From: an uncultured Iamiaceae bacterium
GTDB lineage: Bacteria > Actinomycetota > Acidimicrobiia > Acidimicrobiales > Iamiaceae
DNA length: 64,000 bases
Reading direction: 5' to 3'
NCBI GenBank assembly: GCA_963743955.1
Contig: CAVURR010000014.1
Coordinates: 241,081 to 305,080 of the forward strand
The notes below the pieces were generated by a model, which did no database searches, had not been told where the DNA came from, and worked only from the letters and a program-made list of their open reading frames with translations. Both the position numbers and the translations under genes were made by a program. Below are positions 1 through 64,000 of this stretch, one piece after another; the first letter of the stretch is position 1; every line of letters starts with the position of its first letter.

Positions 1-37
1 CTGGATCCCCCTGGGCGCCGGCGCAGGAGGTGCCGTC

Positions 38-550
38 GTGCGGTGGAACGGCCGTGTCTACGAGGCCGTGGCCGCCGCGCTCGCACGGCGGCCCCGCGCC
101 GACCTGTTCCACTCCACGCTCGAGGTGAGCGTGGGTGGCGTCACCGCCACGGTGGAGATGGCACCGGTGTGGACGAAGAGCGGCGACCGAGGGGTCGTCG
201 CCGAGGGTCCGGTCGGCGCTCGGTTCCTCGGGCGCTCGCGGCTGTTCCGCTACGAGGTCCGTTGCTGGCGGGGCGGCTCGATCCCCGACCTGGCCGCCGC
301 GGTGGGCGGGCCGGTCAGGGTCAGCAGCGATCCGGACACAGCCCGCCGGATCATCGACCTCGTCCCGGAGTTCCCGACCCGCACCTGGGGTCGCGACGAG
401 CTGGGCACGGGCGAGATGTGGAACTCGAACTCGCTGGTGTCGTGGTTGCTCGCCCGCGCCGGGCTCGAGACGACCGACATCGCCCCGCCTTCGGGTGGCC
501 GGGCCCCGGGCTGGGACGCCGGCCTCGTCGCCGCGTCCCGGGCGGGCTGA
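38..550 (+). CDS. hypothetical protein (GTG start at 38; frame is open back to the window start so may be 5' partial)
   Basis: 170-aa ORF with actinobacterial codon bias and no off-frame Arg-rich signature; no recognisable motif. Confidence 0.4.
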   Translation: MRWNGRVYEAVAAALARRPRADLFHSTLEVSVGGVTATVEMAPVWTKSGDRGVVAEGPVGARFLGRSRLFRYEVRCWRGGSIPDLAAAVGGPVRVSSDPDTARRIIDLVPEFPTRTWGRDELGTGEMWNSNSLVSWLLARAGLETTDIAPPSGGRAPGWDAGLVAASRAG

Positions 551-658
551 CGATCCGCCGTCTCGGCGCGCTCGACACGCGCGATGAGGCGTGACGGGCG
601 CGAGCGATGCGCTCCACGCCCGGCGCGATGGCGACGTCGGCTCAGGTTCCGATCGCGG

Positions 659-1436
659 CTACGGTGAAGCGAGCGACCGCTCGGCGCCGTACTCGGGCGT
701 GGCCGCGAGCTGCATCGCCAGCCACAGGTCGTCGCGCTGGAGGCTCAGCTGGCCGGTCCAGAACGCGAGGGCCTCCGGCTCCGGGGCCTGCCGAGCATCT
801 CCTGGAACACCTCGGTCACACGGGTGCGGCGGTGCTCGGGCGACTGGTACAGGCGCAAGGCGGCGAAGACGGGGCCCTTCGTGGCCGCGACGCCGGTCCA
901 GTAGGACGAGCCGGCGGGATCGGGGTCCGTCCGATCATGTCGGCGAAGACGCCCTCGACCCACGGCCCGGGTGCGGCGGCGTGGCGCGTTCACGTACTCG
1001 GTGGATCCGTACACCCTGGCGTTGACCCACGCCAGCGAGTAGCTGGGCGTAGATCGTCGTGTTCACCCAGTACCGCACGCCCTCGTCGTCGGGGGCCCGC
1101 TCGAGCGCCTGGTCGTAGAGCTCGGTGACCTCCTGGGTGATGTTCTCGAGGCCGTAGGCGATCTCGCCAGCCACCCGCCAGCGGGTCGGCGCCCGTCCGC
1201 GAGCGGTCCGACGTACCCCGGGAGCGTCTCCGCGGTCGGCTCCCGTCGACGAGGTCGACGTGGACGGCGCGGACGAAGAAGGCGTCCTCCACCGGCCCGG
1301 CGCCGGCCGGCGACGTCGGGGCGACCAGGGCGACGAGGGTCGCGACGACGAGGCTGGCGGCGAGGGCGACGAGGCTCTGCGGCCGTCCGACCCGACCCCT
1401 CGGGCCTCGGCTGGCGATGTGGGTGCGCACTGACAT
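659..1436 (-). pseudogene. secreted DUF4214-repeat protein, reconstructed across at least 3 frames
   Basis: ATG at 1436 followed by a signal peptide (SLVALAASLVVATLVALVAPTSPAGAGP). DUF4214 motifs TELYDQALERAPDDEGVRYWVNT, VFQEMLGRP and ALAFWTGQLS occur in three different frames. Stop TAG at 659-661 on the minus strand. Confidence 0.5.
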
Positions 1437-1554
1437 CGAGACCTCCCGCGGTCGTGGTCGGCGGACGGTACCCCGGTTCGACGGAGGGCGCGCCTCGACC
1501 GCCGCCGGCCGGCGGTCAGGTGCCGGCGAGGCGCTGCGATCACCGGGGCCATGG

Positions 1555-2471
1555 CGTCGAGGTCGTGGAGGGCGATGCCGATCGATGCCGATGCCGAAGC
1601 GCTCCCGTCGGGCGACGAGGTCGTCGGCGATCTGCTCGACCGACCCGCACAGGGCGTGGGGCGACTCCAGGGCCTCGGCCGGGCTGAGGCCGAAGCCCTC
1701 GGCGAGGAGGTCGGCGGTGCCCTGCCGGTCGTCGGTGACGACCACCAGGTGGATGCGGGTCTGCAGCTCGATCGAGGCGAAGCGGTCGCCGGCGGCCTCG
1801 CGCACCCAGCCGATCTTGCGCTCGGTCGCGTCGGCGGTCGCATCCGGTCCGGCCGAGGCGTCGATGACCCCGCCGGGCAGCGAGGGGTTGAGGCCGACGA
1901 TGTCGGCGTGGCGTCCGGCCAGCTCCAGGACCTTGCGACCGCCGCCCCCGATCACGATCGGCGGATGGGGCCGCTGCACCGGCTTCGGGCTGCCGGACAG
2001 GCCGTCGATCCGGTAGTGCTCGCCCTCGAAGTGGCACGGACCCTCGGAGAAGAGGCCCTTGACCACCTGGACCGCCTCCTCGAGCCGGGCGATGCGCACC
2101 CCCGGGCGGTCGAACGGGATGCCGGCGTGCTCGTAGTCCGAGGTCATCCACCCGGCACCGAGGCCGAGCTCGAAGCGACCGTCGGAGAGCACGTCGAGGG
2201 TGGCCGCCTCCTTGGCCATCACCGCCGGGTGCCGGTAGTCGTTGCACAGCACCATGGCCCCGACCCGCAGGGTGGTGGTGGCGTCGGCCGCGGCCATGAG
2301 GGCGGCGATGGGGGCGAGCTGGTCGTCGAGGTGGTCCGACACCGTCATGCGGTGGACGCCGAGGTCCTCCAGCCGGCGGGCCAGGTCGCGCCAGGCGGTG
2401 CGGCCGACGTCGGTGGGCGACGAGCACTGCACGCCGAAGCGGAACGGGGGGAGGGCGGTGGTGGGGATCAT
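1555..2471 (-). CDS. LLM class F420-dependent oxidoreductase (luciferase-like monooxygenase)
   Basis: N-term MIPTTALPPFRFGVQ, motifs LRVGAMVLCNDYRHPAVMAKEAATLDVLSDGRFELGLGAGW and VEQIADDLVARRERFGIG typical of the Rv2161c-like F420 LLM family. 3' end approximate: the in-frame stop is missing and a GGCATCG repeat sits at ~1580. Confidence 0.7.
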
Positions 2472-2478
2472 CGGTGGG

Positions 2479-3521
2479 TCACCCGTCGGCGAGGGCGGTG
2501 CGGAGGCTGGCGTCGAAGGCGACCTGGGCGGCGTCGAACCCGCCGGCCGAGGCCAGGTGGGCCGCCGATCCCCCGAGGGCGCCGGTGAGGTGGAGCCGGC
2601 CCTGCCGACCCCACTCGTCGTCGACCCAGCGGGCGAAGAAGTGCGGCTCCCGCTCGTCGTGCGAGCGGGGCACCAGGGTGGTCAGCACCTCGTGCAGCTC
2701 GGCGGCCAGCGCGGGGATGCCCTCGCCGGTGCGGGCGCTGGTGCGGTGCACGGGCGGCGGTTCCTCGTCGAAGGGCCGGGCCAGGCCGAGGCTGCCCTTC
2801 AGGTGGTGGTAGCTGCGCTCGGCGCTGGGCTCGTCGCACTTGTTCAGGATGAAGGCGTCGGGGACCTCGATGATGCCGGCCTTGAGGAACTGCACCTCGT
2901 CGCCGCCCAGCGGCTGGAGCACGAGGTAGACGCGGTCCGCGAGGTGGCGGATGTCGGCCTCGCTCTGTCCGATGCCGACCGTCTCGACCACCACGCACCG
3001 GAACAGGCGGGTGAGGAGGCGGCACACCTGGAAGGTCGACGGCGACAGACCCCCGAGCTCGGTGGCCGACGCCTGGCTGCGGAAGAACAGCCGGTCGACT
3101 CGTCGAGCGGGGTGCGCATGCGGGTGCGGTCGCCGAGGAGCGCGCCGCCGGAGATGTGGCTCGACGGGTCGATGGCCAGCACCGCGATGGTGAGCTCGGC
3201 GTCGTCTGCGAGCAGGTCGGTGGTCAGCCGGGAGACCAGGGACGACTTGCCCGAGCCCGGGGTGCCGGTGATGCCGATGATCGTGCACGGCGTGGCATCG
3301 GGTGCGGCGTCGAGGAGGTCGAGCACCGCGGCTCGCTGCTGCGGCGCGGTCGGTCGGGTGTCCTCGAAGATCCCGATCAGGCGGGAGACGGCCGCCTTCT
3401 CCAGTCGGCGGGCCCGCTCGACGAGGTCGCCGAGGTCGGGTGCCGCCGCCCGGTCGTCGAGGTCGTCGGCCGCGCTCACGGCCCCGACCGTACGCGCCCC
3501 CTCCCACCCTCCCCGAACCAC
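2479..3521 (-). CDS. meaB: methylmalonyl-CoA mutase-associated GTPase MeaB/ArgK (one apparent frameshift near 3095)
   Basis: P-loop GITGTPGSGKSSL, LLGDRTRM, then in the other frame FFRSQASATELGGLS, VVETVGIGQSE and NKCD. Fits the MeaB family. Confidence 0.75.
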
Positions 3522-3560
3522 GTCGCGGCGCCGCCCTCGCGGGCGGCGCCGCTCGCGGGC

Positions 3561-6115
3561 CTAGGTGGTGGTGAGGGCCACCTGGAGGCGGTAGCCGTCG
3601 GTGGCGATGTTCCGGTTGCCGACGCCGGGGTACTCGCCGGCGGTGAAGCCGTTGGTGATGGTGTCGTTCACGCCGAAGCGCACCGCGGCCTCCGGGCCCT
3701 GGAGGGCGGCCCAGAACTCGTTGTCGGACTCGGCCGAGACCCCGAACGTGTACTCGACGGTGATGGTCTGGGCCGTGGTGCCGGTGAGGAAGGTGGCCCC
3801 GCTGCCGGTGAAGGGGTACTGGTAGGCCGCGTTCGAGCCGGACGGCTCGACCCAGCCGCTGGACAGGCTCGACGGGTTGAAGCTGAAGGCCTGCCACGCC
3901 CCGGTGCCGATGCGGGCCCGCCCGGTCACGGTGGTGATCGAGCCCCGGGCCCGGTCGCCGCCGCCCGTGCCGTCGCCCTTGATGGTGTGGGCGCCGGCGA
4001 TGGAGTGGGCCAGGTCGATGCGCCAGGTGTCGCCGGCGGCGGGCAGCACGTCGAAGGTGACCCGGCCGGCGGCGGTGGCGCTCAGGCTCTCGCTGTCGGT
4101 GGTGCAGCAGGCGTCGGCCCCGACCATGCCCTCGAGGTCGAGCGAGAGCCCGTCGCCGGAGACCTGCTTGCGGACCCGGTGGCGCCACTCCGACACGTCG
4201 GTGACGACGTCCTTGACCGAGTCCCCGCTGCTGAGGTCGGTGAAGGTGGCGTTGGCGATGCGGGTCTGCGGCGCCGGGTCCAGGTCGGCGTAGAGGACGA
4301 AGGCCTCACCCTGGCGGGCGATCTCGCTCACGCTCAGGTCGAGCCCGAGGAAGGACGGCAGGGGGAAGGCACCGAAGCTGCTGCTGAGCCCGCTGACGAA
4401 GTTCGGGAAGAGGCTCGAGAAGACCGCGGCGGTGGCCGCCTCGTCCGCCCCGATGGCGTTGGTGACGACCCGGGTGGTCGACCTCGGACCCCGACGGCGG
4501 GGTGATGGTCGGGGCCAGCTGGCCGGCGGCCGGGTCGAAGGCCATCGACAGCCCGAGCGGGGCCTCGACGCCGAGCGTCAGCATGTCGATCTCGATCGGC
4601 GTGCCGTTGAAGACCGCGTTCTGCACGAAGCTGATGCGGAGGTCGGCCAGCCGCATCTCGGCCGTCGCCCCACCGGGCCCGCTGGGGTCGTCGGTGAGGA
4701 ACGGGGCGAACTGCGGGTCGACCCGGATGAACACGTCGGCGGTGGGGCTGACCTTGGCGAACTGCGGGACGAGGAACGACAGCACCCCGGGGGTCACCGG
4801 CACCACGGTGCCGCCCAGGTCGATCTCGTGCAGCTCCTGGTTGAGCAGCCCGCACTCGGTCATCGACGACAGCAGCTGGTTGAACGCCGAGGTGGAGATC
4901 ACCAGCCCGAGTCCGTAGGGCTGGCCGGACGGCGTGGTGCCACCCAGCGTCGGGTAGGCGCCGGGGACGTGGAAGCTGGACGTGAGGTCCGGGGCGCCGG
5001 CGGCCTGGACGCACTGGCCGGGACCGGTGCCGAAGGTGGCCTGGAAGTCGGCGTCGGCCCGCATGTCGATGGCGGTGGCCGTCTCGTTGATCTGGGTGAA
5101 GGGCGCGTCGAGGCGGGCCTGCACCGCGTCGCCGACCGAGCCGGCGATGGAGATCTGGGCCAGGGCGGTCTCGATGGCGTCGGCGACGGGCGAGTCGGCC
5201 GGGCCGGAGCCGTCGGGGTCGCCCAGCTGGGTCTGGAAGCCGCTGGCGATCTCCTCCTCGATCAGGTCGCCGGCGAGGCTGTTGATGATCGACGCCGAGG
5301 AGGAAGGTGCTCGGGTCGCAGATGCCGGAGATGAACTCGTAGGTGACGCCGGTGAGCGTCACCGCCGGGGTGCCGACCATGTTCACGTCGACGTGGCTGG
5401 CGTCGCCGGGGGCGGGCCGCAGGTCGAAGCGGGCCGCGATCGAGGTGGTCGGGATCTGGAGCTCGAGCTTGCAGGGGCCGTTGAGGAGCGGGCCGCTGAG
5501 CTGGAGGTCGAGGCCGAGGTAGAGGTTGGTGACGGTGATGGGCGTCGACACGCCGGTGGCGGTGCTGCTGGCCCCGACCGACACGCTCTCGGCGCCGCCC
5601 TCGTAGGCGCGCCCGGTCATGGTGTGGCCGAGTGCCACGTCGCTGGGCGGGAGCAGCGGGTCCTGGGCCAGGATCAGCCCGCTGATGTCGAAGGCGCCGC
5701 CGGCCAGGTCGTTGATGACCGGGCCGAGGCCGGCGAGGCCGGCGTTGGTGAAGCGCATGCCGACGCCGTCGGGGGAGTAGGCGCCGTCGTCGACGTGCGG
5801 GCCGTTCACGACCGCGGTCTGCTGGGTGTACTCGGTGCCGTCCGGGGCGGTGTAGGTGGCGAGGACGACGGTGACGTACCCGACCGGGCTGGCCGGGATG
5901 TCGGCCTCCCAGTCGCGGGCGGCGGTGAAGGTGCCGGCCACGCCGTTCACGTCGATGGTGCCGCCGGTGGGGACGTTGTCCGGCAACGTCCCGGTGACGG
6001 TGATGGTGCTCTCGTCGGTGATCGTCCCCGGGAGCGGCGACGTGATCATGGTGACGTCGCACGCCGTGAGGGCGAGCAGGAGCACGGCCGTGAGCGCAAG
6101 GCCCAGTCGCTTCAT
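3561..6115 (-). pseudogene. large secreted lipoprotein (~850 aa), frame changes near 5283 and 4440
   Basis: MKRLGLALTAVLLLALTAC lipobox at 6115. Thr/Gly-rich beta-rich sequence continues in three frames and ends at TAG 3561-3563. No enzymatic motif recognised. Confidence 0.5.
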
Positions 6116-6251
6116 GTGGTTCCCCTGATGTGCTGCGTTCCGCCGCGGACCGCCCGCGTTCGGTGGCGGGAGTGTCACACGTCACGTGTCGGAAAGGCAA
6201 GGAACGCGTTCGATTCTCACGGAGGGTGCATGAAGCACGCCCTCCGTGGGG

Positions 6252-8307
6252 TCAGGCCGGGGAGCCGCGGCCCTCGATCACGTCGACGATCGACTCCATG
6301 ATGTCCATGAGGTCGTAGTCGGCCGGCGTGAACACCCGCTCGACGCCCATGGCGGCTCGAGCGTCGGCGACGTCGCCGGCGGGGATGATGCCGCCGACCA
6401 CGACGTGCGACGTCGGCGGCGTCGTGCTTCTCCAGCCCGTCGATGATCTGCTGGGCCAGCTCGAGGTGGCTGCCCGGAGAGGACCGACGCGCCGATCAGG
6501 TCGACGCCCTCCTCGACCGCGGACTGCACGATCTCGGCCGGGCTGAGGCGGATGCCGGAGTAGACGACGTCGAAGCCGACGTGGCGGGCCGACACCGCGA
6601 TGACCTCGGCGCCGTTGGAGTGGCCGTCGAGGCCGGGCTTGCCGACGAGGATGCGCGGGCGGTGGCCCAGGCGCGTCGGCGAGCGCGTCGACCCGGTCGC
6701 GCAGCGGCCTCGACCCGGTCGCCGGTCGAGGCCGAGCTGCTGGCCGTCGACGCCGGTGGCCGGGCGGTACTCGCCGAACACCTCGCGCAGGGCGCCGGCC
6801 CACTCGCCGGTGGTGACCCGGGCGAGGGCGCACTCGATCGACGGCTCCATCATCGACTGCGCCGCTCGCGGGCCGCGTCCTTGAGCGCCGTCGAGCGCGG
6901 CCGCGGCCCGGGCCGGCGTCGCGGGTCGGCGCGGGCCTGCGTCGAGGCCGTCGACCGCGTCGGCGTACGGCCGACGTCGTCGACCTTGAAGATGCCGCCG
7001 TCGTCGCCGCCGAGCAGCGGCGAGGGGATGCCGTCGGTCCACCGGTTGAGGCCGACCACGATCTGCTCGCCGGTGTTGATGCGCGCTCATGCGCTCGCTC
7101 ATCGAGCGCACCAGCGCCGACTTCATGTAGCCGGACTCGATGGCCGGGATGACGCCGCCCATGCCGAGGATGCGTCTCGATCTCGGCCCGCGCCTCGCGC
7201 CTTGAGCTCGTCGACCTTGGACTCGACGACGAGGGAGCCCTCGAACAGGTCGGGGTACTCGAGCAGGTCGGTCTCGTAGGCGAGGATCTGCTGGAGGCGC
7301 AGCGACCACTGCTGGTCCCACGGGCGGGGCAGCGACAGCGCCTCGTTCCACGCCGGCAGCTGGAGCGCGCGGGCCGCGGGCGTCACGGCTCAGGGTGACG
7401 CCGAGGGCCTCGATCAGGATGCGCCAGGCGTTGTTCTCGGGCTGCACCTCGGTGAGGCCCAGCGAGTTGACCTGCACGCCGTAGCGGAAGCGGCGGTACT
7501 TCGGGTCGGTGACGCCGAAGCGGTCGCGGGTGTACTCGTCCCACAGCTCGCCGAAGGCGCGCATCTTGCACATCTCCTCGACGAAGCGGATGCCGGCGTT
7601 CACGAAGAAGGAGATGCGCCCGACGGCCCGCTCGAACTGGTCGTCGTCGAAGTGGCCGCGCTCCTCGAGCAGGTCGAGGAGGCTGATGGCGTTGGCCAGG
7701 GCGAAGGCGAGCTCCTGGGTCGGCGTCGCGCGCCGCCTCCTGCAGGTGGTACGAGCAGATGTTGGAGGCGTTCCAGCGGGGATCTCCTCCAGGCAGAACT
7801 CGTACATCTCGGCGATGATCCGCAGGCTCTGCTCGGGCGGGAAGATGTAGGTCCCGCGGGCCAGGTACTCCTTGATCAGGTCGTTCTGGGTGGTGCCGGT
7901 CAGCTGCGACGATGTCGACGCCGCGCTCGCGGGCCAGGGCGACGTACAGCGCCAGCAGCCACATGGCCGTGCCGTTGATCGTCATCGAGGTGTTCATCTT
8001 CTCGATGGGGATCTCGTCGAACAGCACGTGGAAGTCGTCGAGGCTGTTGATCGGCACGCCGACCTTGCCGACCTCGGGCCGGGCGATCGGGTCGTCGGAG
8101 TCGTAGCCGCACTGGGTGGGCAGGTCGAAGGCGATCGACAGCCCGGTCTGCCCGGCGGCCAGGTTCTTCCGGTAGAGCTCGTTCGACGCCTTCGGGCTGC
8201 GAGTGGCCCGCGTAGGTGCGGATGATCCACGGACGGTCCCGGGTGGGGAGGCCGTCGGCGTCGTAGAGGCGGTGGGCCTCCCGCTCCATGGACGGGTCGT
8301 CGCTCAT
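6252..8307 (-). pseudogene. mutB: methylmalonyl-CoA mutase large subunit with C-terminal B12-binding domain, at least 5 frame changes
   Basis: MSDDPSMEREAHRLYDADGLPTRDRPWIIRTYAGHS at 8307; IPIEKMNTSMTINGTAMWLLALYVALARERG; ELAFALANAISLLDLLEERG; RPRILVGKPGLDGHSNGAEVIAV; HVVVGGIIPAGDVADARAAMGVERVFTP. All are MCM hallmarks but lie in different frames. Confidence 0.75.
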
Positions 8308-8358
8308 GGCAGACAACGGTACGTCCGGGACGGGAGGCCCCCCTAGTCCACGCGCCGG

Positions 8359-9112
8359 GTCAGCGGGCGCCGCGGCCCTTGACCAGGGCGGCACCGCCGG
8401 CGGCCAGGCCGAGGCCGCCCATCACGACGCCGGCCACGGCCAGGCCGTCGGAGCCCCCGTCGTCGCTGTCGGCGTCGGACGACGCGGCCTCGGTGGTGGC
8501 GGTCTCCTCGGCGTCGCCGTCCTCCTCGGTGGCCTCCTCGTCGGCGGCGTCGCGCCGTGGCCGTCGCCCTCGACCTCACCGACGGCGACCACGACCGCCG
8601 GGTGCTCCGGCTCCTCCTCGCCCTCGATCGGGCACCTCGATCCAGGCCGTCTCGGCGGTCGGGCACGACTGCACGATCGGGAACACGAGGTCCTCGCCCG
8701 GCGTCTCGGGGGCCTGGAAGCCGACCGTGAAGACCTGGCGGAACGGCGACGGCAGCTCGTTGCCGGGCTGCGCGGTCCAGGTGATCTCCGAGACCCGCTC
8801 GGTCTGGTGCTCGCCGTGGGCGGTCTCGACCGGCTCGTCGAGCGCGGTGATGGTCGTCTCGGCGTCCCAGCCCGCGACCACCTGGGGAGCGGCGTTGAGG
8901 ATGGCCTCGGGGATGGGGATGGCGATGGCCGTGGTCGGCTCGTCCTCGCAGCCGTGGGGGACGGTGAAGGTGACCTGGGTGTAGGCCCCGGCGGGGACCT
9001 CGCCCTTGTCGCCGCTGATGTGGGCGCCGGCGGGGAGGGCCCCGGCCGCCAGGGCGAGGAGCCCGGCGCCGACGAGGCCGAGGCCGATGCGGTGGGGTGT
9101 GCGGGTGGTCAT
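8359..9112 (-). pseudogene. ycnI: YcnI-like DUF1775 copper-binding protein with C-terminal TM anchor (2 frame changes in the C-terminal third)
   Basis: Signal peptide, then HISGDKGEVPAGAYTQVTFTVPHGCEDEPTTAIAIPIPE (DUF1775 His brace). Acidic linker and anchor GLAVAGVVMGGLGLAAGGAALVKG found in shifted frames. Stop at 8359-8361. Confidence 0.65.
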
Positions 9113-9191
9113 GGGTGTGCTCTCCAGGGTTGGTGTGAGTGGGTGAGAAGGGTGGTGGGTGTGGTCGGTGAGGGGTGGCGGTCGGTGCCGG

Positions 9192-10815
9192 TCAGGCGAC
9201 GATGCGGACCTCGAAGGACGAGGTGAGCTCCTCGAAGCGGGAGGTCCGGGCGGCCACGTCGACGGTCCAGGTGCCGGCGATGGTCATGTCGCTCCCGTCG
9301 ACGACCCAGTGGCCGGGGCCGGCGGCGAGCGGGGTCCGCGCGATCGGGGCCACGTCGGCCGACGGCAGCGACAGGCGCACCGCGACCTCCTCGGCCTCGA
9401 GCAGGGCGCCGTCGGCGTCGTAGAGGAAGAGGTGGCCCTCGGCCTGCCCGGCGCGAGTGGGGTCGATGGTCAGCTCGGCGCGCCCGTCGCCGAGCGGGGC
9501 CTCGTCGGAGAAGGGCGCGGCGACCGCGGCGCGGGCCGGGGTGACGTCGACCAGCACCGCGGTGGCGCCGACCACGGTCAGGAGCACCAGGGCCTCGGCG
9601 GCGAGGGTGCGGCGCAGCACCCGGGTGACCGGCTCGGGGACGGGTCCCCGGCGCGGAGGCGTCGAGGACGGGGACGACGCGGTAGCGGTTGATGCCTCCG
9701 AGGGCGGCGGCGACCCCGACGAGCACCACCTTGGCGATCAGCAGCTGCCCGTAGGTGGTGGTGAGGAGGGCGTCGGCGCTGCGCACCTGGGTCCACCCGA
9801 GGGCGCCCCCGGCGATGCCCACGACGAGCAGGGCGCCGCCGGCGAGGGGGGAGAAGCGGACCACGACCGCCCCCCACGCGCCGGCCTCCCGGCGGCGCGC
9901 GGTGGCCACCGACCAGGCAGCCGACGATGCCGCCGAACCACACCGAGGCCGCGACGACGTGGGCGGCGTCGGCGCCGACCGCGACCAGCCATGGCGAGGT
10001 CGCGGCGGTGTGCCCCGACAGGGCGAGGGCGATCCCCACCGCGATCGCCGCGCCCGCGCTCGACAGCCGGTCGCGGCCCCCGTCGACGACGGCGAACAGC
10101 AGGGCCAGCCCGGCGAGCCCGAGGGTGAGCCCGACCCGGTCGGCCAGGACCTGGCCCAGCACGCCCTCGTCGAGCACCGAGCCCGGTCCGCGGCCGGTGG
10201 CCAGCGCCGCCCGCAGGGGGACCTCGACGAGGAGCCCGAGGGCGGCGAGCCCGGCGGCGACGCGCTGGAGCCGCCGGAGCCGACCGGCCTCGTCGCCTCC
10301 GTCGTGGGCGAAGGCGAGGAACGTCCCCAGGCCCACGGCGAGGAGCAGCCCGAGCAGCCCGACCCCCCGGGCCACCGTCGCCGCGACGCGCCAGGGGCCG
10401 TCATCGCTGCCCACCAGGGCGGCCACCACGGAGTCGTCGAGGGCCCGGGCGCCGGATCCGACGGTGAAGGTCGTCGACCCGTCGATCGGGTGGCTGTCGG
10501 CGGAGACGGCCCGCCAGGCGACGACGAAGGCGCCGTCGTCGAGGGTCGCGAGCTCGATCCTGGCCGTGTGACCGGACACCTCGGGCCGGCCCCGGTCGAC
10601 CCGATCGCCGTCGCTGGTCGAGCACCCGGATGCCATCGAGGCCCATCGAGATGTCCTCGGTGAAGGTCAGCTCCACCTCGCCGGGCGCCTCGTCGAGCCT
10701 CGCCCCGTCGGTGGGCGTCGTCGACACCAGCGACGGCGTGGGCGCCGGCGGGCGCGGCCGGGCCGAGCACCCCGAGCAGGGCGACCGCGGCGATGGCGGT
10801 GAGGGGGACCAGGAC
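9192..10815 (-). pseudogene. ycnJ: CopC-CopD fusion copper transporter (YcnJ-like) with C-terminal CopD-associated domain; frame changes near 10625, 9880 and 9610; 5' boundary uncertain
   Basis: CopC: SLVSTTPTDGARLDEAPGEVELTFTEDISMGLDGIRVLDQ and VAWRAVSADSHPIDGSTTFTVG. CopD: multi-TM segment with SGHTAATSPWLVAV...HVVAASVWFGGIVG and GINRYRVVPVL. A C-terminal domain sits in a third frame. Confidence 0.65.
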
Positions 10816-10866
10816 GGCCGGGCAGCCGTCCGATCCCCGCCCTGGAGCGGCGACGGGTGGGGAGGC

Positions 10867-11510
10867 TCACGACGCGGGGAGGGCTCCGTGGCCGTGGCCG
10901 TGGCCGTGATCGTGGCCGTGGCGGTCGGAGCGCGGCCGCACCTCCACCGCGGCGAGCAGCCCCACGCCGACCAGGTCGAGGACGTGGTGGGCCTCGGCGC
11001 CGGTGCCGGTGCCCCCGCCGACGAGGTCGAGGACGGTGGAGAGGAGGATCGCCGCCGGCGAACGCGAGGGCGAAGGGGAGGAGGCCGCTGGCGAGCCGAG
11101 GCCGCCAGGCGACGCTCAGCAGGCCGACGCCGACGGCCAGCTCGAAGGCCGCCATCTCCCGGGCCATGTGCAGCGACATGCCGGTCGCGTCGCCGGTCAG
11201 GAGGGCGGGGAGGGCGAGGACGACCTGGGTCAGCCCGACCGCGAGCAGGGCGTAGCGGACGCCCTCGCGCACCCGCCGGGGGCGGGCGGAGGCCGGGATC
11301 GAGGCGAGGATGGCGTCGGTGCGGTCGGCCACGAGCGGGAGCGGCCTGGAGCCGGGCCTGCCGGTGCAGCACGACCGCGGAGGCCTCCCACGCCCGGCAG
11401 TCGGCGCACCCGGCGAGGTGGGCGTCGAGGGCGTCGGCGTCGACGCCGGGGGGCAGGGGCTCGCCGTCGAGGCGGGCGGACACGGCCTCACGGGACAGAT
11501 CGCAGCGCAT
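10867..11510 (-). CDS. zf-HC2 anti-sigma factor: cytoplasmic HxxxCxxC domain, one TM, C-terminal His-rich tail (one apparent frameshift near 11340)
   Basis: MRCDLSREAVSARLDGE...HLAGCADCRAWE (RsrA-like zinc motif). TM: VRYALLAVGLTQVVLALPALLTG. Tail translated directly from the DNA ends RPRSDRHGHDHGHGHGHGALPAS before TGA at 10867. Confidence 0.55.
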
Positions 11511-11589
11511 GGGTTGGTGGTCGTCGCGTCGGCCCGTCCGGTTCCCGGGGTGGCCGCGGTTCCGTCCCCGATCCGCGACACTCCTGCGC

Positions 11590-12143
11590 CGTGGACCGGC
11601 TGACCACCCTCGCCCTCGAGGCGCGCGACGGCGACGAGGTGAGCCTCGCCGGGTTCGTGCGGGCGTCGCAGGCCGACGTGTGGCGCCTGGCCGCGCACCT
11701 GGTCGACGCGCAGTCGGCCGACGACGTCACCCAGGAGGTCTACCTGCGGGCCATCCCCGCTCTGGCCCGCTTCCGGGGCGACGCCTCGGCGCGCACGTGG
11801 CTGCTCTCGATCGCCCGCCGGACCTGTGCCGACGTCCTCCGTCGCCGCGGGCGTCAGCGCCGGCTCTGGGCCCGCCTGGTCGCGCAGTCCGACGCGGCCG
11901 GCCCGGCCGTCGTCGCCTCCGACGGGCGAGGTCGAGCTCTCCCACCTCGTGGCGGCGCTCGACCCCGACCGGCGCGAGGCCTTCGTGCTCACGCAGGTGC
12001 TGGGCCTGTCCTACGCGGAGGCGGCCGAGGTCTGCCGGGTGCCGGTCGGGACGATCCGCTCCCGCGTGTCCCGGGCCCGAGCCGACCTCCTGACCGCCGT
12101 CGACCCCGCGGGCGTCGAGGACGCAACCGGCACGTTCGACTGA
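11590..12143 (+). CDS. ECF sigma-70 family sigma factor (one apparent frameshift near 11920)
   Basis: Region 2: [56 protein letters not shown]. Region 4: [44 protein letters not shown]. Divergent from the anti-sigma gene with an 80-bp gap. Confidence 0.7.
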
Positions 12144-12232
12144 CGTTCCGGTCGTCGCGTGGTGACCGGGTGCGCACCCGGCGCGCGGCCTTCCCAGGGT
12201 GCCGTCGGGCGAGGTCGTAGCGTGGGCGCCCC

Positions 12233-13390
12233 ATGTCCCGTCCCCGCCGGTCCCTCTCACCGGTGGCGGTCCAGTGCCTCGTGTACCTGTCGTTCGCCGC
12301 CCCCATCGGGCTGTACGGCGCGGCCTGGCCCGACGCCCGCCATGAGTTCGGGCAGACCGCGGGCGCGCTCGGTGTGGTGGTGACCGCCTACTCGATCGGT
12401 CGCACGTCCACGTCCGCCTCCGCCCTGGCGGTGCTGCGTCGCGTGCCGATCGGGATCGCGACCGCGTTCTGCTGCCTGGTGCTGGCCGCGGCCGACGTCG
12501 TGGTGGCCGTCGGCCGGTCGTTCCCCGTGCTCGTCGCCGCGGTGGGGGTCGTCGGGCTGGTGAGCGGTGGCCTCGACTCGCTCGGCAGCCGGTTCCAGAC
12601 CGTCGTCCGCGACGTCGGTCGCTCGGGCCTGGTGCTGGGCGCCTACGGCGTGGGGGCCACGCTCGCGCCCGGGCTGACCGCGCTCACATCGTGGACCACG
12701 GGGAACCTGCTGGCGGCCGGGGCCGCGGTGGTGGCGGCGATCGCCGCGCTGGGCCGCTCGGTGGCCTGGCCGGACGGGCTCGGCGACGAGCCGGTGCGGT
12801 CAGGCGCAGAGGGTCCCGAGCCGCCGGAGCGGGGCCCCGTCCCCCGGGTCGCCCTCCTGGTCTCGTTGGGCCTGGCCGTCACGTGCGTGGGGGTCGAGGC
12901 GATGACGGGCAACTGGATGGCGACGGTGCTGGAGGACCACCGCGGCGCGTCGGCCCGCCAGGTGGGTCTGGCCATGAGCGGGTTCTGGGCCGGGGTCACG
13001 GTGGGGCGACTGGCGCTGGCGCGGCTCTCGGTGCCACCCCGCCGTCTGCTCGTGGGCGCCTCGACCGCGACCCTCGTCACCGTCGCCCTCCTGGGCGTGG
13101 TGCCCGTCGGGGTCGCTCTGGTCGGCCTGAGCGTGGTGGGCCTGTCGGTCGCGCCTCTGTTCCCGACGGTCGTGTCGACCACCGCCGACCGGGTCGGGGT
13201 GGCGGCCGCGGGGCGCGTCAGCGGCTGGCAGCTCCTCAGCGGGAACGGCTCGATCATCGCCATGACGGCGGTCCTGGGCCTCGCGGTGTCGGTCTGGGGC
13301 GAGGGCGTGCCGTACCTGGTGGTGCTCGCGCTGGCGGCGGCCGCGGCGGTCCTGTGCCGGGTCGCGGTGCGGCTCCCGCCGCGCCGGCGG
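12233..13390 (+). CDS. MFS transporter (3' end uncertain; the ORF runs into the next gene without a stop)
   Basis: 12 predicted hydrophobic helices and Gly/Ala-rich MFS-like sequence from ATG 12233. Confidence 0.55.
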
Positions 13391-13410
13391 AGCCGACGGC
13401 GACGCCACCG

Positions 13411-13831
13411 ATGGTCGGCAACACTTGCCCGATGCCGGGGACCTTCGACCGCGATGACGTCGTCCTCTCCCGGTTGCGGGAGGCGTGCACCGCCCTGCCC
13501 GAGGTGGAGGAGCGGCTTGAGCCACGGCTCCCCGGCCTGGTTCGTGCGGGGCAAGAAGACGTTCGTGATGTTCGTCGACGACCACCACGGCTCGGGGATC
13601 CTCGGCTTCTGGTGCGCGGCGCCGCCCGGCGTCCAGGCCGAGCTGGTCGACACCGAGCCCGAGCGCTTCTTCGTCCCGCCCTACGTGGGCCACCGGGGAT
13701 GGCTCGGCGTGCGCCTCGATCGCGACCCCGACTGGTCCGAGGTCGACGAGATCGTCACCGAGGCGTACTGCTGCGTCGCCCCGAAGACCCTGGTGGGGCA
13801 GGTTCGACCCGACCCTCGAGCGAGTGCTTGA
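13411..13831 (+). CDS. MmcQ/YjbR family DNA-binding protein (one apparent frameshift near 13525)
   Basis: N-term DDVVLSRLREACTALPEVEERLEP in one frame; PAWFVRGKKTFVMFVDDHHGSGILGFW...PPYVGHRGWLGVRLD in the next. The YjbR signature is split. Confidence 0.5.
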
Positions 13832-13994
13832 CCCTTGGTGTTAGGTGTGCTTATCATCACCCTCGGGCACCGCAGGAAGAGGCGGCGGCCCACCGTGTGC
13901 ACGCCCCTCGTGGATCCGGGTCGGGCGCACGGCTCTCGGTCATCGTGGTGTCGCCGGGCCTCGTGGATCCGGCCCGGCGCACCACGTGGCCTCG

Positions 13995-15539
13995 CTACCT
14001 CGGGCGGAACAGGTGGGTGGCGGTCGTCCGGCCCCGGAGGGTGACCTCGCCGGCCTGCTCCCACCGCTGCGCTTCCTGGCCGTCGGCGGCGGCGACGGCC
14101 TCGCCGGAGGCCAGCACCGTCACCGGGTGGGCCTTGGCCAGCTCGCTCAGGCGGGCGGCGGCGTTCACCGGGTCGCCGATCACCGTGTACTCGAAGCGGT
14201 GCTCGGCGCCGATGTTGCCGGCGACCGCGTCGCCGGCGGCGACGCCGATCCCGGCCCGCAGCTCGGGGACGGCGGCGGCCAGGCGCTCGTCGAGGTGGCG
14301 GGCGGTGGCCAGCGCGCTCCCCGCCGGGTCGGTCCGCTCGCCGAAGGCCCCGAACACGGCCAGCGCGGCGTCGCCCTCGAACTTGTTGATCCACCCGTGG
14401 TGGGCGTCGACGGTCGCGACCACCACCGCGAAGAAGCGGTTGAGCAGGTCGACCACCTCGGTCGGCGGCAGCTCGACGGCCAGGCGGGTCGAGCCGATGA
14501 TGTCGACGAACAGGACGGCCACCGACCGGAGGTCGCCGCCCAGGCTGGGCTGGCCCTCCAGGGCGCCGGCGGCGACGTCGGCGCCGACGTGGCGGCCGAA
14601 GACGTCGCGGATGCGCTCCCGCTCCCTCAGCCCCTCGACCATCTGGTTGAAGCCGTCCTGCAGCAGGCCGAGCTCGCTGCCGTCGTAGACGGGCACCGTG
14701 ACGTCGAGGTCGCCGTCGCGCACCCGGGTCATGCCGGCCTGCACGGAGTGGACGGGATCGGCGATCGACCGGGCCCCGAGGACGGTGGTCCACAACCCGA
14801 CGACGAGGGCCACGCTGCCCAGGACGATCATCGTGATCGCGGTGGAGGTCACCGTCGCCTCCTGCTCGACCAGGGAGAACAGGCCGCTGATCACCAGGCC
14901 CAGCACCGGCACCGCGGTGCCCAGGGCCCAGGCGAGGACGTGGCGGGCGGTGATGCCCGGGAGCCGGGTGCGGTCGACCTCCCCGGCGGCCAGCACCCGG
15001 GCCGCGACCGGGCGGAGCAGGCGCTCGGTGATGAGGAAGGCGATGGCGCTGGTCGACAGCCCGACCAGGGCGATGGTGAAGCCCACCCGGGTGATGAGGC
15101 GGGGGGCGATGATGCCGTTGGCGGTGGCGTAGACGACGGCGGAGAACAGCCAGAGCGTCACCTGCACCCGGAACACGCGGGTCGGTGCGCCGAGGACGGC
15201 ACGCTGCTCCTCGGGCGTCGGCTGCCGGTCACTGTCGATCCAGCGGCGGACCGCGAGCAGCGACCGCCCGTGCCACACCGAGGCGATGGCGATGGCCACC
15301 GGCACCCAGATGCACGTGGCCACCAGGTTGACCAGCACCACCGCCGTCTCGTGCGGGACCGGATCCGGCGGGAGCACCCAGACCGCGAAGGCGAAGACCA
15401 CCGTCGCCCCGACCACGTTGGTGAGGGCGACGGCCACCACGATGCGGGTGAGGATGCGTCGGACGAGGCGTCGCCCGTCATCGGAGATGTCCGGCGCGCC
15501 GCCGTGGTGGTCGACCTCGGGGGCCGTCGGGTCGGTCAT
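13995..15539 (-). CDS. membrane-bound class III adenylate/guanylate cyclase (6 TM + HAMP + CYC)
   Basis: Intact 514-aa ORF. Cyclase motifs VAVLFVDIIGSTRL, FEGDAALAVFG, GIGVAAGDAVAGNIG, YTVIGDPVNAAARL. Its ATG overlaps the upstream gene's stop (ATGA). Confidence 0.8.
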   Translation of the reverse strand: MTDPTAPEVDHHGGAPDISDDGRRLVRRILTRIVVAVALTNVVGATVVFAFAVWVLPPDPVPHETAVVLVNLVATCIWVPVAIAIASVWHGRSLLAVRRWIDSDRQPTPEEQRAVLGAPTRVFRVQVTLWLFSAVVYATANGIIAPRLITRVGFTIALVGLSTSAIAFLITERLLRPVAARVLAAGEVDRTRLPGITARHVLAWALGTAVPVLGLVISGLFSLVEQEATVTSTAITMIVLGSVALVVGLWTTVLGARSIADPVHSVQAGMTRVRDGDLDVTVPVYDGSELGLLQDGFNQMVEGLRERERIRDVFGRHVGADVAAGALEGQPSLGGDLRSVAVLFVDIIGSTRLAVELPPTEVVDLLNRFFAVVVATVDAHHGWINKFEGDAALAVFGAFGERTDPAGSALATARHLDERLAAAVPELRAGIGVAAGDAVAGNIGAEHRFEYTVIGDPVNAAARLSELAKAHPVTVLASGEAVAAADGQEAQRWEQAGEVTLRGRTTATHLFRPR

Positions 15540-16261
15540 GGCCCGCCGCCGACCGACGCCACCGCGTAGCAGGCGATGCCGGCGGCCACGCCGACGTTGA
15601 GCGAGTCGACGGTCGCGGCCAGGGGGATGCGCACCCGCAGGTCGGCCGCGGCCTCGGTCGCGTCGGTGAGGCCGGGCCCCTCGGAGCCGAGGACGAGGGC
15701 CAGGCGGGCGTCGTGGCCCACCCGGTCGGGCAGGTCCGACAGGGCGAGGGCGTCGACCGCCGGGGTCAGGGCGACCACGGTCAGCCCGGCGTCGCGGACG
15801 ACGTCGAGCCCACCGGGCAGGCGGTCGGTGCGGGCGTGGGGGAGCCCGAAGCCCTCCCCCATCGAGGCCCGGTTGGCCCGGCGGTAGAGCGGGTCGCACG
15901 ACGTCGGATCGAGGAGCAGGGCGTCGAAGCCCAGGGCGGCGGCACTGCGCACGATGACCCCCATGTTGGTGGGGTTGACGATGCCCTCGGCCACCACCAC
16001 GCGGCGGACCCCGACCAGCACCTCCTCCGGTGGCGGCAGGGGCCGTCGGGCGAGGGTGACCAGCGCGCCGCGGTGGGTCTGGTAGCCGGTGATGGCGCTG
16101 ATCACCCGCGGCCCGGCGCGGTACACGGGCACGTCGGGGGCCAGGCCCGGTGGCAGCGGGTCGTCCCGTGACGCGTCGACCAGCACGGCCAGGGCCCGGT
16201 AGCCGGCGGCCAGGGCCCGACCGGCCACCAGGGCGCCCTCGGCCACGAACAGCCCCTCCAT
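15536..16261 (-). CDS. SpoU/TrmH family RNA 2'-O-methyltransferase
   Basis: GIVNPTNMGVIVRSAAALGFDALLL, VLGSEGPGL, IPLAATVDSLNVGVAAGIACY (SPOUT motifs). Confidence 0.7.
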   Translation of the reverse strand: MEGLFVAEGALVAGRALAAGYRALAVLVDASRDDPLPPGLAPDVPVYRAGPRVISAITGYQTHRGALVTLARRPLPPPEEVLVGVRRVVVAEGIVNPTNMGVIVRSAAALGFDALLLDPTSCDPLYRRANRASMGEGFGLPHARTDRLPGGLDVVRDAGLTVVALTPAVDALALSDLPDRVGHDARLALVLGSEGPGLTDATEAAADLRVRIPLAATVDSLNVGVAAGIACYAVASVGGGP

Positions 16262-16379
16262 GTCGCCGCCCTCGGCCTCGCGCCGGCGGCGGAGGTCGTG
16301 GTCGCGGAGGCCCATGAACGCGGCCAGGCGCGGGTCGGCGGGGTCGTCGACCGCCTCGGGGGTGACACGCCGCGCCGCG

Positions 16380-17789
16380 CTAGGCCGTGTGCTCGGCCAT
16401 GATGCCGATCTCGACCGCGTCGGCCGCGGTGCCCGGCTCGTCGAGGCGGGGGTCGGGGTCGACGCCGGGCTCGGACGCGGCGCGGCGCCGGGCCAGGGTC
16501 GAGGCGATCACCGCGATGACCGCGGCGACCAGGTTGCCGATGAACCAGGCGGTGCTGGCCCCGTCGATGCCCTCGTCGGGGACGAGGAGGAGCGCGGGGA
16601 CCACGATCGCCAGGGTCAGGCCGAGGGTGATGCACACGGTGGCCGTGTGGCGGTGGAGGATGCGCACCTCCGACAGGAGCAGCGACGTCACCGCCCACGG
16701 GATCCCGGCCGCGACCATGGCCGGCAGCACGCGGGCGGCGTCGGCGTAGCCCTCGCCGTAGACCGTGGTGACCAGGTCGCTCGCGAGGGCCGTGACCACG
16801 GCGCCCACCACCATGAGGGCGAGGGCGAGGCCCATGGCCAGCCGGACCTGGGAGTGGAGGTGCGCGCCGTCGCGACCGCCCTCGGCGAGGAGCGCCTGCC
16901 CGAGTGCGGTGGGGACGTAGAACGCGACCGCGACGATGCCCCAGGCCACGTTGAAGCTGGCGTAGTCCTCCGAGCTGACCGACGCGAGCACGATCACCGG
17001 GAGGGCGAAGTAGGGCGCCTGGTAGGCGAGGGTCGAGACGTAGTTGACCCCCGAGTACCGCACCGCACCGCGGGCCGTCGCCGGGCGGGGCCGCAACCGG
17101 TGGCGGCCCCCCGCGAGCCGAGGCGCCACGAGGGCCCCGAGGTACCCGGAGAGGGCGACCGGTCCGATCGAGAACACGAACAGCCACATCGCCCGGTGGT
17201 CGTGCTCCCGGAACAGGAACAGCAGGGGGAAGCGGGCCAGGCCGACCACGGTGATGCGCAGCATGACCAGGTTCCAGCGGCGGGCGGTCATGAACCGGAC
17301 GTCGGCGATCATCGACAGCCCGGCGCCGGCGACCATCACACCGAACAGCAGCGGTCCGCCGACGGTGTTCCAGTCGACGACCACGTCGGTGGCCGACGAG
17401 TGCAGCACGGCGACGTAGCCGAGCCCGAGGATCGTCCCGGCCGCGGTCGTGGCCGCCACCGCCCAGCTGAAGATCACGTCCGAGGCCTCGTCGCGGTCGG
17501 CCGCGTAGCGGGCCAGCGCCACCGGCAGGCCGAGGCCGGCCAGGTAGGTCACGAACAGGACCGACTGGAAGAGCTTGGCCGCCGCGCCCACGTCGGCCTC
17601 GGTGTCGAGCTTGGCCGCGATCAGCCAGAAGATCGCCCCGGACAGGGCCTGGATGGCTGCGCCGACGACCAGCATCGCCGACCCGGTCAGCAGGTGGCGG
17701 TGGCCCCGCGCGCGCCGCAGGGGCGCGGTGCGGACCCGAGGCTTCACAAGGACGCGAGCGTACCGGTCGCCCGGCGTGCGGCCCCGCAT
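16380..17789 (-). CDS. polysaccharide-biosynthesis / MOP-superfamily flippase-like integral membrane protein
   Basis: Intact 469-aa ORF, about 12-14 hydrophobic helices, Wzx/MurJ-like composition. The track ORF 16380..19340 is a read-through artefact whose N-terminal two thirds is off-frame. Confidence 0.55.
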   Translation of the reverse strand: MRGRTPGDRYARVLVKPRVRTAPLRRARGHRHLLTGSAMLVVGAAIQALSGAIFWLIAAKLDTEADVGAAAKLFQSVLFVTYLAGLGLPVALARYAADRDEASDVIFSWAVAATTAAGTILGLGYVAVLHSSATDVVVDWNTVGGPLLFGVMVAGAGLSMIADVRFMTARRWNLVMLRITVVGLARFPLLFLFREHDHRAMWLFVFSIGPVALSGYLGALVAPRLAGGRHRLRPRPATARGAVRYSGVNYVSTLAYQAPYFALPVIVLASVSSEDYASFNVAWGIVAVAFYVPTALGQALLAEGGRDGAHLHSQVRLAMGLALALMVVGAVVTALASDLVTTVYGEGYADAARVLPAMVAAGIPWAVTSLLLSEVRILHRHTATVCITLGLTLAIVVPALLLVPDEGIDGASTAWFIGNLVAAVIAVIASTLARRRAASEPGVDPDPRLDEPGTAADAVEIGIMAEHTA

Positions 17790-17815
17790 CGCCGCGCGAG
17801 CCGTCCGCGCCAGCC

Positions 17816-19612
17816 CTACGTGGGGATCGGCCCCGCCTGCTGGCTGGCGACCCGATCGATCAGGTCGGCCTCGGCCATCGGCATCCCGATCAGCCAGCCC
17901 TGGGCGCCGTCGCAGCCGAGGGCCCGCAGCCGGTCGAGCTGGATCTGGTCCTCGACGCCCTCGGCGATGGCGGCCTGTCCGAGGGCGTGGGCCAGGTCGA
18001 TGACGGCGCCCACGATGGCCTCGTCCTCGGCGTCGCGCCCGAGACCGGCCACGAACGAGCGGTCGACCTTGAGCACGTCGACGGGGAACTGCCGCAGGTA
18101 GCGGAGCGACGACCACCCGGTGCCGAAGTCGTCGACGGCGACGCCGACGCCGAGCTCGTGGATCCGCTTGAGGGCGGTGCCGGAGGCCTCGACGTCCATC
18201 AGGTCGGTCTCGGTGATCTCGATGACCAGCGCGCCGTGGGGCAGCCGGGTCTCCTCGAGCACGGCGGCCAGGTCGTCGACCAGCGCGGGCGAGCCCAGCT
18301 GGCGGGCGGAGAGGTTGACGCTCATGGTCATCCCCTCGGACAGCAGCGGCTCGAGGTCGCGGAGCCGCGCCATCGCCCGGCAGGCCGTGGCGGTGATCCA
18401 GTTGCCGATCGGCACGATGAGGCCGGTCTCCTCCGCGATGGGGAGGAACTCGCCCGGGAGGAGGATCCCCCGCTCGGGGTGCTCCCAGCGGACGAGGGAC
18501 TCGGCCCCGATGATGCGGCCGGTCGCGAGGTCGATCTGGGGCTGGTAGGCCACCCGCATCTCGTGGCGGTCGAGGGCGCGGCGCAGCGAGCTCTCCAGGG
18601 CGAGGCGGTCGACGGCCTGGACGTGCATGGCGGCGTCGAACATCTCGGTGCGGCTGCGGCCGCGGGCCTTGGCCTCGTACATCGCCGCGTCGGCGTCGCG
18701 GATGATGGCCTCGGCGACGCCCGAGTCCTCCGAGGTGGCCACGCCGATCGACACCGTGACGGTGACCTCGGTGTCGTCGATGGACACCGGGTCGGCGATG
18801 GCCTCCTCGATGCGGCGGGCGATCTCGAGGGCCTCCTCGCCGCGCTCCAGCTCCTCGCACAGCACGACGAACTCGTCGCCGCCGAAGCGGGCCACGGTGT
18901 CGCCGGGGCGGACGGCGGCCTGCACCCGGCGGGCGACCTCCACCAGCAGGGTGTCGCCGGCGGAGTGGCCGAGGCTGTCGTTGACGACCTTGAAGTTGTC
19001 GAGGTCGAGGAAGAGGACCCCGGTCAGCCGGCCGGTGCGCCCGCCGCGGGCCATCGCCATGTGGAGGCGGTCGACGAGGAGGGTGCGGTTCGGGAGGCCG
19101 GTCAGCGGGTCGTGGGTGGCCTGGTGGGCCAGGCGCTGCTCGAACTCCTTCCGCTCGGTGATGTCGCGGGCGACGACGGCCACGGTCTCGATCTCGCCCC
19201 GGGCGTCGCGCAGGGCGACCATCACCACCGACAGGGGGATCGTCGCCCCGGTCCGATCGTGGAACGAGAGCTCGCCCTCCCACAGGCCCTTGACCTCGAG
19301 GGCGGGGGCGGCCTCGTTCAGGAACCGGTGCCGCACCCACGACGGCGTGCGGGAGAGCAGGGCGTCGAGGTCGGTGGTGGCGTCGGTGGTGTCGGCCGCG
19401 TCGGAGAGGATGCGGGCCGCGGCCGGGTTCATCCGGATGCGGTCGTCGCCCCGGGTCGCGGTGAGGACCAGGTCGGTCGAGGCCTCCAGCGCGAGCGACA
19501 GGCGGGCGTGCTCGGCGTCGGGGCGCGGCCCGATGTGGGCCGAGGGGGTCAGGCCCAGGTCACCGTCGTCCGGGATGTCGCTGGGCACCTGGCGCGCAGG
19601 GGCGCTGACCAT
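17816..19612 (-). CDS. PAS-GGDEF-EAL c-di-GMP turnover protein
   Basis: Intact. RFGGDEFVVL (GGDEF), EAL region with EITETDLM, DDFGTGWSSLRYL, KVDRSFV. Confidence 0.85.
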   Translation of the reverse strand: MVSAPARQVPSDIPDDGDLGLTPSAHIGPRPDAEHARLSLALEASTDLVLTATRGDDRIRMNPAAARILSDAADTTDATTDLDALLSRTPSWVRHRFLNEAAPALEVKGLWEGELSFHDRTGATIPLSVVMVALRDARGEIETVAVVARDITERKEFEQRLAHQATHDPLTGLPNRTLLVDRLHMAMARGGRTGRLTGVLFLDLDNFKVVNDSLGHSAGDTLLVEVARRVQAAVRPGDTVARFGGDEFVVLCEELERGEEALEIARRIEEAIADPVSIDDTEVTVTVSIGVATSEDSGVAEAIIRDADAAMYEAKARGRSRTEMFDAAMHVQAVDRLALESSLRRALDRHEMRVAYQPQIDLATGRIIGAESLVRWEHPERGILLPGEFLPIAEETGLIVPIGNWITATACRAMARLRDLEPLLSEGMTMSVNLSARQLGSPALVDDLAAVLEETRLPHGALVIEITETDLMDVEASGTALKRIHELGVGVAVDDFGTGWSSLRYLRQFPVDVLKVDRSFVAGLGRDAEDEAIVGAVIDLAHALGQAAIAEGVEDQIQLDRLRALGCDGAQGWLIGMPMAEADLIDRVASQQAGPIPT

Positions 19613-19835
19613 TGCCCCCCCTAGATCCTGCTGGGTCACGTCCCTCCCGGACGGTGGCTCGGCGGAGTCGGTCTCCAGGCTACGGACCCCGGCCGGTCGG
19701 GATCGCATCCGGTCGTCCCATCGGCAGCGCCGGCCCGGGGGTGAGGGCTCACCGATGCGCAGGTCCCGGGGTGGGTCGGGGGAGGCGACCGGCAAGACTG
19801 CGACCGTGCGCGTGCGCGACCGAGGGCAGTGACCG

Positions 19836-20519
19836 ATGACCGACCAGCCCGGCTCCCCGCGGCCCGGTCAGCAGGGACCGATCGGTCCGATCGGCCCGAC
19901 CGACCCCACGCGCCAGGTGCCGGTCGCGCCCGCGCACGGGTTCCCTCCGGCCGGGCCGCCGCCAGCCGCACCTCCGCCGGGTCCCCCTCCGTACGCGGTC
20001 CCTCCGACCGCCCCGCCCACGCAGGTGGCCCCGCCGGCCGCCCCGCGTCGGACGGCGCGCATCCTCGGCCGGGCCCTGCTGGTGCTGCTCGTCGTCGGCG
20101 CCCTCGGCGCGACGACGGCCTGGGGGTTCGCCAACCGGTCGAGCGCCCAGGAGTGGAAGGAGCGCAGCGAGCGGTCCGACGCCGCCCTGCGCGACGGCCT
20201 GGCCGAGGTCGAGAGCACCCGGGCCGAGGTCGAGGACGCCCGCCAACGGCTCCGCGACCTGGCCGCCGAGAAGGCCGACGAGACCGACCGGAACCGCATC
20301 CTCTCGGAGATCGTCAGCCAGGCGCCGGAGGTCACCGACGCCATGCGCCAGTGCCAGCAGGAGACCACCGCCCTGGCCAACGAGATCATCGGGTCGTTCG
20401 GCGACCCGGAGGCCGTCCCGGCCCTCGAGGACCGCATCGACGAGGTCAACGACATCTGCGCCGAGGCGCTCGACGCCGCGGCCGCCCTCGAGGCCTCGAT
20501 CGACCAGCTGGGCCCCTGA
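19836..20519 (+). CDS. Pro-rich N-terminus, single-TM, coiled-coil protein (hypothetical)
   Basis: PPxAPP repeats, TM ILGRALLVLLVVGALGATTAWGF, then heptad-like EWKERSERSDAALRDGLAEVE. Confidence 0.5.
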   Translation: MTDQPGSPRPGQQGPIGPIGPTDPTRQVPVAPAHGFPPAGPPPAAPPPGPPPYAVPPTAPPTQVAPPAAPRRTARILGRALLVLLVVGALGATTAWGFANRSSAQEWKERSERSDAALRDGLAEVESTRAEVEDARQRLRDLAAEKADETDRNRILSEIVSQAPEVTDAMRQCQQETTALANEIIGSFGDPEAVPALEDRIDEVNDICAEALDAAAALEASIDQLGP

Positions 20520-20520
20520 C

Positions 20521-21230
20521 GTGAGGTCCCTCCGCCGGGTGCTCGTCGCGTCGGCTGCGCTGGTCGTCGCGCTCGGCGGGACCGCGTGCGTCCCGCCGCC
20601 GGACGCACCCGAGGTCGACGCGTCGCTGATCGACGAGCCGCCGCGGTCGACCCCCGCATCTACACGGTGCGCATCCGCTCCACGACCTGCGAGGGCCTCG
20701 GGGTGGGGTCGGGCTTCCTCGTCGACGACCGCACCATCGTCACCAACCGGCACGTCGTCGAGGGGGCCGAGGTGCTCGAGGTCGAGACCTCCGAGGGGGG
20801 CACGCTGTCGGTCGACGTCGCGTCACAGGGCCTGCTGGCCGACCTCGCCGTCGTCCGACTCGCCGCGCCGATGGACGAGGCGCTCGGCACGCCCATCCCG
20901 CCCGCCGAGCTGGCTGCGGCCAACCCCGAGCCCGGGGACCCCGTGACCGCGATCGGCTACCCGGGAGGTGGCCCCCTCACCGTCACCGAGGGCACCGTCG
21001 TCGACTTCAAGGCCGATCCCCGGCTGGGCAACCTGTCCAAGGTGATCCGCTCCGACGTCGAGATCCACCCGGGGAGCTCCGGCGGCCCGGCCATCGACGC
21101 CGACGACCGGGTCATCGGGGTCGTGTACGCCATCGAGGTCGACACCGAGCAGTCGCTGCTGGTCCCCGTCGACACGCTGCGCCGGGTCCTGGCCGACGAG
21201 GACGGGCTGGAGCCGGTGCAGGCCTGCTGA
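20521..21230 (+). CDS. trypsin-like (S1) serine protease lipoprotein (one apparent frameshift near 20645)
   Basis: MRSLRRVLVASAALVVALGGTAC lipobox. TNRHVV (His), DLAVVRL (Asp), GSSGGPAID (Ser) catalytic triad context. Confidence 0.65.
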
Positions 21231-21263
21231 TCCCGACCGGGTCCCTGCTGATCCCGACAGTGG

Positions 21264-22790
21264 TCAGGGCTGGGGGCGGTCGGCGGAGGGGTCGGCCGCG
21301 GGGTCGCCCGGGTGGTCGGGGGCGACCCGCACGCAGCCCCGCCCGGCCCGCTTGGCCGCGTAGAGCCCACGGTCGGCGGCGTCGACCAGCTCGACGGGGG
21401 TGTCGCCGTGACGGGGGGCCAGGGCGACGCCGATCGAGGCGCCGACCCGCACCCGGACCCCTCCGAGCTCGAGCGGGTGCTCCAGGGCCTCGATCAGGGT
21501 GGTGCCGAGCGTGATGGCCGCCTCCTCGGTCGACAGGTCGGGGCAGAGCACCACGAACTCGTCGCCGCCGATGCGGGCCAGGTGGTCGGTCGAGCGGACC
21601 GCGGCCGCGAGGCGGGCGCCGATGAGCGCCAGCAGGGAGTCGCCGAAGCGGTGGCCGTAGTGGTCGTTGACCGGCTTGAACCGGTCGAGGTCGATGTACA
21701 GCACCCCGCACGGCGACGGGGGCCTGCGGTCGAGGACGGCACCGAGGCGGCTGAGCAGCTCCTCGCGGTTGAGCAGGTCCGTGAGCGGGTCGCGGGTGGC
21801 GGCGCGGACCAGGCGGCGCTGCGAGCGGTCGCGGCCGACCGCGAGGGCGACGGCGTCGATGATCTTGCCGACGGCGAGGCTCTGCCCGTGCAGAGGGTCG
21901 CCCTCCGGTCGGCGCCACACCACCACCGCCGCGGTGGGCGCGACGTCGGGAGGGATGAGGACGGGGAACACCCAGCAGGCGTGGAAGCCGTCGGCCCGGG
22001 CGATGGCGGCCAGGTCGCCCGGGAGGTCGTCGACGGCGCAGTGCACCGGGTCGACCTTCCCCGACCGCAGCGCCCGGTACCAGGGCAGGGCGAGACGGGC
22101 CTCGTCGTCGACGATGGCCCGCTTGCACGCCTGCCAGACCCGCTCGCTCACCGCCGGTGCCGAGGCCCCGGTGAAGTGGTGGCCGTCCCATCCGTGGACG
22201 ATGGCGGTGGCCGAGGCGGGCACGGTCGCGTCGACGCTGCGGGCCAGGAGCCCGAGGCTGGTGGCCAGCGGAGAGCCGGACACCAGCTCGGTGAGGAAGC
22301 GCTCCATGAACCGCTCGCGTGCCGCCGGCCGGATCCGCAGGTGGAGGGCGTGCAGCGGGTCGTCGACGTAGCGGTGGCCACCGACCTCGACCGGCAGCAT
22401 CACCCCGTCGGCCCGGGCCAGCTCGAAGTCGACCGGGATGTCCTCCTGGTCGGTGGCCTGCACCTGGGTGAGCATGCGGACCGCGACCTCGACCGACGCC
22501 GGGCTGAGGAAGTCGGACACCGCTCCGGCCCAGGATCTGCTCGACCGGCAGGCCGATCATGTCGGCCGCCGCCGGGTTGAGGTGGCGGACGATGCCCTTC
22601 AGGTCGATCATCAGCCGTCCGTAGGGGTCGTCGAGGACGATCCGCTGGCACAGGTCCGGCGATCCCACCGGCCACCCGTCCCGCCAGGTGTCGTCGTCGC
22701 GGGTCGCGTCGTCGCCGGGCGCGTCGTCGGAGGAGACGTCGCTCGGCTCGACCACGTTCCCTCCCTGGCTCGCACGGTCCCACACGCCCG
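21264..22790 (-). CDS. PAS-GGDEF diguanylate cyclase (one apparent frameshift near 22530; 5' end approximate)
   Basis: PAS segment LMIDLKGIVRHLNPAAADMIGLPVEQILGRSG in one frame. GGDEF: RIGGDEFVVL, YIDLDRFKPVNDHYGH in the other. Confidence 0.7.
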
Positions 22791-22888
22791 CCAGGCGGCA
22801 GACGTTCGTCCGAACGGCCGGGCTTGTCAATCGCCGGCGGCGCTCGGCTCCGGTCGCGGCGGGTCCCGGGGTGGGGCACTCTGGAAGG

Positions 22889-23845
22889 GTGCCTGCCTCC
22901 GACGGACGGACGCCCGGGGTCGACCCGGCGGAGATCGCCGCCCTGCTGGCGCTCCCACCCGAGGAGTTCGTCGCGGCCCGCACGGCCCGGGCGAAGGAGC
23001 TGCGGGCCGAGGGTCGGCGCACCGAGGCGGCGGCCATGGCCAAGCTGCGCAAGCCGTTGCGCCTGGTGTGGGTCCTCGGCGAGCTGGCCCGCCGCAACCC
23101 CGAGGTGGCCGAGGCCGCGGCCGACGTCGCCGCCCAGGTCGAGCGGGCCATGGCCAACGGCGCAGGAGGGGTGCGTCCGCTGCTGGCCCAGTTCCGCGAC
23201 GTCGTGGCCGAGGTCGCCGGCCTCGCCGACGACCTCGACGGCACGGTCGACCGCCTCCAGGTCGGCCTCGCCCTGCGGGAGGTGCTGGCCGACCCCGATG
23301 CCCGGCGGGCGTGGGTCGGCGGCTGGCTGCTGGCCATGCCCGGCGACGACGAGGTCGCCATCGCCGACCCCGGCGACGAGCTGGCCGCTCGGCGCGCCGC
23401 CAAGGCCGGGTCCGACGCGGGGGAGCGACGTGGCGTGCACCCCTCCGGCGAGGTGCCGCCGGAGGGTCGGCCGCCCAAGCCGCGCCGTCCACGGCGGACC
23501 AAGGAGGAGGTGGAGGCCGATCGGACCCGCCGGGCCGAGGAGAAGGAGGCCGCCGCCCGGGAGGCGGCCCGCCGCGATGCCCTGCTCCGGGCCGAGGCGG
23601 CCCAGATCGTCGCCGACGGTGCGGTCACCCTGGCCCGGCAGAACCACGACGCGGCGGTGGCGACCCTCGGCGACCTGGAGGCGCGGCTCGCCGCTCTCCA
23701 GACCGAGCTGGTGGCGGCGCGGGAGGCCATCGGGAGCAGCGAGCAGGCGGTCGCCGTCGCGGAGGCGCGGAGGGACGCGGCCCATGCCGCCCTCGCCGCC
23801 CTCGGCGGCGCCCCTCGGAGGGGTGGATCGGGCCGTCGCCGCTGA
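22889..23845 (+). CDS. hypothetical Ala/Arg/Glu-rich protein
   Basis: GTG at 22889 in frame with a 319-aa ORF; helical, low-complexity C-terminal half; no motif recognised. Confidence 0.4.
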   Translation: MPASDGRTPGVDPAEIAALLALPPEEFVAARTARAKELRAEGRRTEAAAMAKLRKPLRLVWVLGELARRNPEVAEAAADVAAQVERAMANGAGGVRPLLAQFRDVVAEVAGLADDLDGTVDRLQVGLALREVLADPDARRAWVGGWLLAMPGDDEVAIADPGDELAARRAAKAGSDAGERRGVHPSGEVPPEGRPPKPRRPRRTKEEVEADRTRRAEEKEAAAREAARRDALLRAEAAQIVADGAVTLARQNHDAAVATLGDLEARLAALQTELVAAREAIGSSEQAVAVAEARRDAAHAALAALGGAPRRGGSGRRR

Positions 23846-23917
23846 CGCGCCGCCCGGGGCCTGCGGCGGCGGCGGGTCGCTCATGAAGTCCTCACATCTC
23901 CCGCCGACGATGGGGCC

Positions 23918-25743
23918 ATGCGTCGCCCTGTCCGCGCCCTGCTCGCCGCGCTCGCCCTGGTGGGCGTCGTCGCCCTCGCCCCCGCCGCGCCGGCGTCCGC
24001 CGCGCCCGCACCCCTGCCCATCGACACCCCGGGCTCGACCGCGCCGATCCGGCTGATCAGCTCCACCACCAGAAGCGGCTGGCGGTACGACTCCTACCGG
24101 AACACCGCCTACGTCTGCGCCGTCAGCGGCTTCAACACCTTCACGATCGCCACCAAGGTGGGCACGCCCGACGACGCGGTGCGGCCGTTGTGGGTGTTCA
24201 TGCACGGGGGAGGCGTCGGGTACTTCCGCCCGGACGGGTCCACCAACGGCGACGGGCAGAAGACCGAGGAGAGCCCGGCGACGCAGATCCAGACCCTCGA
24301 GCGCGGTGGCCTCCTCGACCGGATCGAGGCCGCACCCGCCGGGTTCCGGCTGATGGCCGTGTCGATGTGCAACCACGACATCTACGCCGGCTCCGGGCTG
24401 GCCGACCCCTACAACCCCAACCGCAAGCCGGACGGGTCCCCGCGGACGGTCGACGGCCTGTTCGCCACCAAGGCGGCGGTCCAGTTCGCCCTCCAGACCC
24501 GGCCCACCGACGACTTCTTCCTCCACGGCGGAAGCGCCGGGTCGTTCGGGTCCTTCGGCGTGGCCTGGGCGCTGGAGGAGCAGGGCCTCCCGCCGGCCGG
24601 CGTGGTCGGCGACTCCGGCGTGCTGTTCCGCGAGTGGCAGGTGGCCAACGCCGACTCGCCCGTGTGCGGGCGGCGAGGAGGTCGCGGGCGAGGTGCTGCC
24701 GCAGCGCCTGCACCCCGAGATCCTCGACCCGGAGAACGACCCCGCCCACCTGGTCGCCGACGGCCGCCTGACCGTCCCGCTGGTGCAGGTGTGGTCGATC
24801 GGCGACCCCGGCCAGTGCGGCACGACCCCCATGACCTGCCCGGTCGCCGGCTCGCCGACGCTGGGCTCGGTCGACTGCATGCACGAGCCACTGCGCCGGG
24901 CCATCGACGCCCAGCCCGGCGACCGCTCGATGAACCTCCGGCTGTGCGTCGACAACCCGAACCGGCCCGGTGACTGCGACCGCCACGTCCCGACCATGGC
25001 GACGGGGGTCTCCAACACCCTGCCGGGCACGCCCGCCGACCACCTGTCCACGGTGATGACCTGGGTGACCGCCCGCCTCGCCGACGACGGGTCCACGCCT
25101 CCGGCGGACCGCACGCCCGTCGGCTCGTTCGTGACCGCGTCGCTCACCGACCTCCTGGGCGAGGCCGACGAGCGCCGGGTCGAGGCCGGGGTCCACGCCC
25201 TCGTCGCGGGCCGGCCCCGGCGGACCTTCCTCGGCGAGCTCACGACGTCGGATGAGTGGTTGGAGGCGGTCGTCGGCGACCTCTACCAGGACACCCTCGG
25301 TCGGCCGGGCGACCCGGCCGGCACCGCTCTTCTGGGTGGAGCAGCTGCGCTCCGGTCGCCGCACCGTGGCCGAGGTGGCGGCGGCGTTCTACGCCTCGCC
25401 CGAGTACTACTCCGGCATCGGAGGCGGGACGGACGAGTCGTGGATCACCGACCTGTACGTCAAGGTGCTGGGTCGATCGCCCGACGCCGGCGGCCTCGCC
25501 TACTGGGTCGGGCAGGTCGAGGCCACGGGTCGGACGTCGGTCGCCCACCGGATCTTCCAGTCGCCCGAGTCGGCCCGGGCGCGCGTCACCGCCCTCTACG
25601 AGGCGCTGCTCGGCCGCGCGCCCGACGCGTCGGGCCTCGCCTTCTGGTCGGCGCGCGTCGTCCGCGAGGGCGACCTCGCCCTCGCCGTCGACCTCGCGGC
25701 CTCCGCCGAGTACGCCTCCCGCGCCGAGGTCCGCTTCCCCTGA
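23918..25743 (+). pseudogene. secreted hydrolase-like protein with two C-terminal DUF4214 repeats (frame changes near 24680 and 25330)
   Basis: Signal peptide MRRPVRALLAALALVGVVALAPAAPASA. LWVFMHGGGVGYF and FFLHGGSAGSFGS (esterase-like). C-terminal repeats DLYQDTLGRPGDPAG...FWVEQL, DLYVKVLGRSPDAGGLAYWVGQV and ALYEALLGRAPDASGLAFWSARV. Confidence 0.6.
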
Positions 25744-25789
25744 TCGCGCGGCCAGGTGGTAGCCCGCGGCCCAGTCGGCGAACATGACG

Positions 25790-27218
25790 CTCACCGAGTG
25801 GCCCGACGACGGCCAGGCCGGGAGGTTCAGCACCTGCGGTCGCTCGGTGTCGCCGCGGGGCAGGTTGGTGACCGTGATGGTCGCCTCCTCGTCGGCGGGC
25901 AGGGAGACGTCGACGCCGCTCTGGAAGGGCTGCTCGGAGAAGTAGGGGAGCGGCTCGAGGGACGTCTCGCCCGGGGATGCGGCGTCGTCGTGCAGGTGGA
26001 TCCCGATGGTGGCGTTGCCGACGAACGGCTCCAGCACGTCGACCGGCTCGGCCCCGTCGACCGAGACCTCGAGCACGTCGCGCTGGTCGCCGTCGAGGTC
26101 GGCGTCGTCGGTCGCGTACCACTCGCGCATGCGCATGACGATGAGCGGCGGTGTGGTCGTCGCCGACGTTGGTGTTGGCCCGGGTGGACCCGTCCGGTGC
26201 CGACGAGAGGAGCCGGACCATGTCGCTGCTCCGCACGTAGGGCTGGAGGTAGAGGTGGTGCTCGACGTCGGTGTCGTCGGCGGAGAGCACCCACTCGTAG
26301 GGGGCGCCGGTGACGACCTCGACGGGACCGAACGACCCGTCGGCGCCGAGGTCGAAGCTGGCGTGGGGCTCGTCGCCGGTGCGCATGCCGGTCTCGGCGT
26401 CGATGGCCCAGACGTCGAGGTGGGCGCCGTCCCGACCCACGTTGGCGGGGAACTCGACCGCCCGGCCGTTGAGCACCACCGGCTCGCGCTGCGGGACGAT
26501 GTCGACCACCTCGGGCGCCTCGCCGAGCAGGAACTCGTACTGCACCGCGAACGACTCGGGCGACGTGGCCGTCTCGACGTGGGCCTGGCCCGGCAGCGAC
26601 GCCTGGGTGGGGGCGAGGCAGGGGACGGTGGTCGCGGCAGGGGAACCCGTCGATGGCGATGTAGCGGGCGACCTTGGCGGCGCGCTCGGGCGTGCCCAGG
26701 TACGTCGTCGACACGCTGGTGCCCCGGGAGTGGCCCACCAGGTACACCTGCTCGGCGTCGTGCTCGACCAGCACGTCGTCGATGAACGCGGCCAGCCCCT
26801 CGGTGTAGCCCTCGATGTCGAACCCGGCGCCGTCGTGCTCGTAGGCGACGATCCGCTCCGGCGGGTAGCCGTTGGCGACGAAGCGCATCGCCTGCGACTC
26901 GTACTGCTGCGCGGAACCGGCGAAGCCGTGGACGAACACGATCGGGAGGGCGACGTCGTCGGGCAGGGGGGCGAGCGGGTCCACACCGTCCGGGTCGCCG
27001 AGCTCGATCGCGTCCTCACCGCTCCCGTCGTCGCCATCGGCGTCGCCCGATGCGGTGGTCTCCGTGCCCTCCCCGCCGCCGGCGGATGGCTCGTCGTCAC
27101 CGTCGTCGCTGCACGCCGCCGCGGTGAGGGCGATGAGCACGACGAGCGCGAGCGCGAGGCCCCTCTGGTACCGGCCCGGTCGGGCTCGGAGGGTGGTTCG
27201 GTCGGCGTCCCGCAGCAT
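25790..27218 (-). pseudogene. secreted triacylglycerol-lipase-like alpha/beta hydrolase lipoprotein, reconstructed from 3 frames; 3' end approximate
   Basis: LALALVVLIALTAAACSDD lipobox; PIVFVHGFAGS and VYLVGHSRGTSVS (lipase class 2 nucleophile elbow); C-terminal beta domain in two further frames. Confidence 0.5.
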
Positions 27219-27269
27219 CCGGCGAACCGTAGGTGCCCGGCGCCGGGGAGGCCCCGGCCCCACCAACGT

Positions 27270-27328
27270 GCAATCAAGGGTTGCGCGTCCCGTTCCACCG
27301 TGCCAGAGTGTCCGCAACCAAAGGTTGC
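27270..27328 (+). promoter_or_regulatory. two operator-like inverted repeats upstream of the SRPBCC-ArsR-SRPBCC operon
   Basis: GCAATCaagGGTTGC at 27270-27284 and perfect GCAACCaaaGGTTGC at 27314-27328, ending 15 bp before the RBS/ATG at 27343. Confidence 0.35.
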
Positions 27329-27342
27329 GAAAGGGAGCACGG

Positions 27343-27810
27343 ATGAGCGAGCACGGGAGCATCGAGCGGGAGATCCACGTCGAGGCATCGCCCGACGTGG
27401 TGTTCGAGGTGGTGACCAGCCCCGAGCACCTGCGGCAGTGGTGGCCCGACGACGCCGTCGTCGACCCCACGCCGGGCGCGGTCGGCGAGCTGGTCTTCGG
27501 CGACCGGGCCTCGCCCGACGCCCAGATCCCGCAGATCACGGTGGTCGACGCCGAGCCGCCCCGCCTGTTCTCCTTCCGCTGGGTCTACCCCGAGGACGAG
27601 GCCGCGGCGCCCGGCAACTCGCTGCTGGTGACCTTCGAGCTCGTCGCCTCCGACGGCGGCACCCTCGTCCGCATGACCGAGACCGGCTTCCGGGAGAAGG
27701 GCTGGGAGGCCGCGGTGCTCGAGGCGCAGTACCTCGACCACAGTGCCGGTTGGGACCACTTCATCCCCCGCCTCGGCGAGTACGTGGCCCGGCTGGTGGC
27801 GGCCGGATGA
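27343..27810 (+). CDS. SRPBCC/Aha1-like domain protein
   Basis: Intact 155-aa ORF. HLRQWWPDD, LFSFRWVYPE and TETGFREKGWEAAVLEAQYLDHSAGWDHF fit the AHSA1/SRPBCC pattern. Confidence 0.8.
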   Translation: MSEHGSIEREIHVEASPDVVFEVVTSPEHLRQWWPDDAVVDPTPGAVGELVFGDRASPDAQIPQITVVDAEPPRLFSFRWVYPEDEAAAPGNSLLVTFELVASDGGTLVRMTETGFREKGWEAAVLEAQYLDHSAGWDHFIPRLGEYVARLVAAG

Positions 27811-28151
27811 GCGTCGCCATCGACGACGACCTCTGGTCCGCGATCGGCGACCCGACCCGGCGCCGCCTGGTCGACCTGCTGCTCGCCTCCGGCGACGCGA
27901 CGGCGACGAGCCTGAGCGCCCAGCTGCCGGTGTCGCGCCAGGCGGTCGCCAAGCACCTCGCGGTGCTGGACCGGGTCGGCCTGGTGCAGGTGACCCCGGT
28001 CGGACGGGAGCGGCGCTACGAGCTCGACGAGGTGCAGCTCGCCCGAGCCGTCGCCCAGCTCGCCGCGGTCGAGTCGTCGTGGGACGGCCGGCTGCGACGG
28101 ATCAAGGAGATCGCCGAGGCGATCGAACGGCAACGACAGACCAACGACTAG
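27807..28151 (+). CDS. ArsR/SmtB family transcriptional regulator
   Basis: ATGA overlap with the upstream gene. HTH: IGDPTRRRLVDLLLASGDATATSLSAQLPVSRQAVAKHLAVLDRVGLV. Confidence 0.85.
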   Translation: MSVAIDDDLWSAIGDPTRRRLVDLLLASGDATATSLSAQLPVSRQAVAKHLAVLDRVGLVQVTPVGRERRYELDEVQLARAVAQLAAVESSWDGRLRRIKEIAEAIERQRQTND

Positions 28152-28165
28152 AGGAGACGAACGAC

Positions 28166-28618
28166 ATGCTGGACATCCGACACGAGATGGGCATCAGGAC
28201 CGACGACCCCGACGAGGTGTTCGCGGCACTGACCACCGTCGAGGGCCTCGCGGGGTGGTGGACGACCGACACATCCGGGGACGGCGACGTCGGAGGCACC
28301 CTCCGGTTCCGCTTCCCCTCGGGCGGCTTCGACATGGAGGTGCTGGAGGCCGAGCGGCCCGCGAGCGTGCGGTGGCGGGTCGTCGACGGTCCCCCCGAGT
28401 GGATCGACACGACGATCGACTGGACCCTGGAGGAGGGCGACGGCTGGACCACCGTCCTGTTCACCCACGAGGGCTGGCGGGAGCCGGTCCGCTTCATGCA
28501 CCACTGCAGCACCAAGTGGGCGACCTACCTGCTCAGCCTCAAGTCCCTCGTCGAGACCGGCGCCGGGGCCCCGGCGCCGAACGACCTGAAGATCATCGAC
28601 TGGGAGCCGGCCGCCTGA
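28166..28618 (+). CDS. SRPBCC/Aha1-like domain protein (paralogue of 27343-27810)
   Basis: RBS GAGGAG, 150 aa. VFAALTTVEGLAGWWTTD, VRWRVVDGPPEW, TVLFTHEGWRE. Confidence 0.8.
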   Translation: MLDIRHEMGIRTDDPDEVFAALTTVEGLAGWWTTDTSGDGDVGGTLRFRFPSGGFDMEVLEAERPASVRWRVVDGPPEWIDTTIDWTLEEGDGWTTVLFTHEGWREPVRFMHHCSTKWATYLLSLKSLVETGAGAPAPNDLKIIDWEPAA

Positions 28619-28697
28619 GACCCTCCGGCCGGGTGACCTCACGGACCGGTCGACCTCCCACCCGCCAGGCCTGACGGAGGTGCCGCGCCGCGCCGCG

Positions 28698-29258
28698 TCA
28701 GGCGGCGGGGGCGGGGGTCGACCGGCTGGTGCGACGGGCGTCGAGGGCGATGACGAGGGCGGTGCCCAGGCTCCAGAGCCCGAGCATCATCAGCCCCAGG
28801 ATCGCGGCCCACTCGGCCGCGGTGAACTCGTCCTCGGTGGTCCCCATGACCGCGAACGAGGCGATGACCAGGACGACGCCGACGAGGCTCCACGGCACCC
28901 AGCGCGGGGCGCGGGGCCCGGTCGGGGTGCTGGGTTGGGTGCGTTGCACCACGACGACGGCGGCGATGAGCAACGGCAGGCCGATGAGCGCCCCTCCGCT
29001 CAGCATGGCGAAGACGGCGAAGGCGAGGCCGAAGCCTGCCAGCACAGCACGAGTGGGGAACATGGCTTCCTCCCGACGGAGACGGACGGCCGACGACGCG
29101 GTGTCGCCGACCAGGGACGGCCAGAGCCGCCACACCGGTTCGCCGCCGAAGCGGCGTCGATCGCAGGCGAGCTGGACGACGTCCTCGCCGAAGTCGTCGC
29201 GGAACGACCGGGGAAGCAGGCGGACCAGCACCCGGCTCACCCGTTCCGTCGCGCTCAT
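28698..29258 (-). CDS. membrane protein co-transcribed with PadR (permease-prefix-like N-terminus)
   Basis: ATGA overlap with the PadR stop; 3-4 TM helices; N-terminal RLLPRSFRDDFGEDVVQL resembles PadR-associated membrane partners. Confidence 0.5.
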   Translation of the reverse strand: MSATERVSRVLVRLLPRSFRDDFGEDVVQLACDRRRFGGEPVWRLWPSLVGDTASSAVRLRREEAMFPTRAVLAGFGLAFAVFAMLSGGALIGLPLLIAAVVVVQRTQPSTPTGPRAPRWVPWSLVGVVLVIASFAVMGTTEDEFTAAEWAAILGLMMLGLWSLGTALVIALDARRTSRSTPAPAA

Positions 29259-29584
29259 CCCGTCACCCCGAGGGTCGGCCGGGGCTGGGCCGGCAGACGC
29301 CGACGAGCGGCCGCCGCCAGCGTCGCGATGCGCTCGAGCTCGGCGGCGGCGACCTGCTCACCGAACGCGGTGAGCTGGTAGTAGCGGCGGCGCTCGTCGT
29401 CGAGCTCGGGGGCGGGCCGCTCGGAGACCTCCTCGATCATCCCCTGGCCGACCATGCGCTTGAGCGAGCCGTAGAGGGTGCCCGGGCCGAGGCGCACCGT
29501 CCCCTCCGACAGGTCCTCGACCGTCGTCATGATCCGGTACCCGTGGCCGGGACCGTCGGCGAGGGCGGTGAGGATGTACATCGC
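29255..29584 (-). CDS. PadR family transcriptional regulator (alternative GTG start at 29638)
   Basis: MYILTALADGPGHGYRI...GPGTLYGSLKRM winged-helix signature. Confidence 0.7.
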   Translation of the reverse strand, partial: AMYILTALADGPGHGYRIMTTVEDLSEGTVRLGPGTLYGSLKRMVGQGMIEEVSERPAPELDDERRRYYQLTAFGEQVAAAELERIATLAAAARRRLPAQPRPTLGVTG

Positions 29585-29734
29585 GGAGGCAGGCAGCGGG
29601 AGCAGCTCCCGGGGATCGGCGCTGGGGCGATCTGTCACGACACTCGTTATATCGTGAGTCGATACATAGGTCAACCGGTTCGTCGGTCCGGCCGTCGGCG
29701 ATCGGGCTCGCCCGACGACTGCCATCATGAGGGC

Positions 29735-30526
29735 GTGGCCGAGGATCGAGGTTGGTGGAGCCGCGCCGACCGGCGGGAGCTGGAGCGGCGGGCCGCCGAG
29801 GCCGAGTCGCTCGCCCCGTTCCTGGAGCTGGCCCGGGAGATCCGCCTCGACGTCGCCCGCGTCGTCGCCGACGACGGTGGCGACGTGGCCGCGATCTCCG
29901 AGCTGATCGAGGGCTACCCGGCGGCGGAGCGGGCCCGCGTGGTCCGCGAGGTCTTCGCCCACCTGCCGCCGGACGCGCAGTGGGCGGTGCTGGAGAGGGT
30001 GTACGGCGACGACGAGGTCCGTCGGCACCTGGCCGCAGAGCGGGCCGAGCGGGTGGCCCTCCTCGCCCGCACCACGGCGGCGCGGGAGGCGGCCCACGCC
30101 GCTCGGGCCGAGCGTCGCATCGACCTGTCGACGTTCCCCGCGGGGGTGGAGGTCACCGTCGGGCTCTTCCGCGAGGGAGACGTCCGGGCCGCGCTGACCC
30201 GGGGAGGGTCGGCCACCTCCTGCGCTCGTCGCATCGTCCTGCGCAGCACCGACCGCGGCGGTCTCCTCGTGCTCGAAGACGTCTTCAACCCTCGCGGCGG
30301 CTACTTCGTGACCCGCGAGTACGACGAGGCGACCTGGCGCGACGAGCGCCTCCCCGCCCATGCCCTGGTGTGGATCGGCTCCGCGGGACCCCGGTCGGAG
30401 GCGGCGTTCGAACCGGTCCTGTACCCCGGGGGACGCGTCGACGCGGAGGTCGACGGCGTCGTCCGGGAGGGTCGGCTCCACCTGGGGTTCGTCCTCCTCG
30501 ACGACATCGACGTGTTCGGCCCCTGA
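29735..30526 (+). CDS. hypothetical protein
   Basis: 263-aa ORF with ordinary composition (ELAREIRLDVARVVADDGGD...); no motif recognised; start uncertain. Confidence 0.4.
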   Translation: MAEDRGWWSRADRRELERRAAEAESLAPFLELAREIRLDVARVVADDGGDVAAISELIEGYPAAERARVVREVFAHLPPDAQWAVLERVYGDDEVRRHLAAERAERVALLARTTAAREAAHAARAERRIDLSTFPAGVEVTVGLFREGDVRAALTRGGSATSCARRIVLRSTDRGGLLVLEDVFNPRGGYFVTREYDEATWRDERLPAHALVWIGSAGPRSEAAFEPVLYPGGRVDAEVDGVVREGRLHLGFVLLDDIDVFGP

Positions 30527-30659
30527 CGCCCCGGTGGCCGGCGCGAGTGGTGGTGGCCCGGTCGGGTCGCGCCGTGGATAGGTTGAGGCCAGTCGGCTCC
30601 ACATCGGCTGTCGAGTGGGCGACACGTCGAGGGCGTGAACCCTCGCATCGGAGGCAACG

Positions 30660-32782
30660 ATGGCTCTGGACGAGATCGGCATCCCGTTGGTCGTGCTGGG
30701 GGTGGTGGTCCTGCTGCTGCTCCTCGTCGTGCTCCGCAGCTTCCACTCCATCGGCCCGTCCGAGGTCGGGTTGGTCACCAAGCGGGTCGGCCGGAAGCTC
30801 GAGGGCGACCAGCTCATCGCACTGCGGGGCGAGGCCGGGTACCAGGCCGACCTGCTGATGCCCGGGCTGCGCTTCAAGGTGTGGCCGGTGTTCAACGTCG
30901 AGAGGTTCGACTGGGTGCAGGTGCCGCCCGACCACGTCGGGCTGGTCATCGCCCAGGTCGGTGCCGCCCTGCCCACGGGCGCCAAGTCGGCGGTCTACCG
31001 ACCCGAGTTCGGGAGCTTCTCCGACGCCCGGGCCTTCCTGTCCGATGGCGGCATGCGGGGCGTGCAGCGTCCGGTGCTGCCCCCGGGCACGACCGCGCCG
31101 ATCCACCCGGTGGGCTTCATCGTCCTCACCAGCTCCGCGACCTTCGGCAAGGTGATCTCCGACGCGACCCAGGCGGCGATCTCGCAGGTCGACCCGGCGT
31201 CGCTCCGCGTCGTGCAGATCACGCCGCAGGGCGACCGCGACGTCGTCGGCGTGGTCACCACCCTCGAGGGACCGCCGTCGGGCGACATCGCCAGCCGGAT
31301 CGGCGGCTTCGACGACGTGACCCGCATGCAGGCCTCCGACGGCTCGCCGACCCAGGTGATCCAGGCGGTGCTGCGCGCCAAGAACGGCCTCCACGACAAC
31401 TACCAGGACTACCAGGCGTTCCTCGCCAACGGGGGCTGCATCGGCCTCCAGCACGACCCGCTGCTCTACGGCTCGTACCTCCTCAACCCGTTCCTGGTGA
31501 AGGTCGAGCTCCGCGAGATGCTCGTCGTCCGCCAGGGCGAGGTCGCGGTCATCAAGTCGTACGTCGGCCTGCCCACCGAGGACACCTCCGGCGAGGAGTT
31601 CAAGTTCGGCTCGATCGTCGAGCCCGGCCACCAGGGCATCTGGTCCGAGCCGCTGCGCACGGGCAAGTACACGCTCAACCCGCGCATCTACGAGGCCGAG
31701 ATCGTGCCGACCTCGATCCTCACCCTCAACTGGTCGCACGTCACCAGCGAGGCCCACAGCCTCGACGCCCGGCTGGCGCCGATCGACGCCAAGAGCAAGG
31801 AGGCGTTCGCCTTCAGCATCGACCTCCAGGTGCAGATCCACGTGCCCGACACGCGGGCGCCGAAGGTCATCAGCATGGTGGGCACCATGGCCAACCTCGT
31901 GAACGAGGTGCTGCAGTCGGCGGTCGGCAACTACTTCCGCAACAAGCTCCAGACCCTCGGCGCGACGGAGTTCATCGAACGGCGCGACGAGGTGCAGAGC
32001 GCGGCGGAGAGCTACATCCAGCAGTACCTGTCCCGCTACGAGGTCGAGACCCGTGGCGTCTACATCCAGGACGTGGTCTTCCCGCCCGACCTGGTCGAGG
32101 TGCTGACCAGCCGTGAGATCGCGGCCCAGGAGCGAGCGACGTTCGCCCAGCAGCGCGCCGCGCAGGAGGCGCGCGTCAGCCTCGAGCAGCAGCGTGGCGT
32201 CGCCGACATGCAGGCGTCGCTGGCCGAGGCCAACGTGTCGGTCGACATCGAGCGCTCGCGCGCCGAGGCGGCCAAGGCCCGCGCCCAGGGCGAGGCGGCC
32301 GTGATCACCACCACCGGCGAGGCCGAGGCGACCCGGACCCGGGCCATCGGCTCGGCCAGCGCATCGGCCGAGGAGGCCCTGGGCCTGGCCCGGGCCAAGG
32401 GCTTCGACGCCCAGCGGCGGGCGATCGGTGCCGAGCAGACGGCACTCGTGGCAGCCCTGCGGGAGGTCGGAGCCGGCCACGTCAAGATCGTCCCCGACGT
32501 GCAGGTCGGCGGAGACAGCGGGGTGATCGGCGGGCTGGGAGCCCTCCTCATGCGCAACCTCGCGTCACCCGATGGCGGCTCCCTCCTGGCCACCGCGACC
32601 GGAGACGCCAACGGGAGCGGCAACGGGAGTGGCAGCGGTCGCGGTCCCGCGCCGGATCCGGAGCCGGAGGTCGCCGAGAGGAGGAGGAGGAGGTCGGCGA
32701 CGCGGTCGACGCGACGGCCGCTCCCGTCGCAACCGACGCCCCGCCTCTGCCCGCCACCGCGGACCCGCAGTCCGAGGAGTGA
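30660..32782 (+). CDS. SPFH/band-7 (flotillin/YqiK-like) membrane protein, ~707 aa, with a coiled-coil and poly-Glu/acidic tail (one apparent frameshift near 32675 in a GAG repeat)
   Basis: N-terminal TM LVVLGVVVLLLLLVVL, then IGPSEVGLVTKRVGRKL and a band-7 core. Long Ala/Glu/Arg helix (AQQRAAQEARVSLEQQRG...). True stop TGA 32780-32782 in the shifted frame gives tail EEEEEVGDAVDATAAPVATDAPPLPATADPQSEE. Confidence 0.75.
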
Positions 32783-32810
32783 CGAGGAGCCGCGACGCCG
32801 GGTTGCCCGG

Positions 32811-34173
32811 CTAGGGGGCGGCGGGGAGGTGGATGACGACGCGGAGGCCGCGGTCGGGCGCGTCGGTCAGCGCCATCGCGCCGCCGGAGTCCGCGACGAG
32901 GGCGGTGGCGATGGCCAGGCCGAGGCCGCTCCCGGGGGTCGAGGCGTCGCCTCGCCAGAAGCGTCGGACGGCGCGCTCCTTGTCGTCGTCGTCGAGACCG
33001 GGGCCCTCGTCGGCGACTGCGAGCTCGTGCTCGGCAGGACCGGGCGTGAGCTCGATCCGCACGGTGCCGCGGTCGGGGCTGGCCCGCAGCGCGTTGTCGA
33101 GGAGGTTGTCGAGCACCTGCTCGACGGCACCGGGCACGGCGCTGGCCGTGACCACCCCGGTCGGCGGCGCGACCAGGTCGATGGTGATGCCACGCTCGTC
33201 GGCGATGGCGGACCACATGTCGGCCCGCTCGACGACCAGCGCACGCAGGTCGACCTCGGCGGCGGGCGCGTGCTCGTCGGCCCGGGCGAGCTGGAGCAGG
33301 TCGGACACCGAGCGCGGCGAGGCGGTCGCTCTCGTCGATGACGGCGTCGAGCTCGGCCCCCTGGTCGGCGGGCACGCGGGTCTGGAGGTTCTCGAGGCGG
33401 AGGCGCAGGGCGGTGAGGGGCGTGCGCAGCTGGTGGGAGGCGTCGGCGACGAAGGCGCGCTGCTCGTCGATCAGCGCGCCGAGTCGGATCGCCATGGTGT
33501 CCATCGCCTCGGCGAGCTCGCGGATCTCCGGCGGTCCGAGCACCGGTTCGGGGTCGACGGCGAGGTCGCCGCTCGAGTACCGGGTCGCGCTGTCCCGGAG
33601 GCGGCGGATCGGACGGGTGACGGAGCGGGCGAGGGCCCATCCGACCAGCCCGACGACGGCGGTGGTGAGGACGGCGACGCCGGCCAGGGCGGCCCAGAAG
33701 CGCTGGATCCGACGGTCGACGCTGCTGGCGTCGAGCGTGACCCGCAGCGCGCCGTGGACCACCCCGCCCGACGCCACCGGCACCGCGACGTAGAGCAGGG
33801 ACGTGTCCAGGGTCTCGGAGCGCCGGATGCCGGTGGCCCGCGCGCCGGTCAGCGCGGTCGCGATCTCCGGTCGGGTCGAGAAGTCCCGGGGCGTCGCGGC
33901 GTCGGTGTCGACCAGCGAGATGCCGGCATCGTCGACGAGCACGACGCGGGCACCGGTGCGGGCCTGGTAGCGCTCGGCCGCCGTGGGGTCGGGGGTGCGG
34001 TCCCGCTCGAGGTCGTCCTCGTAGATCGTGGCGATCACGGTGGCGTCGCGCTCGACGTCGGTGATGAGCCGGTCGCGCTCCCGCTGGGCGTAGAAGATGC
34101 CGAGCGGCACCTCGAGCATGGCCAGCACGACGAGGGTGATGGCCAGGTAGCTCAGCAGGAGGCGGCGGGTCAT
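32811..34173 (-). CDS. sensor histidine kinase (one apparent frameshift near 33310)
   Basis: Two TM helices, HAMP, H-box FVADASHQLRTPLTALR; HATPase_c (LDNLLDNALRASP, GSGLGLAI) in the adjacent frame. ATGA overlap with the response-regulator stop. Confidence 0.75.
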
Positions 34174-34838
34174 GGGCCGTCGGGGACGTTGAGCCGGTAG
34201 CCGACCGAGCGGACGGTCTCGATGAGGTCGGGTCGGAGCTTCTTGCGCAGCGACGCGACGTGCACGTCGAGGGTCTTGGTCGATCCCCACCAGTTCTCGT
34301 CCCAGACGTCGTGCATGAGCTGCTCCCGGCTCCGCACCGCACCCGGGTCCTCGCCCAGGCACACGAGCAGGTCGAACTCCTTGGGTGACAGGGCGATCGG
34401 CCGTCCGCCGTGCACGACCGTCCGGGTGCGGCGGTCGACGACGAGATCGCCGACCTCGATGCGCGACGAGGGCGTGGCGGTGCCCTCCGTCGAGGCCCGG
34501 CGCAGGACGGCCCGGATGCGCGCCACCAGCTCGCGGAACCCGAACGGCTTCACGACGTAGTCGTCGGCACCGAGCTCGAGCAGCGTCACCCGGTCGATCT
34601 CGGCGCCTCGGGCCGAGACGACGATGATCGGGACGGGCCCGCGCGACCGCAGCTCCTGGCAGACGACCCGACCCTCGAGGTCGGGCAGGCCGAGGTCGAG
34701 CAGGACGAGGTCGGCGGGCCCGGCCGCGAGGGCGGCGGCGCCGGTCGCGGCGTGGTCGACGTCGAAGCCCTCGCGCCGCAGCCCCTCGACGAGCGGGCCG
34801 GTGATGGTGGGGTCGTCCTCGACGAGCAGCAGGCGCAC
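34170..34838 (-). CDS. OmpR-family response regulator
   Basis: RLLLVEDDP...LLDLGLPD...winged-helix RSVGYRL; GTG start. Confidence 0.85.
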   Translation of the reverse strand: MRLLLVEDDPTITGPLVEGLRREGFDVDHAATGAAALAAGPADLVLLDLGLPDLEGRVVCQELRSRGPVPIIVVSARGAEIDRVTLLELGADDYVVKPFGFRELVARIRAVLRRASTEGTATPSSRIEVGDLVVDRRTRTVVHGGRPIALSPKEFDLLVCLGEDPGAVRSREQLMHDVWDENWWGSTKTLDVHVASLRKKLRPDLIETVRSVGYRLNVPDGP

Positions 34839-34930
34839 CGCGGCAGCGTGGCACGACGCGCGGTCCACCAGCGGGTTCCTTGCCAAACCCTTGCCTTGGC
34901 CGGCCCTGCTGCTGACCCGGCCATCCGTAC

Positions 34931-35654
34931 GGTCGGGGACATGACCAGCACCCCGTCCCCCTCCCGACTCAGTGGCCGGACCCGGATCATCACCGTGGCC
35001 TCGATCGGCGCCGTGAGCGTCGCCAGCCTCTTCGCCATCGGCGCCAACCTCGGCATCCTCACCCGAGCCGACCAGAGCGACCTGGGCACGATGTCCGCCG
35101 CCAGCGACCTCGTCCCCGTCGACTCCCGCGTGGTCGACGTCTACCTCGACGAGCAGGGGAACCCGGTGGGCACCAGCGCCACCGACCCCACCGGAGCCCA
35201 GCGCTTCACCGTGGACGCCGCGGGCACCGTCGACGTGTCGGTCGGGGCGACCGCGCCGGTCATCGACCGCATCGACGCCGCCGCCGGGTGGTCCGCCGGT
35301 CCGGTGACGACGACCGGCGGTCGGGTGGCCGTCACCTTCACCGACGGCACCAGGACCCTGCACTTCGCCGCATCCCTCGCCGCCGACGGCACGATCGTCG
35401 CCGACGTCACCGAGACCACCGGTGGTGCGGCCAGGGCCTCCGGTCCGGCGAGCGGGTCCTCCGGTGCCGCGACCGCGGACCGACCGGCCACCCCGGCCGG
35501 GAGCGGGACCGGGAGCGGGAGCGGGACCGACGATGATCAGGACGAGTGGGACGACGACTCCGACGACCACGAGGACGAGGACTCCGACGACCACGAGGAC
35601 TCCGAGGACCACGAGGACGAGGACGAGTACGAGGGCGGTGACTCCGATGACTGA
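34931..35654 (+). CDS. N-terminally anchored extracytoplasmic protein with an Asp/Glu/His-rich C-terminal tail
   Basis: Signal-anchor ITVASIGAVSVASLFAIGANLGIL; beta-rich middle with DVSVGATAP; tail DDDQDEWDDDSDDHEDEDSDDHEDSEDHEDEDEYEGGDSDD. Confidence 0.55.
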
Positions 35655-36177
35655 CCAGCCCGACGCCGCCCCCACCTCGGCCCCGACCCCCCCACTCGCG
35701 CCGACGTCCGACCCGGCCGCGGCCGAGGCCCGACGAGCCCGGGTCGAGGGGCTGGCCAAGGCCCGCAGCGGCACACGCCGCCGCCACCCCGCCCAGGGGG
35801 CCCGGATCGCGGCGGCCGGGCTCGGCGCCACCGCCATGCTGGGCCTGGTCGGGGCCATGGGCTACCGCGAGGCCCCGGCCCCGGCCTCGACCGCCGCGCC
35901 GGCCCCGACGACCCCCGTCCCGCCGCCGGTGGTGGTCGTGGTCCACCACCCCGCGACGACCGACCCGGTCGCGACCCCCACGCCCACCGCACCCGCGGCC
36001 GCGACCGTCCTGACCGCCCGACCCGTCGCCCCGGCCCCCTCCCGCTCCACCACCGGCGCCACCTCCCGGCCCACCGTCCGCCCGGCGCCCTCGCAGTCCC
36101 AGACCCCAGCCCAGGCCGGGTCACCCGCCCCGGCCCCGACCCCGGCCCCGGCCGCGTCGACCAGTGGCAGTCGCTGA
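35647..36177 (+). CDS. Pro/Ala/Thr-rich single-TM membrane protein with a TGATS motif
   Basis: ATG overlaps the upstream stop; TM IAAAGLGATAMLGLVGAMG; extracytoplasmic PAPT repeats containing RSTTGATSRP. Confidence 0.45.
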   Translation: MTDQPDAAPTSAPTPPLAPTSDPAAAEARRARVEGLAKARSGTRRRHPAQGARIAAAGLGATAMLGLVGAMGYREAPAPASTAAPAPTTPVPPPVVVVVHHPATTDPVATPTPTAPAAATVLTARPVAPAPSRSTTGATSRPTVRPAPSQSQTPAQAGSPAPAPTPAPAASTSGSR

Positions 36178-37100
36178 GCACCGCGGCACGGCGATGGCGT
36201 GCGGGCTGCACGTCCTCGTCAACGGACCCGTCGATGCCGATCAGGCCGACGGGGCCGTCGACCTGATCCGTCGGCTCGAGGCCCTCTGGAGCCGCTTCCT
36301 CCCTCGACAGCGACATCACCCGCATCAACGACGCCGCCGGAGCGCCGGTGCCGGTCGCCCCGGAGACGGTCGCACTGGTCGAGGCCATGCAGGAGGCCTG
36401 GGACCTGACCCAGGGCCGCTTCGACCCCACGATCCTGCCCGCCCTGGTGGCCCACGGCTACGCCGCCAGCCGGGTCGATCGGACCGCGACCACCGTCCTC
36501 CCCCCGGGCCCGCACCGCATCGGGGCCATGGACGAGGTCACCGTGGACCCCGACCGGGGCACGGTGATGGTCCCACCGGGCGTCGCGCTCGACCCCGGTG
36601 GCATCGGCAAGGGCCTCGCCGCCGACGCCGCGGTCTCCCACCTCCTCGACGGTGGCGCGACCGGGGCCCTGGTGGGCATCGGCGGCGACCTCGCCGCGTC
36701 CGGCCGCGCCCCGGACCCCGAGGGTTGGCGGGTCGACGTCGAGCGCCCCCACCCGACCGACACCCCACTGGTGCGGGCGGCCATCGACCACGGCGGCGTC
36801 GCCACCTCGAGCACCCGCTCCCGCACCTGGGACCACGACGGTCGGGTCCACCACCACGCCATCGACCCGGTCACGGGCACGCAGTCCGACACCGACATCG
36901 CCGCGGTGACGGTGGTCGCGGCGAGCGGCTGGCGCGCCGAGGCGTTCGCCACCGCCGCCCTCCTCGCCGGCGGCAGCTCGGTGATCGCCTTCCTGGACAG
37001 CCACGACCTCAGCGGGCTCGCCGTCACCGACGACGGCACGCTCCTCCGCACCGACGACCTCCTCGACCTCGAGGTCCTCACCGAGGTCGGCGCCCGGTGA
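36164..37100 (+). CDS. apbE: ApbE family FAD:protein FMN transferase (one apparent frameshift near 36295)
   Basis: N-term MACGLHVLVNGPVDADQADGAVDLIRRLEALWSRF, then DSDITRINDAAG...ALDPGGIGKGLAAD...THHAIDPVTG in the adjacent frame. Confidence 0.75.
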
Positions 37101-37699
37101 ACGGCGCGTTCTGGTGGTACGTCGCCCGGGCATCGGGCATCGTGGCCTGGCTCCTGCTCACCGCGTCGGTCCTGTGGGGCATCGTCCTGGCGACCAAGGC
37201 CTTCCCCGAGCACCGCCGCCCGGCCTGGCTGCTCGACCTGCACCGCTGGCTCGGTGGCCTCACCGTCGCCTTCGTGGCCGTCCACCTGCTCGCCCTGGTC
37301 GCCGACAGCTACACCACCTTCACCCTCGCCGACCTCGCCATCCCGTACTCCTCCGACTGGAAGCCGGGCGCCGTCGCCCTCGGCGTGGTCGCCGCCTGGT
37401 CCCTGGTCGCCGTCGAGGCCACCTCCCTCGCCATGAAGCGCCTCCCCCGGAGGGTCTGGCACGGCATCCACCTCGTCAGCTACCTCACCTTCTGGCTCAC
37501 GACGCTCCACGCCGCCTTCGCCGGCACCGACCGGTCCCGGGGCCTCTACCAGGTCACCGCAGTGATCTCCATCGCCGCCGTCGGCTGGGCGGTGGTCTAC
37601 CGGTTGACCCACCGGAAGCCGGTCCGCCGACGCGGCCCGGCCCCCCAGGGCGGCGAGGTCGCACGCACCCCGTCCGCCACGGCCTCCGCCTCACGATGA
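37097..37699 (+). CDS. ferric-reductase-like transmembrane domain protein (di-heme b-type cytochrome, MsrQ/YedZ-like)
   Basis: GTG overlapping the ApbE stop. Six hydrophobic helices with conserved His in HRWLGGLTVAFVAVHLLALV and HGIHLVSYLTFWLTTLHAAF. Confidence 0.65.
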   Translation: MNGAFWWYVARASGIVAWLLLTASVLWGIVLATKAFPEHRRPAWLLDLHRWLGGLTVAFVAVHLLALVADSYTTFTLADLAIPYSSDWKPGAVALGVVAAWSLVAVEATSLAMKRLPRRVWHGIHLVSYLTFWLTTLHAAFAGTDRSRGLYQVTAVISIAAVGWAVVYRLTHRKPVRRRGPAPQGGEVARTPSATASASR

Positions 37700-37709
37700 C
37701 GTTCGGCCC

Positions 37710-40121
<2,412 letters not shown>

Positions 40122-40167
40122 CCTAGGACCCTTGGCAGGGGCCGAACCGGGTGGGACGCTGACACCG

Positions 40168-41088
40168 ATGGCATCGATCCCGCTCCAGACGGTCACCCTC
40201 CACGGCCACGAGGTCAGCTACCGGATGGGTGGTGACGGGCCGGCGGTCCTCCTGATCCATGGCATGGCGGGTTCGTCGCGCACGTGGAAGGACGTCACCG
40301 ACCTCCTGGTCCGCGACGGCCACACGGTCGTGGCCCCCGACCTGCTGGGCCACGGTCTCTCGGCCAAGCCGATGGGCGACTACTCGCTGGGGGCCTTCGC
40401 CAGCGGCCTGCGCGACCTGCTCGGGGTGCTCAAGGTCGAGCGGGCGACGATCGTGGGCCAGTCCCTCGGCGGCGGTGTGGCGATGCAGCTCGCCTACCAG
40501 CATCCCGAGCTGGTGGAGCGACTCGTCCTCGTCGGCAGCGGAGGGCTCGGACGGGAGGTCAGCTGGATGCTGCGGGCGCTCACCCTCCCCGGGGCCGAGC
40601 TGGTGATGCCGCTGCTGTTCCCGTCGTTCGTGCGCGATCGGGGCAACGCGGTGAGCCGCATCCTCCACGACCGGGGCCTCCGCGCTCCCCACGTCGCCGA
40701 GATGTGGCGGGCCTACGCCTCCCTCGCAGGGGCGGAGAACCGGGGCGCGTTCCTCCGCACCCTCCGGGCCGTCGTGGATCCCGGCGGCCAGACCGTCTCG
40801 GCCCTCGACCGCCTCTACCTCGCCTCCGCGGTGCCGACCCTCATCGTCTGGGGCGACCAGGATCCGATCATCCCCCTGGACCACGGTCGAGCCGCCCACG
40901 AGGCCATCGCCGGGAGCCGGTTCGAGGTGCTGGAGGGCTGTGGCCACTTCCCGCACGTCGAGGACCCGGTCCGGTTCGTCGAGGTGCTCGAGGACTTCAT
41001 CGCCACCACCGAGCCCGCCCACGCCGACCCGGCCGACTTCCGCGACCTGCTCGCGGCCCGGGCGGAGAGCGCGGCCTCGGTCGCCTGA
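40168..41088 (+). CDS. alpha/beta hydrolase fold protein
   Basis: Intact 306 aa. LLIHGMAGSS, GQSLGGGV nucleophile elbow, C-terminal GCGHFPHVE. Confidence 0.8.
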   Translation: MASIPLQTVTLHGHEVSYRMGGDGPAVLLIHGMAGSSRTWKDVTDLLVRDGHTVVAPDLLGHGLSAKPMGDYSLGAFASGLRDLLGVLKVERATIVGQSLGGGVAMQLAYQHPELVERLVLVGSGGLGREVSWMLRALTLPGAELVMPLLFPSFVRDRGNAVSRILHDRGLRAPHVAEMWRAYASLAGAENRGAFLRTLRAVVDPGGQTVSALDRLYLASAVPTLIVWGDQDPIIPLDHGRAAHEAIAGSRFEVLEGCGHFPHVEDPVRFVEVLEDFIATTEPAHADPADFRDLLAARAESAASVA

Positions 41089-41097
41089 CCCGGCCGC

Positions 41098-43506
41098 TCA
41101 GGGCCGAGGGGGGACGGGGAAGGTCGCCTCGTCGCCCCGGTGGAGGGTGCGGGTCTCGTCTCCGACGTGGACGGTGATCTCGGCGTCACCGTCGATGCCG
41201 GGGACCTCGACCGTGACTCGGTCGCGGGAGACGGTGACGCGGACGAGCGTCCCCCTCACGTGGAGCGGGAACGCGATCTCGTCGAGCGCGGCGGGCAGGC
41301 GCGGCGAGATGGAGATCGTCCCGCCCTCGACCCTCACGCCCGCGTAGCGCGACTGCACGAGATCCAGGGTGCCGACCATCACCCCCAGGTGGATCCCCTC
41401 CTTCGTGGTCCCACCCTGGATGTCGCCGACGTCGCTCTCCAGCGCGACCAGGAACCGCTCCCACGACGTCTCGACGTCGATCTCGGCCAGCGCGGCGGCG
41501 TGGGTCACGAAGCTGAGGGTCGAGCCGTGCGACGTGCGGCGGTCGTAGTACTCGACGGTGCGCCGGACGAGCCCGTGGTCGTGGTCGTAGCCGAGACGGG
41601 AGAAGACCTCGGCCAGCTCGTGGGGGGCGAACAGGAAGAACAGCATCACCGCGTCGGCCTGCTTGCTGAGCTTGTAGCGGTCGGGGTCGTCGCCCTCGGC
41701 CCGGAGGATGCGGTCGAGCCGTTGGATGTTCCCGTAGCGGGCGCGGTACCCGTCCCAGTCGAGCTCCTCCAGGTCGCCGTAGCCGTCGAACTGGCTGATG
41801 ACGCCCTCGTGGAACGGGACGAACATGCGGCGGCTGATGTCGTCCCAGACGTCGAGCTCGTCATCGGTGAGCGCGAGCCGCTGCCGCAGCTCGCGGGCCC
41901 GCTCCTCGGCCAGCAGGGGCAGGACCTCGCCGGCGACCCGGCACAGCCACGCCACGACGACGTTCGTGTACGCGTTGTCGGGCAGCCCTGCCTTCGTCGC
42001 CCCCGGCACCTTCTCGTGGAACTCGTCGGGGCCCATCACCCCGTCGATGCGGTAGCGGCCGATGGCGGGATCGAAGTGGGCGACCGAGGCCCAGTAGCGG
42101 GCGATCTCCAAGAGCATCTCGGCGCCGTGGTCGCTGAGGAAGGCCCGGTCGCCGGTGGCGGTGACGTAGCGCCACACGTCGTGGAAGATCGCCGCTCCGA
42201 CGTGGCGTTGGTGGTGGCTGAGGTCGACGTCCCACCGTCCCGACAGCGGGTTGAGGTGCAGCCGCTGCGTCTCCTCGGTCCCCTCGCTCCCGCTCTGCCA
42301 CGGGAACATCGCCCCCCGGTGCCCGTCGGCGGCGGCCAAGGCTCGGGCCTCGGGCAGCCGTCGGAACCGGTACATCAGCAGGCCCCGGGCGACCTCCGGC
42401 AGGCGGAGGCTGAGGTAGGGCAGGACGAAGACCTCGTCCCAGAAGATGTGGCCCCGGTACGCCTCGCCGTTCAGGCCCCGGGCCGGCAGCCCCGCGTCGA
42501 GGTCGGCGGTGTGCCGGCTGCACACCTGCAGCAGGTGGGCGGTGTGCAGGCGCAGCAGCTGCTGGACGCGCTCGTCGCCGGTGACGCGCACGTCGCAGGC
42601 CTCCCAGAGCCCACGCCACGCGGTGGCGTGGCGGTCCCAGGCGGGAGCGAGGTCGAGGTAGCGCGCGGTGGAGCGGCTCGCCTTCTCCAGGGTGTCACCG
42701 ACCGCCGGGTCGCGCGACGTGGAGAAGGCGACCATCTTCTCGACACGGACCGCCTCCCCATCCTCCACCTCGACCTCGAGGACCTGCTGGATGTAGTCGG
42801 GCATCTGCGTGCTCGTGCGGGCGACGTCGACCGGCACGTCGTCCTTGAACACCCGGGTGCGGGCGGCCTGGCTGATGAACAGGTCCGACTGCCGGGTGCG
42901 GGCCTTGAGCGCGATGACCTCCGGACCCCAGACCTGGGGACCGACCGGCGAGAGGTGACGTCCGGCGAGCAGGCCGTACCGGGCCACGTTGCGGTTCAGG
43001 ACCCGACCGTCGATCGCCGACACGATCCGCACGAGCCCCGACCAACCCTCGGGGACCAGCGTCCACTCGATGCCGCCGTGGTGGGCGTCGGCCATGCTCA
43101 CGAAGCGACGGCTGCGGACCGACATCACCCGTCCGGCACGGTCGCGGAAGCGCACCTCGCGGTGCACCGTCGCATGGCGGATGTCGAGCGCGTGCCGGTA
43201 GGCGAGCACCTCGACGCCGGCCAGCCGGAGGGTGTCCCCGTCGCCGATGGCAAGCTGCAGCACGAGCCAGTTGGGGAGGTTGACGAGATCCTCGTTGAGG
43301 ACCGGTCGGCCGCCGAGGATCGCGGTCTCGCGGTTGTAGAACCCGTGGACGTACGTGCCGGGGTAGTGCACGTCGTCGGCGTCCTCCCACTCCGCGGTCC
43401 CCCGTGAGCAGAGGTAGCCGTTGCCGGTCGACGTGAGGGCTTCGCGGAGCCCTTCCTCCGCCGGGTCGAAGTGGTCCCACGCCAGGGTGAAGCCGTCCAC
43501 TCTCAC
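41098..43506 (-). CDS. GH65 family glycoside hydrolase / disaccharide phosphorylase (trehalose/maltose/kojibiose phosphorylase-like)
   Basis: Intact 802 aa. N-terminal beta-sandwich, catalytic (alpha/alpha)6 region with GHIFWDE, FPWQSGSEG and GTTKEGIHLG, typical of GH65. Confidence 0.85.
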   Translation of the reverse strand: MRVDGFTLAWDHFDPAEEGLREALTSTGNGYLCSRGTAEWEDADDVHYPGTYVHGFYNRETAILGGRPVLNEDLVNLPNWLVLQLAIGDGDTLRLAGVEVLAYRHALDIRHATVHREVRFRDRAGRVMSVRSRRFVSMADAHHGGIEWTLVPEGWSGLVRIVSAIDGRVLNRNVARYGLLAGRHLSPVGPQVWGPEVIALKARTRQSDLFISQAARTRVFKDDVPVDVARTSTQMPDYIQQVLEVEVEDGEAVRVEKMVAFSTSRDPAVGDTLEKASRSTARYLDLAPAWDRHATAWRGLWEACDVRVTGDERVQQLLRLHTAHLLQVCSRHTADLDAGLPARGLNGEAYRGHIFWDEVFVLPYLSLRLPEVARGLLMYRFRRLPEARALAAADGHRGAMFPWQSGSEGTEETQRLHLNPLSGRWDVDLSHHQRHVGAAIFHDVWRYVTATGDRAFLSDHGAEMLLEIARYWASVAHFDPAIGRYRIDGVMGPDEFHEKVPGATKAGLPDNAYTNVVVAWLCRVAGEVLPLLAEERARELRQRLALTDDELDVWDDISRRMFVPFHEGVISQFDGYGDLEELDWDGYRARYGNIQRLDRILRAEGDDPDRYKLSKQADAVMLFFLFAPHELAEVFSRLGYDHDHGLVRRTVEYYDRRTSHGSTLSFVTHAAALAEIDVETSWERFLVALESDVGDIQGGTTKEGIHLGVMVGTLDLVQSRYAGVRVEGGTISISPRLPAALDEIAFPLHVRGTLVRVTVSRDRVTVEVPGIDGDAEITVHVGDETRTLHRGDEATFPVPPRP

Positions 43507-43610
43507 CTCCTCGTCCGGCGTCGGGCCGTGTGCGGCCGGACCGCATGTTGGCGCGAAACGGGGGCGCGGGGGGTGATCAGCCCCGCGGTCTCGCCCCGCG
43601 GACCGCTACG

Positions 43611-44393
43611 GTGCGGCCGGTGCACGGCGTGGACGATCCGCTCGCCGGACTTCGTCGGGATCCGACGTCCACCGGGGTGTTCACCGACTTCGACGGGACG
43701 TTGTCGCCCATCGTCACCGACCCCGCCACCGCGGCGCCGGTGCCGGGGGTCCCCGACCTGCTCTCGGCGCTGGCCGGCCACTACGCCGTCGTCGCCGTGA
43801 TCTCGGGTCGGCCGGTGTCGTTCCTGGCGCAGCACCTCCCGCCGTCCGTCCTGGCCGTGGGCCTCTACGGCCTGGAGGTCCGCCGGGACGGGGTCGTCGA
43901 GATCGACCCCGCGGCCGAGCCGTGGAGGCCGATCATCGCCGACGCCGTCGTGCGGGCCCGGGCGGGAGCGCCGTCGGAGGTCCTGGTCGAGCCCAAGGGC
44001 CTGTCGGTCAGCCTCCACTACCGCAGCGCCCCCGAGCTCGAGGACCGGGTCGTCGCCCTCGCCGACGAGGTCGCCGCGGCGACCGGTCTGGTGGCCCGGC
44101 CGGCCAAGCGGTCCGTCGAGCTGCAGCCCCCCGTCGACAGCGACAAGGGCACCGTCCTGCGCGCCCTGGCGGTCGGCCTGTCGGCGGCCTGCTACCTGGG
44201 CGACGACCTCGGGGACCTGTCCGCGTTCGCGGCGGTCGACGAGCTGGCGGCCCAGGGCCTCCGCACGGTCAAGGTGGCGGTCCGGGGCGAGGAGGCCCCC
44301 CCGGCGTTGGTCGGGGCGGCCGACGTGGTCGTCGACAGCCCCGAGGGTGCGGCCGCCCTGCTGCGCACGTTGCTCCCGCACGGATCCCCCTGA
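43611..44393 (+). CDS. otsB: trehalose-phosphatase (HAD-IIB, OtsB-like)
   Basis: VFTDFDGTLSPIV (DxDGT), KG..., GDDLGD; convergent with the GH65 gene. Confidence 0.7.
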   Translation: MRPVHGVDDPLAGLRRDPTSTGVFTDFDGTLSPIVTDPATAAPVPGVPDLLSALAGHYAVVAVISGRPVSFLAQHLPPSVLAVGLYGLEVRRDGVVEIDPAAEPWRPIIADAVVRARAGAPSEVLVEPKGLSVSLHYRSAPELEDRVVALADEVAAATGLVARPAKRSVELQPPVDSDKGTVLRALAVGLSAACYLGDDLGDLSAFAAVDELAAQGLRTVKVAVRGEEAPPALVGAADVVVDSPEGAAALLRTLLPHGSP

Positions 44394-44399
44394 CCCTTC

Positions 44400-44722
44400 C
44401 TACCGCGACGACTGGGCGCCGGGGAGGTCCTTGAGCAGGACCTCGAAGGCCGCGCGATCCGGGCGTCGCGTCGAGGAAGGTGGCGAAGTCGCGGAGCACC
44501 CCGAAGTACCAGCCGCCCGGGTCCATCGCCGTCGCCGCCTGCTCGGTCGCCCACAGGCTGACCAGCACGCCCGTCGCCGTCGTCGGTCCCCAGCACGTAG
44601 ATGCCCCGGTAGCCCGGCTGCTCCTGCAGCGCGGGGAGGACCGCGACGCGGAACCGGTTGAGCACGTCCTCGACCGAGCTCCGCTCGGCATCGACGTGGA
44701 CCCGGGTCACCCTCGCGTGCAT
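44400..44722 (-). pseudogene. small ABM/Dabb-like protein, sequence spread over 3 frames
   Basis: MHARVTRVHVDAERSSVEDVLNRFRVAVLPALQEQPGYRGIYVL, then LVSLWATEQAATAM, then ...VLLKDLPGAQ in different frames. Confidence 0.35.
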
Positions 44723-44778
44723 GGCGCGACCTCCCGCTGGCGATGCCGCGTGCCTGCCGCGGGACCCGGGTGCGGCGG

Positions 44779-45816
44779 TCACAGCTCGACCGGGAGGTCG
44801 TCGGTCTCGGACCGGGGAGCACGACCCATCAGGACGTCGACCGCCTCCTCCGGCGACCGCCGGCCGGCGATGACCTCGGACACCTCCTGGGCGATCGGCA
44901 TCTCGACCCCCGCCCGCGCCGCCAGCCCGAGGACCCCCGGTGTGGTCTCGATGCCCTCGGCCACCATGTGCATCTCCCCTCGGATCTCGTCGACCGACCG
45001 GCCCTTCCCCAGCTCGACCCCGACGCGGTGGTTCCGGCTCCTCTCGCTGCCGCACGTCGCGATGAGGTCGCCGTTGCCCGCGAGGCCGAGGAAGGTGAGC
45101 GGCCGCCCGCCCATCGCCGTGCCCAGCCGGCAGAGCTCGGCGAGGCCTCGGGTCAGCAGCGCGGCCTTGGTGTTGAGGCCGAGCCCGAGCCCGTCGGCGA
45201 TGCCGGCGGCGATGGCGATGACGTTCTTCACCGCGCCGGAGATCTCGCAGCCGATGACGTCGTCGTTGGTGTACACGCGGAACCGCGGCCCCATGAAGCG
45301 CAGCTGGAGCTGCTCCGCCCGTCGCCGATCGGCGAGGGCGATCACCGTCGCCGCCGGCTGCCCGGCGGCGACCTCCGGGGCGATGTTCGGCCCGCTCAGG
45401 ACGCCGACGAGGGAGGGGTCGTGGTCGGACTCCTCGGCGATGACCTCGGTCATCCGCAGCAGCGAGCCCTGCTCGATGCCCTTCACGACGCTGATGACGC
45501 TGGCCTCGTCCGGGAGGAGCGGGGCGACGCGCTGGAACACGGTGCGGAAGTGCTGGGCGGGGACGGCCATGACGACGACCCCGGCGCCGCCGAGCGCCTC
45601 CTCCAAGGACCCCGTCGCGTGGAGGGTGCTGGGGAGCCGGTGCCCGACCAGGAACAGCGGGTTCTCGCCCTCGCGCTGGATGCCCTCGACCACCTCGGGC
45701 TCGCGCGCCCAGATCACCGTCGGCGACGACGCCCCGTCCGCGGCGAGGCCGCCCAGGGTGGTGCCCCACGACCCGGCCCCGATGATGGCGACCTTGCCGA
45801 CTCCGAGCTCATCCAC
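44779..45816 (-). CDS. gpsA: NAD(P)H-dependent glycerol-3-phosphate dehydrogenase
   Basis: Intact 345 aa. VAIIGAGSWGTTLG, NVIAIAAGIADGLGLGLNTKAALLTRGLAE, GRSVDEI. Confidence 0.9.
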   Translation of the reverse strand: MDELGVGKVAIIGAGSWGTTLGGLAADGASSPTVIWAREPEVVEGIQREGENPLFLVGHRLPSTLHATGSLEEALGGAGVVVMAVPAQHFRTVFQRVAPLLPDEASVISVVKGIEQGSLLRMTEVIAEESDHDPSLVGVLSGPNIAPEVAAGQPAATVIALADRRRAEQLQLRFMGPRFRVYTNDDVIGCEISGAVKNVIAIAAGIADGLGLGLNTKAALLTRGLAELCRLGTAMGGRPLTFLGLAGNGDLIATCGSERSRNHRVGVELGKGRSVDEIRGEMHMVAEGIETTPGVLGLAARAGVEMPIAQEVSEVIAGRRSPEEAVDVLMGRAPRSETDDLPVEL

Positions 45817-45917
45817 TGGCCACGCTCCTCACCGGCTCGCACCGAAGGGCTCGCGGGCCACCGTACGCCCATCCGGGAGGCGGCGGTCAGGGTCGGAAGG
45901 CCCTCCACCACCGCGGG

Positions 45918-46971
45918 TCACGGCGCCTCCTCGGCGTTCGTCCATCGGGCTCGGTTGTGGGGGCCGCACCATCGTCGGAGGTTGGCGAGGACGGTGGGGC
46001 CTCCCTTGGCGTAGGGGTGGATGTGGTCGTACTGGAGGAAGGCGGTGGCGGTGCAGCCGGGGTGGCCGCAGGTGGGGTGGCGTTCGTCGAGGACCCGTCG
46101 TTGCCGTGCGGGTCGGTGATCGGCGCCTGGGGCTGGCGTCGATGGGTCGCCCGTGCATGTCGTGGAGGAGCAGGGACACGAACGCCTCGGGCAGCAGGCC
46201 GGCCACGGCGTGCTCGGACAGCGGGGTGCCGTCGGCCAGGGTCGCGGGTCCGTCGCCGCTCTCGGATGTGGATGACGACCTCGGCGGTCACCGACCCGCC
46301 TCCGTCGGTCACCGCAGCGACGAGGGCGTCGGCGCGTTGCTGGCGGAGCGACGCGCCCGCGGGCGCGCGGGAGCGGGTGACCTGGGTGTCGATGACCGCG
46401 ACACAGGGCGCCGGCGACCTCGGGTGGGAGGCGGGCGGTGAGGGTGACCATGCCGTCGGCGTCGGTGCGCCACGACACGCTGCGCTCGCGGTGCTGGCGA
46501 TCGGTGATGGCGTCGGGGTCCTCGTGACGCTGGGACCAGGCTGCGATGCGGGCGCCGAGCACGCCCGCGGGCGCGTCCGCGGCGAGGGCGACCAGCTCAC
46601 CGGCGTTGGCGTCGGTCAGGTGCGGCACCAGCACCCGGGCCTTCGCGTAGGACACGTCACCGGAGCGCATCGCGGCGTCGAGCTCGGGGTGCTCCCGCAT
46701 CGCCCGGGCCACCCGCACCTGCGTACCGCGCCGTCGACACCTCGAGATCGCACGCATCGGCCAGCCACCCCGCACACGACAGGGCACCCCACGCCGCCCA
46801 CGTGCCCCGGGCGTCGAGCTCACCGACGAGCACCAGCAGCTCGTAGGTGCCCACCGACAGCCGCTCGGCCAGGGTGACGATCTCGGCCTCCAACCGCTCC
46901 GCCGGCAGGTCGCCGACGGTCCACCGGATGCTGCCGTCGCCTCTCGTCGAGGTCCGCTCTCGTGTCTCCAT
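45918..46971 (-). pseudogene. DUF222 + HNH endonuclease (REP13E12-like selfish gene), at least 3 frame changes
   Basis: N-term AEIVTLAERLSVGTYELLVLVGELDARGTWAAWGALSCAGWLADACDLEVSTAR; middle RADALVAAVTDGGGSVTAEVVIHIR; HNH: CGHPGCTATAFLQYDHIHPYAKGGPTVLANLRRWCGPHN. Each part is in a different frame. Confidence 0.6.
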
Positions 46972-47178
46972 GACTCCGCCTCCTGCAACCGCCAGGTCGA
47001 ACTCCGTTCGACTGTACGCAGGGGGTGTGACAGTCGAAGCCCAAGCCCAGGTCAGACCCCAGATCTCGGCTGCGCCGCGCCCGACGACGCGCCCACGGGC
47101 GCGTCCCAGCCGAGGGTGCGGCTCCAGCGTCGTCCACTGACCACGCTCTCCACCGGCTTGCGCCGATCAGTGGCCCAC

Positions 47179-47532
47179 TCAGGCGGGAAGGACGCCGCTC
47201 CTCGCGACCCAGCGAGACGACCCGTCTGGGGCCTCGATCTGGGCGACGACGTGGCCGTCGATCACGTCGAGCGCGGCGACCGTCGAGACGTGGCCCTCCG
47301 GGATCTGGCCGCCGTCGTTCAGGTTGATCGTGTTGCGGGTCCTGACGATCTGGCCGACGGTCACCGCCTCGGCCCGGTCCGGGAGGATGCTGGCGACGAA
47401 CGTGGCGACGATCCAGGTGAAGGCACCGAAGAGGGCGAAGGTCCAGAACGAGTAGCCCTTCCCGCGTGCGATCACCGCCGGGATGAACGTGAACGCCACC
47501 CACAGCAGGATGACCGAAGCCGACGACACCAT
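47179..47532 (-). CDS. small two-TM membrane protein with soluble C-terminal domain (hypothetical)
   Basis: Intact 117 aa. ILLWVAFTFIPAVIA and FALFGAFTWIVATFVASIL. Confidence 0.45.
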   Translation of the reverse strand: MVSSASVILLWVAFTFIPAVIARGKGYSFWTFALFGAFTWIVATFVASILPDRAEAVTVGQIVRTRNTINLNDGGQIPEGHVSTVAALDVIDGHVVAQIEAPDGSSRWVARSGVLPA

Positions 47533-47670
47533 CCATGGTTCCCCTCCCGCAGACGAGACCTCGCGCGCAACGTACCACCGCCCACCTGCCCGGCCGCCGG
47601 TGGGCCCGACGACGAGCTCGACGCCGGGCTCGTCGGGACGGTGTGGCGGTGTCCCGGCGTCCCGCGGCCC

Positions 47671-48246
47671 TCAGGGGGGCGGGGCGGCGGCGGGGGTCGC
47701 GGTGGTCGCCAGCCGGACCAGGGCCACGAACGCGGCCGCAGCGGCGTCGACGCCCTCGTCGTCGTCGGTGGCCACCAGGTCGAGGAGCAGACCGCGACTG
47801 ACGGCGAGACCGAGCCGGGCCAGCGCCGGATCGACCGTGCCGTCGGTGCGACGGTCGACCTCGGCCAGCCACCCGTCGACGGCGCCGGGGAGCATCCTGG
47901 AGAAGGGCTCCTCCCCCTGAGCGGCCCGGGCGTAGCACTCGAAGAAGAGGCGCTCGAGCGGTCGGAGCTCGGGCCGGCTGACGTCGGCCCACGTCGCCGC
48001 GACCGCGTCGGCCGGGTCGTCGGGGAGGTCGGCCAGCATCCCGGTCTGGCGCCGTTCGACCTCCTCGACCACCGTCACGAGCAGCTCGTCGCGGGATCCG
48101 AAGTGGTGGAGCAGCATGCGGTGGCTGGTGCCGGCGGCCTCGGCGATGTCGCGCAGCGACCGGTCGCCGATCCCGCCCTCGGCGACGGCGTCGATCAGCG
48201 CGTCGAGGACCTCGCGACGCCGGACCTCGTCACGCGGCCGGGGCAT
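47671..48246 (-). CDS. TetR family transcriptional regulator
   Basis: SLRDIAEAAGTSHRMLLHHFGSRDEL HTH. Its start overlaps the upstream SRPBCC gene by 17 nt. Confidence 0.75.
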   Translation of the reverse strand: MPRPRDEVRRREVLDALIDAVAEGGIGDRSLRDIAEAAGTSHRMLLHHFGSRDELLVTVVEEVERRQTGMLADLPDDPADAVAATWADVSRPELRPLERLFFECYARAAQGEEPFSRMLPGAVDGWLAEVDRRTDGTVDPALARLGLAVSRGLLLDLVATDDDEGVDAAAAAFVALVRLATTATPAAAPPP

Positions 48247-48673
48247 CCCGCATCCGTCGCTCGCTGGCGGCCTTGAGCCCGCGGGCCTCGAGGCCGAGGT
48301 AGCGACGGGTGAGGCCGCGGGTGAGGAGGCCGACGGCCACCCCGATCGGGCCCCGTTGGTCGATGCGCTGGCGGACGAGCGTGCCACCCGTGGGCTGGGC
48401 GACGACCTCGTGGGTGGCCAGGGTGGTGCCGCCGGGCGAGCGCTGGCGCCACGTCCACGACGTCCCCGGATCGACCTCGGTCACCTCCCAGACCAGCAGC
48501 GGGAACCGGGGCTGCTTGATCTCGAAGCGGTGGCCGACCTCGATCCCGGCCCCGTCGAGCGGCGTGACCCGGTCGACCGACTCGGTCCAGTCCGGCCACC
48601 GGGCGACGTCCGCGAACACGTCCCAGACGAGCGGAGCCGGAGCGGCGACCTCGATGCTGCTGTCGGTGATCAT
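48230..48673 (-). CDS. SRPBCC (polyketide cyclase/dehydrase-like) domain protein
   Basis: MITDSSIEVAAPAPLVWDVFADVARWPDWTESV...HEVVAQPTGGTLV. Confidence 0.7.
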   Translation of the reverse strand: MITDSSIEVAAPAPLVWDVFADVARWPDWTESVDRVTPLDGAGIEVGHRFEIKQPRFPLLVWEVTEVDPGTSWTWRQRSPGGTTLATHEVVAQPTGGTLVRQRIDQRGPIGVAVGLLTRGLTRRYLGLEARGLKAASERRMRDAPAA

Positions 48674-48877
48674 GTACCAGATGGTACGCCTACGCCCGGC
48701 AGCAGGCAAGGCCTCCGAGCGGAACGCGACCGGCCGGGGTGGGGGACGACGCGACTCGTGGCCGCCATCGGTCCCGAGCGCGGCCTCCCGACCGCGGCGG
48801 GTGGTGCCCGGTGCGGGCCCCGACGGCGCGACGTACGGTCGCGGCGACGCCATCTCCAGCGACGAACCGAGGTTGCG

Positions 48878-50385
48878 ATGACCGACTACGGACGACGGGA
48901 CTTCCTCCGGGGTGCGGCGGCCACGACGGGCGGAGTGCTCGTCGCCGGCACCCTCCCGGCCCTCCTCGCGGCGCCGGCGGGGGCCCGGCCGCGGCCCGAG
49001 GTGCTCGAACCGGTGCCCGACCTCCGCGACGGGATCGTGCGGCTGCACCTCCCGCGCGGGTTCCGCTACCGGTCGTTCCACGACACCGACACCCTCCTCC
49101 CCCGACCGGGCCGCCGGCGCCGCCGGTCGTGCTCGACGACGGCACGCTCCTGCCGGGGCGCCACGACGGCATGGCGGCGTTCCCCGCCCCCGACGGCAAC
49201 GTCTGGCTGATCCGCAACCACGAGCTCAACAACCCAGCGGTCGGCCAGCCGAACCCCCAGCCCGCCTTCGGGCCGCTCGACCCCTACGACGCCCACGGCC
49301 TGGGCGGGACGACCTCGGTCCTCGTCACCCCCCACGGTGAGGTGATCGAGGCCTGGACCAGCCTCAACGGCACGATGATGAACTGCTCCGGCGGAGCCAT
49401 GCCGTGGGGCTCGTGGATCTCGTGCGAGGAGACGGTCAACGGACCCGACACCTCGCCCGACTTCACCGGGCAGACCAACGAGTTCCTCGAGCAGCCCCAC
49501 GGCTTCGTCTTCGAGGTCCCGGTGGGCGGGGTGTCGGATCGCACGCCGATCCGCAGCGCCGGTCGCTTCGCCCACGAGGCCGCGGCCTACAGCCCGGACG
49601 AGGGCATCGTCTACCTCACCGAGGACAACTTCGAGTTCCCGTCCGGCCTCTACCGCTACATCCCGCCGGAGGATCCGATGGCCGCGGGGCGCCTGGTCGA
49701 CGGCGGCCGGCTCCAGATGCTGAAGGTCAGGGGCGTGCACCAGGCCCACCTCGAGGCCCAGCAGACCAACGGGGCGACCTACCGGGTCGAGTGGGTCGAC
49801 ATCGACCAGCCCTACCCGGGCACCGACGGCCGCTTCGCCACCGTCACCGACAACGACGCCGCCCTCACGTTCGTCGGCGACCAGGGCCGGGCCGAGGGTG
49901 CCGCCCACTTCTCCCGCCTCGAGGGCGCGACCTACACCCGCGGCGAGGTGTTCTTCACCTCGACCCAGGGCGGGGGCGCGGCCGAGACCGGGCCCGAGCC
50001 CCTCACCGGCTACGGGAACGGCACCGGGCAGGTGTGGTCGTACGACCCGCGGCGCTGCACCCTGACCTGCCGGTACCAGTCGCCGGGACCGACGTCGCTC
50101 GAGCTGCCCGACAACGTCACCGCCCGCAGCGACCGGGGCACCATCGTGCTGTGCGAGGACGGCCCCGCCGACAACTACATCCGCGGCCTCACCCGGTACG
50201 GCTCGCTGTTCGACATCGCGGTGAACCGCCTGAGGCGGAACAACCCGCCGTTCGCCACCCGCTACGGCGAGGAGTTCGCGGGCGCCACGTTCGGCGCCGA
50301 CGGCGAGACGCTCTTCGTCAACATCCAGGCGTCGCAGGCCATCTCGTTCGCGATCTGGGGTCCGTGGGGGCGCCTCGGCGTGTGA
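48878..50385 (+). CDS. Tat-secreted PhoX-like (DUF839) phosphatase (one apparent frameshift near 49100)
   Basis: Tat motif RRDFLRGAAATTGG; NHELNNPAVG, MMNCSGGAMPWGSWISCEE, TRGEVFFTSTQGG (PhoX family beta-propeller). Confidence 0.7.
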
Positions 50386-50421
50386 GCCGGCGGCCCGAGC
50401 TCCCGGTCTGCTGCACCGGCG

Positions 50422-51573
50422 TCAGGCGGGGCGGCGCAGCGGGCCCGGCCGGGCCAGGACGTCGACCGGGAGGTCGTGCCGCTCGGCCCACCGCGGCGAC
50501 AGCAGGTGCGCCCATCGGGCGTCGTGGCCGATGGTGGTGCGGAGGAAGGCCAGCGCGTACCGGACGGTCAGCCGGTGCGCCTCGTCGATGGGGATGAGCC
50601 CGGGCGCGCACCCCTCCTCGGCGGACGACACCAGGAAGGCGAGGAGCGGGGCCGGGAGGCCTGCGTCCTGGAGGGCCGCCAGCAGGTCGCACACGTTGGT
50701 GAACGAGTTGTGGCCCGCGCGCTGCACGTCGACCCGCCAGGCGGGCCGGGCGGAGATCTCGGCCCAGGGCCGCTCCGCGGCCGCCGCGAGCGGCACGGTC
50801 ACGTCGTCGGTGCCGGAGAGCAGCAGCGTCGGCACGTCGATCGCGGCCAGCTCGTCGTCGGTGAGGAGGCCCGAGGCGGCCGCGATCGGCATGATCGCGT
50901 CGACCCGCTCGTCGGGCGCGTAGGTCTGGTAGCCGCCGGCCACCGCCAGGGCCGTGAAGCCCCCGAAGGAGTGGCCCGCCACCGCCACGCGCGAGGGGTC
51001 GACGGTGCCGGCCAGCAGGTCGCCCGCGGTGGCCGATCGGCCCAGGGCCACGTCGATGGCGAAGGAGACGTCGCGGGGCCGGTTCGCGGCGACCACCGGG
51101 AAGGGGTCGACCGTGCCGAACAGCGGGTCGAGGGAGGTGTTGCCCGCGTGGTCCGGCGCGACCACCACGTAGCCGTGCGACGCCAGCGCCTGGAGCAGGA
51201 ACCACGACTGGTACCGCACGCCGCCGCTGCCGTGGGAGAAGACCACCAGCGGTGACCGGCGGCGGATCGGGGTCGCGTCGCGGCGGACGCCGGGCAGGGC
51301 GAGCTGGGTCACGAGGAGGTCGAGCGACCCGGGCGAGCCGGTGGTCGTGCCCTGCGCCGTCGGGTACCACGCGTCGAAGGTGAGGGTGCGGCCGGGCCGG
51401 GCGGGGTCGGCTGCGGTGAAGGTCGTGATGCCGACGCCGTGGGGACCCTCGGCGGTGGGCGCCGCCGGCCCCCTGCGCGGCACCGGCTCTCGCGGCGGGG
51501 CGGCCGCCACCGTCGACGCCGCCGTCGTCGTCAGCGTCGCCACCAGCACGAGTGCGGTCAGGATCCGTCGCAT
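50422..51573 (-). CDS. secreted alpha/beta hydrolase (PAF-acetylhydrolase / lipase-like)
   Basis: Intact 383 aa. Signal peptide; VVFSHGSGG; GHSFGG nucleophile elbow; LLLSGTDD; AGHNSF. Confidence 0.75.
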   Translation of the reverse strand: MRRILTALVLVATLTTTAASTVAAAPPREPVPRRGPAAPTAEGPHGVGITTFTAADPARPGRTLTFDAWYPTAQGTTTGSPGSLDLLVTQLALPGVRRDATPIRRRSPLVVFSHGSGGVRYQSWFLLQALASHGYVVVAPDHAGNTSLDPLFGTVDPFPVVAANRPRDVSFAIDVALGRSATAGDLLAGTVDPSRVAVAGHSFGGFTALAVAGGYQTYAPDERVDAIMPIAAASGLLTDDELAAIDVPTLLLSGTDDVTVPLAAAAERPWAEISARPAWRVDVQRAGHNSFTNVCDLLAALQDAGLPAPLLAFLVSSAEEGCAPGLIPIDEAHRLTVRYALAFLRTTIGHDARWAHLLSPRWAERHDLPVDVLARPGPLRRPA

Positions 51574-51793
51574 CGATGCCCCCAGAGGTCGGTCTCCGAT
51601 CGACCGTACGTGACCAGCGCCACACGCGCCGGTCCCGCCCTCAGCCCCCGCCCGCGGGTGGACGCGCGACGTCGTGGCGTCGCCGCACCGGGAACCTCGG
51701 CGTGGGAACGCCGACAGCCCGGTTCCGGGACGTGGCTGCGGTCGCCCGACGAACCACTCGACCCGGGCGAGATGGGTGTGGGAGCCTCAGGGC

Positions 51794-52417
51794 GTGCGCT
51801 TCCTCCGATCGACACCGGTTGCCATCGTCGCCGGCGCGCTGTCGTGGTCATGGGCCGAGTACGGCCTTCACCGGTTCGCCATGCACCAGATGCGCGGCAA
51901 GGGCCTCGCCTCGGTCGAGCACCTCAAGCACCATGGCGACGTCACCTACTTCGCCCCGACGTCGAAGAAGCTCCTCTCCGCGGCCGGCACGACCGTGGTG
52001 GCGTACCCGATCGCGTCCAAGGTCGGCGGTCGTCGGTGGGGCATGGCGTTCACCGGTGGACTCATCGCCACGTACTTCTGGTACGAGGTCGTGCACCGCC
52101 GGCTGCACACGCACCCGCCGACCAACAGGTACGGCCGCTGGGCGCGCCGCAGCCACCTGCACCACCACTTCGGGGCCCCCATGCGCAACCTCGGCGTCAC
52201 GAGCCCCGTCTGGGACCGGGCCTTCGGCACCTACGACGACCCCGGGGTCGTCACCGTCCCCCAACGGATGGCGCCCGTCTGGATGCTCGACGAGCAGGGT
52301 GACGTCCGAGCCGAGCTGGCTGCTGACTACCTCGTCAAGGGCGGTCGAGCCCTCGATCAGAGCCAAGCCGAGCGCGACCACCGAGATGCCTTCGCGAACA
52401 CGGCACCGCTCGTCTGA
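51794..52417 (+). CDS. fatty-acid hydroxylase / sterol desaturase superfamily membrane protein
   Basis: His boxes HRFAMH, HLKHH, HRRLH, HLHHH. Confidence 0.65.
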   Translation: MRFLRSTPVAIVAGALSWSWAEYGLHRFAMHQMRGKGLASVEHLKHHGDVTYFAPTSKKLLSAAGTTVVAYPIASKVGGRRWGMAFTGGLIATYFWYEVVHRRLHTHPPTNRYGRWARRSHLHHHFGAPMRNLGVTSPVWDRAFGTYDDPGVVTVPQRMAPVWMLDEQGDVRAELAADYLVKGGRALDQSQAERDHRDAFANTAPLV

Positions 52418-52585
52418 CCCGCTCCGGCACGGTTCAGCCTGAGCGCCCGTTCGGCACGAGCGCGGCCTCAGGACGAGGTCGGCCGTCGATCTCTCCGAAG
52501 AGGGCCATGTTCGACCCCTACGATCGGCACGGGAACCGGCCCTCCCCAGGCTCTGGGGTCTTCGTCCGCGAATCGCGCCGGCCCC

Positions 52586-52661
52586 GGGTCGCTAGCTCAA
52601 CTGGCAGAGCATCGGGCTTTTAACCCGCTGGTTCAGGGTTCGAGTCCCTGGCGACCCACCA
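52586..52661 (+). tRNA. tRNA-Lys (anticodon TTT)
   Basis: Acceptor GGGTCGC/GCGACCC, D-arm GCTCAACTGGCAGAGC, anticodon loop CTTTTAA, T-arm CAGGGTTCGAGTCCCTG, discriminator A plus CCA. Position 27-43 is a T-C mismatch, possibly a base error. Confidence 0.8.
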
Positions 52662-52677
52662 CCTCACGCTCGGCCGG

Positions 52678-53350
52678 TCAGCCGGCATCGTCGGGGGCGT
52701 CGGCAGCCGGTGGCTCCCGACGGGGGATGACCTCGTCGCCGGACGCGATGGCGTCGAGCAGGCGGTCGAGGCGTCGGCGGCTGCCGGGGTCGTCGACGGC
52801 CGGCCACCGGCGCACCTCGCCGGCGGCGAACTCGCTCCAGTCGCCGACCAGCTGCAGGAGGTCGCGGACGAACACGATCCACAGCAGGTTGAGGTGGAGG
52901 CGCTCGGGATAGGGGTTCTCGCCGGCCCGGTAGGCCTCGACCAGGGCGATGCCGGCCCGGTACTCCTCCTCGGCGGCATCGCGCGTCGCCTCGAGGGTGG
53001 CCACCGAGCGCGTCGTGGGATCCGGCGTCGCCCAGGAACGTCCGCAGGAGGGCCTCGACCTCGACGCGCGGCGGGGCCACGGGCGTGTCGAGCCACGCCG
53101 CGAGGGCGTCCCTCCCCTGGTCGGTGATGCGGAAGCGCTGGCGGGTGCGGACGGGACCGGCCGGCTCGTCCTCCACGTCGATCAGGCCCAACCCGACCAG
53201 TCGCTTGGGCTCCGCGTACAGCCGGCTGGGCGCCGTCGGCCAGAGGTAGCGGAGGCTCCGGTCGGACTGCGCGGCCAGCTCGTAGGCGGTGTGCGGACGC
53301 AGGGCCAGCAGGCCGAGGATGGCGTACGAGGTGGTGGTCAGCTCGGGCAC
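52678..53350 (-). CDS. PadR family regulator with C-terminal PadR-C domain (one apparent frameshift near 53010)
   Basis: PELTTTSYAILGLLALRPHTAYEL...RLYAEPKRLVGLGLI; C-terminal domain EEEYRAGIALVEAYRAGENPYPERLHLNLLWIV in the adjacent frame. Confidence 0.65.
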
Positions 53351-53354
53351 CCCG

Positions 53355-53406
53355 TTGACACTACTCCTGTGAGGAGTAATCTGGAATCTGCTCCTGACGG
53401 GAGCAG
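53355..53406 (+). promoter_or_regulatory. candidate sigma-70-type promoter with two overlapping operator-like inverted repeats for the gene at 53484
   Basis: TTGACA 53355-53360, 16-bp spacer, TAATCT 53377-53382. IR1 CTCCTgtgAGGAG 53364-53376 lies in the spacer. IR2 CTGCTCCtgacgGGAGCAG 53388-53406 lies over the predicted start site. Confidence 0.4.
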
Positions 53407-53483
53407 ATCGCGTGGAGGTCCGGGACCGACCGGACCCGGGACGGGAGGAGCCAGACGTGACCACGAGCCTGGAGACCGGAGCC

Positions 53484-54303
53484 ATGACCGCCGAGCCCGC
53501 GACCGAGCCGACCGCCGCGACCCCGCCCCCGGCGGTCGACGAGCGGCTCGCCCACTGGCACGTCGCCGGGTACGACCGGGCCGTCGCCCTCACGGAGCGC
53601 TTCGCGGCGATGGTGCGCGGGCTCGATGCCGCCCAGCTCGCGGCGCCGGTCCCCGACCTCGACTGGAGCGCGAGCGACGTGGTCGCCCACCTCGCGTCGG
53701 TCTACCGGCGCTACACCCTCGACCACCGCCGGGCCCCGACGCCCCGCGAGGTCGACGCCGCCAACGCCGATGACATCGGGGCCGTCACCGCCGACCTCGG
53801 CGACGACGTCGGGGCGATGCTCGACGACATGGCCGCCCAGCTGGCCTTCCTGGGCCCGGTCCTCGGCTCGATCCCGCCCGACCAGCGCTTCCCGTTCCAC
53901 GGCGGCCGGCAGATCACCATGGCCGGAGGGTGGGGGAACATGATCGGCGAGCTGCTCGCCCACGGCGACGACGTCGCCCGCGCCGCAGGTGCGACGTGGA
54001 CGGTCGACGCCGCCGACCTCGAACCGACCTGGCGCTACGCATCGCCGGTGCTGGGCGGCTGGCTGACCGACGCAGGCCGTGCTGCCACCGACCGGTGGCG
54101 GCTCGAGCTCGGGCTTGCCCGGCGGACCGGTCGAGATGCGGTTCACCGGTGGCGACCTCGTCGTGGGCGATCCGGGCGACGAGGCCCCCGACCACGTGGT
54201 GGTCGGCGACGCGGCCGCGGTGATGCTGACGGTGCCCTACGGCCGTCGCCCGGCCACCGATCCCGACCTGGCCGAGCTGGCGACCCGCTTCGTCCCGCTC
54301 TGA
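53484..54303 (+). CDS. mycothiol-dependent maleylpyruvate isomerase N-terminal (DinB/TIGR03083) domain protein (one apparent frameshift near 54110)
   Basis: LAHWHVAGYDRAVALTERFAAMVRGLDAAQLAAPVPDLDWSASDVVAHL (MDMPI_N His-containing motif). C-terminal 50 aa in the adjacent frame. Confidence 0.6.
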
Positions 54304-54424
54304 CCCGCGGCGGCCCGGCTGCCCGGATCGGTCGATGTCGAGCGGCACGGGCGGGTCCGGGGCGGCCTCGGGGGCTCCCCCGCCCGGCGCGCCGGGTGGA
54401 CGGCCACCGCTGCTGACGAAGCGG

Positions 54425-56689
54425 TCAGGCCGCGTCCCTGACGCGCACGTCGGCGAAGGCGGCGTTGACGTTGTCGCTGCGCAGCAGCACGCGGCCGCCC
54501 GGAGGCAGGGCCCAGCGGATGCCGTCGAGCACCTCCAGCACCGGCTCGACCGTCGACGGTCAGGCGCAGCTGGGTGCCGTCGGGGGTGTCCGCCACGGAG
54601 ACGGTGGCCCGGTGCCAGGCGCCGACGCTGACCTCGGCGTCGGCGACGGCGAGGGTCTCGTAGCGGCCGCGGGACTTGCGCTTCACCGCGACGGTCCCGT
54701 CGCGTCGGGCCAGGCTGAGGTAGTAGAGGTCGTCGGGCGAGGCGTACCGGAGCCCGACGTGGACACCGTCCCAGTCGTGCTCCTCGGTCCCCTCCAGGAA
54801 CCGATCGATGCGGAACCGCAGCTGCAGCACCGGCGAGTCCAGGTCGGCGCGCATCGACCGCGCCCGGAACACGGGCGACGCCGTCCTCGCCGCCGCCGGA
54901 TCGCCGCCGATGGTCCGCCAACGTCCGCTCGTCACCTCGAAGCGGGCGATGGGGATGAGGCAGGCGCGATCGCCGTCCACACCCCCGTCGGCCGGCTCCG
55001 GCGAGGCGCGCCGGTGAGCAACGCCACCACCACGACCCGCGGCGACCGCCAGCCTGCTCATGAGGCGGCCGCCCCGAGGCGCAGGGAGGAGAACGTGATC
55101 GGGGCGTCCGACGCCCCGATGGCGAGCCCTCCCGTGCCGTCCGTCTCCAGGGGGAACCGGGTGATCCACTCCGGACCGACGGCGACGGACACCTCACCGT
55201 CCGCGACCTCGATGGCGACCCGGTGGGCGTCCGCCGCCTCGAGCGCCTGCTGGGCCACCACTCGACGGCGGTCGCGACTCGCCGACCGAGACCTGGACGT
55301 ACGACGCGGAGACGGCCACCTGGATGGGCTCCTCGCTGCCGACCAGCACCCTCAGCGAGCCGGTGGGTCCGTCCTCCCGCTCGCCGAGCCCGCTGATGGT
55401 CGGTTCCGACGACGTAGTCGGTCCACTCCGCGCTCTGGGCCGGGGCCAGCTGGGCGGAGAGGTGGCCGCCGGCCGGGGGCGACAGCGTGGCCGTGCCCGT
55501 CTCCCCGTCGATGGCGATGACGTCGACCTGCTCGGAGCCCTGGTCGACGTCGTCGGTCGCCGGCGGACGGAGCGGCTCGCCACTCGAGTCGGTCCAGGCC
55601 GCCGGCTCGGTGAGCGGGGCCTCCGGGCCGGGTCGGTCGGGGTCGCGGCGGTGATGCGGGCGTGGAGGTCCTCGACGCTCGTCGACTGGAACACCTCGAC
55701 CCGCGGCAGCTCCCGCTGCCGCCGGTCGCGCTCGGTGACGAGGCGGTCGGGCAGCACGTTCGTCATGCTGGCGGCGAAGACGTCGGCGACCGCGGCCGAC
55801 GTGATGTCCGGGGCGAGCGGGTCGTTGGCGGAGTTGGTGGCCGCCGAGAACGGATACGAGAACAGCCCGACCGGGTCGCAGGTCGTGGGCCCGCAGGTCC
55901 TCGATCGACCCCCGGAGGTCGCGACGGACCCGGGCCTCGAACTCCGCCCGGGTCTCCAGCCGGTCCTCGTCGGCCAGCCAGCGGCGGTTGATCATGAAGG
56001 GCTGCCGGTTCCCCTCGGCGTCGACCTCGATCAGGTGGTGGCCGTCCTGGGTGTGCGACTCGACGTCCCAACGGCCCGAGCGATCCAGGCGGTCGATCTC
56101 GTCCCAGGTGAGGTAGTAGGGCCGACGCGTCCCCACCCGACCGGTGACCACGAAGGCGACGGCGTGGAAGTCGTGCTCCTCGAGCACGGCGTCGGCGTAG
56201 CGCCAGAGGCCCCCGGTGCCGTCGTCGAAGGTCAGCAGGACGGGTCGGGGGGGCAGGTCGGCCTCCCCTCGACCCAGTCGCGGAGCTGCCCGCGGTGATC
56301 GACGTGTAGCCGGCGGCGTCGAGCATGGCCAGGTGGTCGGTCAGCTGCTGGGGGGTCACCGTCAGCCGCTGCTCGTCGGTCGGGTCGGGCTGGACGTCGT
56401 GGTAGGTCAGGATCGAGCGGGGCGCTCGCATCCGGCGTCCCCCGTCGCCGCCCACCAGCTCCTCCAGCTCGGCCCGGCTCCACGACACCTCGGGCGCACC
56501 GTGCCGGTCGGCGACGGTGTCGTCCGCCGACGCCCACCGGTACGCGTAGACGGGCACGGCGAGGGCGGCGACGGTGAGCACCAGACCGACGACCAGGCTC
56601 GGCGGCGCCGGTGAGCGCGGCCGGGCGGTGGCGCGGCGAGTGCCCGGGGCGCTGTGCTGGACGTCATGGCAGCCACCGGGCGACGTCAC
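54425..56689 (-). pseudogene. membrane-anchored polysaccharide deacetylase (NodB-like) with C-terminal DUF1080/LamG-like jelly-roll domains, many frame changes
   Basis: TM LVVGLVLTVAALAVPVYAY; deacetylase ILTYHDV, TFDDG, PYYLTWDEIDRLDRSGRWDVESHTQDGH. C-terminal FEVTSGRWRT...YYLSLARRDGTVAVKRK...VRLTVDG and GGLAIGASDAPITFSSLRL. Pieces lie in at least 4 frames. Confidence 0.5.
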
Positions 56690-56760
56690 CGCGGGTCAGG
56701 ACGAGCACGAACGTGGGACGAGGACGACGACGGCCGACAGCTCGACCCAGCGTGACGGCC

Positions 56761-58095
56761 TCACGACCGCGCCCCCGCGGGATCCAGGTCGGCCCCGTCG
56801 CCGGCTGCGGGGCGAACGCCGGCGGCGCCGACGCGCGGGACCACGTGCCGCGCGCGCAGGGTGGCGAGCGAGTAGGGCAGCAGCCAGGTGAGGACGGTCG
56901 TCGACAGCAGGCTCATCAGCGGCCGGAGCACCCACCGCCGGTCGCCCGGGTTCTGCACACGGTACGCGGCGCCCCAGACGAGGCCCTTCATCACGACGCC
57001 CGCGGCGTAGAGCCCCGACACCATCCACGCCCCCTGCAACGGCAGCAGCACCAGGTGGCGCAGCGCCATGACCGGCCCGAGCAGCACCCACACGGCGTGG
57101 CCGTAGTACAGCAGCGCCGCGGATCAGCCCCCGGCGCCAGGCGAACCGGCCGGTGAAGAACAGGTTCCGCACGAAGCTCTTCTTCCACCGCACCTGCTGG
57201 CGGACGAGGGCACCGAGGTCCGGGCGGGACCTCGGTGACGACCCGAGCCGACCGCACGTAGCCGACCCGCCACCGCCGAGGCAGGTGCGGCTCGTCGGCG
57301 ACGAGGGGGTCGTCGGCGTGGGTCGGCCAGGAGCCCGGCGCCGACGGCCTGCTGACCCAGGACGTAGCCGGTGAGCTGGCGGTCGGTGGCGAAGCGGAAC
57401 TCCCGCCCGAGGAACTCGTCGGCCGCCCACGCCGGGAAGTAGTTGATGATCGCCGACCGCCGGAACGCGGCCAGCGGTCCCGACACGCAGGTGACGCTGC
57501 CGACGCTGGACTCGGCGGCCTTGGCCACGCCGAACTGGCCGTCGTACCAGACGTCCTGGACGGCGGCCAGCAGCGACGCGTCGGCGTTGCCGGCCCGGGA
57601 GTGGCCCGAGACGGCGCCGAGGCCCGGGTCGCTGCGCAGGGCGTCGACGCACCGCTCGACCGCGTCGGGGGCCAGCACGCAGTCGGAGTCGGTGAACACG
57701 AGCACCTCGCCGTGAGCCCGGCGCACGCCCTCGACGAGGGCCCGCTTCTTGCCCACGTTGGTCGGGAGGTGGAGGACCTCCACCGGCGTGCTGGCGGCCA
57801 GGCGGTCGAGGATCTCGGGGGTGCCGTCGGTCGACGCGTCGTCGACCACGATGACCTGCAGGTCCGGGTACGAGCTGTCGAGCAGCGAGCGCACGCAGGG
57901 CTCGATGATCGCCTCGTCGTCCTTCACCGCCACGAGGCACGTGACCGCCGGCATCCACCCCGGCTGGCGCGAGGGAGCGTGCGAGGGGTCGTCGTAGCGG
58001 ACGAACGCGAGGTACAGGATGCCGATGGTGGAGAGCAGCACCCCCATGCCGTAGGCGTTCAGCCACGGGTCCCCGGTGAGGTCGGCGGCCTTCAC
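56761..58095 (-). pseudogene. GT2 family processive glycosyltransferase (PgaC/IcaA/cellulose-synthase-like), 2 frame changes
   Basis: VIVVDDASTDGT, FTDSDC, and QQVRWKKSF (QxxRW processivity motif) in a second frame; C-terminal TM region in a third. Confidence 0.65.
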
Positions 58096-58228
58096 GGCGA
58101 CGATCAGCAGCAGGGGAGGAGCGCGACGAGCGTCGCGCCGCGCCGCAGCGAGCGGTCACCCCACCGTTCGACCAGCGGCCGGACCGACGGGTCGGGCGGT
58201 GGCGGGGGGCGCTGGCGGTCGACCGGGC

Positions 58229-59547
58229 TCATGGGACGTGGCGGTGCGCGACGTCCAGTCGGTACGTGGCATCGAGGACCACGGGGTGCCGGTCGATCCA
58301 GCTGTGGTCGACACCGGGGTGCACGGTGTGGACGAGCACGAGGTCGGGTGCGGGGTGCGCGGCGGGCTCGTCGCCGACGAGTCGGCGGCCGCTCGGGGTT
58401 CGGACCTCCCGGACGTGGGCGTCGGTGAAGGACACCTCGGCGCCCCGCTCGGCCAGGCGGTCGAGGATGTGGAGCGCGGGCGACTCGCGGACGTCGGCGA
58501 CGCCCGGCTTGTAGCTGACCCCGACGAGCAGCACGCGAGCGCCCTGCATGGGCATGCCCGTGCTCGGAGAGGACCTCCGAGGCCCGGTCCACGACCTCGC
58601 CCGGACGGGCGTCGATGGCGCTCATGGCCTGCTCGACCAGCGGTGCGCGGCGGTGCTGGGCGCGCAGCTGCCAGAGCAGGTAGTGGGGGTCGCACGGGAT
58701 GCAGTGCCCGCCGACGCCCGGTCCCGGGAAGAAGGGGAGGAACCCGTAGGGCTTGGTGGCCGCCGCCTCCACCACCTCGAGGGCGTCGAGGTCGAGGCCG
58801 CGGCTCACCGAGGCGAGCTCGTTGGCGAGGGCGATGTTGACCGCCCGGAACGTGTTCTCGTAGAGCTTCGTCATCTCGGCGGCGGCTGCGCTGCTGACGA
58901 CGTGGACGGACGGTGCCACCCGGGCGACGTACGCCACGGCCTGCGTCGCGCAGTCGGGTGTCCACCCGCCGACGACGCGGGGCACCCGCTCGGGCGGGAA
59001 GGCGTCGTTGGCGGGGTCGATCCGCTCGGGGCTGAAGGCGACGGACAGGTCGCGGCCCGCCTCGCAGGCCCCTCGCCGCGAGCGGCTCGACCAGGAGGTC
59101 CCGCGTGCTGCCGACGTAGGTCGTCGAGGTCAGGATCAGGACCTGGCCGGGCCTGGCGAACGCGACGACCTCGTCACAGGCCGCCCGCAACGGCCCGAGG
59201 TCCGGTGCGCGGTGCCGGTCGACGGGCGTGGGGACGCACACCAGCACGGCGTCGGCGACGTCGGCCACGTCCGAGAGCTCGGTGGTGAGGTGGAGGTCGT
59301 CCTCGGCGATGTCGGCGAGGCGCTGGCGGTCGCGCTCGAGGAGGTCGACCCGGCCGCTCCGGATGGCACGCAGGCGGCCCGGATCGGCGTCGACGCCCAG
59401 CACCCGCGCCCCGGACGCCACGAGGCCGAGCGCGGTGGGGAGCCCGACGTACCCCAGCCCCACGATCGCCACGGTCGGAGGAGTCGCCTCGGTGGCATCG
59501 CTGCGGTGGGCAGCAGGAAGGAGGGTGGGTTCTCTCACGAGGGACAT
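58229..59547 (-). pseudogene. nucleotide-sugar dehydrogenase (UDP-glucose/GDP-mannose dehydrogenase family), 2 frame changes
   Basis: Rossmann VAIVGLGYVGLPTALGL; central KLYENTFRAVNIALANE and GPGVGGHCIPCDP; C-terminal VLLVGVSYKPGVADVRESP. Three frames. Confidence 0.65.
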
Positions 59548-59862
59548 GACGGCTCCTGCAGCAAGGGGGCGGACTCGTTCTGAAGTGGCTCCCGTGCCGG
59601 CTCCGGGGCGACGACTGCCCGACCCTCCCGCCGACGAAACCGCGACGAAGGCGTCCGGTGGGCTCCCTGGCTGGTCGCTGACCAGGCCCACCACTGCGCG
59701 TCGAACGGTGGGCCACCCCCTGCGGTCGACGGTCGTGACGCGGCGGCGGTCCCGACGCAGGCGAGGTGGGTCACCGGAAGGTTCCGGCCGCCTCCCAGGG
59801 CGCTCTCAGGTGCGGGTCGCAGGGTGGGGCACTGCAACGAACCGCCCGCCCAGGAGCCCACG

Positions 59863-61069
59863 ATGCCCGAGCCGTCCGACCCCGTCGATCCCACCGTCGT
59901 CACCCCGCCCGTCGCCGACGGCCCGACCCTCCCCGCCGGCGCACCCCGGCCCACCGGCTCCGGCCGCTGACGGACCCGCGCCCTCCTGGTGGGGGGCGGG
60001 TCCGCCCCAGCCACCGACCGCCGACGCCGCCGTCGCGGCGGGCGGGTCGGCGGGGGACGGGGGAGCGGGAGGCCCCGCACGGCCCCGCCGCTCCCGCGCC
60101 CTCGTCGTGGCCGCAGCCGTCACCGCCGTCGTCGCCCTCGGCGGTGGCTTCGCGGTGGCGGCGACCCGCGGGGACAGCGACCAGGAGGTCGCCGCGGCCG
60201 GCTCGTCCGACGAGGGCACCGCCGACGGCGGTCGCACCGACGGCTCGGGCGGCGGACAGGTGCAGGCCCCGTCCGGGCATGGGCGGCACCCGCGGCACGA
60301 TCGCGTCCGTCGACGGCTCGACGGTGGTCGTCGAGACCGAGGACGGCAGCTCCGTCACCGTCACCACCTCCGACGCCACCGTCGTCACCGAGACCCTCGA
60401 CGGCGACCTGGCCGACATCGAGGCCGGCGACGAGATCACCGTGGTGGGCGAGGAGGCCGACGACGGCTCGGTCGCCGCCTCCCGCATCGTCGACAGCGGC
60501 GGGCTCGACGTCGGCGGGATGGTGGGCGGCCCCGGGATGGGCGGCGCTCCCCGCGGCGACCTGCCCGACGGCGCCACCCCGCCCGAGGGCATGACGCCTC
60601 CCGACGGGATGACCCCTCCCGACGGGATGACCCCTCCCGAGGGATGACCCCTCCCGACGGGATGACCCCGCCCGAGGACGGTGACGTGCCCTCCGGCGCC
60701 ATGCCCGGCGGTCGGGGGGTTCGGGGCACGGTCGAGTCGGTCGACGGCTCGACGATCACCCTCACGACCGAGGACGACGAGACCGTCACCGTGACCACCT
60801 CCGACGACACCGAGGTGTCGGTCACCGTCGAGCTCGAGCTCTCCGACCTGGCCGAGGGCGACACCGTCTCGGTCCAGGGCGAGACGGGCGACGACGGCTC
60901 GGTCGCGGCGTCGGTGATCCGCCGGGGCGACCTCGACTCGATGCCCGGCGGGTTCGCCGGCCCCGGCGGCGGGATGCCCCCGGGCGCGGGCGGCACCGAC
61001 GACGGCACCGACGGCGGCACCGACGGGTCGGACCCCTCCGGCGGTGCGACCACCACGACGGAGGCCTGA
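59863..61069 (+). pseudogene. Pro-rich N-terminus, single-TM protein with two DUF5666-like beta domains and a (GMTPPD)n linker, at least 3 frame changes
   Basis: ATG 59863; TM ALVVAAAVTAVVALGGGFAVAA. Repeat A: GTIASVDGSTVVVETEDGSSVTVTTSDATVV...GDEITVVGEEADDGSVAASRI. Repeat B: GTVESVDGSTITLTTEDDETVTVTTSDDTEV...GDTVSVQGETGDDGSVAASVI. Confidence 0.55.
60588..60676 (+). repeat. five tandem 18-nt units encoding GMTPP(D/E), one unit 17 nt long
   Basis: gggatgacccctcccgac repeated. The fourth unit reads gagggatgacc where gagggcatgacc is expected. This creates the frame change at 60645. Confidence 0.8.
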
Positions 61070-61072
61070 GCC

Positions 61073-62478
61073 GTGCGCCTGCGCTCCCGTCACCCCGATC
61101 CCGCCGGAGGCGGCGGTGAGGCCCCGACACCCTCCCGCCGCCTCCGGCGTCGCCGGCCCCTGGCCCTGGCCGCCCTCGTCCTCGTCGTGCGCCCTGACCG
61201 TCGGAGCGTTCGTCGCCCGCCGCGGCGACGACACCGAGACCGCGTCGGCCGCCGAGGGCGCGGAGGCCGCCGAGCAGCTCGTCGAGGTCACGTCCGGCGC
61301 GGTCAGCGAGACCGTCGACGGCGAGGGCACGATCGAGCCCGAGACCACCTCCGACCTCTCGTTCGGGTCGTCCGGGACGGTCACCGCGGTCACCGTCGCG
61401 GTGGGCGACACCGTCGCCGCCGGCGACGCCCTCGCCACCATCGACTCGGCCGAGCTCGAGGCCGACCGGGCCGACGCCCAGGCCTCCGCCGACGAGGCCG
61501 CGGCCGCCCTCGCCGATGCCGACGGCGACTCGACCGACGCCGAGGTGGCCGCCCTCGAGGCCCGGGTCGCCACCGCGAACCTGGCCCTGGTCGAGGCCCA
61601 GCAGGCCGTCGACGGCGCGACCCTCACCGCGCCCGTCGCCGGCACCGTCACCGTCGTCGACTACGCGGTCGGCGACGTGCTCGGCTCCTCCGGCGCCGAC
61701 GGCTCGTCGCAGTCCGGCTCCGACACCCCGTCGGGGGCCGAGATGCCGTCGTCCGACGACGACACCGCGCAGGGCGACACGAGCACGACCGGCATCCAGG
61801 TGGTCAGCACCGGGACCTACACGGTCAGCATCGACGTGCCGGTCGCCGACGTCGACCAGGTCCAGGTCGGCCAGGAGGCGCTCGTCACCCCGACCACCTC
61901 GTCGAGCTCGTCGTCGTCCAGCGGCGGCTTCGGCCCCGGTGGCTTCCCGGGCGGTGGCATGCCCCCCGGCATGCTCGGGGGCGACACCTCCGACGGCTCC
62001 GACACCGGCTCCACCGACGAGGCGACCGCCTCCGGCGACCAGGTCTCGGGCCTGGTGACCGAGGTCGCCGCGGTGGCCGACACCAGCTCGGGCGTGGCCA
62101 CCTTCCCGGTGGAGATCACCGTCGAGGGCAGCCCCGATGCCTTCTTCCCCGGCGCCATCGCCGAGGTCGAGGTCGTGGTGTCGCAGCGCGACGGCGTGAT
62201 CCAGGTCCCGGCCTTCGCGGTCACCACCGCCGACGGCGCCTCGACGGTGACCGTCGCCGACGGCGATGCCCGCGAGGAGCGCACCGTCGAGGTGGGGGAG
62301 ACCAGCGGCACCATGGTCGAGATCACCTCCGGGCTCGTCGCCGGCGAGCAGGTCGTGGTCACCATGCCCGGCCGGCCCGACGCCGCGGACGGCGTCGGGC
62401 GGCATGCCCGGCGGCATGGTCACCGGCGGCATGGCCCCCGGGCGCCGCCGGCTCGGACGCGGCCGAGGAGGGGGAGGG

Positions 62479-62482
<4 letters not shown>
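61073..62482 (+). CDS. HlyD/MacA-type periplasmic adaptor of an ABC efflux system (apparent frame changes near 61190 and 62400)
   Basis: GTG 61073, TM LALAALVLVV. Lipoyl/beta-barrel core translated by hand in the next frame (SGAVSETVDGEGTIEPETTSDLSFGSSGTVTAVTVAVGDTVAAGDALATIDSAELEAD...TLTAPVAGTVTVVDYAVGD). Gly/Met-rich tail; stop TGA 62480-62482 overlaps the next ATG. Confidence 0.65.
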
Positions 62483-63224
<742 letters not shown>

Positions 63225-63228
<4 letters not shown>

Positions 63229-64000
63229 CCTGGCGCGACACGCTCCGCACCGGTGGCGACGCCATCCGCCACCACCGGCTCCGCTCGGCCCTGACGATGC
63301 TCGGCATCCTGATCGGCATCACCGCGGTGATGCTCACCGTCGGCATCGGCCAGGGCGCCCAGGACGAGGTCAGCCGCGAGATCGACGCCCTCGGCACCGA
63401 CCTGCTGATCGTCTCCCCGGGCAGCAGCACCGACTCGTCGACCGGCGTGCAGGGCGGCTTCGGCTCCGCCGCGACCCTCACCGCCGACGACGCCGAGGCC
63501 CTCGCCTCGGAGGTCGCCGCCCCCGACGTGGCCGCGGTCGCCCCTGCGGCCAGCTCGTCGCAGACCCTCACCGCCGGTGACACGACGTGGACCACCTCGT
63601 TGGTCGGGACGACCGACACCTGGCTCGGGGTCCGCAGCCGCGAGGTCGAGACGGGCCGCTTCCTCACCGCCACCGACGTCGAGGACGGCGCCGCCGTCGC
63701 CGTGCTGGCGCCCGACACCGCGGAGGAGCTGTTCGGCTCGACGGCCCGCGCCGTCGGGCAGACCGTCACCGTCGGCGACGTCGAGGTCGAGGTCGTCGGC
63801 GTGCTGACGCCCTCCGGGTCGTCGGCCGACTCCAACGAGGACGACCAGGCCCTCGTCCCGCTGTCGACCGCACAGGAGTCGCTCACCGGTCGCAGCACCG
63901 GCACCGGGCTCTCGAGCATCTACGTGCAGGCCGCCGACTCCGACTCGCTCTCGGCCGCCTACCAGGAGGTCGACGGCATCCTCCGCGCCCGCCACGGCGT
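63225..64000 (+). CDS. ABC transporter permease (FtsX/MacB type), 3' partial at window end
   Basis: Hand-translated from ATG 63225 (ATGA overlap): [49 protein letters not shown], then a periplasmic domain. No stop before 64000, so absent from the ORF track. Confidence 0.75.

What the first reader, a model, noticed from the sequence alone, without database searches (positions are those of the whole stretch)
8359..12143. Copper-uptake module (YcnI, CopC-CopD fusion) headed by a zinc-finger anti-sigma factor with a HGHDHGHGHGHG tail and a divergent ECF sigma factor
On the minus strand the order is anti-sigma (10867-11510), then the CopC-CopD fusion (YcnJ-like), then YcnI (DUF1775). The ECF sigma factor is divergent with an 80-bp gap instead of sitting upstream in the same operon as usual. 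The anti-sigma factor combines an RsrA-like HxxxCxxC cytoplasmic domain, one TM helix and an extracytoplasmic C-terminus that ends in an alternating His-Gly/His-Asp tract. That tract is a plausible Cu/Ni/Zn sensor that could couple periplasmic metal status to sigma release. YcnJ/YcnI are otherwise known from Firmicutes under CsoR/YcnK control. ECF control with a His-tail anti-sigma would be a different regulatory solution.
Basis: partly seen in the sequence, partly recalled or inferred. Interest (0 to 1): 0.6.

Follow-up and report, generated by a model that had tools for sequence, protein, structure and literature searches.

The report
SigC-type sigma/anti-sigma copper-uptake switch
A copper-import operon (CopC-CopD plus YcnI) in an Iamia-like actinobacterium is headed by a four-helix membrane anti-sigma factor and preceded by a conserved SigC-type promoter, while the striking His-Gly tail is a local, repeat-encoded, probably cytoplasmic appendage and not the family's conserved sensor.

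Summary
The genes, their order, the 80-bp divergent gap, the HxxxCxxC motif and the HGHDHGHGHGHG tail are all present. However, each of the four genes reads through only after frame corrections, at least 10 breaks in 3.8 kb. The neighbouring mutase gene is broken in the same way, so this looks like sequence quality.

The sigma factor is SigC-like (ECF36-like). The anti-sigma gene sits 9 nt behind GGGAAC-N17-CGAC, which matches the published C. glutamicum sigma-C consensus. This motif has the same spacer and position in 22 of 25 related loci. The layout of divergent sigma, then anti-sigma, then CopCD recurs across Acidimicrobiia (sigma 19/19, CopCD 18/19). Three relatives fuse the anti-sigma factor and CopC-CopD into one protein. 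ECF control of copper uptake is therefore well supported.

The proposed sensor is not supported. The anti-sigma factor has four membrane helices, not one, which places the tail in the cytoplasm. The tail is encoded by a hexanucleotide repeat, varies in length, and occurs only in the five closest relatives. What is invariant across 222 family members is a Cys-His-Cys-Cys zinc site plus His114/Asp161/Glu172/His175 at the outer ends of helices 2 to 4. That cluster is my candidate sensor (inference).

Verdict: a new variant of a known kind, and a candidate for the anti-SigC factor still unidentified in M. tuberculosis.

The parts
11591..12143 (+). ECF sigma factor, SigC-like (ECF36-like). About 184 aa after one frame correction near 11880-11900.
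   Evidence: Pfam gives Sigma70_r2 + Sigma70_r4_2. The best NCBIfam hits are PRK12535 (171 bits) and SigC PRK09649 (154 bits), against 79 bits or less for all other ECF models; both are below the equivalog cut-offs. The best PDB matches are M. tuberculosis SigC sigma2 (2o7g, 4e-22) and sigma4 (2o8x, 5e-16). tblastn shows two frames.
11511..11590 (.). 80-bp divergent intergenic region that carries both promoters.
   Evidence: The corresponding gap in relatives is 54-268 bp, most commonly 54-56 bp.
11520..11546 (-). Sigma-C-type ECF promoter. -35 GGGAAC at 11546-11541, 17-nt spacer, -10 CGAC at 11523-11520, ending 9 nt before the anti-sigma ATG. This predicts a leaderless or near-leaderless transcript.
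   Evidence: One search is the window match. Searches show the same motif, an invariant 17-nt spacer and 8-10 nt to the start codon in 22 of 25 related loci. It matches the C. glutamicum sigma-C consensus GGGAACT/CGACTA as quoted in PMC5483222.
11599..11604 (+). Coordinates run 11577-11582 on the plus strand; see the evidence field. GACACT, a housekeeping-type -10-like hexamer 8 nt upstream of the sigma GTG.
   Evidence: The correct coordinates are 11577-11582 (+), the sequence ...ccgcGACACTcctgcgccGTG. A cAnnnT element lies 6-8 nt before the sigma start codon in most loci, and no GGGAAC/CGAC motif is present on that strand. I infer that the sigma gene is leaderless and not autoregulated.
10867..11510 (-). 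Membrane anti-sigma factor, about 213 aa after two single-base frame corrections near 11340 and 11056. It has a cytoplasmic zinc-binding anti-sigma domain (Cys3, His31, Cys35, Cys38), four TM helices and a disordered cytoplasmic tail.
   Evidence: Pfam zf-HC2. Homologues of about 205 aa align end to end at 81-90% identity. The profile matches the RsiW anti-sigma domain 5wuq_C (3e-5). AF2 model. Conservation over 222 sequences.
10885..10920 (-). HGHDHGHGHGHG tract within a hexanucleotide (CACGGC) tandem repeat.
   Evidence: TRF reports 10886-10922, period 6, 6.2 copies. The tract is present only in P0001-P0005 and varies in length.
9192..10870 (-). YcnJ-like copper importer, about 560 aa after about 5 frame corrections. 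It has a signal peptide, a CopC domain (mature N-terminal His, DSH motif), a CopD membrane domain and a C-terminal beta-rich domain. Its start overlaps the anti-sigma stop (GTGA).
   Evidence: Pfam CopC 1e-24 and CopD 7e-20. The best PDB match is the B. subtilis YcnJ CopC domain 9c14, with His1 and D-x-H aligned. tblastn frames are.
8360..9112 (-). YcnI (DUF1775) with a signal peptide, a mature N-terminal His, an acidic linker and a C-terminal TM anchor. Two compensating frame breaks lie near 8640 and 8565.
   Evidence: Pfam DUF1775 1e-38. PDB 3esm aligns with the N-terminal His.

Best explanation
This is a SigC-family (ECF36-like) sigma/anti-sigma switch that governs copper acquisition.

The sigma gene is transcribed divergently, probably from a housekeeping-type promoter, and is not autoregulated. 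The sigma protein is held at the membrane by the zinc-bound N-terminal domain of a four-helix membrane anti-sigma factor.

When released, the sigma factor uses the GGGAAC-N17-CGAC promoter to transcribe a leaderless operon. That operon encodes the anti-sigma factor itself (negative feedback), the CopC-CopD importer (coupled by a GTGA overlap) and the Cu(II)-binding YcnI.

The likely inducing condition is copper scarcity, as for SigC in M. tuberculosis and sigma-C in C. glutamicum. The most likely signal-perceiving part is the conserved membrane domain, whose invariant His114, Asp161, Glu172 and His175 lie at the outer ends of helices 2-4. It is not the His-Gly tail, which is a lineage-specific, repeat-encoded cytoplasmic appendage.

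Shown: gene content, synteny, promoter conservation, family-wide conservation pattern, and predicted topology.
Inferred: sigma/anti-sigma binding, leaderless transcription, copper limitation as the signal, and the H/D/E/H cluster as a metal site.
For: - Domain assignments.
- The sigma factor is closest to M. tuberculosis SigC in both NCBIfam and PDB searches.
- The anti-sigma N-terminus matches the RsiW anti-sigma domain, and C3/H31/C35/C38 are 96-100% conserved in 222 sequences.
- Synteny: the sigma gene is divergent in 19/19 loci and CopCD is downstream in 18/19. The His-tail clade contigs show the same layout, as do the more distant L021-L023.
- The promoter GGGAAC-N17-CGAC lies 8-10 nt before the anti-sigma start in the window and in 22 of 25 related loci. 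There is roughly one hit per 12-kb locus.
- In L021 a second copy sits in front of DUF1775-SCO1-PCuAC, where 0.06 hits are expected by chance.
- The motif equals the published C. glutamicum sigma-C consensus (PMC5483222).
- Fusion proteins zf-HC2-4TM-CopC-CopD exist: P0207, P0222 and P0240.
- The four-TM, N-in/C-in topology is supported.
- H114, P137, D161, E172 and H175 are 97-100% conserved, including in members without an adjacent CopCD.
- The copper ligands of CopC (His1, DxH) and YcnI (N-terminal His) are retained.
- Literature: SigC prevents copper starvation in M. tuberculosis, is not autoregulated, and has no known anti-sigma factor (PMC7924339). The sigma-C regulon of C. glutamicum is activated by copper deprivation (PMC7337898). 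YcnJ/YcnI support growth under copper limitation (PMC13344008).
Against: - There is no expression or binding data for this organism.
- The sigma factor scores below the NCBIfam equivalog cut-offs for SigC (154 vs 219 bits).
Their position near the outer helix ends is read from the secondary-structure boundaries.
- Helices 2 and 4 are only moderately hydrophobic (19-residue KD maxima of about 1.25-1.3).
- The H/D/E/H residues are also kept in family members with no adjacent CopCD (L004, L024, L025). They might therefore sense something other than copper, or be structural.
- In C. glutamicum the suggested sigma-C stimulus is a defective aa3 oxidase rather than copper itself.
- All four genes carry frame breaks in this window, so in this particular sequence they are either mis-sequenced or non-functional.
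Confidence: 0.62

Rival explanations
1. One reading: a single-pass anti-sigma factor whose extracytoplasmic His-Gly/His-Asp tail binds Cu/Ni/Zn and couples periplasmic metal status to sigma release.
For: The tract exists, is in frame with the last helix, and partly recurs in the five closest relatives. Alternating His-Gly is chemically able to bind metals (general knowledge).
Against: Four helices are predicted, with basic residues before TM1, between TM2 and TM3, and after TM4. This places the tail in the cytoplasm. The tail is absent from more than 95% of family members, varies in length (2-6 His) among close relatives, and is encoded by a slippage-prone 6-bp repeat. The rest of the system, including the promoter and synteny, is conserved without it.
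Confidence: 0.04
2. The tail is a cytoplasmic, clade-specific accessory metal site (Zn, Ni or Cu). It tunes anti-sigma stability or activity according to internal metal status, on top of the conserved mechanism.
For: The location is predicted to be cytoplasmic and adjacent to the membrane. Some His is retained in all five closest relatives. His-rich cytoplasmic tails bind metals in other proteins (general knowledge).
Against: Length and sequence are poorly conserved even within the clade. The region is predicted to be disordered (pLDDT about 50). A repeat origin suggests neutral expansion. The window has many indel errors, so the copy number itself is uncertain.
Confidence: 0.15
3. The anti-sigma factor does not sense copper directly. 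The sigma factor is released in response to a downstream consequence, such as defective haem-copper oxidase or altered electron flow. Possible routes are oxidation or metal exchange at the zinc-thiolate site, or regulated intramembrane proteolysis of the membrane domain.
For: [quoted passage not shown] The CHCC zinc site is invariant. A conserved Pro101 in TM1 (93%) would suit a site-2 protease substrate (inference). Some family members lack an adjacent CopCD but keep all conserved residues. Relatives' operons carry Sco, PCuAC, Caa3_CtaG, DsbB/VKOR and TlpA-like genes, which are oxidase-assembly functions.
Against: It does not explain why four polar metal-ligand-type residues at the outer membrane face are invariant. 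It also does not explain why the anti-sigma factor is repeatedly fused or translationally coupled to the Cu(II)-binding CopC-CopD.
Confidence: 0.25
4. The module is a copper-resistance (excess) response rather than an uptake response: the sigma factor is activated by high copper.
For: CopC and CopD were first named as copper resistance proteins, and NCBIfam calls them copper homeostasis proteins.
Against: CopD and YcnJ are now regarded as importers needed under copper limitation (PMC8424229; PMC13344008). The CopC domain is of the YcnJ type, with a Cu(II) site only. SigC-family regulons respond to copper starvation. The operons carry no efflux ATPase, multicopper oxidase or CsoR.
Confidence: 0.07
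5. The locus is a decayed, non-functional pseudogene cluster in this organism.
For: There are at least 10 frame disruptions across the four genes.
Against: The neighbouring housekeeping methylmalonyl-CoA mutase shows the same pattern. Within each frame segment GC3 stays at 0.9-1.0, and identity to intact relatives is 81-93%. No premature loss of motifs or ligands is seen. The two anti-sigma breaks are each explained by one extra base. The pattern fits indel-prone sequencing or assembly.
Confidence: 0.08

Closest known systems
Mycobacterium tuberculosis SigC (Rv2069; ECF36)
   Same: It is the closest solved and curated relative of the window sigma factor. It governs copper acquisition under copper limitation. 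Its gene is monocistronic and not autoregulated (PMC7924339), as inferred here for the divergent sigma gene.
   Different: No anti-SigC factor is known in M. tuberculosis. Regulation has been proposed to work through intramolecular occlusion or an N-terminal extension (PMC7826278, PMC8999054). Its targets are ctpB and the nrp operon, not copCD-ycnI. Here a cognate-looking membrane anti-sigma factor lies next door.
Corynebacterium glutamicum sigma-C (cg0309)
   Same: The promoter consensus -35 GGGAACT / -10 CGACTA (Toyoda & Inui 2016, as quoted in PMC5483222) equals the motif found here. Its regulon is activated by copper deprivation (PMC7337898).
   Different: Its known regulon centres on cydABDC and haem a/oxidase genes. 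No adjacent anti-sigma factor is described in the papers read here. The sigC gene is repressed by HrrA.
Bacillus subtilis ycnKJI copper-uptake operon
   Same: The effector proteins are the same. YcnJ is CopC-CopD plus a C-terminal domain, and YcnI is DUF1775 with a TM anchor. The Cu(II) ligands are conserved (PMC13344008, PMC8424229).
   Different: It is regulated by the repressors YcnK and CsoR, which sense cytoplasmic Cu(I). It is not regulated by an ECF sigma/anti-sigma pair.
Class I zinc-binding anti-sigma factors (RsiW of B. subtilis, RsrA of Streptomyces, RslA of M. tuberculosis)
   Same: They share an N-terminal anti-sigma domain with a Cys/His-x3-Cys-x2-Cys zinc site. The family profile matches the RsiW ASD (5wuq_C).
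   Different: RsrA is soluble and senses thiol oxidation. RsiW and RslA are single-pass with an extracytoplasmic domain and are removed by proteolysis. Here a compact four-TM bundle with almost no extracytoplasmic loops replaces that domain. It has no Pfam model and no specific structural homologue.
Metal-responsive ECF systems: CnrYXH (Cupriavidus), CorE (Myxococcus), SigF-NrsF (Caulobacter)
   Same: ECF sigma activity is tied to metal status. NrsF is likewise a multi-pass membrane anti-sigma factor (own knowledge). CorE is the copper ECF usually cited (PMC10141476).
   Different: CnrX is a separate periplasmic sensor. CorE binds copper itself through a Cys-rich C-terminal extension and responds to excess. 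NrsF uses periplasmic Cys residues and lacks a zinc-finger ASD. None of them controls CopCD/YcnI.

Membership tests
ECF (group IV) sigma factor | Sigma2 and sigma4 domains only, about 170-200 aa. | tested here: met
   Pfam gives Sigma70_r2 (3e-14) and Sigma70_r4_2 (2e-16), with nothing between them. The stitched product is about 184 aa.
SigC / ECF36 group | Sequence membership, meaning closest to SigC models and above the curated cut-off. | tested here: inconclusive
   The best two NCBIfam hits are PRK12535 (171 bits) and SigC PRK09649 (154 bits), twice the score of any other ECF model but below the equivalog cut-offs of 290 and 219. The best PDB hits are the M. tuberculosis SigC domains. The ECF Hub group HMMs were not available.
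SigC / ECF36 group | Target promoter of the sigma-C type (-35 GGGAAC, -10 CGAC). | tested here: met
   GGGAAC-N17-CGAC at 11546-11520, conserved in 22 of 25 related loci. The consensus is quoted in PMC5483222. That this sigma factor actually uses it is inferred.
Class I zinc-binding anti-sigma factor (ZAS) | H-x3-C-x2-C plus a fourth upstream ligand in an N-terminal helical anti-sigma domain. | tested here: met
   C3, H31, C35 and C38 are 96-100% conserved. Pfam zf-HC2. AF2 predicts helices 3-14, 25-34 and 36-52 at pLDDT 94-98. The profile hits the RsiW ASD.
Class I zinc-binding anti-sigma factor (ZAS) | Physical binding and inhibition of the cognate sigma factor. | not testable with these tools
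   Only adjacency and co-conservation were observed.
   Four membrane helices are predicted.
   Four helices are predicted. The K/R distribution places the N-terminus, the TM2-TM3 turn and the tail inside. No experimental topology is available.
His-rich tail as a family-defining sensor | Conservation of the His tract across homologues that share the copCD context. | tested here: not met
   Only 8 of 256 homologues have 3 or more His in the last 25 residues. The HG type occurs only in P0001-P0005. Loci without the tail keep the sigma gene, the promoter and CopCD.
YcnJ-type copper importer | CopC domain with a Cu(II) site (mature N-terminal His, D-x-H) fused to a CopD membrane domain. | tested here: met
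   Pfam CopC and CopD. The alignment to YcnJ CopC (9c14) shows HAS.../HAY... and SADSHP/SADGHP. A GH(T) motif is present in CopD (direct reading).
YcnJ-type copper importer | C-terminal YtkA-like domain. | tested here: inconclusive
   The 106-aa C-terminal segment has no Pfam hit at E<=0.01. Relatives show faint YtkA or weak FixH hits in the same position.
YcnI / DUF1775 | DUF1775 domain starting with the conserved His after the signal peptide, plus a C-terminal TM anchor. | tested here: met
   Pfam 1e-38 over the full model. AGA|HISGD aligns with the N-terminus of 3esm. A C-terminal hydrophobic segment LAVAGVVMGGLGLAAGGAAL is present.

The most novel reading that the evidence does not exclude
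The four-helix membrane domain of this anti-sigma family is itself a copper sensor. The invariant His114/Asp161/Glu172/His175 cluster at the outer membrane face would bind Cu(II), possibly handed over from the co-translated or fused CopC/YcnI. Loss of that copper would release the SigC-type sigma factor. This would identify the missing class of anti-SigC factors and give a direct molecular answer to how actinobacteria sense copper deficiency, a question stated as open for M. tuberculosis in PMC7924339.
Probability: 0.3. Interest if true: 0.75.

Novelty: new variant of a known kind. Interest (0 to 1): 0.5.

Why it matters
Sensing of copper excess is well understood (CsoR, CueR, CopRS, CorE). 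Sensing of copper scarcity is not. SigC-family sigma factors switch on copper acquisition in M. tuberculosis and respond to copper deprivation in C. glutamicum. In the papers read here, however, no anti-sigma factor or sensor is known for SigC.

This locus and its relatives show a SigC-like sigma factor paired with a distinct, uncharacterised anti-sigma family. The family has 542 representatives at E<=1e-30, and Pfam has no model for its membrane domain. It sits at the head of, and is sometimes fused to, the CopC-CopD/YcnI importer, behind a sigma-C-type promoter.

That yields a compact and testable circuit: a constitutively expressed sigma gene, an inducible anti-sigma factor, and an importer. 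It also yields four specific residues to mutate.

For this window in particular, the finding warns that the most eye-catching feature, the His-Gly tail, is the least conserved part of the system. It also shows that the underlying sequence is riddled with frame errors.

Tried and rejected
- Reading the listed ORFs at face value. Rejected because the 369-aa and 441-aa ORFs at 10401-11992 are high-GC read-through artefacts. Stitching by GC3 and homology was needed.
- Supplementary tables of the ECF reclassification paper, to obtain the ECF36 description. They are not held. Morosov et al. 2018 (PMC6177595) is not held either.
- Pfam at E<=1 on 28 family members, looking for a membrane-domain model such as DUF2275. 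Only zf-HC2 matched.
- Cluster look-up to learn the taxa of distant family members. All are unnamed metagenome proteins.
- N-terminally extended family members (P0156, P0202, P0233, P0236, P0257) tested as possible sigma/anti-sigma fusions. None has a sigma domain, so they are probably over-extended gene calls.
- Other promoter matches in the window. The match at 18084 is antisense inside a gene. The match at 51690 has a 16-nt spacer and lies about 60 nt upstream of a fatty-acid-hydroxylase-family gene. Together they are no more than chance predicts (1.1 expected).
- Consensus sigma-70 promoter and terminator scan of 8100-12400. It found nothing, as expected at 75% GC.
- A coarse whole-window count of GC3 phase segments as a measure of frameshift density. 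It was too insensitive to separate this window from intact loci. The claim that frame errors extend beyond the module rests on the mutase gene only.
- DNA of the closest relatives, for a base-level indel map. It was not retrievable.

Full report
**Observation**

The window has about 75% G+C. At that composition long spurious ORFs cover every frame. I therefore located the real genes using third-position GC, three-frame translation and tblastn with intact homologues.

On the minus strand the genes are:
- An anti-sigma gene, ATG 11510 to TGA 10869-10867.
- A CopC-CopD gene whose GTG (10870-10868) overlaps that stop codon as GTGA. It ends at 9192.
- A DUF1775/YcnI gene, 9112 to 8360.

A sigma gene runs divergently from GTG 11591 to 12143, leaving an 80-bp gap. 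Pfam assigns zf-HC2, Sigma70_r2 + r4_2, CopC + CopD, and DUF1775.

- The anti-sigma gene changes frame twice, near 11340 and 11056. One extra base explains each change.
- The sigma gene changes frame once, near 11880-11900.
- copCD changes frame about five times.
- ycnI changes frame twice.

The adjacent methylmalonyl-CoA mutase (6252-8394) is fragmented in the same way. The syntenic Iamiaceae locus L001 has all of these genes intact. Within each frame segment GC3 stays at 0.9-1.0, and identity to relatives is 81-93%. I therefore read the breaks as indel errors in the sequence rather than decay of this locus. Only the reads can settle that.

**The His tract is real but marginal**

The tail RPRSDRHGHDHGHGHGHGALPAS follows the last membrane helix with no frame change. 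The five closest database relatives (81-90% identical, about 206-217 aa) end in the same ...HGHGALPAS-type sequence.

Three observations reduce the tract's importance:
- It coincides with a 6-bp tandem repeat (10886-10922, 6.2 copies).
- Its length differs in each of the five relatives.
- Only 8 of 256 family proteins have three or more His in their last 25 residues.

**Architecture of the anti-sigma factor**

An AlphaFold2 model built on 28 sequences (mean pLDDT 82) gives:
- A three-helix N-terminal domain (residues 3-52, pLDDT 94-98).
- Four long helices at 82-105, 113-135, 137-165 and 171-190.
- A disordered tail (pLDDT about 50).

The sigma-binding N-terminus must be cytoplasmic, so the tail is predicted to be cytoplasmic as well.

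**What is conserved**

In an alignment of 222 family members, most under 50% identical to one another, two sets of residues stand out:
- Cys3, His31, Cys35 and Cys38. This is the classical zinc site of class I anti-sigma domains. The family profile also matches the RsiW anti-sigma domain in PDB (5wuq_C, 3e-5).
- In the membrane part, His114 (100%), Pro137 (100%), Asp161 (97%), Glu172 (98%) and His175 (100%).

By the helix boundaries, the four polar residues lie within one to one and a half turns of the outer ends of helices 2, 3 and 4. They are retained even in members without an adjacent CopCD. No Pfam model covers this domain. The family is large: 542 representatives at E<=1e-30 and 1612 at E<=1e-10.

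**The sigma factor**

Its best NCBIfam matches are PRK12535 (171 bits) and M. tuberculosis-type SigC PRK09649 (154 bits). No other ECF model exceeds 79 bits, but both top hits fall below the equivalog cut-offs. The best PDB matches are the two solved domains of M. tuberculosis SigC (2o7g at 4e-22 and 2o8x at 5e-16). I call it SigC-like, or ECF36-like. Formal group membership was not testable here.

**Conservation of context**

A scan of one genome per species returned 20 loci, all from Acidimicrobiia MAGs (Iamiaceae, Microthrixaceae and others).
- The sigma gene is divergent in all 19 loci that have room upstream.
- CopCD follows the anti-sigma gene in 18 of the 19 loci that have room downstream. 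L004 is the exception.
- YcnI follows CopCD in five loci.
- Elsewhere CopCD is followed by DsbB-like plus TlpA-like redoxin genes, or by an unassigned 340-aa protein.

Contigs of the His-tail clade show the same layout, including a 4-nt overlap between the anti-sigma gene and the next gene.

More distant members gave these arrangements:
- Divergent sigma, anti-sigma, DUF1775, CopCD (L022).
- Anti-sigma, CopCD-YtkA, SCO1, PCuAC, Caa3_CtaG, DsbA, VKOR (L023).
- Two loci without CopCD, one of which has a conventional co-directional sigma/anti-sigma pair (L024, L025).

Three representatives are single polypeptides combining zf-HC2, 4TM, CopC and CopD. One of these (L021) has the divergent sigma gene and is followed by DUF1775, SCO1 and PCuAC.

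**Promoters**

Directly upstream of the anti-sigma start the window carries GGGAAC-N17-CGAC (11546-11520), ending 9 nt before the ATG. The same motif occurs in 22 of 25 related loci, with an invariant 17-nt spacer and 8-10 nt to the start codon. This includes L023, which has no adjacent sigma gene. It typically occurs only once per 12-kb locus. In L021 a second copy precedes DUF1775-SCO1-PCuAC, where 0.06 matches are expected by chance.

The motif equals the sigma-C consensus of C. glutamicum (-35 GGGAACT, -10 CGACTA; Toyoda & Inui 2016 as quoted in PMC5483222). The 8-10 nt distance implies a leaderless or near-leaderless mRNA (inference).

On the sigma side there is no such motif. Instead, a cAnnnT element lies 6-8 nt before the start codon (GACACT in the window) in most loci. 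This suggests a leaderless, housekeeping-type, non-autoregulated sigma gene. M. tuberculosis sigC is likewise reported as not autoregulatory (PMC7924339). In the short 54-56-bp versions of the gap the two promoters must overlap back to back.

**Effectors**

The CopC domain aligns best with the solved CopC domain of B. subtilis YcnJ (9c14). The mature N-terminal His and the D-x-H motif are both preserved. YcnI keeps the N-terminal His that forms the Cu(II) site in B. subtilis YcnI (PMC8424229).

YcnJ and YcnI support growth and haem-copper oxidase function under copper limitation (PMC13344008). The Sco, PCuAC and CtaG genes in relatives' operons point the same way.

**Mechanism proposed**

A constitutively expressed SigC-like sigma factor is sequestered by the zinc-bound domain of the membrane anti-sigma factor. 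On the signal it is released and transcribes anti-sigma-copCD-ycnI. Copper uptake rises, and newly made anti-sigma factor recaptures the sigma factor, which gives pure negative feedback.

By analogy with SigC in M. tuberculosis (copper starvation, PMC7924339) and sigma-C in C. glutamicum (regulon activated by copper deprivation, PMC7337898), the signal is probably copper scarcity. The family-wide candidate for perception is the His/Asp/Glu/His cluster at the outer face of the four-helix bundle. The repeated coupling or fusion to the Cu(II)-binding CopC fits a hand-over or occupancy-sensing model.

These last steps are inference. An indirect signal (oxidase defect, redox change, intramembrane proteolysis) remains a serious rival. 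The His tail, if it does anything, is a clade-specific cytoplasmic modifier.

**Comparison and novelty**

ECF/ZAS pairs, the link between SigC and copper, and YcnJ/YcnI are each known. In the literature I could search, the only copper ECF usually listed is CorE (PMC10141476). SigC is described as lacking an anti-sigma factor (PMC7924339, PMC8999054). No paper combines DUF1775 with sigma/anti-sigma terms.

The ECF reclassification implies that ECF36 subgroups other than s4 do have anti-sigma factors. A review mentions 3-4-TM extensions fused to some ECF36 members. The pairing is therefore probably already catalogued computationally, but I could not read the supplement.

I rate this a new variant of a known kind. 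It is of moderate interest as a testable candidate for the missing anti-SigC/copper-scarcity sensor. It is of low interest with respect to the His-tail idea that motivated the finding.

Noticed in passing
window 6252-8394 (minus strand) and generally: The methylmalonyl-CoA mutase next to the module is split over at least five reading frames, just like the four module genes. The syntenic locus L001 has intact ORFs. The window sequence appears to carry frequent single-base indels, so any ORF-based reading elsewhere in it needs frame correction.
   Followed up: partly
window 51690-51715 (+), upstream of ORF 51674..52417 (+): A second sigma-C-like match, GGGAAC-N16-CGAC, lies about 60 nt upstream of a fatty-acid-hydroxylase-family membrane protein (Pfam FA_hydroxylase, 3e-16). 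The spacer is one base shorter than in the conserved promoter, and the number of matches in the window is within chance expectation.
   Followed up: partly
L007 8424-9485, L011 8296-9312, L015 8274-9293, L019 8254-9297: In Microthrixaceae-type loci CopCD is followed by a conserved protein of about 340 aa instead of YcnI. It has a signal peptide, an AWHDHRVHWM motif, several C-terminal membrane helices and an acidic end, and it has no Pfam match. It may be an uncharacterised copper-handling partner.
   Followed up: partly
P0207, P0222, P0240; L021 2517-5066: The anti-sigma factor (zf-HC2 + 4 TM) and CopC-CopD occur as one polypeptide of 787-849 aa in three unrelated metagenome representatives. 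In L021 a second GGGAAC-N17-CGAC promoter (5104-5130) precedes DUF1775-SCO1-PCuAC.
   Followed up: partly
L009 8458-9060, L013 9150-9785, L018 9068-9814, L023 7882-9172: Other lineages extend the operon with DsbB-like or VKOR genes and TlpA/DsbA-like thioredoxin-fold (CPHC) genes, and with Caa3_CtaG. This links the regulon to assembly of haem-copper oxidase centres rather than to copper detoxification.
   Followed up: partly
window 11511-11590 and the 54-56-bp gaps of L007-L020: The sigma-C-type promoter of the anti-sigma operon and the -10-like element of the sigma gene lie back to back within 54-80 bp. RNA polymerase bound at one may therefore occlude the other, which could add a further regulatory layer.
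   Followed up: no
window 12233-13831 (+): The long ORF downstream of the sigma gene looks like an MFS-type membrane protein run together with a small soluble C-terminal part (...FVMFVDDHHGSGILGFWC...VGHRGWLGVRLD...). It is probably two genes merged by the same kind of frame or stop error.
   Followed up: no
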